In this document: in pieces, positions 1-64,000 of the stretch
Layout of the letters: each line of letters opens with the position of its first letter
Position numbering within the stretch: the stretch's first letter is position 1
Assembly: GCA_964304625.1 (NCBI GenBank)
Contig: OZ199838.1
Coordinates: forward strand, 3,730,505 to 3,794,504
Length of the DNA stretch: 64,000 nucleotides
Direction: 5' to 3'
From: Kudoa neothunni
Lineage: Eukaryota; Animalia; Cnidaria
Made by a program: the position numbers and the translations under genes
The notes under the pieces: model-generated
Seen by the model: the letters and a program-made list of their open reading frames with translations, nothing else
What the model was told of the DNA's origin: nothing
Database searches by the model: none

Positions 1-545
1 TCGGCTGCGTTAGTTGCTGGGGGAGGTGTTGTACTGATGGGCAAAGCAATTTTCGATTCGTTGATAGTTATGTTAGCTCCCGGTGCACTGTTGCAAGCTG
101 CATCTGTACTTACTGTAATCTATCCGAAACTTGAATTTTTTTTCCATTTGATTAATTGTTTGTTGTCTAGATTGATATTTCAAGAATAGAACTTGGAGAA
201 CATGCAAAATATCGATATCGTAGCAAAACCATTGTTGTTCAACACCGTACCCCAGAGGCTATTTCCGAGATGAAAAAAGTTAAGTTGAAGGATCTTCCTG
301 ATCCCGAAACCGATGAACAAAGATTTGTTCGACCTGAGTGGTTGATTATCGAAGCTGTATGCCCTCATCTAGGTTGTGTACCTAGTGTTGGAGATGGTGA
401 CTTCCAAGGATTCTTTTGTCCTTGTCATGGTTCCCACTTTGACAAATCTGGGCGAATTCGAAAAGGTCCCTCGCCTAAAAATCTAAAGGTGCCACTATAT
501 CACTTTGTGGATGATAACACAATTGAGCTTGGTACTCGGGGCTGA
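1..545 (+). CDS. UQCRFS1: Cytochrome bc1 Rieske iron-sulfur protein, 5'-truncated by window edge; exons <1-114 and 171-545
   Basis: Frame 1 gives a TM helix and hinge (SAALVAGGGVVLMGKAIFDSLIVMLAPGALLQAASVLT). A 56-nt GT-AG intron at 115-170 joins it in frame to IDISRIELGEHAKYRYRSKTIVVQHRT...PEWLIIEAVCPHLGCVP...FFCPCHGSHFDKSGRIRKGPSPKNL. Both Rieske boxes and the GRIRKGPxP motif are present. Confidence 0.97.
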
Positions 546-3431
546 TAACGATTTTTTGTTTTTAATGTTCACAAATTTATCGGATTATCAATGGAGTTTT
601 TAGTTGGTGTTATTGCTGCGTTTTTATTAGTAACATAGCATAATTTAATTGTTAGAATTTATCCGAGTTTCATTTTAAACTATTCTAGTCGTGTGTTGTA
701 TTAATTAGCGATTTTATGTTAATTTAATCCGAGTTTTGATTATCCTGAAAGTTTAAAATATTAAATATGCTCGTACTTGGCTCATTCTCTCAGTGTTGAC
801 TACAGAAGGATCTCAATACTGCGTGACTTATTGAGGCAAGGGAACAATTGCTTGATACAGTTGTGCTGGGATAATATACAATTTATGGGACCAAAAACTC
901 GGGTGCGTGATAACCCTGCTGCACTACTTAACATCTATACGTAGTCTGCGCGGCAATTTTTTCTTTTTTTATTCATTCTCTCGTTCCAATAATAATAACG
1001 TTAATAGAAAGATCTGAAAAATCGTTGTATTAGTTTTTTATGTTTCACAGGGTATTTTGAAAATAAATAAGGTAGTTTAAGACAGAATTATTTTTTCAAC
1101 GAGGAATTTGTTATTTCTCTTGTTTTAAACTATGCTTATTTTATTTTACAAAAGGAAAAATTGAATTATGTCATGTGATCCAGCATTTCAGTGTCACAGA
1201 CTTTGAATTATTTCTTTAGCTTTTCTATCTAATTTGTTCATTTTTAGACCAACTCACGAAGCAAACTCATGCAACTGTCCTCGACAGATAGTTATAGATG
1301 TGTTGTGCTTCGTTTCGTTCTTTATGTCATTGGCTAATTTATTTTCCTATTTATTGTACTCTTTGGACAGATTAATATTTCTCGCTCTCGAAAATTCGAA
1401 GTGTTTTGCGATAAAAGCTTAAATCACCTAAAATTAGGTCTGATAATATTTTTGATACAATTGTTTTCAGTGTGGTGAGTGATTTAATGCCTGAGCACTT
1501 AACGATTCATTTTAGTTTCCGTACCCCCTACCACCTGTGAGGACAACTCCGGGCCCCATCTCAAAAAAGAGATTTAAAATGAATTTATTTTTAGATGGAG
1601 AAATATTTTTATTAAAATTACATTAAAAAGAAAAAAGTCGTCCATTGTAACAAGGAAACAAATGTGAATAAAATAAATTAAATTGAGAATAAATTAAATT
1701 ATTTCTTGTCTTTGTTGAGCAATAATTAGGTCATATTGAGGCTTTTTGTCAGATAAAGATATGAATAAGTTTAAATTTGTAAATGAACTAGATATGTCAA
1801 AATTTTTTCGGAAAATATCAGATATATATAGCTGAGATTATGTGAAATTTTGAATTTTGCATATTTTGAATTATAAATTTAAAAACTAAATAAGGAAAAT
1901 AAAGATGACTCAGTCTCAAATGCAAAGTTTTAATTTACATAATTTAGGAGTGTAAATTGACTCTATTTTGAAATATAAAAATTTAAATTACTCATGCTTG
2001 ATGCTAATTAAAGTATAATTCTTACAGCCATATAGTTTTCTTAAAAATAATACATAATACCATTTTTCATGACTCAATTCATCTTCTCCAGTAAAATGTA
2101 AATATTTCGTAATTTTTTTACGTTGTACTTTTCAAGATTCGAACTAAATAATTTATTTACGAATGAACAGGAAAAAAACTAACTTTTTTTCATTTACTAA
2201 TAAATTAAAAGTAATAGTTTACAAATATAAATTAATTTTCAGTAAAATTCATCAAATCACTATTCGTTTATCAGACTTATTTCAGCTTCGATTGCGCATA
2301 AATCCCACATGATATATTTCAGAGGGAGATTCTGATTAATTAAAATCGGTACATTATTTACAAAGTATGCGTAGCAGTTCAGTTTTTCCGTTGACTCTAG
2401 TTGCGAGTCTCAGACCCCCTAGGAGTCCGAGAACCCCCAATCGGGAAGCCCTGCTTCAGAGCCACGCTTAATTCCTAATTTTTCCAATTATTTAATAATC
2501 TACACGTTTTCTTCAAGTAAACGATAATTTTTTCCATTTTCTTATTGTGTACTAACCATGAATTGTGCAATAAGCATGCACTCCTATTTTTCCAGACGAA
2601 AGAATTATTTCTCAATTTTATAACTACATTTATCGATATATTTTACTCTTATCTCACGATTTATATCTATAGTTAATTTTTATATTTTGAATTTTTGACA
2701 TTATTTCTAAAAGCGCGCAATAACCATGCTACGTAATAACTCTGCGATACTGTACTGAATACCTACGCGAGTGCAATTACATAATTTTATTTTTTTCAAT
2801 GAAGTCACTTGCTTCACCGTAATCAGCCTATTTTTAATTATTTAAAGAATTTGTCCGTTATTTGACTAAAATTAACAAAAAATTGAACTTTTATGTATGA
2901 GCGAAAAATTTAGCGATTTTATAAATTTGTTTTAATTCGGAAGGCGAAGCGGTTTGATCAATTGCGTCAAATCTCTTATCTCATTACATTCTTATGCTTT
3001 GCTTACGTTATTGGAGCAATTTCAATGTATTAATGTTCATTTCGAGGTTCTCGCACTATTATTAATTCATCAATTTAGTTATCTAATAAAATAATTGATA
3101 AATAATACTTATATTATCATTATACTTCCAAGATATTTTGGATTTGTAAATACAATAGGTTCCAATAGAAGTGTGAAGGTGTAAATCTATATTTAAATGT
3201 TTATTATGTAAAAAAAAAAAATTTAGAAATTTTTCTATAATTTGAATTTTGGCTACTTTTAGCATTTATCTATTTAACATGTGAATTATAAGGGTTGTAA
3301 TGCATCAGCCACCAGTACGAGGTCGAATAGTGCGGTACGGCACCACCGCCCTTTAATGCAGATAACCCAGGGTTGGACCTTGTGTCACAATCTAAATTAA
3401 TTTTTCTGATCCAGATCGTTGTTTTAAAGTA

Positions 3432-3666
3432 GGCGCTAGCTATTGACACAGAAGTTCTTAATCCAAGGTGACAACTATGTTTGCGTAATTCCTATTATTA
3501 ATTTGGGGAACTCCTATTTATAGTCGATCTATAAAGTTTATTTTTTATAATCCGATGTGTTGTTGTATTTTGAACCATCAATACCGCTTTTGGTTGCCAA
3601 AAATAATTAAATACAACCAAAACTATAGCTACCGACATACTGTGATCCGAATCAATAGCCATTTCC
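3432..3666. mobile_element. ~235-bp MITE, same family as 12513-12728, 34812-34989 and 35141-35375
   Basis: Ends ggcgctagctattgacaca...tcaatagccatttcc. The internal ctcctatttatagtcgatc is the reverse complement of gatcaactataaataggag in the other copies. Confidence 0.65.
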
Positions 3667-4475
3667 TCTTAAATACATATGTCAAAATAAAAAAGAATTG
3701 AAACTGCTTAAATATATTGACTACGTTATCTGCCCTAAAAATGGTCACAATCCTAATACCAATAGATTGAACTAGTCTAACAGATTTGTAAAGAAATATG
3801 AGCTAAATATTTTCAAATAAGTTTAAACTCATTTAAAACACCAGGAAGGCCGATCAATGAAGATAAACAAATTCTATTTTAAATGGAAAATCTCACTTTT
3901 TTAAGGTTTAATTATTCGATAAAAACCTTACGAGTATATTCATTTATTAACCTGTGAAGGAAATTAGATCCGAAAGATATTTAATTTTATTATTTTTCAA
4001 ATTATAACTTTGTAACCACACAGGAAAAAATTTTTCTTCATGAATGTGAAAATTATCTAGGGCGTTCTCATGTTTATTTTTTTACTTACATCTTTTTTTA
4101 TTAGATTTTTTGTTGTTTCTTATACAGTAATTTGAAGCATTTATTTACGAAAAGGACATTTTTAAAAATTTCTCCATCATTCGCATTTACAATTCAAAGT
4201 ATGTGTAAAATCCTAAATATCCACCGTTAGAAAAAATATTATCTGTACTACCAGCGTTTTTTATGTCACCCATTGCATTTACGCTAAATTTACTTTTGAA
4301 TTTAAACAGGAAATTTTTATTTCTAAAAAACTAATTCATCTCGACCAATCGGTGATTCTCCTCCAGCTGCACAATCAAAATTGATGTTCAGTTATAAATA
4401 CACAAATACATAAAGCATATTTGTAGATGAAAGTTATTTTAGTTATAAAATATATAATGTTAGCGTAACTTCCAA

Positions 4476-5520
4476 TTATACATCATACATCAAGGAAATA
4501 GCCGCTAAATAGTACGTTTCGTAATGTTTCTCATAATTCAGACATATGTCTTTAATTTTGTCCATTTTTAGTACATGATATTTTTCAGATAAGATAGAAT
4601 TTGGATTGCACATGAGATATTGAATAGCTTGTTCAGTATTACTCTGAGCTTCTTTTAATACCTCAATAAATGTTTGCAAGCCGGCATGGCTCTCATCAAA
4701 TCGATTATAAAAATGACAGTTGAATGCTTCTGCTGAATTTGAAGTAACGCTTATTCCTTCGATAACACGATCGAAAACATTCCCATCTTCTATTGAAAAT
4801 TTGGGAAACTTCACTTTCTTATCTTTGAGAATGAACAAAACTATGGTATACATTGATTCGGTTCTATTTTCCATTAATACATAAATAAGTGGGAAATCCT
4901 TGCCCAATATCCTCTCATGAATAATGTATAATTGTGAGAACTCTCTTGGCACCGCTTTGAGCAGTACGTCCAATATCCAAACTTCTGTATTATTCGAATG
5001 TACAAGGTTGTCGGGAGTAGAAAAAGTGATGACACGTTCAGCATCCTTGGAACCAGAGTCGTATAGCATTATATCTTCATTGCTGAATGATTGGATGTTT
5101 AAGTCGTATAAATTGGACTCGTAGTTGACATCAATGGAGTTTCTTTTGCCAGAATTTTGAATATTTTTATAGATTGAATTCTTTGAAATTATCGTGAAAT
5201 AATGAAGATTGATAGACTTTGTAGCCATAGAATAAACTTTATTAGTTGGATATTTTGTACTTTCAGTCAAATCCTCGATTTTTTGATTAAGAATAATCGT
5301 TTGATTTCATTGTCGGATAGAGAGTGATTATGGGTTCCTACTTCTTCAATTTGCAAGATATCATCCAATGGTGAAGTTCTCGGCCTTCCTTTACATGTTC
5401 CGTATTGACATCACCAATATTGATTGTTGCCGTTAGAACAATCTTTCACGTAACAGAATTTATTGAACACAATTTTTACCTCAGTTCGTATAATTCTGAA
5501 TAACAAATAATTGGGTTTAT
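4476..5520 (-). pseudogene. MULE (Mutator-like) transposase remnant with N-terminal FLYWCH-like region and an internal deletion
   Basis: ORF 4476-5270 contains YDSG...WILDVLLKAVPREFSQLYIIH...FPLIYVLMENRT and TSNSAEAFNCHF, matching the MULE DGTFKxxPxxFxQLYTIH and TNNxxExxH motifs. The broken upstream frame reads YW*CQYGTCKGR. Confidence 0.85.
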
Positions 5521-6302
5521 TAGAATTAGATTCACCGGCGTGTAGAGTTTTGTCGCCGGCAAAATATTACCATGCCATATTTTTACTTATGTTTTTTCCT
5601 TTTTAATAATTAACCCTTAACACTCGCACTGAGTCGATATTTTTCACCTTTAAATGAGTTTGGAGTCATTATTGAACCCAAACTCAGTATGAGTGTGAAA
5701 AAATAACTTTGGGATCCATGCCCTACCTTTATATTATTTTGTGTATAAATTGTGATGTTTAAGTTGATATATTTTGTGAACTTTCGACAGAATTTCACCT
5801 GCTTCTAAAAAAAGTATTACCTATCGACTGATATAATAAAATTTGTGGAACTAATGGCGAAATTACACAAAATATATCACAGTGTACTACATAATAATGG
5901 GAACATAGACTCGCGAAACCAATGGTTAACTTTTTGGGGTTAAAACCCCAAAGTTAGCTTATATTTTTATTCTATTACGAATATTTACCTATAAACTTGT
6001 TTCTATTTCCTTTTTATTTTTATAATTTAAATATTTTTCTATTAACAGAAATTTTTGAAAATACGTCAGTAATTCCTTGAGATAAAACTTGATCCGATAA
6101 TAAATGCTCAACGCCAAAAGTTTTCTATACTATAGTCACGAGATTAACATTGTAGAAAACGTTAAAACTTAGTACATTATTTAAATTTTAAAATCGATAT
6201 ATTTGTAAAAATAATATATATCTATTGTATATTCCAATTATTAATTTTTGCAGAGGTTAAAAAGTGAGAAAAATCGATCATTGACTTTAAAGAGCGCCTT
6301 AA

Positions 6303-7364
6303 CCCTTTGAACCACAGTGTTGTCAAATGGCAACATTTTAATTTTATAAATGTTTTACCTATTTAATTACATTTTTTAAATATATTTTTATTTTAATAGT
6401 ATAGTTAATGTTTATTTGATTTCATAAAAATGAATTATAAACTTGTATATTTTATATCAGGAGCAATACAGATGAGTATCAAACTCTACGGAAAATATAA
6501 AAAAGGCTAAAAGTATCATACAATTGAACTTAGAATTTTGAGGTTTCAGTAAAATTAAAAATGTGCACATATACTATTAAATAAGTTTATTCTAAAAATG
6601 AATCTAACAAGAAAATATGTTTTGATATGTATACTATGATAGATTAATCCTTGTTGCCATTCGACATCATTGGACCCTCGATTCAAGTGTGTTTATATAC
6701 TTTGGAACGGATTTTGACTAGATTGGGAAGGAGGGATAAATAGACCATACTTTTAAAAATCATACTATTACCAGGTGGATGTAAATCAGACGTTGGACTG
6801 GAATCGGATTCCATTTTGTATAGTCAATACGATAGTATTGTATCCGAATACAGTTCTAGTGATGAGGAGAGAGATGACTACCGTTGAAATTAGAAAATGA
6901 ATGCGAAAAATTAAATAAACAATGATATTGAAACAAATGATATTTTTAAACAAGTTGAAGATATTATATTTGAACGTTTCACTTATTTCAACCGATCCTT
7001 CAATGATAGATTATTTTAACATATTTGCATTAAGTGTAATGTTCATTTGTGCCTCAATAAAAATAGAAACTGCTTGTTGGACTATCGGAATTGTAATAAA
7101 TAATTAAATATTTTATTTCTGAAGATGGTGGTGGAAGAGTAATTTTTTGGTAAAAAACAAAGTAACATAAAAACGAGCACATTCGCACTCCCACATATTG
7201 AAATTAGCGCCGTCCCAATGTTGCCATTTGGCACCATGTGTGTACCCTTTTAATTTTTGAAATGAGTGCTTCAATTTTTGGGTATTTTATATAGTTGTTT
7301 AAAATTAAACATAATGGGCAACAAAATTTTTTTAGCCGCTGAATTAAATTCGGGGTTTGAAGGG
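6303..7364 (+). mobile_element. Non-autonomous piggyBac, internal deletion derivative
   Basis: TTAA on both sides (6299-6302, 7365-7368). Termini are ccctttgaacc / ggtttgaaggg, with three tgttg(t/c)ca...g(g/a)ca subterminal motifs. A residual Cys-rich C-terminus CIKCNVHLCLNKNRNCLLDY lies near 7025-7085. Confidence 0.85.
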
Positions 7365-8626
7365 TTAATATACCTTCCACAACCACTCTCGATGGTATAT
7401 GAAAAGAAAACTTAAAGTTGCCAAAATTCTTGAAAAGGTGCAATTACGTAGCATGTCTCATTAACTTGTTTAACGTGGTTAAAGCTATAAAATATTTCTA
7501 GAAATAATTGATACATCAAAATCACTTTTTTGCAGAAAAATATACTTGAAATTATTGCAACAAATTTTTCTCAAATGAAAATAATTATTTATTTTTATTA
7601 TTAATAATTTTAATAATCTTTGGCCTAAATATAAGCTATATGAATGTATTAAATAGTTATGTATATTATGAAAGAGCTTGTAAAAACCTAAAACCAGGCG
7701 TGCTAAAGTTTACACACTTATATTCACCTCTCTGTGGAAATGCATAACATCGTTCATCTACAGAAATATTTAGAATCAAGTATGTTTTTCTAGATTCTCT
7801 TTTGAGTTAAGAATGTTAATAAAAATAAAATAATTCAATTAAATAATGCAACTTGGAGCCATGTATTATCGAGACTCTTACTTTCCCCATAAATCTAGGT
7901 GTATTTGAATACAACACCAAATTAGATGTAATATTCATTATAGTAAATAAAAAAATATGTTCATAAAAAATAAGTTTATTTTATCAATTAAATTAGAGGA
8001 TAGAATTTCTAAACCAATTTTAAATATTTATTGCCATTAATTGCGTGGAATGTCCCATGATAATTATTTTCTAACTTAAATTTATAAAAAATATGAAAAG
8101 GGTCTTAAAAATTGTTGTTATAGAGAAAATCACTTTTACTCTAGAGTTAGAAATAATTGTATGTAATCTTCTAATGAATTTAGGGTAATTTGTTACCCTG
8201 AAATTCATCGTAATGTAGTCGATTTTTGATCAATAGAGGGTTAAGCCCCCAAGTTTAATAAAAAGTAAAAGTATTCTGAAAAATATATTTATTTTAAACA
8301 TTTTTTCGCAGAATTAGGGAATCAAATACAAATTTTAGGAGATTAATTTAAATTAATGATTTCACTTTGTAAAATCGCCATTTTACACAAAAGTACTGAA
8401 AATTTTATAAAAATATTTTTAAAAAAATACAAAGCGTTAGCATTATTTATTGTATAGCATCATTCTTGTTTACCTAACATAGACATAGTAAGCGTTGATT
8501 CTTACTAAAACAATTCACAAAAAAAATTATTTTTAACACTTCTAGAACCAAATAATACAATCATTAATTCACAGGAACAGTCATACATTTAGTAATCATC
8601 AAAATCTACAGTTGAAGTTAGGCTAA

Positions 8627-11600
8627 TTATTCATCATCTTCCTCATCTTCTGGATCAGAATAATCAGTGGAATCGTTATTTTCTATCTGTAACTCTTCAG
8701 TTTCAGTAGTAGAGATAGTGGGTTTTTCATTACAATATGAAGGGGCAGTATGAACAGACGCTTGAGCCTTATAAAGTTGAATTAAAGTAGATGAATCCGA
8801 GGCATCTTGAATCTGTTTATCCGGTCTTATTTTAATGAAACGTGGAAATCTGAGAGAAATGCCCTTGCCCTTTTCAATCTTTACAGTAAAAATATCAAAA
8901 AACTTTCATTTTCTTGGAAAAAGTTTAAATTTTACCATATCTCTAGCTGCTTTGTGGACAGTAGATAAAGACATATCTGCAGCTTTAATTTCCCATATCT
9001 AGATTAATCAATAAGAATAAAATTGAAAACAAGCCAAAACAACTCACCTGAACAGGTTCAAACCAATTATCTGCAGCTAGATTCGAATCAAAACTATAGA
9101 AATCTGGTGGAGTTTCCACAATGTGTTGCTTGAAAAATTCATAATGTGCTGCAAGAATGGCATCACTTAATCCAGTACCAATCTAAATTAGTTGGAAAAG
9201 TGACACAATAAGAAAGTGTCTTTATCGTAGAGAAGAGACGTACTCGACATATACTTTGAACTTCTTCAGAAATAGGATCATAGCAACCCATGAGAAAACC
9301 ACCATAGCTTCCTTTTCGTTTGCCAGCTCCATGGTAGCCGCCCATAACTACCAAATCGACAGTATCACCAACTTTGTCAATATAATCTTTTTTCAACTAC
9401 ATAAATCAGCAGTAGAGATAACAGGAAATGTGCTATTTCAACAACTTTAATCCAATAGGAAGAACGTTTATTTATTTGGTAGACAGACGAGAGATCTTTC
9501 ACCATAAGACCTTCACATTGGTTTTTTACCGCATCATCAATGGCAGCAACGACAGTTTCATCATTGCATTTATCTATGGGGTAATTTCTAGCGAAAACAA
9601 ACTTGCTATCAAATTCATTGAAGTTAGCTTTGAGCAATCGAAGTCTCTCTTTGAGTGGCGTATCCAATAGAGATTTTCCATTCAAAAATAGTAGGTCGAA
9701 AGCGACCACACAAACATCCACTTTAATATTTTCAACGGTAACATTCTATTATATAATAAATCGATAAAAAATGATTATCCACATATATACTTTGTATTTT
9801 CTAGTTAGTAGTACTTGAAATGGTCTAATTACACCTAACTCCTTATCATACGCGACGATTTCAGAGTCAATAATAAATGACTTAACATTTTCGCTTGCGA
9901 ACACCTTATTTTGTTTAAATAAATTAGTGAATTTTTTGTCAAAACGTTCAAATAATAAAAATACATTAGGTAAGAGTTGTGAGATTTCAGGATAGCGCGG
10001 GGTTTGATTTTCTTGATTTCTGCTAAAGCAGCTGAATTGGTTGGTTTCACCGTTATAGTGAATCTAATTGCATTTTAAATTAGGAACAAGAGGAATCAAT
10101 AGACAAATACTTGTGCTCGTTCACCGTCATATTTATATTCTAATATAACAGTATCACTAGTAATATTATCACCGAATCTGCTGTAAATATCCGTCAGTTG
10201 ATTGAGTGGAATTGCCAACATAGGTCTGACTGGCATGCCAACGTCAATTTGGCAAGCATTCTGTATCTCTTCCCATCCTTTGTCAAGAAGAAGAGGAATC
10301 AAAACGTCGAAGTTTGGCATTACACTAATCTTAAATAATACTTGAAAACAAAGTAAACCACCAACTACCAGAACGCATTCCTGATATTTGTAGCGGCTAT
10401 TTTCATATTCTCAAGAAGGTCGTTGGAAGTTGGTTGTTTACCGCCATCAACTAAATTATTTAATAAAAAATTATTTATACCAAACTTTGATATAAAAATT
10501 TTCTCTAATTATAATTCAACCATTAATGTAACTATAATTATTTAACTTGCGAAGCAATTACTTTTCAATTGAACCATTGCATGACCAATGGCATTCAAAA
10601 TGAGCGGTTCTCGTAATCCAATACGGAGATTTTTCTGCAGAATTCTTATCAAGTATCTGCCTTCGCAAAGCTGGCAGTTGCTGTAGAGCAGTTGGATTTT
10701 GGCGCATTTTTTTTCGTTAGCCTAAATCAAAGAAACGCTAATTTGGCAGAAATACAACTCAAACCAATCCCAACCTTATCACCACTAATGAGAGCGATTT
10801 CTCTCAACATCGTAAACACTTTTCCAACCGTCAGATCTTTAGGTTTGACCAAAGTACGCTGTCTAATTTTTGATTTCTTAAATGGTAAATTAGAAAAACT
10901 ACCGAATAAGTTAAAATCAATTACTTCAGCTACAATACCCAAGTCCCCATGCTCAGTCATGTCATGTTTAATTTGATCTTTATTACGACCTATATGTAAT
11001 AATTAGCATTGATAGATTGTCGCAAACACAAAAGTTACCTGTTGTATTCGCTACTGTTTGTATAAGAAGTGAATCTCCAATACCTAATTTGAGCCCTTGA
11101 TACGATGGAGCAATCTTTTTAAAAGGATTCATAAATACGGTCATTGTTCCCAATTTACCTACCTCACCCATACACAAATAGAGACAGGGAATAAATTCTT
11201 GAGGACTCAACAAGATAACTGATTTGAAAAAGTTGGTAGCGATCGTGGTGGATTTCAGACTAAAATTAAAATGGCGTCAAAGTCTTATGCAACTATTAAG
11301 ATGTGGAATATACGTCGAGGATGTTTCTTCAATAGCCTTAAAGGTGAGGCTTAACGCCAAAAATGGTACTCTACAAAAATTTAACATTAATACAGATAAA
11401 AACACATACGGTTGATCAGGAAGCCAACAAGCATCATTGATAGGATCATATTTATCAGAGTCAGGTCGATACTCTTTCACAGGTATAGCATCCGCTTTAG
11501 ATCTAATTGAATAATGAAAAAAATTGACGAAGCTTAAATAATTGTTCACATGTCGGGACGATCTCTATATGTGGTGAGTTTCGTTATTTTTGAATCTTAA

Positions 11601-11822
11601 TAATATAAAAAACAATAAAAATTGAAAAAACTACCAAATGAATAGTCGGAAGGTTTCACCAGAGAATGTTCTCTTTTTATAGCGGGAGTTTCTGAGGGTG
11701 ATGGACACAAATTAACTGACGGTTTTATATCAGGTTTTTTATTCCCACCAAAGAAAGAACTACATTAATACAATAAAAAGAACAAATACCTAAGCATACG
11801 CTATCGATCTACTCTTGCTCAT
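8627..11822 (-). CDS. LIG1: DNA ligase I, many short GT-AG introns
   Basis: Manual splicing gives an N-terminal PIP-like [11 protein letters not shown], then [31 protein letters not shown] and LRIGL. Catalytic and later motifs are [54 protein letters not shown] and [16 protein letters not shown], followed by an acidic tail ending at TAA (8627-8629). Confidence 0.97.
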
Positions 11823-12512
11823 TTCAAATCTACTCCTTATGGTGACTAAGCGCAACCACCTACCGAGCATGCAACCGGTCGGCTGTTGCCTAGTCGTTTA
11901 GTACTGGATTAGTGTGCTGTTTAGAGTATTTGTGGGCGCTGGCTTGTGAATTTAATTAAATCTAGGAGTTGAATAATTGCAAGCGATCGTCGTATTTTTA
12001 AATAAAAATTTTCTAAACAATATTTTCTAGATAAATTGTGAAGATGTTATCTTATGTAGATATGTTTCAATTATTAAAATATGTTCCAAGTGTAAAAAGT
12101 TACAACACTTATTATAGAGAGAATGCGTTTGGGTTGTGAATTAACGTTACGTTACCCAATTCTTATCATTCATGCTCATGTTTAAGTTTAACTCCGCGCG
12201 TTTGTTATCTAATTGAGCCAACTATCACTTTTCCTGATTGCAGATAATATATCATATCATTTTTAAATAATTCAATTAAATTATCAATATTGGATGAATA
12301 GATTCTCAATGTGAAGTTTTCTCAGTACTTATCTTTGCGCTTGCGCGAAAGCTCATTTTGATTACTTAGTTATTATCGTTTAACATTTTTTACAATAAAG
12401 CCATAATATGTAGTTTTTTTATTTATATTTAAATTATTCTAGAATTCACAATATGAAAGTCAATAAATCCAAACAGTCAGATTCTATATAACATGGAAGT
12501 TGGCTAAAATAA

Positions 12513-12728
12513 GGAAGTGGTTATTGACACGGACAATAATATCCAGGTAGGTATAATTTGGACTGTATTTAATTATTTTTGGCACATAGGAGCAGTAGCG
12601 ATGGGTCAAACATAATTAAATACAGCAGATTCTAAAAAATTAACTTAATGATCAACTATAAATAGGAGTTTTTAGGGATTAGGAACAGAAACTGCTCAAG
12701 TGTAGTTACAATTTTATACTTGGCTACC
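12513..12728. mobile_element. MITE copy (ggaagtggctattgacacgga family)
   Basis: Collinear similarity with 35141-35375: ggaagtggttattgacacgga, ctgtatttaattatttttgg, gatcaactataaataggag. Confidence 0.7.
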
Positions 12729-14891
12729 AGGGCTTGGGTTTTTTTTTAATTTTTTACAAAATTTTATTGATAAAAGGAAATATTTGGATACTACATAAAA
12801 AATCAGCTTTAATCGTTGATTTATTATTAATAATTCCTTTTATTGGTAATGATTATTCCGTTGGGAGATTTTTTTACGTTAAATATGGTTTGAAATTGAT
12901 GTAAACTACGTTTATAATTTGAATGAAAAAAAATGCACGCCTAATGTTGTACTTTCTCAGCTTTTTAAAAAATTAAATTTTCCGGAAAAGTTTTAAATTA
13001 TTAAATTAAATTTATATAAAATATAAAAATGCTTATATTAGGGAATACCCATTGCTGTAAAATTGAGATTGTAATTTTAGTTTGAACGGTGAATAAGAAA
13101 ACACATTAACTATAAATGGAGGAAATTATCGTTGTAAATATCTCTAATAATTAATCTCTATATATTTATGAATTAAGCATATAGAGAAAGATTTTGTCTT
13201 TCAATTTTTTGATTATATCCATGTTTTTATTGAAAATGAACTAACCTAACTGATAATTTGCAATAACAAACAAATCGTAAATGTTTAAAGTCAATTTTTT
13301 AATATATGAGATATTAAAATGTCATCCGCATTGTTAATATTATCCATTTGTATTAGTTACATCGAATATAATAAGAATATTTTTTAATCTAATCAGCAAT
13401 TAAAACTCGGCTATAATGTAGAAATTTATTCTGTATTTTTATTATTATCTTTTGTATGTAATAAAATAGAGTTAATTCAACCCTAAAACAATCTAATAAT
13501 AAAAGTGTACATTTATGTGTTATCCTTATAATTTTAACTCAACGAATCTACTCAGATTAAAATAACAACATGTAATCCTGTAAGGAAACCAAAGTACTAA
13601 TAAATTTGTACATGTGGATAAGTTCATAGTTATAAAAATATTTCTGTTTTTCTCTATTGACTATTAGTTCAATTTTTGTTATTTAATAAATTAATCTAGA
13701 ATAATTTTTATTAATATAAAAATAGAAAAACGTTGACATCAACGTTTAATTTAATTCAACTCATTTAACATAAAAATCACAAAATAATGATTATACACTT
13801 TGATTTGGAGATATTGTTAAATTTAATGATGACTAAAATTAGTACGCAATATCCATCAAAAAACTCCATATGGGATTGAATTTAAGTGTGAAATATCCAT
13901 TTTCTAGCATTTATAAAAAAACAATTTTTAAATAAATAATTCTAAGTGTTTCCCTAATAGCTAATAAGACTTATAAGATAGAACTGCACTTTAGAAAACT
14001 ATAAAATAATGACATACAACGATAAGTGCGCAATATCCACCTACGCAATAACCGTTTTTTACTGTAACTCGATAATAACCTACGATGATTAGTTTTTATT
14101 GCCCAAATTAATACATTTATCCGATACATTTTTATACTCTCTTTCCTCGAAACCTTTGGTACGCTTCTTAATATGAACAAAAATATTTAAATAATTAGAT
14201 ATAGTAAGTTTTCAATCTATACATTAAATCTTATCGCTCAACATTAAGTTTAACGCTCGCTATAACGAAACTTGAGGACCTAGTTTCAGTATGTAGGGAT
14301 TCAATCCATGTGATTACAACATACGCTTCCAATTCTTCATTAATTTAGCAAATTTTTCATATTTTAGCTAGTTTAAATGCAATCTATAGAACTTTTAAAG
14401 TGTACTTATCAAGTCAAATTGATTAAAAGTTCCCAAAATAAGGAATGTATTTAAGGACACATCTACTTAAAACGCACAGGTAGATCAGCGATATAAGATG
14501 TATCTTGAAATCGTGGATTTAAACCTTAAGTTTGAACTACTAAAATGTTCAAAATAACTTTCAGAAGTTCATTATAAATAAATGCCGCCATGAATAAACA
14601 AATATAATCCTATTATCGACACCACGTATTCCGCCTAACAACCCTAACATCGAGGACAACACAATTTCTTACTTTAATTTTGAACTTTAGTCAGTGTAAT
14701 AACAAATGAGAGAATTTTTAAATTACCGCAAACTATTAAAAGTTACATAAATAACTATCTATAAGGAAAAAAATTTTCCAGCACATGCGTAATTAGGAGC
14801 ACACACACCAGGTGGCACAATGTTCGATGTCGGATAAGCATTATTAATATGTACGAGCGGATGTTAGGACACACGGTATTAATGCCAATCC

Positions 14892-17639
14892 GGTAATTGG
14901 GAATGTGCAGCTCTCAATTTGCACCCTCTTGCGCATGTCCGACAATCCCGATTTTATTTTAAATCGATTATTCACTATTTAAACTTTTGGCCGAACAATA
15001 ATTAACTCAATAATGCACTTCCAAAAATTTTGCTAAAATTCACGTTCGGCTTCAATCGGTGCGTGTGTATGTGAATGCGCAAGGTAGTTCTGTTCTATTC
15101 TCCATATGAATTTAACATATTAACCATTATTAAGCGTGGACTTGCCTCGTTTAAAATTTAAAATGAATAGTTGGAATGTTGCGGAAAGTAAAAATAATTG
15201 TTCATAATTGCACGAAATAACTAAAATGTATTAATTTCGTCTGCCAAAGTTTTCTAACTTTCTGTTTTTTAAAGTCGTTTATTATAAATTTTTTTAGTTT
15301 ATATATTATTTTTAATATTCAAAACCAATTTTTAAATACGCTAATCCACGAATATATCACGTGTATTATTAATATTCTCTCAAAAACATATTAACTAAGA
15401 ATTAATTCAAATCAACTTATAATATTGTAGATAAAATCTACAGGTTTGCTGTTTTGTACGGTTTTTTTAAATTTTTGATAAAGTGGTTGGGAACCTGTAA
15501 GATGATTTTAAAAAAACTCTTTTGCAATATTTTATTCGATACAATTTATTATTGAGATATTTTTCATAAATAAGTCATACATGGTAGAAATGTATGTTTT
15601 TTATTTTATCATTTGAATTCTATATGGAAGTTAAATTTTATGATTTCATTTATCGTTTTCAATCTTCTACATTAAAAACATTACTTGAGATAAATTAAAA
15701 ATTGTACTTCGTATATTATTACATTCTTATGAGGTTAAAAAGCAAATATTACAATAATCAATGATTCCGTTTAAAAATATTTCAATAATATAGAGGAGAT
15801 TAAAAAACTCAATTTAAATATTATATTTATTTTCAATTTAACATTGCGCATAGAATAAGAAAAAAACTTAAAAGAACCAAAAAATGAAATTATTATTCAA
15901 TTAATTCTAAGAGATAGGGTAGGGTGTATTTATCGAATTTAAAATAAAATCGAAAAATCCCCATTTATTGCTGAACTTCGATCACATCCATTCTTCGTGA
16001 AGATATGAATCAAGGTATGCTCTGGGGACACCACTCATCCGTCGTAATAATTTGGTCTTAAGATGATGCCACACAACTTCCATTGTATTTGTGTGGTAGC
16101 CTTCTCTTGTGACATATTCCTTGGAATGATTAACACTTACATGGGTAAATCCGTACATACCAAGGGTTTGATATGTTTTCCATCCATCAATAGAGATTGT
16201 GGAACCAGGCTCAACTTCTTGACGTATTAATGGTATCAATGTACTCGCATCCCTTCTTTGATCAATAAAAAATCTGGATTCTAATAGACTTCTTTTGCCT
16301 TCATTATCGACGGAGCATTCGCATATCGCGACCACTCAAAGCCCTTCGATACGATTACCATAACGCTCAACAGTGTAGTTTTCACTGTTTTCGATTTAGT
16401 CATTTTCCAATTCAGATGGAATATAGGTTTCATTAGGTGCGCTTCTCCATCAATCATATGCCAAATATTGTCCACGATTATTTTTTCGCTTCCCCCCTTA
16501 GGAGACATTCATCAATTTCGATAACTTTTTTAGGGCCACCAAATTTTGAACGCAAATAAAACGATTCAGTTGAAATCATCCGAAATTTGGAAAACCAATA
16601 AATAACCGTTTTTCCAGATAATTGTGCCAAGCTAATTGTTCTGCATCGCTGTTCTTCAAAACTCCATAAATATACCATCCCAAATATTTCCTGAATTGTT
16701 AAATTTGAACAATTATTCCCAAGTACGTTAGTTATTGAAAAGAACGTTGATGTCTGAGGTGAACAATGAGTTTTGCATTTTCTACGGTAGAAAAATAAAA
16801 TATATTTTACTAACAACGCTATTTGGAACATGTATATGAAAATCTTTCAACTAAATAATTGTTCTGTTCACTCAAAGCATTATTACTTAATTTTCTTTTA
16901 ATAACTTTCAGTTTAAAACTATTATGTCTTCCGCAATTTCCACATCTTGTAGGAATTCGGATAAGGTTTTTGTCAATTGACAGATTTGTTAGTTTCTCGT
17001 TGCTGAGTAAAATGCTGTAAAATTGGCGCTGACTACTAATAAACACCATAACGAAGATTCAATAAATGTCGTGTTATCTACAATGAAAACTACTTCGAAA
17101 ATGTAAAAATGTGTTATTTATATTTGGATACAAATAAAAAATACATTAATTATTAGGGGTTCATAAAATAAATTATACATATATTTGAATTTATTTTAGA
17201 TAAAAACCAAAATTTAAGAGAGAAATCTATTCAATGTTTCTTCTAAGTGCGTTCTCAAGAAGTTGGCATAGTCAAAGTGATACAGTTAACGCGGAAATGT
17301 TTTCCATTAGAGTCGACAGTCGACAGAAAGATGAACACTTTCTTGAAATAATGGTGGTAAAAACATCTTGGAGATTTAAAACAACGCAAAACCACGCTTA
17401 ATCACTGCTAGTATGTTAAATTCATACGGAAAATGGAACAAAATTATCTTGCGCATTCAAACTAACACGCGCCGATTGAAGCCGAACGTGAATTTTGGCA
17501 AAATTTTTAGAAGTGAATTATGGGGCTAATTGTTGTTCAATCAAAAGTTTAAAATAGTGAATAATTGATTAAAATAAAATCGGGATTGTCGAACATGCTC
17601 AAGATGATGAAAATGGGAGCTGCATACTTCCCCATTACC
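14892..17639 (-). mobile_element. Merlin (ISXO2/IS1595-like) DNA transposon with ~270-bp imperfect TIRs
   Basis: 14892-~15160 is the reverse complement of ~17372-17639, with GG...CC termini. The degenerate 8-bp TSD gccaatcc / gctaacct differs only by transitions. Confidence 0.9.
15982..17049 (-). pseudogene. Merlin/ISXO2 DDE transposase, frameshifted
   Basis: Overlapping ORFs carry GGPKKVIEIDECLLRG, RDASTLIPLIRQEVEPGSTISIDGWKTY, VNHSKEYV...HTNTMEVVWHHLK and YLDSYLHEEWM. Confidence 0.9.
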
Positions 17640-18816
17640 GCTAACCTTAAGTGTTCCGATCATTTAGATTAAAATTCAAAATAATGCAATTTAAAAATTT
17701 GCAGAAGTTTCTTTCTGAAAAGAATATTGGGTTAGTTGAGAACACAAATGCTGCCGATCTCCGTCTCTGGTAAATCATCTCACTTATTAAATAGAACGAC
17801 TACATTTACAAATCTCACACTATATTTAAATATGCTATCAAACTTTCGCCCATAAACTCTGAAGAATTCTTAATTGGTACAGACAATTTAAAATTTCATA
17901 AATGCCCAATCTTAAACAGACAGATGAGTGTTGAACAGGTTACAAAGCCTAACATTAAACATATCACTAATTATAAGAATCAGTTGAAGGTGACGGCTGC
18001 AGATCAGCTTGAAATAAAAGAAATATTTTATCTGGGAGGGAAAGGATGGCTATGCTAAGGTATATTGAAATAATTTATTTGGCACATTCTTGAACGAGCG
18101 AAGTAAATGAGTTTTCATTAAAATTTTTAGGGGTTTATAGCGCAAATTCGGTTCTAAATTAACAACGGCACATGTGATTACACCTGTCTTTCATACCAGT
18201 GATAAAAAGTTTGAAAGTTACAGTGGATTACACATAACAATGAAGTTAAAAATGCAGTTATAGATATATTTACGCAATTTTGGATTTTTTCGAAATTAAC
18301 CATTTAAATGTGCAAGTTAATAATGCCCTCGCTGATTCCATTATAAGTTAGTCTAACCTTTGTCAACAAAGAGGACTCACGGTTGCCACTGATATTTTTT
18401 GTTATTGTTGAACAGCACACGTATAGGGAAGAAACACGAAATTATTTAAACGAATCTGTTTCGAAAATATATATGTATATATATGATCCTCTAATTTATT
18501 GTGATTATTCTGGCTATTCTAACCTCAAACATCTTGCGAGTTCAATTTATTCTATCCCAGTGAGTTCTGCGGAATTTAAAAGACATACCTCAAGGCCGAA
18601 TTAACGTTGCAAAAGATCCGTAATCGCTTAAGGTCATGTTATTTTGGGAGATTAGTTTTTATCAGAGATTATAACTCCTCTAGATCATTAGAATAGTTGT
18701 TGAATCAAATTAAATATTCGGAGGTTTTTTAAGGACTATGCATATGCTCAGCTGTTTCTATATGGATTATGTAGGTTCGGACGCGGACAAATTTTATTGA
18801 AACTTGTGCCACCCTG

Positions 18817-18851
18817 GCACACACGGACACTTCAGCTTTATATATAGTAGA
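18817..18851 (-). mobile_element. 5' end of a Helitron-like non-autonomous element, continuing left of 14800 and interrupted by the hAT
   Basis: The minus strand reads A|TCTACTATATATAAAGCTGAAGTGTCCGTGTGTGC, then beyond the hAT continues gtgtgtgctcctaattacgc. This is a TC start at an A|T site followed by a GT microsatellite. Confidence 0.5.
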
Positions 18852-19006
18852 TAATGATATGTCAATACTGTTTTGTAATATTTTGGGAAACTACTTTTCG
18901 CACAATAAAGATATTCACATTAACACTTATTAGAGCTTAAAAAATAGAATTTTTCCTTATTAGCTAATTAAAAAACAACTCTCTGTACATTATTATTTCT
19001 AAAATA

Positions 19007-20367
19007 TAGGGTTTTCTGAGCTTTAGTGACACGGTATTTAAGATAGCTATATAATTAGGTAAAAAAATACGAAAATATTACTTTAAATTTCGAATGAACA
19101 ACAAATAATAATTTTGGGAATTTGAAAAAGATATCCAAACACTATCGTATAATTTATACTTATTCTAAAATAATTTCTCGGTTCAAACATCTGCTGATAT
19201 ATCGAAGCATTTTTCGATAATAATTTGAGCAGTCGTTGGTGGAAATAACTTTGAAACCATCATCTATTAAATTTAAAAGGTCGCTTTCATTTCTCGCATG
19301 TCCTCTCACAACATGGTTTTTCCATTTGCTGAAAACATTTTCAATTAGATTCATGAAGGGTGAATACGGAGGTAGATACATCAACGTTAGTTGTAACGTT
19401 GCTAAAATTTCGCTAAGTCCCCGATAATGATGTATCCTTGCATTATCGAGTATGAAGCATGGATCTTCAATTTCAAAGAACGGCACAAATCTGCCAACTC
19501 AATGAGGAACTCTTTAAAATCTTCGCCATTTACTGGTCTTCGATTTATTTTATATAGCACCATGCCATACTTATTCATCGCTGCGATGACGGATATGTTC
19601 CTTGACTTGACGGCTTTCACGTTTACATATGCTGATGTACCAGCAAGCGAACGACCCTGTCTTGTACGTGACGATACATTAAAACCAACTTCGTCAATAA
19701 AAACAAAGTTGCTGCCTTCTGCCTCAAGCAATTTTGAATTGAACTCTTGGGCGTACACAAAACGTTTTTCCACTGTATCGTCAGAGTTTCTTCGTTCAGG
19801 AACAATGGTGAGCATTTTTAAAGAATAATGGAATTCTTTAAGGCATCTATTTATTGTGCTAACGCTAACACTCACGCCACATTCGTCTAATAATTTTTGA
19901 CGAAGAGTCTTAAGGGTAATGGTGGCGTCCTCATCCACCCAACTTCTAATACGCAACTTTTGATCTTCATTGAGTTTTGAAGAAAAGTCACCACCCCTTT
20001 TTAATGACTTTTCTTTCCCATCAAGAAGATACGATTTTACAATTGAAGCAACAGTTTGTCGCTTAATTCCAACATTTTCAGCGATGACGGCGTTGCTGTA
20101 ACCCAATTCGCACTGATTAGCAATCATTTTCCTATCTCGGTCACTTATTGTTTTTGTCTCTTAAATTTGGTTCGAGTTGTCATTTGAGAATCGTCGCTAT
20201 TATCTGTTTTTAAAGTTCATAAATATTAAACTAACGTGTAGTGTTAAATTTATACCACTCATATTATTTTTATTCGATTAATTTACAATGTGAACGTAAT
20301 TATAAGCTTAAATTACGCACGTGTCACTAAAGCTTGACATGATGTCACTAAAGCTCGAAAAACCCTA
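19007..20367 (-). mobile_element. IS630/Tc1-like DD34E transposon, nearly intact; transposase 19160-20183 with two 1-nt frameshifts
   Basis: TIRs tagggttttctgagctttagtgaca / tgtcactaaagctcgaaaaacccta with TA flanks. Motifs FIDEVGF and FILDNARIH...LPPYSPFMNLIE, with 34 residues between D and E. ATG at 20183; frameshifts near 20150 and 19480. Confidence 0.93.
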
Positions 20368-22081
20368 TATATTAATACACATGAGGCTATAACTAAACTT
20401 ATTAAATAAATATTAATTATCTATTCCTATTATCTCTCATTACTTTAGAATGTTTCAGAGTAGAATCTTGCTTTCCGTTCATCGTTTATAGCGAATAAAT
20501 TAATAAATACCAAAAAAATGTATTAAAATAGCGGAATGTTAAAGAAAAAATTGATAATGTAAATATATAAACTTAAAGTAACTATAAACTAAATGACAAA
20601 AAATAACTTATTTCTCTGAAGTTCTCCCAAAAATATGACTGGAAAATTCTAACCCACTTCTATTTAACCAACATAATAAAATTATGGGTGAAATATCTTT
20701 AAAACTAATGTAATTATTTTAAATAATAAATTACAAACGCAGTACCTGAAGTATTATTTTTTCGCACGACGCTTGAAACAATTTAAAAGAAAACCATTTA
20801 AATATATCTATACTAAATAATGATGGATGCATATCTTCATTGCATGAGAAAAGGACAACATTGAAACATATAAGCGTTATATATACGTACATAAGATAGT
20901 TTTTAACACGGATAAAATTAAAAGTACCGTAAAGTTGCTATAAAAAACGTTTCACCATAGATTTATACTTATTGGGACATCACATAAATTGGTTGGAACA
21001 CAAAAATTAAAATTACATACGCTATTCACCTCCATATTCGGAAAAAAATCAAGTTAACAGATAATTTGAACATTAAAGTTAAATTGTTATAAATCATTTC
21101 AATTGAAAAGATGCATCAAAACTATTGCAGTAATTTTTAAAATATAATTGTTTAGTTGATAATTTTATCAGGATGTTAACAGATAATAGTTAGAGCATGA
21201 TAAACGTTGATTGTTTAAAAAATGGGCGGCGTCGTATCCGAATACATTTTAGTGATTAAACGACAAATAATACATTTTAATTTCTCCAGTAAAGCTTTGC
21301 TATTACATCAAAGCCTTTTTAAATGTTATTTATAATTGTTAAACTAAATAATTTATTGGGTGTTAAAATAAAAAAACTCTATAATCAATGAAGAAAATTA
21401 TATTCCATTAATTCCAATAGACGCTGTAAATAGTTGGAAATTAAAAGTAATATATTTTGAAAATATTCCGTTAAAAATAAAGTCTTCAAATAGTAAGAAA
21501 CACAATAAAATTAATTATGCTTATCAGAGTGGAATAAATCCTATACAGAAATATTCACATACCTGGTTCAACCTTCAGCCAACCAAAGCTAGTAAATATC
21601 ACCTTGGAGAATTGTAGAGCTTACATCGGTTTTCAATTAATCAATGCAATTCATGAAAAAAATCATTTTAATTTGAGATTTAATTTGTTTATAACATATG
21701 GTCATCTATCAAACATTACATAATCCTAGTTTAGCGGAAATTAAGTCAACCCCATCAATTTTTTAAATAAACAATCCGTTCATAGGGGATTGGTATATTA
21801 TTTGTTGAACTAAAAATTTCCCCTGCAACTACACACTCAAGTACACTTGTATCGAGATACACCAACTACTTCTATCGGTAACATTTAATTTGTTAATGAT
21901 ATTACAAAAGAATAGTTAAAATAACCGATGTGAGCCTACAACACAAATAAAAAATCTCAGATTAGATAAGCCCATTCAACAGGTGCCAAATAAAAAACTG
22001 TCGGTCGGTCGGTTATTTCGATCAATCGGTGACGTGTGGTCTATTGTGATAGTGAGACAGCCGACGAATGTAACCGAGAAA

Positions 22082-22696
22082 ATGAGTGAAAAGGGGGTTT
22101 GGGTTAAGCCTGCAAAAAGAACCACTAGACGACTTAGAGATTTGCTTACTGAGGAGGAACTGTCAATCCTTGAAAACAATGGTCTATTTTATCTAGATTC
22201 TCGTTGAATGTTCTGACTCGTTTGTTTATGTGAAGAACCTGTTGTAACTGTGGCACCAGTTAAAGTGATACCTAAAAAAATCACAAGAGCTTCAAATAGA
22301 AAATTTAAAGATTTGGACATTGACAACAAATTTGACACATTACCAGTGAAAGCAAAACGACTTTCTAATGTTGATCGTGATGATGCTGCAAAACAAGAAG
22401 CCACACCACAAACAACCTCCAAAAATGCCACCACCCCATCAAGCCATAAACCTCGAGGTAGGCCGGCCAAAATCAAAAAACCTGTTGAAACTCCCAAAAA
22501 ATCCAGCAAAAAGGTAGCTGATTTTTTTGAGTTGTTCATTTTATAACGATAAAAATTGTAGAAATCTGCTGCTAAGGCGATGGATGATTTGGATGTACTT
22601 CCTCAGCGTCAGGTTGACTCCTGGGTGTATGTATGTGTAGCATCGTTGATGCTGTTGATTTTGATCTTGGTTATTGCTGCCTACTTTAGAAAGTAA
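22082..22696 (+). CDS. 170-aa basic protein with an AT-hook and a C-terminal transmembrane (tail) anchor; exons 22082-22181, 22236-22513, 22562-22696
   Basis: Two GT-AG introns (54 and 48 nt) join three GC-richer exons in frame. The product has KPRGRPAK (AT-hook), TPKK/TP sites and ends WVYVCVASLMLLILILVIAAYFRK*. Confidence 0.8.
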
Positions 22697-23458
22697 TATG
22701 GTTATTTTTGGTGTGATCTATTGTTGATTTGTTTTAGTTTTAATGAATCTTCTTTTTTCCATAAATAACAACTTAGTACGTACGTAATAACTGTTAGTAT
22801 GTGCATGCTGTGACGTGTTACATACAAAGTCCTACGTTTGTGCAATCTTTCATTTTTTCAGTTCTTATTTTTGGAATGGTGGAAGGACCAATTCTTTTTC
22901 TGTTATTATTATTATTGTTGATAGACTTTGTGTGAATGGTGTGCTTAATGCAATTTTTTTCTTTTTGGAAGTCAAAGATATTAGAGGAGCAAGTTAACAT
23001 TGTGTTCCCGCATCAAAAACAAAATTAACATCAGCCTTTGTGCAATATTTTAGAAACCACAGTTAATATTTGATTAATACTTTAATATTCCATGGATTAT
23101 TTTTAGTGTGGTCAAATAAACGGATTGGACTTTCACGCATACTCACTCGTTGGTGTTTAATATGTTATTGCGTGATACCTAAATATTAACAGGTTGTTTA
23201 TGCATCTTATTTATTGGTTATTTTTAACGGGAAAATAATACAAATACCTACTGTTCAGTTAACAAAAATCTCTAAATTTCGACCAGTTTTTGAATCGGGC
23301 TAAGTCGGACTCTTGTAAAAACTCGACCTTGATCACATACACGTCTAAAGTTTTATTAATTCAACGAGTGTGCTATTTAAAATTGTTATGAACATTTTAT
23401 CATTTAACGTACTAAGCTAATGTGAAAAATGAAATGATAAAAATTGATATAGGACATA

Positions 23459-24612
23459 AAGTAGGTGACGGCTCGTGGGCACTAGCCATGATTTAATGAT
23501 TTACACAATATTGTTACTAATTAAAATAAATCAAATAGAAGCATAACAATTATAATAAATTGTTTAAACCGTAGTTTTTGTTTTAATTCGCTATATATAA
23601 GAATTAGCTCAAATTTACCACTCGTGGACACTTCAAGTGAACCAAGAAGTTACGTTCTATGCTATGAGAGATAAAATGGATATAATGCCATATTATGAAA
23701 GATTATGAAAGATTATCGAATGGGGATCACAGATAAACTAAAACTCTGAATTATTTTCACTTAAAATATCTATCCTCTTTAAATAGGATTTTGGGTAATA
23801 AAGAATCTATTATGAAGTCTCATAATGGAATGAAAATAATAAAAATTTACTATTTCTATGAATGATGCTCTAATTTATTTGAGAAAAACGTACAAATCTT
23901 TCAGAATACGAAATTATCAAATGTTATCTACATTCATAGATCTAGAAACGACGATTTACGATTCAAGAATGTCAAAGCTTTACCAATAAAATATTAACAA
24001 TCTTTCCAAGACAAAATACAACTAATAAATATGCTAAAAACTTTTAATTATATTTTATTGAGTATATTAATTAATTTTATTAAATTATGCATATCAATAT
24101 ATATTAAATTTATCTTGATTATTAACTCTTACTCCTACTTCTCATGAGTACAGAAAATAATTTGTTTGTTACATAACACCTCCTTAAGATATAATGATTC
24201 ATCAAGAAAGTTTTCTGCATGTTTATATTTGAAATCGTCCAAACCTTTAAGATTAAAATAAAATTAATTTTGATTGTAATAAAATTTGATGTATGAATTT
24301 CATTTATTATTTTTTTTAATTTTTGTTGACAGAAATCATTGGTTTTATCATCACGTTGTCTAAATGGTTTGTTTCTACAGATTAAAGTCAAGGATCGACT
24401 AGATTAATCGTATCTAATCTTTACATGATTGCTATAAGAACATTTTATTTTATTAATATATTTTTGAACATAAATGCAAACATAGTGATAAATAAGAGAG
24501 ACTAAATTGCAAGAACCCACATAAAATTTTGCTTTGTTCGCATGCATCATGACGGCTCGAGGACACCTCGAACCCAATTCCCATTTTAGTGCCCATGACC
24601 CGTCACCTACTG
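23459..24612. mobile_element. pogo/mariner-type MITE
   Basis: TIRs aagtaggtgacggctcgtgggcacta / tagtgcccatgacccgtcacctactg, TA on both sides, no coding capacity. Confidence 0.75.
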
Positions 24613-25935
24613 TATTTAGCACAAAAATTTCTTATTTTTCTTTGTCAAAGTTATATTTTTAACTTTATTAAATAACAAGGTGCTTTTACGTTTATTCTTT
24701 TTTAGTTTATATATTTTTTATACTCAAAAACGTAGCTTTACGTGTATACTATATTGAAAAGTTATTCAACTAAATATTTCTTAATGTGATATCAAATATT
24801 TTAGTTTATAGGAATCATTAAATTTCTTTAAGGGAAAAGTAACGTGCAATATTGTTTAAAAAATTATTTCTAAGTGAGATTTTTATTCTAAAACTCCCCC
24901 CCCCCCCCCCAAATAGACAAATTATTCTTTCTAATAAAATGATGTTCGAACACATATAGAAAGGATTTATCAGAACAGTTCATGTTGAGGAAAGAAACAG
25001 AGAAGAAATTCTGGAGGAAGAGTCGTTGAATCTGATTGGACGGTCGTAATCTAATGAGAAACTTATATAATCCATCGTATTACAACCCAAAAATATTTAT
25101 CCTATATTTCATTTTTGTTATTGCAATGGGTGGCTCGCAATTTCTAAGATTGTACGTGCGATAATATGGAAGAAAAAATGCTATAAATCAACTACAGTCG
25201 ATGACCAATAATTCGCAAAGCCCTCGGGGTCGGGGGAAATTACAAATAAACCCTCTCTGTCCGGAATGCGGTCTGCGTGGACCCCAAATCTGACTAATTT
25301 GAACCTAACTTTAGATAGATAAATCTAAACCATCCGTAAATTTAGGAATTGCCCTAAAAATTTACAACACTTGGAATGGCATAAAAAATCCATCTTAAAA
25401 AATTATTATCGGCTAATTTTAATGATTTCTGTGCCTTCAGAAACAAAAATATGTTTCGTTTTTAAGAAAAACACACACGTACTGAGAAAATTTATTTTTC
25501 TCTTATACTTGTAGATTTAAAGATTTAGAATGTAATATTTAATTGAGTAAATGATGAAACTTTGCTTATTATAAAATTTCACCCTGGATTACCGAATCTT
25601 AATCCCGAAGTAATTTATCTAATTTCATATTTACTTTTCGTTACTGTAAACTTGTCGCTAGAGAGATGTAAGTAGTTCCTCAGTAAAACTTTTAATTTTA
25701 ATCCTTTTTAAGGAGAATCAATGAGGTAGTTTAAATATAGTGGATTTTTTTTTGTTTTACTTAACTTTATAATTATGAAAACCTACTTCTTATATTATTA
25801 AATCTAATGGGGAAACTTTTTAAAACAGAGCAATACAGTGAAAGTTTAAAATTACATAACAGAAATAACACAACAAATCTAGTTTTCTAATAACAAATTA
25901 GTTCTAATAAAAAGAACGTATAAATCAAATATCAA

Positions 25936-28090
25936 GTGTTAAAGTTTAGAATGTCCCCGAACCACATAAACTTATTATTTTACGAATAATTGTCACATTT
26001 ATAATAAAAATTATAAATTAAATTTATAGCATTAATAATCTGTTTTAATACAGTATTTCAAGACCAAAATCCAACGTGGTCGGATCATAATTCATCACAG
26101 CTTAACGTCACAAAAAGAAAATATGTTTCCTTAGACGACACAAAGAAAGAAATTATCATTAGGTTATCTAAAGTATATAGCGCTAGTTAATCTGTATTCG
26201 AGAGATGTTAAGGAAAATTATACCTATGGCCGGATAGCTACAACAGTTGGCGTTCATAAATCAACAATTTCACGGCTCCTAAAAAAAGAATTCGAAGGTG
26301 ATGAGGTCGATGTAGAATGCATTCCTAAGAAAAGAAGTGGGGACAGGAGGTCAAAATTGACAATTGCCCCTAAGTCATATATCCTTAGCTTAGTGAATGA
26401 AGATTGCACAATTACATTAGACTCAATCGCCAAGGAACTACAAGAAGAACATAATATCGTTGTTTCAAAACAGACTGTTGCTAATTGTTTAAACCAGTTT
26501 CATTACACTCTCAAAAAAATTTCAATTGTACCGATTGCGGGTTATTCTCAGGATTGCATATCAAAACGCAAAAAGTGTTTTTATTAATTAACAGTAAACG
26601 TTATATTTATTAGTTATGTTTTAGAATATCTGCAATGTAAACCACTCCATTTTCCTGTAATTTACATTGATGAGTCTGCTTTCTCACTTTCTATGAGACG
26701 AACATTTGGAAGGTGGCCCCGTGAATTAACAAGTTTTCTATACTTTTATAGAAAAACTTCTTGATGATTTAGCGAACGATGAAATTCAAAGCGCGTTGTT
26801 AATTATGGACAATGTAAGGTTTCATTAAACCGATCTTACTCGACAAAGAATTGATTTAAGTGGACACAAACTTTTGTTTCTGCCTCCGTATTCACCATTC
26901 CTCAACCCTATAGAGGAATTCTTTCACCAAGCAAAATCAATTGTCCGAAAAGAAGCGCCCACAAATACTGATGAAATAACACCTCCCCAACTTCAAAATT
27001 ATTCTAATCACGCAGAGTCGTATTTTCCAAGATGTTTAAATATGGAAGAAATAGAAAACTAATACTTATATGCGTTTAATTTATTAATCCATTTTGATTC
27101 GACGTTGTTGCATTTTGATCCGACACAGGTGCATTTAGTTCTTGAAATACTGTACTATGGTGTTATGCACTCTTCTGAAGCACCACTCATCTATTCTATA
27201 TACGATGATATCATCGATTTTTTTTATTGATGATGCTTCGATATTTTCGTTTGAACGCGCTCCATATACCTTTGATTCGGTTGGTATGGGCACCTTCAGA
27301 CGACACAAACTCTTTTTCATGGACTACAATTTCGTGAATATAACCTAGAGCACTTAGAGGGTTGTAGCCACACCATCCATCGGAGTGGATGATGGATCCT
27401 CTTTCAGCATAGGTAATGATAATATTTTCAAGAGTCAAATCGTCTCATTTTTCGGTTTCAACCATAACAACCTTCTGATTCTCATCCACGCCTCCAATTA
27501 TCCATATGCTTTCATTTTATGGGATTCTCCCTATTCCGAATTTTCTTTTGCAGATTTGACTCTCGTCAATCTGCACGCTTATTCCAGGGCAGTCAATTTT
27601 TATTGGATTCCGAATAAAATAATCTAAGCAAATATCTCGCATAAAGTTTTTACAATCAACAGCTGTTGCAGCAGATTTAATACCACATTATTCCATCAAA
27701 AACTCTTGATTGCAAGCTCTTTTGCTCCAAAAATATATTATCTTTAATATTTTGTATAATTGTAGTTTTGACTGGTAAGAAATGCTCCAAATCGAATTGA
27801 TTTTTCTTTTTGGCATATTTTAACGTAACATCTAGAGCTAAATCCATCGGCACTTTTCTTTCTTGAATTAAGTTTCATTGTTGCACTACGATCACCGACT
27901 CTTCTTCTCGGGACAAGATATATATATATGGTAAAAAATCAATTTGATTATTTTTGAAGTAACAAATGTCCTCAAAAGTGCGGTTGTTTAAATTCTCGGC
28001 GGTATAAATGTCAGGTAACATTATTCGAGAATTACCGAATGTGTCTACCCAAATTTTCTCGACGGCCGGGTACATTCTAAACTTTAACCC
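25936..28090 (-). mobile_element. Second Merlin/ISXO2 element; transposase pseudogene ~25990-27990 split by a Tc1-like insertion
   Basis: TIRs gtgttaaagtttagaatgtccccg / cgggtacattctaaactttaaccc. Motifs PGISVQIDES, GSIIHSDGWCGYNPL, HTNRIKGIWSAFKRK and IDEWCFRR. The reading resumes as LKQIINAI beyond the inserted element. Confidence 0.85.
26051..27152 (+). mobile_element. IS630/Tc1-like transposon, decayed
   Basis: TIRs cagtatttcaaga...gtcggatca / tgatccgac...tcttgaaatactg with TA TSDs. Remnants EDCTITL, FHYTLKK, YIDES, IMDNVRF and FLPPYSPFLNPIEEFF. Confidence 0.88.
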
Positions 28091-28943
28091 AGAGCATCTT
28101 ATAATCTTATAAATAGTTGAAAAATTATTCAAAGCATGACACTAAGAAATTAAAGACTATTCAGACAGTTTTTTTATGGAGTCCGGACAGATCCCATCGG
28201 AACGGATGAATTTTTTAATCGCGCCGTACAGGAAGGGTTAAAACAAGAGGAATAACAAATTTCTTGTTGGAAAAATAATTGTCCAAAACTATCATATTTA
28301 TTTTCAAAATACTCTGTGAACAATAAAAAAAATTATTACGAAAATTTTTTACATCTCTCTACTAAAGTTATTATTAGTGCAACGAGAGAGTAAATAGAAA
28401 AAACAGAAAAAGTGGTCGAACACCCACCGAATTTTCCCTACATGCACATGCACAGGCACCAAAACATGGATATTAGCTAATGCAGGGTTATTACGCATTC
28501 GAGTCTTTGTTCCAAAAAGGGTGTAGTATCCCTGCACAACTGTATTACACCAACGGAAACTTTCGAGCAATCGACGAAGAATACCGCGTTGGATTAGATG
28601 AGGTATTAGTTGAAGATTTTCTTGGAAATTTGTCGATGGAATTTTTTTGGGCGTCACCTGAACTTGTATTTTATCCAAATTTTTGATATGTGGTACGTTT
28701 AATAAATACAAGAAAATAGCGTAAATTTCAAGCTTCTATGAGAAGGTTGTAAAATTTTATGCCCACATTAGGCTTAATTTGGGTTGTAATATACTCCCAA
28801 TCCGTTAGAGGGTTTATGTCCTAACTCAGTTTTTATTTCTGCCCCCCCCCCATTTCGCCACAAATTGAAAACTAAAATCTCAACGCAACTGAAATATTAC
28901 GAACCACATGTCACTACAGAATAATCCATAAAAACATGATTAA

Positions 28944-31155
28944 CCCTCTAAGAGCTCAAAATTTTACATACACCAAGTCATTTTGGGGTATAAATACACC
29001 CCATATTTTTTTGGATAAAACTAATAATAATAAAAAAATTGTTAATTTAGGATAATTCTATCGAATAAATTTGGTGTAATTAGCCACAAATTGTTTAAAC
29101 TTTAAATTGTTGTTGGCACATGTGCATTAAGTTATAGATGTCTCTATTTTGAATATTTATTAAATTTACCCCTTATTTTTTCATCACACTACGCTTAAGT
29201 TACAGATAAATAATCATAGCGCCTATATATCAAAAACAAACATGTATAATACTCCTAAACGTCAAGACAATAGAATCCTAGTGTTAATGATTCAAACATA
29301 TCTTACAAATACATTTTGAGTGGAGCTTACAACAAAGGGAAGAACATATGTCACATCTAACTGTTGTTTTTCTATCTTTTTTTTAATACAAAATCGATAT
29401 ATTGAATAATTGCTGTTGATTGATGAATCTCTGGATGTATTTAACGGGTTGACTGGTATCACGTTTTGGTTTTTCCTTGAAACTAATAACTAATGGATCA
29501 ACTAACTGTCGAGCCAGCATATTTTATTCATCCCTCCACACAAGATTTGACGAATTAAATATACGTTTTTGTAAATACAAAAAGGGTTGATAAATGAAAT
29601 GTCCAACATATTAAAAAACGACGTGTGATCCTTTTCACACTCACGGATATTAACAGTATATCATTCGTATCAACTCCACCTTTTATAGCGTTATAATAAA
29701 CTATAACGTCAGGTTTATGTGGTGGTTCTGTCGTTGTATGAATGGAATGTTGGTCATCGAAGAACAAAGTATACAGATTGGTTTATTTTTGCGAGGCAGG
29801 TATCTTAATATCATTTTTTTCCGTGAAAAACAAACAGGGAAGAATTAAGTGGGCTATTTTTTTAGGCCGCAAGTAGGTAGGGATTTCCCTTTTAATTGAG
29901 CGCATCGTTCCAACTACCGTAATTCTTTTCTCGAGTAAATCGTCGGCCAGCTCAACGTAGGTAAAAAACTTGTCACACACTAAATTCCTCCCTGAACCAT
30001 AAAATCGTTCTAATAGCTGTAAAACAATATTTTTTCCAACGTTAACTGCTCTAACAGCTTCATTATTTCGTTTCCCCAAATACACACTTATCTTAGACAC
30101 AGGTTGATTCAGGGTCGACCAACAAAAAAAAACTTGACTCCGCACTTGGCTGGCTTCGACGACATATACTGCTTGAATTTGCAGAGATCTCCTAAAGGAC
30201 GAAAGTTTCGAATGAGTAAATTATCCCAAATATTTCATAATTTGCGGATATGGCAAAATATATCGGTTTCCATATCGTCAAAATGGAGAGATATTATTAT
30301 TTGTCTAAATCGATTCAAAGTAAATAAATCGAGGTAAATCTTCCTCCTTTCACCTAGGCCAAATAGTTCCGAAATAGATTCTTGATTATCCCTATAAACG
30401 CCCATCAACAAACCACATCCGATAAAACAATCCAACTCTATTTGGTCTGACTCTGTACACATATTGTCGAAAATGTGTTCTCCGCATTGATTGGTGTATT
30501 TCAAAACAATTTCATACATTTCTTCGTTAAAAAAATACTCGAAACGAATCAGTTGCATTATTTACATTTGGATGTATCCAAGGAGCAACACCGATGCGAT
30601 TATAGATTGTACATCGTGTTTTCGGCTGCTATTCTAATGGGTAAGGGAGGTTCAGTCTCCCATAAAATTCTACTTTTATCTAAAAGTGAATTTATCTGGA
30701 TATTTAAATCAGCATAGTAACCATCTGATGAAATATCATCCGTACGAAAATAATCATTGTCTGATGAATCAGTATCAGAGCAGCTCCCACTATAATAACC
30801 TAGACTCATTCGAAAGTAAATAGTTCCGCGGAATCGTGAAAATAAATAAAAAGTAATGTTTGTTGATTTACTCAAAATTTTTTCGATAAAATTTTCGCAA
30901 AACTTGCAAAAAATCTATTTTATATAGTTTTATCCAAAAAATGTGGGGTATATTTATACCCCAATTTTCGTTGAAAGGTATAATAAAGATAATTTTTTCC
31001 CTAATTATACAAAATAAAATTTAAAGTTAAATTTTAGTAAAAAAAATATTTTTGAATAAGAAAAGCTCGTTAAAGAATTCTTGATATTTTATGTGGTAAA
31101 AAATTGAAGCCTAAAATCGTTTGGTATATAAACATGCTCCATATTTTTTAATGGG
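28944..31155 (-). mobile_element. piggyBac element with decayed transposase (~29300-30810)
   Basis: TTAA|CCC...GGG|TTAA, with internal palindromes ggggtataaatacacccc and ggggtatatttatacccc. ORF pieces FEYFFNEEMYEIVLKYTN, NRFRQIIISLHFDD, GSGRNLVCDKFFT..LA, VVGTMRS and YYNAIKGGVD; Cys-rich C-terminus. Confidence 0.9.
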
Positions 31156-31839
31156 TTAATTAATTTAAAAATATTTATTTATATTCTCAATGGTCAGATA
31201 CACGTTATTAAATAGTTTAAGAAATAAATGACTTATTATAGTCTTTTGTGTACGTTAATTTTGTAATATTGTTTCAAATGACGAACTACACGTCACCCAT
31301 TCTATATTTAATATTTTTTGATATATTTTATAAACACAAGATTTGTATGTTTTTTCTAGCATAAGAATAAAAACAGTCATCTATTTGATGCGCAGTAAAG
31401 GCTTAAACTAATTTTCTTTATTTTGCTTGGGAATAAATCACTCGGAGTTGGAACACTCTCCTAGAACTGATTATGGTCTAAGTCTGAGGTTACGCTGTAG
31501 CCACTATTCTGCATTGTAACATAAAATAGGAGCATGATTGTAATAATATTTTTAAAAACTGCCAAGGTCTTAATGTCAATGATCCCACAATAACAGTTGA
31601 CGAATACTGTATTAACCCCATTAAAATTTGTAATTTTAATCTAAGAAACAAGATTTCGATTAAACATATTATTATACTACGTTCAATTCTTATTTTTCAT
31701 ATAGAAATAATTAGTTCAGCCTAAATGTGTCAAATATAATAAAAACGCTGCAAAAAAAGAGAAAATTCAGTATTCTTGACGTGAAGTTCACTAAAATAAA
31801 TCAAAAATGAGCTTGAGTTCAACTTACACTGTGTTACAA

Positions 31840-32907
31840 TTAACTGTAAGGAAGAACGTGATTCATCCCTTGAGTTGGGGCTTTGTTTCGGTATATTTTG
31901 ATTCGATTGAGATGAACATTAGTGTCGACATTATCTTTGTCAAGTACATCAAACAAATGCTCAAATACAACGTCTGTCGCGACTAAATTTTAAAATTCTA
32001 GTTATTTGTTACATTGGCTACATTCACCTTCAATGTTGTGTGCATTTAACATAACATCAGCGTATTTCTTAGTCTATATAGCCGCAATAAATAAAATTAT
32101 TGAGGAGGGATAAGTCATCATACCGGCAAGCAATAATCTTCATAGGAGGGTTTCGCAAACCGATGATAATAACTGAGTGTGGTTTCCAGACTACGTTTCA
32201 TATCTTGATTATCCCTTAACACTATGAATAATTCATTATTATTGTCAACTACAACCTCCTCAACTAAAAAGTATACCTCGTGTACAAAGAGCTACTTCAC
32301 TATCGCTCAAAATAAATATTTTTAGATCAAGCAATTCCCGTATACATTCATGTTTCAGAACAAGAATTCCTTCCACCAACACAAGATCAACTTCCGACGA
32401 CACAATCTCATATTGGCTTGAACTAGTGAGGATTAAATTATTAACACATTCACGAAAATCACAAAAATACGTTAAATGAGTCTTCAAGTTAATCTCATTA
32501 ATGGTTACATTTTGATTGTTTTTTATGCGCTGTAGGGTCTTTAGAAATAATTCAGTATCGAAGGCATCTACGCAAACAAGAGATTTAAATCTCCAACTTA
32601 ACCTATGTAATAACCTCACCAGGATGATCAAAATTAAATTCATTATTCTTTATTTGTTCCATTTGCTGTTCATCCAATTTTTTGTAAAAGCATTCCTGAC
32701 TTAGAATCACAACCTTTTTGGGTTGAGCGTTGGGTGAATTGGGATCTTCATTGTGCACCTGTTCAAAACGTTTCTTGATGCTTTCGCACAAAAACATCTA
32801 ATTTGTGCAAACTGAGCATCAATAACGATCATTTAACAAACCTTTTTTGAGCATGGCCCTCCTCCTACTCCAACTATAAATGGCATATTTGTGTTCGCCT
32901 TAACCAT
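31840..32907 (-). CDS. UCK: Uridine-cytidine kinase-like protein with degenerate catalytic motifs
   Basis: Spliced product MVKANTNMPFIVGVGGGPCSKK|MFLCE...KVVILSQECFYK...FNFDHP|DAFD...LVEGIL...LDLKIF...R|VLRD...FAKPSYEDYCLP|TKKYADV. It is collinear with UCK1/2, with GT-AG introns and an intact frame to TAA. Confidence 0.9.
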
Positions 32908-33130
32908 GTAAATCTATGAGGTGAATATGAAGCAATACTTTTTGATAATTATTAAATTGTATGTCTAATTATATAACAAATTTTGATAGATTCAAAAATA
33001 ATAAATTCTTCTAGAATGTTAAGTAAACTCACACCTGCAAGATACTCTTAAATTTCGTCTGACATCGCGTTAATTCGTAAGATAATCACGGCCACCTTTA
33101 TCATGGTTAATCCCTACAGACTTTTTTTAA

Positions 33131-34376
33131 CCCTAGAAAGCTCACCAAAAATGGTTACACAAAGGTTGAATGGTCCCCTTTTTGATCCATGTATAAATTG
33201 ATCATATTGAATCATCTAATTATCGTCAGATATTTTCTATTGACTATATAACTATAAAGAATAAACAATATTTTTTATTCTAATTTTAGGAATTCATAAA
33301 CTATAAATATCTGTGGAGAGTGATTTTTGTGATATTTAGCTATTCATCGAATCTTTTAATTCTTTATCATAAATTAAAATTAATTTGAAAGAAACAAAAC
33401 TTTAATGAATCGAAAAAATTTCTTGTAAATCATAATATACGATATTGATAAGGGGACCTAAATAAACATGACGTAATGCTGGTTGTCGCGTGTTTAAAAG
33501 GAGATTAAGTTTTATACACTACGAGATCTGTAACGACTGGAAATAATACGTTTGATTTCGATAGCTTCCATTCTGAAACATATTTCAACATTAAATCGTG
33601 TTTCAAATAATCTGATCATAATATATAGAAATTTTGGAACGACAAAAATGATAACCTGTGGTTGGATGGTGACCATGATTCCATGGAAAAAAATTCAAGG
33701 CCTTACTCTGTAAATTATATATCTTCGCAGTTTTTATTACTTTATGGTGAATTATTTGGAAAAAATATTCGTTTTTATTCTGTGTTATTATTTGAATAAT
33801 TATGATAATTACTAATCTTGTATGTATAAAACATACTCTCCTTTTTGAACATTCGACAACTAAAATTACATCGTGTTTATTTAGGTCTCATTATCAATAT
33901 TGTATATTATGATTTACAAGAAATTTTTTCGATTCATTAAAGTTTTGTTTCTTTCAAATTAATTTTAATTTATGATAAAGAATTAAAAGATTCGATGAAT
34001 AGCTAAATATCACAAAAATCACTCTCCACAGATATTTATAGTTTATGAATTCCTAAAATTAGAATAAAAAATATTGTTTATTCTTTATAGTTATATAGTC
34101 AATAGAAAAATACTTTACGATAATTAGATGACTCAATATGAACATTTTATACTTGGATCAAAAAGGAGCCTATTGAGGCTTTTCGTAACTTTTTGAAAAA
34201 TCTGATAAAAAACATACATAGGATGAATAAAAGTTTTTCACTACTGTAAATATAATTACATAAAATTCATGCTATAATTTGTATAACATAAATATTGCTA
34301 TATAGAATATCCTTATAATTTTCTAAGTATTTAATTTAATTTTGGACCAAAAAGAGACCCGCTGAGCTTTCTAGGC
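33131..34376. mobile_element. piggyBac-like foldback MITE with a long internal inverted repeat
   Basis: TTAA|ccctagaaagctca ... tgagctttctaggc|TTAG. Internal arms at about 33180-33527 and 33815-34165. Confidence 0.75.
33233..34109. repeat. Perfect 208-bp inverted repeat (33233-33440 vs 33902-34109)
   Basis: Base-by-base reverse-complement comparison found no mismatch over 208 bp. The flanking parts of the arms are visibly diverged. Confidence 0.92.
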
Positions 34377-35140
34377 TTAGACAAAACAAAACATAATCTA
34401 AGCTTATGTATTTTAATATTGATAATGACAAAAGTTAATATTATTGCTGTATTTTTGAGACATTAAAGAACTAAATGTTAGATTTTAACCCTCTAATGCA
34501 GGTTTTCTCAAGCGTTTTTTTAAATTTACCCCCTTAACTTGGAAGCGGAATTTATATTTACTTTAAGTTTTATATTGGCTTAGTTATAGCAGAGGCTCTT
34601 TAAGGGTAAATTCTGATCCTAAAGGCACACACATTTGCATAATGACAATTTTGAGTCCCATCTACAAATTTTATTTTATTAGATTTTTCTACATTCAATT
34701 ATATCTGATCCTTCCTTCCCTCTTAAGGATATGAAAGAATTAAAAATAGTCCAAACAAATGATACTCAAATATTATTTATCAATCAGATTGCAATTTTAA
34801 GTATTATTATTGGAAGTGGCTATTGGCACGGGAAATAATATTCAAGTAACATTGGTTTTGACTATATTTAATTCTAAAAAATTAAATCTATAACCAGCTT
34901 GTAAGTTGGAGTTGCTGAAATTAAAAATTTTCATTGCGCCAACGGACACGTCGTTTAGGATTAAATTTTACCGTGTCATAGCTTTTGCCAAATTTTTGGG
35001 TTAATTGTTAAATTAAATTATTATTTTTTTAAATATCTAATAAAACGGGGGTAATATGCATATATTGTGACGATTTGAACTTGATCAAACTATAAATTCT
35101 ATGTATTATATTCGTTTATTTTGAGAATGAATAAATTAAA

Positions 35141-35375
35141 GGAAGTGGCTATTGACACGGATTATAATATCCATGAAAATATAGTTTTGACTGTATTTAA
35201 TTATTTTTGGCCCTTCGCTACCGTCCCTAGGGAAAAAAATAATTAGGCACAGCATATTTCAAAAAATAAATTCTATAGATCAACTATAAATAGGAGTAGT
35301 CGGGATTAAGAATTGACACGATGCATGTGCAGTCGCCAGTTTGGATTAAAAACTTCCGTGTCAATAGCCAATGCC
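35141..35375. mobile_element. MITE with ~21-bp TIRs and a 9-bp TSD (Merlin- or MULE-mobilised)
   Basis: ggaagtggctattgacacgga / tccgtgtcaatagccaatgcc, flanked by taaattaaa on both sides. A shorter copy lies at about 34812-34989. Confidence 0.85.
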
Positions 35376-36407
35376 TAAATTAAATACAATCAAAAATTTT
35401 ACAATAATAACGGGATTGTAATAATATATCCGTTTATATGTTTTATTTCAATGATCAAAGCTATTTTCGAGTAATACCTGATTCAAGACTATTCTTCACG
35501 TTGATTGCAAACAATGTGAATCTCTATGTACAAAATATGATGTATAACCTTAAAAAATACAAATCATAAAAGTACACGATGAATTTTATTCTTCAACCAC
35601 TTATATCGCGAACTCTTCAATTTTGTATTTTGTAAACTGATGAACACGTATTTGCCTGAAAAGTGTAAATTTTTTAGATTAAAAACAAATTATGTCCAAA
35701 CTAAATCCACATTCAAATCCTACTTATAACGGGGTTGAGTTAATGCGATTGTTATAGTAACTAAGGGGTATGTTTAAAGGTAACTTGATGTCGGTTGTAA
35801 CTGGCATTGAACATTTTGAAATATATGTGACAATATTATAAAGTTTTATGAGATTCCAAGCGATACAGAAAATATTTTTTGAGTATGGATGTGTGTTTTG
35901 GATAAAAATAAATAGGCTTATTATTTGTCAACATTCGAGCTTTAGAGACAATTAAAGGAAGACGTCGAGAAATTGTAACAAATTATTATTTAAATTGTTG
36001 TTTCATTTAAATTCCATCAATTCCTTAAATAGATACTAAATGCAAAGGAACATTCATTGTACAAATGAGTTTATTATGATTAGTTATTTTAAAGATTAAT
36101 ATGTAAAAAATAAATTAAAGTTTTAGAATTAAGGAACATTAAGTAGTTTATTTTATGTGAAATTAAAATAAAAATGTCAAAACCCCTGATTACACATATA
36201 AACTCATTTTTCTGTTTAATTACTCAGATTTTAAACGCTGTTATTGTGTGATAAAACCTCAAATAAAAGTATAGTGGTTTGTGTATATGCATAAAATAAT
36301 TTATGCGAATCTTTTAATCGACGAATAATTTAAATCAAAATTAGAGGACTATTATTATGTGATTGTTTACTGTTATATTAGATTATATCAGATATAACCT
36401 AATAAAT

Positions 36408-38008
36408 ATGGTGAAGATTAGTCATAATCTTGAGCGAAAATCTCTTTTGATGTTTTGGGTATTGGTGCACGTTTTTTCCGTGAATATGGGCTATTACATG
36501 TACTATCCTACAATTCAACAGCTGATCTTTAACAATATCTGCTTTGTAAAATATAAAGCATCCAAAGAAGAATGTATATCAAATAGTTCAATGAACTTAT
36601 ATTCCCAGAAACAAACTTCATTGTGGTTTATATGGCTGAATTTTGGTCAACTTATTCCAATGATAATGGCAACACTTTCAGTTACGTATATGAGCACCAA
36701 GTTTCCATCCGAGCGTTTGCTATTTATCCCTTCATTATCAGTGTCTTTGATGATAATACTTGCGTTGGTGTACGCATTCGTCCCGCATATTCCATTAACT
36801 CTTTATGTAGGTAATTTGTGGATTTTGATATTACTTACATACAATTAGGCTCCACTATATATCTTGACCACTTTCCTCGGTTGTATGACCACATTTAGAG
36901 CACTCACATTAACTTATATATCATGCACAAGCAACGACACTCAAAGGCTTCAAAGAATACTTTATAGAGACGCTGCCACGAATTTGGCACGGATGGCCTC
37001 TGCAATTGCAATGGGCTATTTGATAAGATATTTTTCTTTTGCAGTAACTCTTGGTGTATCCCTTGGCTTTATGGTTATTGGGATCATTTCACTTTACTTT
37101 ATAATACCATCCAATTCACATAACAAATCAAAAGTTATCAATTTAAGCAACCTAAAACAAACCATGTCAACCACTAAAAAACAAATACACACCAACATGA
37201 TCCCATTTATGCTAATAGCAATAGGCTATATTCTTACCACTTTTGGTATCATTAGGTCATGTTTGTTTCTGATCACAAAAATTCAGGTGAAAATGGAATC
37301 GCAAGAATTCATTTATTGTATTCGATGAGTTCGAAGTTTAATTTCACTCCGGTGTATGGTGGATATCTTTTGGCTGATGTTTCATTGTGCCGTTCGGTTG
37401 GATCGATTCTATTGCTCCCCTTGATTTGGAAATACATACCTATACCGAAATGGAAACTGCTATGTGTATTTAGTGTGGTTCAACATTTATTTTACATAAC
37501 AACAGCGTTTTCTACCAACATGATACATCTATTTATTGGTATTTCAATAATTTAATCTATTTATTATTGTGTTATTTAAGCTCCCATCTTTTTCGTCACT
37601 CAAGATGCATTTATCTCACTTCCTATGAATGCCATTGGCGAAATGTTTGATGGTGATCCCAAGTGTAAGTTGTGTTTATTTTGATATATAATGTATTTGA
37701 TTGTATTTTTTGAAATAATAATTTTTAATTTCAATTTAGCAATCATCTTCGCTATTTTTTCAATATTTTTAAGTTTTTTCACTCTGACTGGGATTATGGT
37801 TAGCAATGCAATATACATAAAAACCAACGATAACTTTGGGGGAACCGCATTTCTAATAATAGGCGTTTTTACATTTATTGGTACATTCTACACGACGTAA
37901 TACATTAATTCAGAGAAATTTTTATGAATGTTATTTAGAGCTGGAATATATTATCTACATGTCATTAAATCATCAAAAAGCTTAGAAAACCCCCAGAAAA
38001 CACAATAG
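36408..38008 (+). CDS. MFS transporter, SLC46 (proton-coupled folate/heme transporter)-like
   Basis: Many hydrophobic helices. The N-terminal YPTIQQLIFNNIC...C...QKQTSLWFIWLNFGQLIP pattern is typical of SLC46. Short GT-AG introns join the ORF pieces, ending at TAG 38006-38008. Confidence 0.8.
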
Positions 38009-40250
38009 TTGTGTTTCTCTAAGTTCGTTTTATTTTTTCATGAGCCCAATCTGATAGATTGCATTTATTTTTGAAATATAACACCATTATATTATAAAAA
38101 TATTTATTTTTCTCGAATGCTTCATTTTTTATGTGAAATTAATCTCAGAAATTTAATGTTCTCTCCAAAAGCTCAGTCAACGTAGCTTTAGATATCAATA
38201 AAACATTGATTTATTCTCTTCTTATTGATCTTTGAAACATAAAAGAATTAGATCAATGTTAACTCATATATTGTTTGCTTATCAGGAATATTTTTATAAC
38301 ATTTATATCCATTATTGTGGAAAATATTACAAAGTTTAATAAATGGTCAATAGGAAAAAATTTTATTTGGCGCACACAGCATGATAATAAGATAAATATG
38401 GAAATGAGTTCAGTTCCGATCGCTCTTATAAAAACCATTTTAATAATCGCATGATTCAAACTAAAATCAATTATGAGATGGAGACAAAAGATAGAGTTCA
38501 ATCTATCCAAGGGATTATTTTTGGTTTTATACACCTAGAACAAATTTATAATATCATTAGAGAATTCTTTTATAAAAAATAGATTAATGAATGGTGGAAG
38601 ACATTAAAAACATTTTTTAATCCAAGCATCTATTCCAATACGATTAATCCTCCAATACCTGGAGGTAGCCACTTTGACTAATCAGCGCATATTATATCAA
38701 AAACTTTTACAAAATATTTTATTTCCTTTTTCCCCTACGTGTATTTTATATTATAATGGTGCTTTAAAAATACTTAAATAAGGAAATTTTACATTTAATG
38801 TTTTTAGCTTAAAATCAAAAAAAAGAAAAAAAGTTACACATATACCTGAACATGACCACAATTGCCACCATATAAATAATAACGTTTAAATATATAAAAA
38901 AGCTTTTCTGTAGTAAAATAAAAATTATAAATGAACTTTGAAGCAAGGAACTCTTTTAAATTCTTATTGTTGTTTCTTTAACTTCTTTATTCTGTTAATT
39001 AATTTAACCTGGCATGGAAATCTCTCATATTAGAATAGTTTTGTTAAATTACATATCTACAAAAATTAGTAAGCTAAACATAATTTTTTAAATTGAATTA
39101 AGACCATCTTATCATAACTCAAAATCCTTAGACTACATATATTTCTTATTCGTAAATAAATTTATAATGTCATATTTCAATTAATAAAGTATGAATTTGT
39201 AGAGTTAAAATATTTCTGTCTACACTGTATGAGGTTTCATAATTAACTCATGGATTTTGATAATAAAAAAATTCCCTAACTGTAAAAATAATATGAAAAT
39301 GTGAAAAATGAATCAATAATAAAACAGTTTATTTTTAATTTTCCATGCTAATCAAAGTATATACAGGCATAATTATTCCTGTTCTTCGCACCTGTGAAAA
39401 TAAGCGTCACAATAATTCATTATTGATTTTCTTTTAAATTTATTCCATTTTAAAATTGATAAAATAACGTAAACAATTATTTCCTAACCTTTATTGAAAC
39501 GATTTTTATTATTTTAATAGATTTTTGCGTGTGGTCACCGGAGCCACCTTAAGGTATTCGTGTAAATTTTTGCCTCAGGTGTTCGAGGGTTAATACAAAA
39601 ATTTTAGTTGCATATAAGACGCCTAATTTAAAAACCATAAAGTAAAATTCTTAATATGAAGAGTAAAGAGACAGCGATTATAAAGAATGCTGAAACAGTG
39701 AAACTAAAATTATAAAGCAAGTGCCGATGAAATTTCACGATGATTTCTCCTCTAATTCAGCAATAACATAAATTAAAAAAATGATGTTAACTATTACTGC
39801 GGATCCGTATAATCCACATGTGCGGGTTGTCTATTGCTATGGGAGGGAATAAATCCAAATCTAAAAACCCGCTCAAAATTTTAAATTCAATTTTTTAATT
39901 AATGATTTTTTGCCTAACATAACTAATATTCTTAAAGAAAAGTACATCTGTGAAAAATAGAACATTATTGTAAGGGGTTTTGGGTTAAAAATAGTCTTAA
40001 TTCACTTTTTAACGTTTCATAAAATTAATAAACAAAAATGTTTCTCTAAAAATAGATAACGACGAAAATACTCAAAGGAAATAAACAATTTTCGCTTCTC
40101 TTAGTATGACCATGCGTCAAGAAACATTTTTAATTTTATGGTAATTGTTCATATACTTTGTGTGGGAAACACACTTACATAATTTAGAAATTTAGAACAG
40201 TCAGGAAATGAATTATTATTTTTTGAAAATTCTTAGAGAAAAACTATTAA

Positions 40251-41424
40251 CCCTCCAAGGATTCTGGGGTAAAATTCATCCCAAACAAGTTTTAATCCTA
40301 TCATATATTCTATCATGGTTTTTTAATACGTATGAAATTATCGCTATATCTATAAATTTATTTCTAGTAAAATATGTGAGTGTTTGGTTTTTAAAAAAAT
40401 ATAGGAAGTCATTAAAAATTAAAAAACACCCTCCAAGGATTTTGGAGCGAAATTCACCCCGGCATAATTTTTACTTAATTATTCATCCAAAAAATGTGTT
40501 AATTGTTAAAAGTGAAATCTATATTAACCCATTATGTTAAGAAATAAATTAAGTTAGAAGTAAATATAAAAGATATAGCAGTTACATTGTTTACTTAGAT
40601 GCGTTACCGAAGAATTCGTGACTTATGCCGTATAAAGTTTTCTGATGATTAGTAATGACACTTTTTCTCTGAATTTAATGTGTCAAACCATATAATGTTG
40701 TAGAAATGGATTTATTACAATTATTTGTTTAAATTTGCTTAAAAAACTCTGGGGTGAATTTCATCCCAAAATCTTTGAAGGTAATTCGTTTTTTGATACC
40801 TTAAGAGCAAGGATTCTCAACCGTTTTTTCAAATTTACCCCTTCAATCTGATGAAAAATCAAAATTTACCTCATAACTTGGAAGTCAAATTCATATTTAC
40901 CTTAAGGTTTTATATTAGTTTAGCTATAGCGGAGACTATTTTTTAATTCTAGTTCTAAAATTTACGTACGCTTGCATAATGACAACTTTAACCCCATGAA
41001 CTCTTACTCACAAGCTGTATTTGGATATAAGTTTTTAAATTTTGACAAATCAAATTTTTTCTTTCTCATCCCTTTGCTCTTAATGGCGAGAAATAATTAA
41101 AAACGGTCAAAACTAGTGACACTTGAATATTATTTACCATTAAAATAGTCATTTTAAGTAGTATTATTATTAAGTTACATTACTAAAAGATAAACCTAGC
41201 GTAAAACAAAGAGACTGATAATAGTTTTAGAAATAGCTATTAAAAAATTTTCCTAATAACATTTGAGGAATTTTTTGACTAATTCTTATTAAGTTTAATA
41301 GCCTGAATAATATAAATCCTTAGAAATCTTGAAGTACAGCACAACCCCATAATGCAAAAATTTCCCCTATCTAATTTAGATTTCGTCTAACTTACCACTT
41401 GTGGAGAACCCCTGCCTTAGACGG
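40251..41424. mobile_element. piggyBac-like MITE interrupted by a hAT-type MITE (~40808-41414)
   Basis: TTAA|ccctccaagg with repeated ggggtaaaattcatccc motifs. The inner element runs caaggattctcaac...gtggagaacccctg and is related to a fragment at about 34499-34790. The outer end is gg|TTAA. Confidence 0.55.
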
Positions 41425-41641
41425 TTAAGAGCATGAGTTAACAATATTGTATTAGACTGATTACGAAGCAACTTTTGTGCTCAAAGAAACCTTTATTATA
41501 TAAATTAATAGTTGGTATTTTAAAAATATGAAATAATATTTTTTGTGGGTTTTATCTATCTAAATAAAAATGATGGTTGTTAGCCTAGATCCTTTAGGCC
41601 GACTTGTTCCTTTAATTTTCGTTGGAAATAATAAGCAAAAA

Positions 41642-42371
41642 CAATAGGTAACCGATTTTCCGTAGTGACCAATTTTCGATAACCTCTGAAATTCTTCCTT
41701 AAAATATTATTTTAATATTTTAAACTATGTATTTTATTCGTAGATTTTAATAATAATTTACACAAATTATAAAAATTGAATATTGGACGTTGGTTTTTCC
41801 TATTATTAGCGCTTAACCGGTTTTCTGTAACTTTTAAACTCTAGGCGGATTTAGTGGTGTGCCTTTTTTTACATTTATAATGTCTGAAAAAGTTAAAAAT
41901 AAGGAAATAATAAAAATAAAATATTAATTTATTGATTATTTTTAAAGTATACTAAACAGGCGTGCAATAATACTTCTTTTCGTAAATTTAAGCTCCCTTC
42001 TATTTCTATTCTAGATACCATCTTGATTAGGAAGAAAGACATAGTTTTATCCCATAAACTGGTCCTTCTTCTTGAGAGAAAAAAAATTGAAACAATGTTC
42101 AAATCACGACATTGATACTTTAGTATACGATTGGGTGAATTATTCGAGAGAAAAAAATTGGACTATCTACTCATGACGTCGTACATAAAAGAAACCAGTT
42201 GACAAAAGAATTGAACCTAAGCGCAGTAATGACCATGAATGATTTCTTGGTCTCTGATCCTGATGGAATTTAAAAATAGTACTGCCTATGGTGATGCTGC
42301 TTATGTTTACTAGAGTTTTGTAGAAAATTGGTAATCTAAATTGAATGATTAAGTCAAAGGTAACAACGATG
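41642..42371 (+). mobile_element. 5' fragment of a pogo/Tigger-like element, same family as 50893-52662 and inverted relative to it
   Basis: Long collinear reverse-complement similarity to about 51997-52662, starting at the TIR caataggtaaccgattttccgtag. Confidence 0.88.
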
Positions 42372-42388
42372 CTTAATTATTCGTTTAA

Positions 42389-45300
42389 CCTTCCAAGCAT
42401 GTTAAAAACAACTATACACCGCCATACACCAAACAGTATTGGGGCCCAGGAGAGCCCAGATTTTTATTGTTTATTTTGATACACAATATAATGATATCCT
42501 TTTAAAAAGTTTTTTACCCGAGCGATAACAAAGTAATCATAATTTACTTGTATGGCAATGGTAGTCGATTTCTTCGGAACACTTAGTTATTAATTTTACA
42601 TGTTTAAGTATTAATGAAATTATATTTTAATATACCATATGATCTCTTCACAGCATTATCTACATACTAACGGGATAATAGAATTTGTCAAAATTCTAAT
42701 AATATCTGAAAATACCTATGTTCACTTGTAAGAACATAATCCTGACTTTACCGATTCATAGAATTTTTTAATACAATTTTTTGAAATGATATAAAGTACA
42801 ATATTACCTAACTGATATTCATAAAAAGGTCAGGCACATCTACCATTTTGAGCTCACATAGAAGCCAATCATTCATAATAAAATATGGATTAATAATTAA
42901 TAATCAAACGATTAATATATTACTTAATTAAGCCAAAATGTCTCAAAATCAATAATTAAAAATATATGTAACTAAATAAATTTTACTGGTCATTTTTTGT
43001 TTCCGTTTGTAAAAATTAATTCTCGAATGTTTCTTTCAACAATGTTTGGAGCAATTATAACATTTGTTCTTTATTTTTATATCAGAAAATCGTGCGAAGA
43101 AAAAACACCTTCTTCGCCATGGATGGGATACTATCTACCATATCCACACACTCTTAGGTTTGTTATAATCGACAATAACTTAGGAATTTTTTGTCTAATC
43201 ATGGCATAAATTAACATTGTTTGAGGCAGGGGTTGGCAAAAATTAGTTGCAATTAATTGCAATCATTACACTTACAACAAAATGTTTATTTAATATTTAA
43301 AAATCCTTAATCGTCGATTCAATCTTCTTTTTATATTAAAGTTTAACTGTTACAGCATATTTTTTAAATTTGAACATAACGTCTCATTTTTGACGTATAA
43401 CAAGAGAATTCTTCAATGAAACCATTAAATGAAGGTAAAATTTTAATATATCTATTTATTCAACAATGAGAAAAGATCGAGAACCCGCGCCCGCGTTACA
43501 AGGTTATGTTTTTACACTACCAACGAAAAAATTTTGAGCAGTTTTTGATCTCCATCGAGCTATATAATAATTGGAAATTCTTAGTTTTTTTCCTATCGAA
43601 ATAGGTTGGAAGCACGTTTAACTTAATTACGTTCGCTTGCACTTCAAATTTTATTCACTTCATGCATATTCGACATATTATTGCTTATTTATCCATTAAT
43701 AATATTCTTAACACCATATTAATGCTAATATAAGAATTAAAACATAAAAATTAGTCGACAGAAATAAGAATTTTGCTCTTATAAAACATGATTTTGTACT
43801 TTATTGTTCGAAGTCTTTCCGCAATTAATTAAATAATAATAACAAAATATTGGTTCTAAAATTTCAGCTTAAAAAATTGATAAATTCCTATTTTTTCGAC
43901 ATCGTGCTCACGCGTAATTTGCTCTTTGTTTACGAAAACATGAAAATTGCCTTATTATTTGCATATTTTTGCACATCACTTCCTTAAAATAATTTTTTAA
44001 CTAAGAAATCAACATATTAACTACTAATGTACTCTGTTAACCGGAAGTTATACCAAAATGAAGTTTTTAAGCTTAAAAGACAGTTACAACTTTTTTGGTT
44101 ATTAATGATAACGATATTTTCTTGATAGTTTATTTAAAACAGTTATCTCAGAAATTATCCAATTCAACCAAAAAATTGCAAATATATCATTTCCTATATC
44201 CTAATAAAGCAAAAATTTTTTTTACTAGTTTATTCTCTCTTATATATTCGTTTAAACAGAGCTTTATGTAAAAGACAAATTTCGGCAATGTAAACTCACA
44301 AACCTCTGAAAAAGATTTGTAGCGATTTGATCAATATCTTGAGGTTCCTGACAAAAAAATTATATTTTCACAAGTTCAGATATTAATAATTAACATAAAC
44401 GTTTATTTTAATTCTGGCCTATTTATATTTATTCAAATTGATTAGTTAAATAAAATAATTTAAAATATACAAAATATCCATCATGTATTATTTAAAATAT
44501 CTCGAAAATACACTTTTTAAGATTTCGATGATTATTATAATTAATGCTTTGTATCCTGACTAAATTAATATTGCATCATTTTTTGGGATAAAATAAATAA
44601 TTATAAAACTTCATGGTTGAAAATTAAACAATATTAAATTTTTGTATGTTAAAATTTTATCTGTTCTAAAAAAACATAGTACAAAAATTTGTAAACTAAT
44701 ATACTTATTTTAATATCACAATCAATAGTAATATTTATATTTCATCTTTTAACTTATGAATAAATTGATTTTTTGGTCGAAAAATTTAATGACATTAAAT
44801 AGTATACTTAAACTTAGTTGTTGGTTGAATAACTTCATATAAGTAATAATATAAATCGATTTAAGTGATAGACGCGCTAAAATATGCAGAGAATAAGGAA
44901 TTTTGTAGAAAATGAATTCACTCGTTTGTATTTCAACCTAGAGACAATTTTCATACAAAACGTTTAAAAAATATATCGAATTGGTTAAAAAAGAAGTCGA
45001 AATAAAATAAAAGATTTGTTTCCCTCCAAATTTTCCCTTATCTTAGATGGGTGGACAGAAAATTCCGCTCATTACATCGGCATTTTTGCTACTTTTAACT
45101 CATCAAATTCGAACGGCTATGAAATATTTCTTTTAACATTTTCTCCATTGTTGACAGAGACAACATTTACAACAAGTGATTATTATGATATAAAATTTGT
45201 TTTGAGTATATATGGGAAATCTTTTTCCAATATAATATCAATAAGTGGAGACAATGCTGAAGTTAATAAAGCTTTAGCGAATCTATGTCAAGACCCGTTA

Positions 45301-48300
45301 GTTGGACGTGCTTCGCATCGCTTAAAATTTGGCCGTCTTGAAATTCTTAAAAACCCACGAAAACTTAATTCAAAGAGTGCATAATTTAATGGGAGAGTTA
45401 AAGAATTTAAAAAATTGGGGATTGTTGAGAACTTTTACTAACCTAAGGCCGAAACAAAAAAAATGAGACCAGATGGTCAAGTCCTTTTGAAATGTTTGAA
45501 AGGTACGAAAAGTTAAAAGTTTTTTTTCTGACCCTGCATTCATCAATGGAAAAAGCTTGGTGGATCATCTGCTATCACCAAGAGAAAATATGGATATATT
45601 TGAATTAATAATTCATCTGAAAAAGTTTAGCACGGTTTCAATGATCCTTCAAAAAGAAAGTGTTACATTGGCTGAAACGCGATATTTGTTTGGTGAACTT
45701 ATTCTCATATGCTCCTGCTTGGATGAATCACTTGGTACCAACGCCAAAATAATTCACTCTCCCACTTTTGAAAAATCGATATATAAAATTCAAGAGGGAA
45801 GGTTGGATGAGATGACTTATGAGGAACAAAGTGCCGTTTGGGATTTGAAGATAAATACATCCAGTCACACGGAAAAAATTGAATCTTCAACTACATGTGA
45901 TGATTTTGCACTTGATGCATTAAGAAAGAGAAAGATGGAGAAAAAATATATTCCCACCTGCTATATGGATATTAGGTTCTTCCTTCCAACCTTTAATATT
46001 GTTGAGCGCCTTTTCAGCAGTGCTGGTTACGCCTCTAACAACTTTAGACAAAGTTTATTACCTTCAAATTTAGAAATGCAAATTTCTTTGAAGGCAAACC
46101 ATAAACTGTGGGACTACAAACTTGCTTCTTCGAACTCAGGTGTATAATTTTAATTTTATTTTCGATTTGTCACTGTGAACTTTTTAGATTCCTCTCTAAG
46201 CCCAGACATCATGCTTAGAAAGAACAACTAAAATAAAATAACCACAAGACTAATAATAATAATATAAACAGTAATATACTGTGCTTATGAATATGCTATA
46301 GTTAATTCGGCTAATTTTAGAAGAACGAACAAATTACTACTCTCCTAACAGCCATAATATAAACTCTAATTTTAATTTTTTTTATTAGTTGTTTTTTGCG
46401 TTTGTCCTCTTTTATTTTTTTCTTTATAAATAACAATAAATTAATATATCCTTTTATTAATGCGAGTCTATCTCAGAGATTCTTTTATTATATTTAGATA
46501 GATAGCTAAATCGCAGTTATACTATTCATAATTCATATGCTGTTATAATATAGTGATAAAAGAAATATTTTGATATTGGGATTAAAAATTTTTAAATCCT
46601 TTTAAAATAAGATTTTAAAGCGTATAAGTAATTAACTTATTTTTTATGATAATTTTTTAAATTAATTCTCACATCTATTTATAATTTATTTGGGTTTTTC
46701 ATTACTGTTTAGTGGCGCTTAAAAATTTATTATTAATAGGAAAAATTATTAAATTAAAATTTATTAAAATAATAAGGTTAAATTTGTTAACATTAAATTA
46801 TTTTGTTAGTAGATCATTAAAAATTTTATTAGATAAATTTCAATTAATTGAAATAATTGATTTGTTTTCTAAAAATCAATTATTTCCAGGCCCTGGTTTG
46901 AGTTTGAGGACGTCGCCAATAAAATGACCCGCGTTGTCCTTTTTAGGATAATCGAACTAAAAAACTCCCTCTATTCCTTGGTTTTAATAATTAATGAGAT
47001 ATCCCATTTATTATGCCGGGTAGTCTCCAGACGGGTAAAAACTAGGTTGAGAAGTATGTTTGCCAAAGGAATCGAAGTGAAAATTTATCGGAAAAAATGT
47101 TTTTACTGGCCTTTTCAAATTCGACGAGAACTCTAAAACAACCTTTTCATCAGCACATTTAGTAATCTGTTCATTGTTTCCTCTAAGATAAACGAAAATA
47201 TTACGTGTAAAATTATTATGAGGGTCAGTTAGAAGAAAAAATTTAATAACATAAACCGCAAGTTTGGAGGTAACATACTACGTAAAGAAAACCCGACTCT
47301 CAATAGAAATAAATGTTCATCAACAATAAGATCAGCAGTGGGAATTAGCCACATCGATAAAATATTTTTCAACCTGTTGAAAGCATCGGTTACCGGGAAA
47401 AACTTATCGACTTCTCACCGTAAACTCTTGTCTCACAGTCATCAAAGTGTACATTTTTGTTTATTTGGATGAATCTATAAAGCGGCATGATTCTACGAAG
47501 GTTATCACGTCCTTTATTCAAGCTCCCTTGTTACTTAAGAAGCTTCATTTCAGACTTAAAGATAGGCTTATATACAAGAATTCCCACATATACTTTAAAT
47601 TGCGTTATATACAGATTTTTCCATTTGCATCTGCAATGAAAAGCACCAAATTTATTGGTGTGAGTAATGGCAGAATTGAAAAATGCATCATCAAAAAAAT
47701 AGAAGACATGTCCTGTAAATTGCAAATTCGTAATGCTACAAATGCGGTCAGACCTAGAAGTTTGTTTAAGTTGTTTTCTTTCTCTGTTTTTGTATTTGAA
47801 GATACAACTGAAGACCGTAACACATTGTTTTTGTCCCTATACGTGTTAATGATGCCACATTCATTTGAACCATCAAAACGAGATTAAGAGAAAAAATTCT
47901 TCAATAATATCTTCAATTTCACTGCAATCAGAACCATAACTTGTTAGAAACCATCAATATATGACTTCTCTATTTCTAACGACCGGTGACATTCAGTATC
48001 GCTCGTTCGGCATCGGAAACATAAACCTTAATTTTTCTCAATACTTAATGGTTGTAATATTTCAAAATTTAAATATTTTATTTTATATAATTTTGTAAAA
48101 GTTTCTGTGAAATAAAAACGTGGGGAAATCTTGGACTCCAAAACTGCTTGGTGTAAGTATTTGATATAAAATCCTAGAAAACAAATAATTCTTAATTTTT
48201 AAATTAATTTATGAATATTTTGCAACTTTTAAAAGTGCAATGATTGGATCCAGTCAATTTAACGTTTTCATTCATCAGTGAATTGTGATTAAAGTCAGCA

Positions 48301-48334
48301 TGTGGTCTATTAGGCCCCAAAAATGCTTGGAGCG
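42389..48334 (-). mobile_element. Decayed piggyBac carrying a nested hAT
   Basis: TTAA|ccttccaagcat ... atgcttggagcg|TTAA. Transposase remnants on both sides of the hAT read RVILLATSS | VIVDYNKPKS. Confidence 0.7.
43227..46895 (+). mobile_element. hAT element; transposase pseudogene ~44900-46147
   Basis: CAGGG...CCCTG termini, subterminal caattaattg repeats, and TSD gtttgagg / gtttgagt. Motifs FSLILDGWT, ISGDNAEVNKALA, PLVGRASHRL, ETRWSS and PTFNIVERLFSSAG...LEMQISLKANHKLWD. Confidence 0.9.
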
Positions 48335-49447
48335 TTAAATGGGGAAACATTCTAAAATTTCTTTCAAGGAGCTTTCAATATCTACTTTAATTTTTTCATA
48401 CAAAATGCATGCATAAGCTATGTGAACTTCTCAAATAAAATCGATAGCATACATCGTGAACTCAAAAGTTTATATATTGTATCCATTAACATTAATTTTC
48501 AGTAAAATTGAAGAGTTCGTTGCCTTATTTAATCAACAAAGAATACTTCATTAATAGTATTATTGTTATTTTATATAATTTTGACATCAAAATTAAGATT
48601 GTAAGTTTACATATTAATAGCCGTTAATACATCTTTATTGGTCATTCCCCTTGTTTTCAAATCGTGTGAGGATTTAATTGTTAATTTTTACGTGTTACAT
48701 AACATAACATTTTTGTATATTCTTTTGATTTACCCTAAATGATATTAATTAAAAAATATGATCATACGAGAAATAGATTTTTCGTCAATCAGGAAGAAAT
48801 TTGTATATCGAAGTATTACAAGGATGATTATGTATCTCATTTAAGGATTTAATTTCAAAAAATTTTTCGTATCACCATTAACTCAAAAAGTAATATTAGA
48901 AAGGCAATTATCTTTGCATATTGACGATTTTTGTCCCTCTTCAGATGTCTTTTGTTAAAGAGGTTCAACAAGAATACAATCGTTATTTCGCAATATATTA
49001 AAGCTCCATTAAAAATTTCAACATTCTAGGTTGAGTATTTTGCATTTTTCGCGATTCATTCATTTTTAATTTTAAGAAAAAAAGATGTTCATAACTATTA
49101 ATACGACTTTTTATTGAGTTATATATGTGAATTTCCAATTCAGGTTAATGTTCTATCATGCAAGTGATGATACAATGACATCTTAGACTCTAACACAGGT
49201 TACTGTATCATTAAATACAACACGCACTTCATTCTATCGTGGGCATTAATTCCAGATAACGTATCTGAGTAAAGTACAGTTTTTTTTGTAAATTTATATG
49301 TTAATCCAACTGACAATATATCTATCTTTGTGGCAATAACATATAATAAGACAGAATTATGCTCACCGGTATTTGAATGCAAACAGTCAACTTTTATATT
49401 GATTTTAAAAATAAAGTTAAAGATTCATATAAAAATATTTACTCTAA

Positions 49448-50640
49448 TCCTCTAAAGACTTTGGGATCTTTTATACCCCAAAACTATAACTAATTTATTC
49501 AGTATTATATACATAATAATCAGAAATTCGTAAAATTCTATCTAATCCCTTAACTTTTAATAATGATCATTCTTTGAAAATCTAAAGCCGAGCGAATAAA
49601 AATTAGGCGTAGAACAAAAATTATCCTCTAAGGATTTTTGGGACCTTTTGGACCCCACGACGGTTTTTTTTAATATGCTTTAAAAATAAATAAAAATGTA
49701 GCTATACAAATATTATTCATTTTAGTCACATATAAATTTAGGTCTATATTATGAACTTTATTAATTAACGTTTATTTTTCGTAAGGTTTTTAATTATTCA
49801 CAAGTGACAGTTAATTAAAATAGATATGGTAAACTTTCATTTACCACAAAAAATAAATTAATATAATTATAAAAGGTAAAAATAATCTATTTGAATATAG
49901 TTAATAATAAAATTTAGACCTTTGAAAGGAAATCTTCCAAATAATTGATTATTTATTCATAAATTATGTTTGTGAAAAAGATGAAAACCAATCTAACATG
50001 CTTTTAACGTTCTGAGTAGAATAGAAAATAGGGCCATGCGAGGTTTTTATGATATTTTCTGCACTGATTCTTGATGTTATCAGTTTACTAAAACTCCACA
50101 TAATACCATTTTAACTGATTATGCAGTCTTCAGTATTACCACATTCCACCAATTCAATCGATGTTTCGGATGATTCCTTATAGTTTTCTTCAAATTCACT
50201 TCGAAAACATTTAAATTCATCAATACATTCGTCAGTTTCACTCTTTTTTGTACAGGAAAACTGGGGTCGCCTGTCATTATTTGAGCAGTGTAACAAGATG
50301 CTCCTGAACAATAATATAGAATATTAAATTGGATATTATCAATAAAAAATATTAATAATTAAGTTAATTCACTTGAATTCTTTATTCCTATAAATTTGAG
50401 ATTGTTCAAGAACGGTTTTATATAACGATTAATTGTGATTCAACTCGACACCGATGAGATGATAACGGAATAATTACACAAATGTTTGGCTTTATTCTTC
50501 AAATTTAGTCGACAGAAATATTTTAAACTGAATAAAATAATATATCTATATTTATTAAGTATATTCATCAACTAAAAAAATGGGGTCATTTGGACCCCAA
50601 AAGTCCTTTGAGGGTGGCTGTTTTTTCTGACCTTAAATGG
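49448..50640. mobile_element. piggyBac-like MITE
   Basis: Repeated cctctaa(a/g)ga...ggga...acccc motifs on the left with an inverted ggggtcatttggacccc...gtcctttgaggg copy on the right; ends gg|TTAA. Confidence 0.5.
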
Positions 50641-50680
50641 TTAAAGACTTATTAAACCCATTACATAGAATGCTCTAACC

Positions 50681-52971
50681 AAGTTATTTCCAACTGGCAT
50701 TCGATAGAACCTTAGGTGTTCGAAAAGTCAGCGCTAGGAGTTCGAAAATTAAATCAAGAATCCATAAAATAGCTTCCGAAAAACTCCACCAGAAATCTCA
50801 TTGGTTATATATATTATTTGTTGTTTAATGATTGAAAAGATAGAAAATGAATATGTGGAATTTTTTCTTAGTGCTTTAAAAATATATATATACAGTGGGT
50901 AATCGATTTTCTGTAATCCCCTCGGGACCATGGATAAGTTACGGAAAATACGTCACTGACGCATTTTCAGTAACATTCAGCGTACGAAAAAATAAAAAAA
51001 TATACCTATTTAAAGAAATTAATTCAATTTATCCATTTATCTCCTTTTATTGAAACAATATATTATTTTATGTTGTTTGTAATTATATTTTTAAATGTGT
51101 ACGTCTTAATTTTATGATGTTAATTCATTATTTCATCCAGATAATCAATTCCTCTCTGTCGTGTATTTCTTCTGCATGTTTAAACATTTAAATGAATCTT
51201 TTGATGATATAACTTATACTACTCGTTCATCTTCAGTTTCAAAATTAGCAGATTCAACAATCAAAGGAGTCAGCTCGCCAAAGTGTTGTGATGTAGGAAT
51301 ATTGACTTCCTCTTGAATAATACATGAATTTCCCCGCTGAGAATTCTTTATTACTAAAATTAATATTTGATGAAAGCTCGCATTCATTGGCAGAAGGAAA
51401 CCCATATTTTCTGAAACGATTAAACGCAATATCCTTTGAAACACCGTCCCATGATTTTTTAATTAGGAACAATGTTTTAAGCGAATCTTCGGAGGATGTA
51501 TTTATATCACTGCTAACTGCAGCAATATGGCTTTCTATTAAATTATTTTTATAATTTTATTTTAACAAGAAAATGATTCCATGATATAATAATTGAAAAA
51601 CGTTAGTTGAATTTTCTGTAAGGAACATAAGAGAGATATTAGACAAATGAATATCGGTGTGGCAGATGGCGTTATTAAGAAGTAGTAAATTTTCTTGTAT
51701 TTCGTTTTGAAGACATTGTGAAAATTAGAAAAATATTTGTTAAATGCTTCCCTAGTCATCCATTCTTTCCTGTTTGTTTTGTATTTACTATAAATGTTTT
51801 AGCATTTTTAAAACAACATGGTTTTTGTGATTTCCAATCACAAGTGATTCAATACAACCTCCAGGCATAGATGCACGTCGCAAAACAGTAACTATTTTTT
51901 CTATTATTTTCTCTCGACAAAACAGAGCATTTAAAATAATGGACCTTTATGTTGTTATAAAAATAATGTACATTCGTCAAGATTATAGATACAATCATCG
52001 TTGTTACCTTTTGACTTAGTCATTCAATTTAGATCACCAATTTTCTACAAAACTTTAGTCAACATAAGCAGCATCACCATTTGCAGTGATATTTTCAAAT
52101 TCCATCGTGATTTACAGACAATAAATCAAACATGGGTCATTACTACGCTTAGATTCAATTCATTTGTCAATTGGTTTCTTTCGTGTACGACGTCATGAGC
52201 AGAAAATTCAATTTTTTTCTCTCAAGAAGAAGGGCCAGTTTATAAGATAAAGCTATATCTTTCTTCCTAATCAAGATGGTATCTAGAGTAGAAATAGATA
52301 GGAGATTAAATTTACTAAAAGTAGTATTATTGCACGTCTGTTTAGTATACTTTAAGAAAAATCAATAAATTTATATTTTATTTTTATTATTTCCTTATTT
52401 TTAACTTTTTCAGACATTATTAATGTAAAAAAAGGCACACCACTAAATCCGCCTAGAGTTTAAAGTTACGGAAAACCGGTTAAGCGCTAATAATAGGAAA
52501 AAACAACTTTCCAATGTTCAATATTCAAAGTGTCGTGTAAATTATTATTAAAACCTACAAATAAAATAAATATATATAGTTTAAAATATTAAAATAATAT
52601 TTTAAGGAAGAATGTCTGAGATTATCGAAAATTGGTCACTACGGAAAATCGGTTACCTACTGTATACTGAATTCATAACACAATTCTCATATTAATTGAT
52701 AAGGGTTCGATAGACCCATGAGTTGTTACCCAACGGATTTGTTGGTTGCATTCAAGAAATATGCACAGACCAAACACTCAAAGTTTCGATAGATAATAAT
52801 CTCTAGTCGTTACGTAATTATATAATTAATAATGTACTCTAGGACATCCCACAATGTTCTTATATTTTCGATAAGTTGACGTAATTGGTCCATTAAGGAT
52901 ATTGATCATCAAGACGTGACATGAGTGTGTCTACAAGGGTTCGAAGACGCCCAAAAGTTTGGGAACCACTT
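50681..52971. mobile_element. hAT (Charlie-like) MITE with a pogo element nested inside
   Basis: Ends aagttatttccaac / gtttgggaaccactt, 8-bp TSD ctctaacc / ctctaatc, and repeated gttcga subterminal motifs. Confidence 0.65.
50893..52662 (-). mobile_element. pogo/Tigger-like element with decayed DDE_1 (CENP-B-like) transposase
   Basis: TA|cagtgggtaatcgattttctgta ... tacggaaaatcggttacctactg|TA. Remnants YNLDECTLF, KPCCFK, NRKEWMTREAF and IKKSWDGVSKDIAFNRFRKYGF. Confidence 0.85.
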
Positions 52972-54849
52972 CTCTAATCATTTACTATGTATACCCTTAA
53001 TTTTTAATAATAATTGTAGATATATGGTAATATAGATATAAATTTAATGAGTAAATCAAATATATAGACCAAATGCAATTATTTGGTTTCATAAAACATA
53101 TTTTAACAGATTACATTAGCTGCGTTAGATAAAACATGTTATTCACTATCAGAGGTAATAAGATTGACGTTTTTATATATAAAATACATTGGCTGGAATT
53201 TGGTTTTTAGTTAAAGAAACCTCTATTAGGAAAAATTAAAAGATTTTCATAAAATTACGAATAACAAAACATAAACCGGGAAATTTATATCCACAAGATT
53301 AGAAATTTAAATAGCTCAAATTTTTTTTTAAATCATTAATTATGTTAGACCAAAAATCATTAATTACAAAAGCGAACCTCAAATTTTATATGAGTTTTTA
53401 AATTTGGAGTTACTCCCCCCATAGCAATAGATATCTCGCACATGCGGATTATACGGATCCGTTGCAAAAGCCACTTCCTAAACAAAATTGTATTCTAAGT
53501 AAGTTATTTCATCATAATATAATTTGTTTATTATTGATGACACCACTTATTGAAAATACAAAATAATCATAGCAGTTATAAGCTCTGCGACAAGCGACAA
53601 AGAACTGGCGGTATTTTTTAATAGAGAACGACAATTTCCGAAAATCTATCACGCTCTGTCGACGCATATTGCTGCTCGCTCGTGGTGCTGTCGGAAATTG
53701 TGTTCTACAATTCAGTTTTTGGTCTGTGCTGGTAATGCTTATTTATCGTGGCAGATAAATATATTACAATCGTAACCTTAGCCACATTAGTGAATCAGTC
53801 CAAAAATCAAGTAACTTATACGAAATGAGCCTAACCGTGGATCCAAACTCAGGTAATTCTATCGCATATGTACAAATGTCACATATTTATATGATTTGAT
53901 TAACATATTGCCACATGAATATGTTGTGTAAATACTATATTTAAGTTCATACGTCGTTTATTTGTTTATTATCTGTTAAAGTCCTAAAATATTTTATATT
54001 ATTTGTTATTTTATTTTTTTAAGGGAACATCGTTAATTAATGGGATAAAGTTTCCTGGTTTATTGCGTAAAAGTTTTATCGATACCTTTAACAAAGATGA
54101 CATGACGTCAAATACCTTAAAAATGAATTTGAACTGTTAATCCTCATTTTTCGAAGTCAACATAAAAACGTTCCATGTTCTTTCTATTCGATATTCGCTT
54201 CTTGTTGTCTCCGTTAGAAGGGACAAAATCACGGGCACGAATTGTGATTTCATGCTTATGCACATAACCTTAGCTGACTGAGCGAATTAATGCTTCTTCA
54301 TCTGTTCGATTGTATCACCTACCATCTTCAACATGAATGGTAATAATGTTTTAATGAGTGGGACCTTCTCCCTTCTTTGTTTTGTTGTTGCGTTTGTTCA
54401 AAATGCATTGAATTAACTATCCAAAGATTTAAATTATGGATGAATCCACCAATCCTCTACATGCTTTCGTGAATTTTCTTTGAATTCTTCAATTTCTAAA
54501 TTCTTGTAATACTTATGGGAGGGACTAATAGAACCTTTACCATTTTTTTATTAAGGACGTTTCCATAAAAGAATATTACTAATTCATCAAAATTAACTGA
54601 ATATATTATAAAATAATAAACGAATCCGAATATTCAACAATATTATTTTGTTTTACGTAAAAATTTATGACAACTGAAACATGTTTGTTGGGTATCTTGT
54701 CTTTATTCCGGGAATAAAGCTAACGTCTGTTTCTCCTTGTTTGTGACATGAGATTTCAATGACATTTGATAAAGTCGCTATTAATTTTAGGTTTGTCAAA
54801 ACTATAAGTTATATTTTGTATAACTATGTAAAATGATGGTTTTCTTTTG

Positions 54850-56270
54850 GCGATTTACTACATTCGGAGTTGGCGGCTAAACAGAAAGCTCACAGAGGAA
54901 ATGCTGTCTTTTGCTCCTATCATTTTCCTCCATTCAGGATTTTTCTTGTTCTATATTATGTAAACATTCAATGAGGTCATATCAATTATATCAATGAATA
55001 TTTTGGTAACCCCTTACGAGCAGCCCGCGAGCATGAATATGATGATCATTTTTTATCCGCAGTCCACCCCACCTTTTATCTTATAAAATGTAAAATCATT
55101 TCTGGTCTTTTTCGATAACTTTCTTTCATCGATGTGTCATGGTGTTGAGTTGACAAAATATTTACCGCATAATTTTTTACGGAACATAGGATGTTATTGT
55201 TAGATCACCTAAAATTGAAATATTGAAGAGAACATTTCTCTTTTAGGTGATTTTAAGAACTCTTTTGGAGTATTTGGTTTATTTTATCTGATTGTTACCT
55301 GTTAAATTGTGATTCTCTTGAGTTTTTTTAACAAGAGAATCTGATACAAAATATTTGGCATATATTACAACCCCACCATTCCAAAAAAATTTTAACGGGT
55401 TGAGTAACGACTCTTTAAAGTATGATGCAAATCCTTCACTTTATTAACATCTCTTATATCTGGCTGAAGATTTAGTTTTCTTGACGTTCCCCTGACGTTA
55501 ACCCCCATGTTTAATTCCGTAGTATCGTTCAGACATATTTTTACATATACACGAAAGGGGCAGCTACCTCGAAACCTAACCAACCTTTGGTCAACAGTAA
55601 TGAATGATCCATGGGAACAATATTTTAATTAGTAAAAGACAATATCTGGCGACAAAGTTCAAATTAATCATTTGTTATTTGAAAACTATCAGCTCTAGTC
55701 GGTTTGTCCTCAAAACGAATTTTACGATAGATATGAATAAATTGGTTTCTCGGTATCACAGAAGAGAAAAATAATCGTTTGAGTGATGGGTGGAGATTCC
55801 AAGCGTTTCTTAGAGAGAGCATCCTGCCATTTGAATGTCTACAACAATGAAAATACTAATAAATGTTATAGTTTCGTTGGTGGATATTGTTGCATGACCG
55901 TTTGGATTAGTTTACTCGCACTATTTGCTCGTGTATTTTTTTATTTCATAAATGTTGGTAATCGACAAAAAATAAAACGAACGAGTCAGGAACAGTTATA
56001 TTTTTTGCTTCTCTTAAAAATCTGACTGAGAACTTACGATATTGAGAGAATAGTTTCTTGTGTTTGTGGACTATTGAAAACCAGATGGGGTAGTAAAAGA
56101 CGAATTGAAGCACCATTTACATTAGAAAATGTATAATCATCCGATAAATCGAATTCCACTTCAGAGTCGAATAAAATGAAGATTTCGTTGCCCGATTTAG
56201 TCTATTCGGTAATTTCGTAATTGGTTATGTCTTCCTTATCCTAAGAAACGAATCGCCAATGGTCTTCCGT
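54850..56270 (-). pseudogene. Heavily decayed piggyBac transposase
   Basis: GSFITVDQRLVRFRGSCPFRVYV, RFEDKPTR and FYKIKGGVD. Confidence 0.75.
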
Positions 56271-56739
56271 ATTATAGCATTTTTTTCATTTACCATATTA
56301 AATTTAAAAACTTAAGTTAACATTGTCACCTCAATGTTTGCGTGCATGAATGCTTGTATTTAAGAGAATTACTCGTCGTTTATCCACCATCGTGTTCCTT
56401 ATAGTTAACATCACTATTTTGGATAAATCTTGTTGTTAAATTAAAAGTTTAACATAAACCTAAAACAAGATTTAAAAAAAAGAAAAAATACGTTTAAATA
56501 TACTTGTTAAATATATTATCTATATTATATTTTTTTGTATACTAATAACTTGAGGGAACAGATTTTTCTTTATGCATATAAGAAATAAGGTTTTATAACT
56601 ATATCATATCCTATGGAAAATTTGATCTGATCGGCATTAGTTTAAACAAAATCTATGAAAAAAACATTTTTGGTAATTCGGAAAATGTTTTATAATACTA
56701 TAAATTCAACTTATTTGACAATGATTTTTAGGTTCTATC

Positions 56740-57891
56740 ATCTACTTAAATATCGAAGCATTTTTCAATAACAGTCTGAGCAACTATTGGTAAAATTATT
56801 TTGAAATTATCATCTGTAAGTTTAAAACGGCGCTTACATTTTTTCTTGATCATTTTAACGTAGGTTTCCATTTACCGAAAACATTTTCCTTAGGGTTTAA
56901 TTTAAGAATGGTGAACATGATGGTAGATACGTCAACATGAGTTGTAACGATTCCAATATTTAGCAAAGTCACTAATAATGATGTACTTATTCCTTAATTT
57001 GTATGAATCATGGATCATTTATTTCCAAAGATCGGCGCGAATCTGCCAACTCAATGGGTTACTCTTTGAAGTATTCATCATTCATTTATTGGCTTTCAAT
57101 GTATTTTCTAAAGTACCATACCATATTTTTTTGTTACTGCCATGGCAAATATATTTATGGATTTGAGGGCCTTTGCATTTACATGTGCATACGTAAACGC
57201 AATCGAACGGTCCTGTCTTACATGACGATACATTAAAACTGACTTCATCAACAAAAAAAGTTGTTGCCTTCTGTCCCAAGCAGTTTGAATTTGACTTTTG
57301 AGCATAAACAAAACCGTTTTCCCGCCATCACATCAGTTTTTTGATCGGAAGGAATTGTGAGTATTTTTAAAGAATATTGAAATTCTTGTATGCACCAGTT
57401 TATTGTTATAACACTATAACTCAAGCCACCTTCGTCTAATAATTTTAGGTGAGGAGCCTTAAGAGTAATGGTGACGTCCTCATCCATCCAAATTTTGATA
57501 ATTTCCTTTTGATATTGAGTGTGTTTTGAGGGAAGTCATCATTTTTTAGTGACTTGTTTTTCCATGAAGGAGTGTGAATTCAAAGGTGAAATAATTGTTT
57601 ATAATCTAACTCCAATACTTTCATCAAGTGCGGTGTTGTTGTATTCCTAATTCTAACTGATTGTTGATCGCTTTTTTACATCATCAAGTGTTTGTCTTTT
57701 TACTTTTTTTGAGTTGTCATGTAAGAATCGTCCTTATTTACCTGTACCTGTTTTAAAAATTCATAAATATTAAACAAGTATGTTACGCCAAATTATTACC
57801 ACTCTTTTGATTATTTTTATTCTACAAAGATATATATGAACTTGATCGTAAGCCGTGAAATTATACACGTGTCGCTGAATCTGAATACCCT
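56740..57891 (-). mobile_element. Older decayed copy of the IS630/Tc1 family at 19007-20367
   Basis: Collinear nucleotide similarity (e.g. gtaatggtgacgtcctcatcca, aaagaatattgaaattct). Remnants DEDVTITLK and FFVDEVSFNVSS; degenerate right TIR ending accctaa. Confidence 0.88.
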
Positions 57892-58374
57892 AATAATTAT
57901 TAAATATACTTGAAATATTTCCTTCCAAAGTCACTGAAATTTGTTTTTAACTATATTGGAGTCCTTCAACAAAATTAGATATACCCGTATTGAAATGTTA
58001 ATGTTAAAATTAATCATTGATCATTATATTCATTGCTATCGTTCAGTTATTACCCCGAGTTGCGAAAGGAAATTTTTGTTTCTTATCCCAAATCTAGTTT
58101 CGGTTAACACCCACTTGTTTTTTCCTGTATTTCATGTTGTTTACTTTAGCATACGAATGAAGCCAACCGTTGATGGGTGAATTCTTATAAACTCAGAAAA
58201 TTGTTTATTTGAGATGTCCTTATTAAATCGTTACCAAATGGAGAACTTAAAAATCTATTGATAAATTTATTATAATTTTGTTTGTAAACCTAGTGAAGTT
58301 ACATTTCCAGTAAAATTTAGCCGGCTCGGCGGTATTTTCAACACTATCTGAGAAGCTTGTAACTTGATCTAACA

Positions 58375-58995
58375 TCATCTATCAAAGCGTGCATCTTTTG
58401 CAGCTTGATACAGAATCTCGATTGTTAACTCGAGTCGGTTGCATATTGAAATTACAAACACCTGTTTAACTGGAAAATTACAATTGGACGCGGTCATTAC
58501 GGATCTGGGGCGTTTCCTTAAAGAAAAAGAGTTACCTTCTGCATCAGCAGGAAGGCTCTCACAAAAATCATAACTTAAATTGGGATTTAAGCGCGGATTT
58601 AAACTATCTTTAGCGAGTAAGTACGAGTTAAACGTAGCATCGTTAAAATAGAGATGGTTAAAGCACGCCAATTTACTGGCGTGAGTGAAATCATAAATAG
58701 ATACGGGATTATTGATGAGGAAGTTAGACAGATTACCTAGGTATACCGGGTCAGAACCCGCTTCTCTACATCTAGGATTATCAGGATTAATATTAACAGT
58801 AGGTAGGATAAATATAAGGTTGGATTTGGGCTGGGGGGAAGCCTCATTAAATGATAAATTATTTGAATTAGAAGTAAGTAAAATTAAGGTTAATTGAATT
58901 AGAATTAACCATCGTTTAAATTGTTTTAGCTGCTTCAGATGTAGAGTCCACTGTCGAACTAATTTCAACAGCTTTCTCTTCATCTTCCGCAGCAT
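58375..58995 (-). other. Orphan, Asn/Ser-rich coding-like segment, probably frameshifted at its 5' part
   Basis: 206-codon open frame, GC-richer than its flanks, with no recognisable domain. An alternative frame at the 5' end gives a more natural SSINAAEDEEKAVEISSTVDSTSEAAK. Confidence 0.35.
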
Positions 58996-59039
58996 TTATA
59001 GAAGAAATAGAACTACTCAAAGAATATATAGTTTTAAAA

Positions 59040-60400
59040 GGAAACGCTAAATCAGCATGATGCAGTTATTTTTTGGAGAGTCTGCAATAGTCTCCAAAAA
59101 CATAGTTTCATGATGTTTATCGTAATTTTGACATATTAGTTTCAATTTTTCATATTTTTCAAGGGTTCTCTTTCCGTGGGAGTCAGAACTTGGGTTGAAA
59201 ACTTTTAAAGATGTATCTTGTTTCACATTTCTCTGATGTTCCATTAATCTTTGAATAAATGTAAGCATTCCAGAATAAGATTACTCAAAGCGAGAGTAAT
59301 AATGTCGATTGAATATCTCAGTAGAATTAGATGTTTAATGGTCGTTTGGCATCAGTCTATCAAAGGCATTCATGACTCTAATGGATATTTAGGGTTCATA
59401 ATATCATAATATAGGTTTTTTCGAAGTAATCTATAAATAAATTTATTTTGGTTGTATCATTTAAATTTTGAGGTTTCGTTTTAAGTTTTTCAATTCCTCC
59501 TTGACATAATTCATTGGGACAAATGTAAGGGACATGACACATTCTACAAGCAATTTGAAATCCACATTATGATCATGATCTTTCGATAGACCTGATTTTT
59601 GAATTTTCCTGTACACACTTTGTCCCAGGTGCAACAAACAAAAATGGATGAACCTTGTGGTTGTCGTTTAAATGAGTTATAGGCGACCATTTCAGAATCT
59701 ATGATTATATTCTTGGGAAGCTCTGAATTGCCCCTTTTTGTTGAAGAATTTCAAGTGTTTTCGTATAGGTTTTTTGTAATTTATCAGACATTAATATAGA
59801 GATAAATGGGAAGACTAATTAAGACTGTGCCTTGGATGGTATACAGGTGAAGAGTCCTTTTGGGATGACAGACTGTGCCATCAGCGATCATCCAATAGTC
59901 AGAGTGTTTGAGATGAATTAAATTTCTCTCGGTTGTAAACATAATAAATCTGTTATTAACATCAGGACCTGAATCCTGCAGACAATATTTTTCCTTTTGC
60001 ATATTTTTAAATTAACATAAACATCGCGTAAAGACGTTGCCTCAATATTTTTATGCTTACGAATATTTCGTATTCTTTCATACGTTGTATTTTTTGGCAC
60101 ATCTGGAATATCAAGCACATTTTCATTATTTGAAGCTACGCTATGAAGTTTAGCTGTAGGGTATATTGTGTTTAAGCTATGATCTTTATCTAACGTCTAT
60201 GAATTTGTTATTTTTTTCTTCGTAACTCATAATATGATCATGAAATCCCAACTCTTTAATAGATTTAATTTCATTCGTTGGGAACGTCAACATTCTACCC
60301 TTACATGACATTATTTGGCAACTACAACACTGACAATTCGCAATCTTATAATCAATAACAAAAATAATGGTTAGAATAAATCATTTCTCTATCTCTTTGT
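59040..60400 (-). pseudogene. MULE transposase remnant
   Basis: LQDSG...FIMFTTERNL..L...WMIADGT...HLYTIQG, IIIDSEMVAYNSF, CLLHLGQSVYRKIQKSGL and MSLTFVP. Confidence 0.85.
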
Positions 60401-60474
60401 CTTAAGGATTTCGTAGGTAATGTCTTCGTTTCCGCTCGTCTTTTCTCAGTGTCGCACCAATACGCGCACATTTT

Positions 60475-60927
60475 TTATACGGCGAAACTTCCCATTACCT
60501 TAGAAACTATATTGGAGAAAGAATCGTTATAATGAAAGTATATAGACAGATCTTTGATGATTTCAACGGCGCCATCGGCCAAAATTAACTCATCAGGAAA
60601 AGTCCCGTGAGTGTACTCATCACGAACAAGGTTGCAGAACTTGTTCAGTGACGTATTTAAAATTGTTTTATTGCGACGAATCGCAGTTAAAATACGCCTT
60701 CTTTCTTTGGACGATTTCTCGTCCAAAGTCGCAAATGCGGCGGCGCAGTTAGGAGATGGCTCGTTTTCGAGGGCAATCAACTCAGTTTGTAATTTAAGGA
60801 TTCGCTCGCTAACACGGTGGTAGTCTGCTGCACCCAAACACAAAGCAGGAAGCTTCTTGCCTCGGCCACGGCCCTTTAAATAGGCTTGAAAATAAACGTG
60901 CAATGCTCGTCTATTCTCGTCGCCCAT
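60475..60927 (-). CDS. Orphan 150-aa intronless ORF downstream of the tRNA fragment
   Basis: ATG-initiated, GC-richer than background, helical-looking sequence with no recognised domain. Confidence 0.4.
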   Translation of the reverse strand: MGDENRRALHVYFQAYLKGRGRGKKLPALCLGAADYHRVSERILKLQTELIALENEPSPNCAAAFATLDEKSSKERRRILTAIRRNKTILNTSLNKFCNLVRDEYTHGTFPDELILADGAVEIIKDLSIYFHYNDSFSNIVSKVMGSFAV

Positions 60928-61083
60928 GCTTTAAGTTAAAATGGACAAAATTCCGCGATAAATCGCTCAATTTTAATACTTAAAGCAACCCCACTAAAAA
61001 GCTATGTGGATCGTTAGATGCGCAAAAAAGAGCTCTATCAAACGATACCAACAAGTTTTTAATAAAAAAATTACTTGGGGGAG

Positions 61084-61095
61084 AAAAACCCAAAA
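61084..61095 (-). terminator. Pol III oligo-T terminator of the tRNA gene
   Basis: TTTT and TTTTT lie 4 and 11 nt after the discriminator on the minus strand. Confidence 0.6.
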
Positions 61096-61099
61096 CAAC

Positions 61100-61128
61100 T
61101 GATCCCGACGCGACTTGAACGCGCAACC
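61100..61128 (-). tRNA. 3' half of a tRNA-Trp gene (variable loop, T arm, acceptor 3' strand); 5' half absent at this position
   Basis: The minus strand reads GGTTGCGCGTTCAAGTCGCGTCGGGATCA, versus the eukaryotic tRNA-Trp end GGTTGCGTGTTCAAATCACGTCGGGGTCA. The T stem GCGCG/CGCGT has a compensatory change, the T loop is TTCAAGT and the discriminator is A. Confidence 0.85.
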
Positions 61129-64000
61129 GCCCGTAATTATACAATATGGTATCTACGAGATAAAATAAAATTGTTTAGAGCTAACGCTAATGAGTTATGT
61201 GGAAATTTCGATCTTCGGAAGCCATCGGTTATCATCGGTTAGAGGGGACAATTCTTCACGCCGTCCCCGGACGGGGGACAGCGGGTTGGGATTTTGACAA
61301 AGAAGCCATTTGAATATTTGTAGTGGGCGGTTTGGGATTTGGTTGGCTTCTTGCTTGAGTGGTGGTGGATGGAGCCGGACCAGCATTTAAATTTAGACGT
61401 GGGGGGTTTCTCTTACGGACATGGTTGTACCATACCGCTCGAGAGCCCTCCAAAATGGAAAGAGTTATCCTCTTGCTGAGCCTCTTCTGCTTATGCATCG
61501 AGATCCCAACAAGAAGATAACCCTCGCGGTTAAGTGAGTGGTGTGACCCAAGAGAACCGTAAACCAAAGCGCTGCAACTAACTTTGTAGCCTAGATTCTC
61601 AAGGGCCGCCTTCTCCGGTAAATATTTGGCTATTTTAGTTATTCTAGCCTGGTCAAGACGGCGGGAATTAGCTTCGTAACTTACAGTTACATCCACTATC
61701 TTCACCTCCTTCTTGACGCGATTAAAAATAACTATATCTGGTCGGCGGGTAGAAGAAATAACTGGGATTCTCTGGTCGTAGAGAACTTCCCAGGACTTAC
61801 CTTCGGGTTTGATCATTTTAATGAGCTCCTCCATAACATTGTTATGGCGCAACTGTATGAGGGACTGCCCATGAGGACACGAATTAAGGACATGGCCCAA
61901 AGATTCAATGTCACACGGACAGTGTCTACATTTTGCGTCAGGAACTGACTTGGCACGTTTTAAAGCGTATCTGGTGGGAAGAGTATTAGCACGACCCATG
62001 ACAGCGAACCTATAAACAGGGGTAGATACGTTACCAGTTCGCAGCCATGAATTGGCCTCCTTCAACCCAGAAAAACACTCCACAGATCTCCCCTGATCAG
62101 GAAGCGCTTTCCAGTTACGCAGGAATATTAATTGATTGTGCCATCGAAGCCTGCGAATTCGAGTGGCGGTTACTTTATATCGTTCTGGAACAAACGATGG
62201 ATCATTAAGTGTAGACAAGTCCAAATCCACACTCATATGATCTTCCTCATCACGCAGGTTAAATTTAATTCCAGCAGATTTGCGATTAAGGCGTAGAGAA
62301 GAGAGCAGACTTCTTACATCCCTAATACGGCCAATCTCCTGGTCAAGATTAAGGTAGTCGACAGCGTTTAGAGTGGAATTGGTTCTTCGACTGATGATTT
62401 CATCTAGTGACTCACGAGCTATATTCTTGATCCTATCGTCTCCAGAATGAAGAACGTTAAGACCAGAAGCTAGTCGAAGAGCCACATAGTCCTTGTGAAG
62501 GTTTCGAAGGCCCAATCCACCAAGATTAACGGGGGTGAATAGTTGCGCTTTAGTATGACAATTAGGGAGTTGCAACCACTGACGAACATGCTTGACGACA
62601 AGCCTGTCCGTCCTTTTTAAATCCTCAATTTTTAAACAATTATTTTTGAGGGTAAAGTCTAGAGTTGGATAAAGATAAACTCGCAACAACTCTAGCTTCA
62701 TAAATGGCAGCAACAGCGCATTTGATAATTTAATAAAATTAGCCTCAAACTCTTTAATAGCAGGCAAAGGATCTTTAAATGAATTCAGATCTTTACAAGT
62801 ACCTAAATACTTATAAAAATCTTCCATCATCGGGATCGGTTGTTGCTGAAGAGTGAGGGGAATTAAGGAAGGGTCGTTGACTACACGTCTGCCGTTTTTC
62901 TTAAAAACACTTAAGGAAGCGCATTTGTTAATATTAACTGAAAGAGAATTTTCAGAACAAAAATCCTCAAATTTAGTTAATAAAGAACTAATCTCGGTTC
63001 TTTCATTGGCCAAAATCACAATGTCATCTGCATAACAGAGGGCACCGATCTTTTGACCACGCAAACTATAACCTAAATTAGAAACGTCAACCTTCTTAAG
63101 GTATTTATCTATAATTAGATTAAAAAGAAGTGGAGACATGGGACAACCTTGTCTCACACCTCTACCATTCGGCAGAACTCTCGCGGTAGCACCAGTGCTA
63201 TCGCGGGCAAGGGAAAAGCATTTTTCATACAAGTTAGAGATAAAATTGATGACATTGATATTGACATTACGCTCTCTAAGTTCGTTTAAAACTAAATGGT
63301 GGGGAACAGAATCAAAAGCTTTACGAATGTCCACCCAGACAGCCGAAAGCTTTTTGCTACCCCGACGAGTATCATCAAGAATTTCTTGAAGAGTGAATGC
63401 ATGCTCAACACATCCATCACCTTCTTGAAATCCTTTCTGAGAAGGGGAAAGTTTAATTAGTTTGGCCAACGCGGTTAACCACAGACATAAAAACTCTATA
63501 TAGCGTCTGAGTGACACTAATAGGTCGATAGTCAAGTGGGTCGTTAGAATTTGGAGTGGGAGATTTGGGAAGAAGCACCAAACGGGATTCTAACCAATCC
63601 TCCGGAATCTTACCTTGTTCTAGAATTAAATTAAACAGAGGCGTCAGAATAAACTCCGCAAAAGGAAGTCTCTTCCAGAACAACATCTGGATACCATCGG
63701 TACCGGGAGATGTGTCCCTCTTGGCCCTTTCGAGCGCAAGAGCCACCTCTTCTTCTTTAATAATGAAAGAAGGTGTGAACTCATCATCATTAACTGATTC
63801 TGAGGACACGTTAAGATTGGGAATTTGATTTAAATTTAAATTATCATTTAAACTGGAATTAACTCTAGTTACGTCCTTATTTAAATTTGAATTTGAATTT
63901 AAACTCGAGCTGGGTTTTAAAATAGAAGAAATTAAATTGTCGCAAGTGGCATCAGTTAAAGTAGGGTTCGAAGACGAAGCACCTACATTTAAGTTGTTAT
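61129..64000 (-). mobile_element. Non-LTR retrotransposon with restriction-like endonuclease (R2/NeSL/R4 group); 5' part beyond window
   Basis: Coding region 61256->64000 with one frameshift at about 63470. RT motifs SPGTDG, YRPIS, QKGF, VDIRKAFDSV, GVRQGCPMSPLLF, YADD and KYLG. CCHC knuckle CRHC..ESLGHVLNSC, RHN, and endonuclease RRPDIVI...IVDVTVSYE...KIAKY. About 125 nt of 3' UTR abuts the tRNA half. Confidence 0.95.

What the first reader, a model, noticed from the sequence alone, without database searches (positions are those of the whole stretch)
61084..64000. REL non-LTR retrotransposon joined to the 3' half of a tRNA-Trp gene: candidate tRNA-Trp-specific element
Seen: about 125 nt after the stop codon of an RT-CCHC-PD..D..K ORF, the same strand runs directly into the last 29 nt of a tRNA-Trp followed by an oligo-T terminator. 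There is no poly(A) at the junction and no D arm upstream. Established: REL-encoding elements (R2, R4, R5, NeSL, Utopia) insert by target-primed reverse transcription at fixed sites in multicopy RNA genes (rRNA, SL RNA, U2), leaving downstream target sequence at their 3' junction. Inference: this element cuts tRNA-Trp genes near the anticodon-stem/variable-loop boundary (about 61128-61135). I know of no described tRNA-Trp-specific REL family. I recall tRNA-associated cases for other tRNAs, so novelty needs checking.
Basis: partly seen in the sequence, partly recalled or inferred. Interest (0 to 1): 0.82.

Follow-up and report, generated by a model that had tools for sequence, protein, structure and literature searches.

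The report
Retrotransposon stacked behind the tRNA-Trp gene
An R2-like jumping gene has entered the genome's only detectable tryptophan-tRNA gene just after the anticodon at least twice, yet a complete tRNA gene still heads the stack, apparently because each copy arrives with its own replacement for the end of the gene; about twenty other tRNA genes in this genome carry related elements in the same way.

Summary
On the minus strand an RT-CCHC-PD..D..K ORF stops at 61256. After a 122-nt 3'UTR it runs, without poly(A), into the last 34 nt (not 29) of tRNA-Trp(CCA), then two T-runs. The junction lies between tRNA positions 39 and 40 (window 61134/61133).

The simple "split tRNA" reading fails. 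Upstream of this copy lies another tRNA 3' part and a second copy with an intact 1798-aa ORF. One complete tRNA-Trp gene heads the array 12 kb away and is the only one BLAST finds in the genome.

The two copies differ by 21 synonymous and 1 non-synonymous change, so they come from a selected, active lineage rather than from neutral duplication.

Related families (43-50% aa identity) sit the same way behind Gln, Asn, Thr, Ser, Phe and Lys genes. 17 of 20 RT clusters have a tRNA gene at their head. Relatives in two other assemblies do the same, and Asn-linked lineages pair across organisms.

In the Gln array the tRNA's last bases and terminator vary with the downstream element. So the element supplies them, which argues against a plain target-site duplication.

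tRNA-specific RLE elements are published for Pro, Arg and Glu; Trp specificity and target-preserving stacking are not. This scan had already noted the system in neighbouring windows. No RNA data exist.

The parts
63455..64000 (-). Upstream part of the element ORF (codons ~884-1060 of the 1798-codon ORF seen intact in the neighbouring copy). It is out of frame with the rest because of a 2-nt length difference at 63471/63472. The ORF continues beyond the window end into a 200-N assembly gap.
   Evidence: A read-derived contig with this copy's SNPs lacks the 2-nt difference.
62909..63454 (-). Reverse transcriptase domain. The Pfam RVT_1 match also extends upstream across the frame break.
61877..61930 (-). 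CCHC zinc knuckle (C-x2-C-x9-H-x4-C)
61622..61741 (-). Restriction-like endonuclease core, PD ... D ... K..K. It aligns to the RLE of the R2 structures.
61256..61258 (-). Stop codon of the element ORF
61134..61255 (-). 3'UTR, 122 nt. About 12% different from the neighbouring copy between 61165 and 61229, and identical in the last 31 nt.
61134..61163 (-). 3'-terminal module. A small hairpin (TATCT/AGATA) is followed by the box ATATTGTATAATTA, whose core TTGTAT is invariant in 8 related families.
61100..61133 (-). tRNA-Trp positions 40-73: 3' strand of the anticodon stem, variable loop, T arm, acceptor 3' strand and discriminator. This is the relic of the former head gene at the element's 3' junction.
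61080..61099 (-). Trailer with two T-runs (Pol III terminator type). It is identical behind the intact gene and behind both relics.
60928..61079 (-). 5'UTR of the next (terminal) unit, with the motif ATCTAACGAT at 61010-61019. The motif is shared by the Trp, Ser, Phe, Lys and (one mismatch) Thr families.
60560..60927 (-). First ~122 codons of the terminal unit, 99% identical to the young copies. Identity drops sharply at ~60560.
58453..58851 (-). Remnant of an old, diverged element (44% aa identity to codons 389-517 of the Trp element). It is the oldest layer of the stack.

Best explanation
The window holds the 3' two-thirds of one member of a head-to-tail stack of a tRNA-Trp-specific, R2-like (RT + CCHC + restriction-like endonuclease) non-LTR retrotransposon.

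Inferred mechanism. The endonuclease nicks the antisense strand of the tRNA-Trp gene between positions 39 and 40. Reverse transcription is primed there, which gives the precise junction of 3'UTR to tRNA position 40. The new copy carries at its 5' end its own version of at least the last bases of the tRNA plus a double Pol III terminator. It probably carries the whole 40-73 segment, which would serve as homology for joining. The part of the gene displaced downstream is therefore replaced, and a complete tRNA-Trp gene is left in front of the element. That gene can be hit again, so copies pile up behind it with the oldest furthest away.

The 34-nt piece at 61100-61133 is the 3' part of the head gene as it stood when the window copy arrived.

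Shown: the anatomy, the restriction to this locus, purifying selection between copies, the recurrence at other tRNA genes and in other organisms, and the covariation of tRNA end and trailer with the downstream element in the Gln array. Inferred: nick position and strand, TPRT, the RNA's ends, and present activity.
For: (1) Layout, read on the minus strand: tRNA 1-39, then [tRNA 40-73 + trailer + 5'UTR + 1798-aa ORF + 3'UTR] twice, then tRNA 40-73 + trailer + 540 nt of a further unit.

(2) Locus restriction. The 3'UTR-junction probe and the tRNA probe match only this locus. BLAST finds one full tRNA-Trp gene.

(3) Selection. The window copy and the neighbouring copy differ by 22 substitutions over ~908 codons, 21 synonymous and 1 not. 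In RT-RLE the count is 14:0. Variants in read-derived contigs give 18:0 from codon 886 onward. Neutral decay of a DNA duplicate would give mostly non-synonymous changes.

(4) Recurrence. 17 of 20 RT clusters have a tRNA gene less than 8 kb upstream on the same strand, against a chance of ~0.4% per cluster. Gln, Asn, Thr and Ser arrays start with an intact tRNA, and every unit ends at position 36-40 of that same tRNA.

(5) Other organisms. Relatives in metagenome ERZ28624939 and in a contig of fish assembly GCA_027704905.1 are also tandem and end at Asn, Lys and initiator-Met 3' parts. In the RT tree all of them form one clade (100/100), and two Asn-linked lineages each pair across organisms. 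Target choice is therefore inherited.

(6) Supplied versus duplicated. In the Gln array, trailer type and tRNA bases 67-68 follow the downstream element. Type A is always preceded by type a, and type B by type b, whatever 3'UTR lies upstream. If insertion is always at the head, the head gene must have switched GG to AA and back to GG as B and then A arrived. The Lys array agrees.

(7) A read-derived contig bridges 3'UTR, tRNA part and 5'UTR.
Against: - No RNA evidence. The RNA and WGS raw-read runs under the same organism label contained no reads of this stretch, so transcription, RNA ends and current activity are untested.
- All three Trp junction units are identical, so supplied versus duplicated cannot be tested at this locus. 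It rests on the Gln and Lys arrays, where recombination inside the shared 30 nt of the tRNA part could give the same pattern.
- The array is interrupted by a 200-N gap. Its assembled 5' half disagrees with read-derived contigs, so copy number and order are uncertain.
- No N-terminal zinc finger, Myb or other DNA-binding domain was found. How the target is recognised is unknown.
- An excess of wobble pairs between the native and supplied tRNA halves was not seen.
- The terminal unit is a young 5' end fused in register to an old remnant. The model does not predict this.
- A tRNA-like site with a CCA-compatible loop at C3:6019538 could not be read, so a second, divergent tRNA-Trp gene is not excluded.
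Confidence: 0.7

Rival explanations
1. Long target-site duplication only, as in rotifer R9. The bottom strand is cut at 39/40 and the top strand some tens of bases downstream. The tRNA 3' part and trailer are then duplicated from the target, and nothing is carried by the element.
For: It gives the same layout for a single insertion: an intact gene upstream and a 3' part downstream. An RLE element with a 126-bp duplication is on record (reference 22 in PMC5035012). All three Trp units are identical, so the Trp locus itself cannot exclude it.
Against: In the Gln array the two flanks of one element differ from tRNA base 67 onward. They match the type of the downstream element instead. The same holds at one Lys unit. 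A duplication could therefore reach base 66 at most. The double T-run trailer is a shared feature of families at different tRNA genes and in other organisms.
Confidence: 0.12
2. One old insertion followed by local tandem duplication or unequal crossing-over. There is no continuing site-specific retrotransposition.
For: Only one locus holds this family. The 5' parts of the units are identical in the assembly. Unequal exchange is known to expand double insertions of site-specific elements (PMC5932611, listed).
Against: The 21:1 ratio of synonymous to non-synonymous differences between copies does not fit neutral decay of duplicates. The 3'UTRs differ by ~12% while the ORFs differ by ~0.6%. About 20 loci with different tRNAs, cross-species pairs and intact ORFs of 1645-1901 aa all point to mobility. 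Unequal exchange probably contributes but cannot be the whole story.
Confidence: 0.06
3. One reading: an ordinary R2-style insertion that splits the tRNA gene, with the 5' half at the element's 5' end and the 3' half at its 3' end, and so inactivates that gene copy.
For: The 3' junction looks exactly like an R2-type junction.
Against: No 5' half is joined to any element 5' end. The head gene is complete (73 nt, Rfam 58.6 bits, normal cloverleaf) and is the only tRNA-Trp that BLAST finds. Splitting it would remove the only decoder of UGG.
Confidence: 0.03
4. Targeting by tethering to the Pol III machinery, as in Dictyostelium TRE or yeast Ty3, rather than by sequence-specific cleavage. The tRNA fragment would be a by-product of read-through transcripts.
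For: All targets are Pol III genes. No DNA-binding domain was found. Close relatives sit at different tRNAs: Lys, Ser and Thr fall in one clade.
Against: Junctions are nucleotide-precise inside the gene, at position 36-40, and constant within a family. In tRNA-Ser, which has a long variable arm, the junction follows the anticodon stem and not the distance to the B box. Each family is confined to one tRNA species. The element encodes a restriction-like nuclease, not an AP-type one.
Confidence: 0.05

Closest known systems
R2 elements (28S rDNA-specific RLE non-LTR retrotransposons; solved structures 9nl3, 9dou R2Tg, 9nl2, 8gh6 R2Bm)
   Same: Single long ORF with RT, then a CCHC knuckle and a PD..D..K nuclease at the C-terminus. 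E 4e-64 to vertebrate R2 proteins across both modules. No poly(A). Precise 3' junction with downstream target sequence. In R2, target sequence on the RNA ends is thought to help joining.
   Different: The target is a tRNA gene rather than 28S rDNA. The ORF is ~700 aa longer at the N-terminus, with no zinc finger or Myb found. No HDV-like ribozyme or R2 3' element was detected by Rfam. The target gene is left complete and copies stack in tandem.
NeSL-clade tRNA-specific families NeSL-1_TV (tRNA-Pro), LIN15_SM (tRNA-Arg) and LIN25_SM (tRNA-Glu), Kojima & Jurka 2015, PMC4640811
   Same: RLE-type non-LTR elements whose 3' ends abut a fixed internal position of one tRNA species. The LIN15_SM 3' ends printed in that paper's supplement contain 'ttgtataataata', which resembles the 3' box here.
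   Different: Those families hit multicopy tRNA genes at many loci. No intact gene in front of the element, no carried 3' part and no stacking are described for them. tRNA-Trp is not among their targets. Phylogenetic membership could not be tested because no Repbase sequences were available.
Rotifer R9 (28S-specific, 126-bp target-site duplication)
   Same: An RLE element whose insertion leaves the upstream target extended by a long duplicated stretch.
   Different: In R9 the repeat is target-derived. Here the tRNA end and trailer follow the element.
Bacterial and archaeal integrative elements (phages, islands) that integrate into the 3' end of tRNA genes and carry a replacement 3' end in attP (own knowledge)
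   Same: The same logic: enter a conserved, essential tRNA gene and restore it with a carried copy of the displaced part, leaving a partial tRNA repeat at the far end.
   Different: Those use tyrosine or serine recombinases on DNA. This element is a eukaryotic reverse-transcribing element with a nuclease and forms multi-copy stacks.
Dictyostelium TRE5/TRE3 and yeast Ty1/Ty3 (tRNA-gene-associated retrotransposons)
   Same: They live next to tRNA genes in compact genomes.
   Different: They insert up- or downstream of tRNA genes by contact with Pol III factors, at many tRNA species. TRE elements use an AP-type nuclease and Ty elements an integrase, and neither enters the tRNA gene body.
Dada DNA transposons (PMC8869645)
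   Same: Family-specific insertion inside tRNA genes, often around the anticodon loop.
   Different: They are DNA transposons with a DDE transposase. They disrupt copies of multicopy genes.

Membership tests
RLE-type (R2-group) non-LTR retrotransposon | Reverse transcriptase of the non-LTR type | tested here: met
   Pfam RVT_1 E 7.6e-29 (window piece) and 1.1e-33 (intact neighbouring copy). R2 structures are the best PDB matches.
RLE-type (R2-group) non-LTR retrotransposon | C-terminal CCHC knuckle followed by a PD-(D/E)xK restriction-like endonuclease, and no AP endonuclease | tested here: met
   CCHC at window 61877-61930. D573, D588 and K607/K610 align with the RLE of 9nl3. No Pfam AP-endonuclease hit.
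RLE-type (R2-group) non-LTR retrotransposon | No LTRs, no poly(A) required, and a precise 3' junction with target sequence | tested here: met
R2 clade proper | Insertion at the conserved 28S rDNA site | tested here: not met
   The target is tRNA-Trp position 39/40.
R2 clade proper | N-terminal zinc finger(s) and Myb DNA-binding motifs | tested here: not met
   No Pfam hit at E<=0.1 and no C2H2/CCHH pattern in six family ORFs. Before the RT only the blocks around codons 690-790 are conserved. The Atlas gave nothing.
R2 clade proper | 5' HDV-like self-cleaving ribozyme and the R2 3'UTR element | tested here: inconclusive
   An Rfam scan of 60500-61600 at E<=10 found neither. Divergent ribozymes can escape detection.
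R2 clade proper | Position inside the R2 clade in an RT phylogeny against Repbase R2, R4, NeSL, HERO and CRE | not testable with these tools
   No Repbase sequences were available. In my tree the tRNA-linked clade is sister to one unnamed metagenomic protein and then to R2-like proteins.
tRNA-gene-specific NeSL-clade families (NeSL-1_TV, LIN15_SM, LIN25_SM) | All copies end at one fixed position of one tRNA species | tested here: met
   Both copies and the terminal unit share the 39/40 junction, and there are no copies elsewhere.
tRNA-gene-specific NeSL-clade families (NeSL-1_TV, LIN15_SM, LIN25_SM) | Independent insertions in several copies of a multicopy target | tested here: not met
   Only one tRNA-Trp locus exists by BLAST. 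All copies lie in one stack.
Pol III-tethered tRNA-associated retrotransposons (TRE, Ty3) | Insertion outside the tRNA gene at a set distance, at many tRNA species, with an AP nuclease or integrase | tested here: not met
   The junction is inside the gene, there is one tRNA species per family, and the nuclease is an RLE.

The most novel reading that the evidence does not exclude
A clade of eukaryotic R2-like retrotransposons has evolved the bacterial-island trick. Each family enters one particular, often single-copy and therefore essential, tRNA gene just 3' of the anticodon. It rebuilds the gene from a carried copy of the tRNA's 3' part plus Pol III terminator. The 3' half and terminator of the host's only tRNA-Trp gene are then transposon-supplied and are renewed with each insertion. 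Element and tRNA co-evolve, and the gene becomes a self-regenerating landing pad.
Probability: 0.5. Interest if true: 0.85.

Novelty: new variant of a known kind. Interest (0 to 1): 0.75.

Why it matters
Site-specific retrotransposons are thought to survive by hitting multicopy genes, where a disrupted copy is cheap. Here the target appears to be a single-copy, essential gene that stays whole. That would be a different survival strategy for a eukaryotic retrotransposon, and it converges on phages and genomic islands that restore the tRNA gene they integrate into.

It makes several questions testable:
- how the 5' junction of RLE elements is formed (homology carried on the RNA versus duplication of target);
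- how target specificity switches between tRNAs among close relatives that lack an obvious DNA-binding domain;
- whether part of a host tRNA gene can be maintained by a transposon.

R2-type enzymes are being developed for transgene insertion. A natural set of about 20 related enzymes, each aimed at a different tRNA gene and leaving it functional, would be a useful comparative resource.

Tried and rejected
- **Wobble-pair test.** If the 3' half is supplied by the element, stems that join the two halves (acceptor, anticodon) might carry more G-U or mismatched pairs than stems within one half (D, T). In five head tRNAs the counts were 8/60 against 5/44, so there is no signal.
- **Pseudo-tRNA test.** I looked for a complement to the tRNA acceptor 3' strand in the 3'UTR. 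Best matches were 5-6 of 7 pairs, which 45-100% of shuffles also reach, so this is rejected.
- **B-box ruler.** The distance from the junction to the T-loop box is 14-18 nt in most families but 24 nt in tRNA-Ser. The cut follows the anticodon stem, not a fixed distance.
- **Mature tRNA as source of the 3' part (template jump).** Rejected, because the part is followed by the genomic trailer and not by CCA.
- **Ribozyme or known RNA motif.** The Rfam scan gave only noise.
- **Reads.** Two RNA runs and one WGS raw-read run with the same organism label gave zero reads. The label is probably the host's, so this is no test of expression or of the assembly. Only contigs from the source sample matched.
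- **N-terminal domain.** Pfam, motif patterns, a family alignment and the protein Atlas gave nothing. I did not fold it.
- **Control set of unoccupied tRNA genes.** I did not try to read those places by other means. As a result, the double T-run cannot be compared with native trailers, and the tRNA-like site at C3:6019538 stays unread.
- **Other contexts.** The contexts of P0002, P0004 and P0006 were short or decayed and uninformative.
- **Organism identity.** Not determined. A related element inside a fish assembly fits that but does not prove it.
Full report
**Observation**

The element lies on the minus strand. The last 732 codons of a long ORF (window 63454..61259, stop 61258..61256) carry a reverse transcriptase (Pfam RVT_1, E 7.6e-29). 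The best solved relatives are R2 retrotransposon proteins (9nl3, 9dou, 9nl2; E 4e-64). The alignment covers both the RT and the C-terminal CCHC knuckle and PD..D..K nuclease.

A 122-nt 3'UTR follows. From 61133 to 61100 the strand is 34/34 identical to positions 40-73 of a tRNA-Trp(CCA) gene, and two T-runs follow. There is no poly(A). The junction is between tRNA positions 39 and 40, in the 3' strand of the anticodon stem.

**What lies around it**

The window is G000:C1:3730505-3794504. Read along the minus strand, the locus has these parts in order:
- a complete 73-nt tRNA-Trp gene (3803426..3803354);
- a trailer with two T-runs;
- a 5'UTR of about 170 nt including that trailer;
- an intact 1798-codon ORF (3803184..3797791);
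- a 3'UTR;
- tRNA positions 40-73 again, with the same trailer and 5'UTR;
- the window's copy, with its 3'UTR;
- tRNA 40-73 once more (the finding), with trailer and 5'UTR;
- the first ~122 codons of a further unit.

At window ~60560 identity falls, in register, from 99% to about 65%. Further on (58851..58453) an ORF fragment is 44% identical to codons 389-517 of the element. The stack therefore ends in an old, decayed member.

No tRNA 5' half is joined to any element. The only 5' half belongs to the complete gene at the head.

**Is the tRNA gene unique, and is the family confined to it?**

A BLAST search with the full tRNA at E<=10 finds the head gene and the two 34-nt relics only. The probe spanning 3'UTR and junction finds only this locus.

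The Rfam tRNA model lists 38 genes, but only 63 of about 2,556 candidates were scored, so this is a lower bound. A pattern search for a CCA-type anticodon loop followed by a T-loop hits one further tRNA-like place, C3:6019538. Single copy is therefore likely but not proven.

**Are the copies products of transposition or of DNA duplication?**

Over the ~908 codons shared inside the window, the window copy and its neighbour differ by 22 substitutions. 21 are synonymous and 1 is not. In the RT-nuclease part the count is 14:0. The 3'UTRs differ far more, about 12% over 61165-61229.

Contigs built from reads of the source sample carry the window copy's variants and continue past the window end. From codon 886 onward their differences from the neighbour are 18:0 synonymous. 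In the N-terminal region they are 7:9.

Such a ratio cannot come from neutral decay of a duplicated segment. The copies descend from a lineage selected for a working RT and nuclease.

The window copy's frame is broken by a 2-nt length difference at 63471/63472. The read-derived contig that carries the flanking window-copy variants does not show it. A 200-N gap, with 112 bp repeated on either side, starts right after the window end. The assembled 5' half of this copy is 100% identical to the neighbour but disagrees with the reads. The array is therefore imperfectly assembled, and its copy number is a minimum.

**The same design elsewhere**

The RT-nuclease protein matches 68 places that fall into 20 clusters. 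17 clusters have a tRNA gene less than 8 kb upstream on the same strand, against a chance of about 0.4% per cluster.

I read several of these loci. Arrays or single elements sit behind intact tRNA-Gln(TTG), Asn(GTT), Thr(TGT) and Ser(AGA). Elements also end at Phe- and Lys-type 3' parts. ORFs are 1645-1901 codons long and 43-50% identical to the Trp element in RT-RLE. Every unit ends at position 36-40 of the tRNA that heads its array.

Most families share a 3' box (invariant TTGTAT). All share a double T-run directly behind the tRNA end.

Relatives outside this genome behave alike. Two scaffolds of ENA metagenome ERZ28624939 have units ending at Asn and Lys 3' parts. A contig in fish assembly GCA_027704905.1 has three tandem units ending at an initiator-Met-like 3' part.

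In a maximum-likelihood tree all these elements form one clade (100/100). Its sisters are one unnamed metagenomic protein and then R2-like proteins. Two Asn-linked lineages each pair this genome with the metagenome. Lys-, Ser- and Thr-linked elements are close relatives, and tRNA-Lys(CTT) hosts two unrelated lineages. The Trp element is a lineage of its own. Target choice is thus inherited over speciation but can switch.

**Carried 3' end or target-site duplication?**

The Trp units are identical at the junctions and cannot decide this. The Gln array can. It contains element types A to D with distinct 3'UTRs. It also has two trailer types that differ from tRNA base 67 onward: the acceptor strand reads ..ACGGCC or ..ACAACC, followed by unlike trailers.

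Type A is preceded by trailer a in all four cases. Type B is preceded by trailer b. This holds whatever element lies upstream. The two flanks of a single element can differ.

If insertion is always at the head, the head gene's bases 67-68 must have changed from GG to AA when B arrived and back to GG when A arrived. That means each newcomer brings them. The Lys array gives the same picture.

A plain duplication of target, as in rotifer R9, is therefore contradicted beyond base 66. At least the end of the tRNA and its terminator come with the element. Recombination within the 30 shared bases of the tRNA part could mimic this pattern, so I hold the conclusion at about 70%.

**Mechanism proposed**

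By analogy with R2 (established knowledge):
1. The nuclease nicks the antisense strand at 39/40.
2. The freed 3' end primes reverse transcription at the RNA's 3' box.
3. The cDNA end, which carries the complement of tRNA 40-73 and trailer, pairs with the displaced sense strand of the target and guides second-strand synthesis.
4. The gene in front is restored and the old 3' part is left behind the new copy.

Only the anatomy is shown; these steps are inferred. Three things are not explained: how the RNA's 5' end would come to lie in the tRNA, how the target is recognised without a detectable DNA-binding domain, and why the terminal unit has a young 5' end fused in register to an old body. One possibility for the last point is repair or gene conversion starting at the cut site.

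**Comparison with what is known**

tRNA-gene-specific RLE elements are published: NeSL-1_TV (Pro), LIN15_SM (Arg) and LIN25_SM (Glu) (PMC4640811). The 3' ends of the planarian family even resemble the 3' box here. Targeting a tRNA is therefore not new.

I found no report of a Trp-specific family, of an RLE element that leaves its tRNA target complete, or of such stacks behind single-copy tRNA genes. The nearest functional analogue is the prokaryotic integrative element that restores the tRNA 3' end from attP (own knowledge).

**Earlier notes of this scan**

Earlier notes describe the same system at Cys, Gln, Lys and Met genes and, as a first-stage note, at the Trp head gene in the adjacent window. 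This finding is thus the downstream end of a thing already seen. I rechecked the architecture and the Gln argument myself. My additions are:
- the synonymous-only divergence between the Trp copies;
- the cross-organism tree;
- the mis-assembly around the gap;
- the old remnant at the array's end.

**Verdict**

The element is a new, Trp-specific member of a target-preserving variant of R2-like retrotransposons. Interest is high. The main gaps are RNA data, biochemical evidence and a clean long-read assembly of the array.

Noticed in passing
G000:C1:3794505-3794704 (directly beyond window end 64000): A 200-N assembly gap inside the element, with 112 bp repeated on both sides. The assembled 5' half of the window copy (3794705-3797096) is 100% identical to the neighbouring copy. 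Read-derived contigs show about 18 further differences and a 12-nt insertion there, so the array looks collapsed or mis-joined.
   Followed up: partly
window 60560 and 58453-58851 (minus strand): The terminal unit switches, in register, from 99% to about 65% identity. It continues as an old element remnant, 44% aa identical to codons 389-517. A young 5' end on an old body suggests gene conversion or repair starting at the tRNA cut site.
   Followed up: partly
window 61134-61163; L047:6365-6400, L046:4053-4088, L045:6390-6425, L041:6355-6390, L054:5251-5286: Shared 3'-terminal box (invariant TTGTAT), preceded in several families by a 4-5 bp hairpin whose stem sequence differs between families (TATCT/AGATA, TGGCC/GGCCA, GATC/GATC). 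This may be the RT recognition module. Planarian LIN15_SM 3' ends in PMC4640811 supplement 5 read similarly.
   Followed up: partly
G000:C3:6019538-6019567 (+): A tRNA-like stretch with a CCA-compatible anticodon loop and a T-loop box. It is not among the 38 Rfam tRNA hits and could not be read. It might be a second, divergent tRNA-Trp or a relic.
   Followed up: no
G000:C1:2553944, C1:7912071, C2:5868454, C3:6863491: A nearly identical 33-nt stretch with a T-loop-like box recurs at four dispersed loci. It may be a small tRNA-derived repeat.
   Followed up: no
L052 (GCA_027704905.1, contig JANIIK010003181.1): A fish genome assembly contains a 12.8-kb contig made of three tandem units (period ~4.26 kb) of a related element, each ending at an initiator-Met-like tRNA 3' part. 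This is probably DNA of a related parasite inside the fish assembly.
   Followed up: partly
G000:C2:1.007-1.039 Mb (L040-L042): The tRNA-Lys(CTT) array holds two phylogenetically unrelated element lineages, which points to independent acquisition of the same target.
   Followed up: partly
window 1-60000: No ORF of 300 aa or more in 60 kb, in contrast to the 1798-codon element ORF. Host genes here must be split into short exons, or the region is gene-poor.
   Followed up: no
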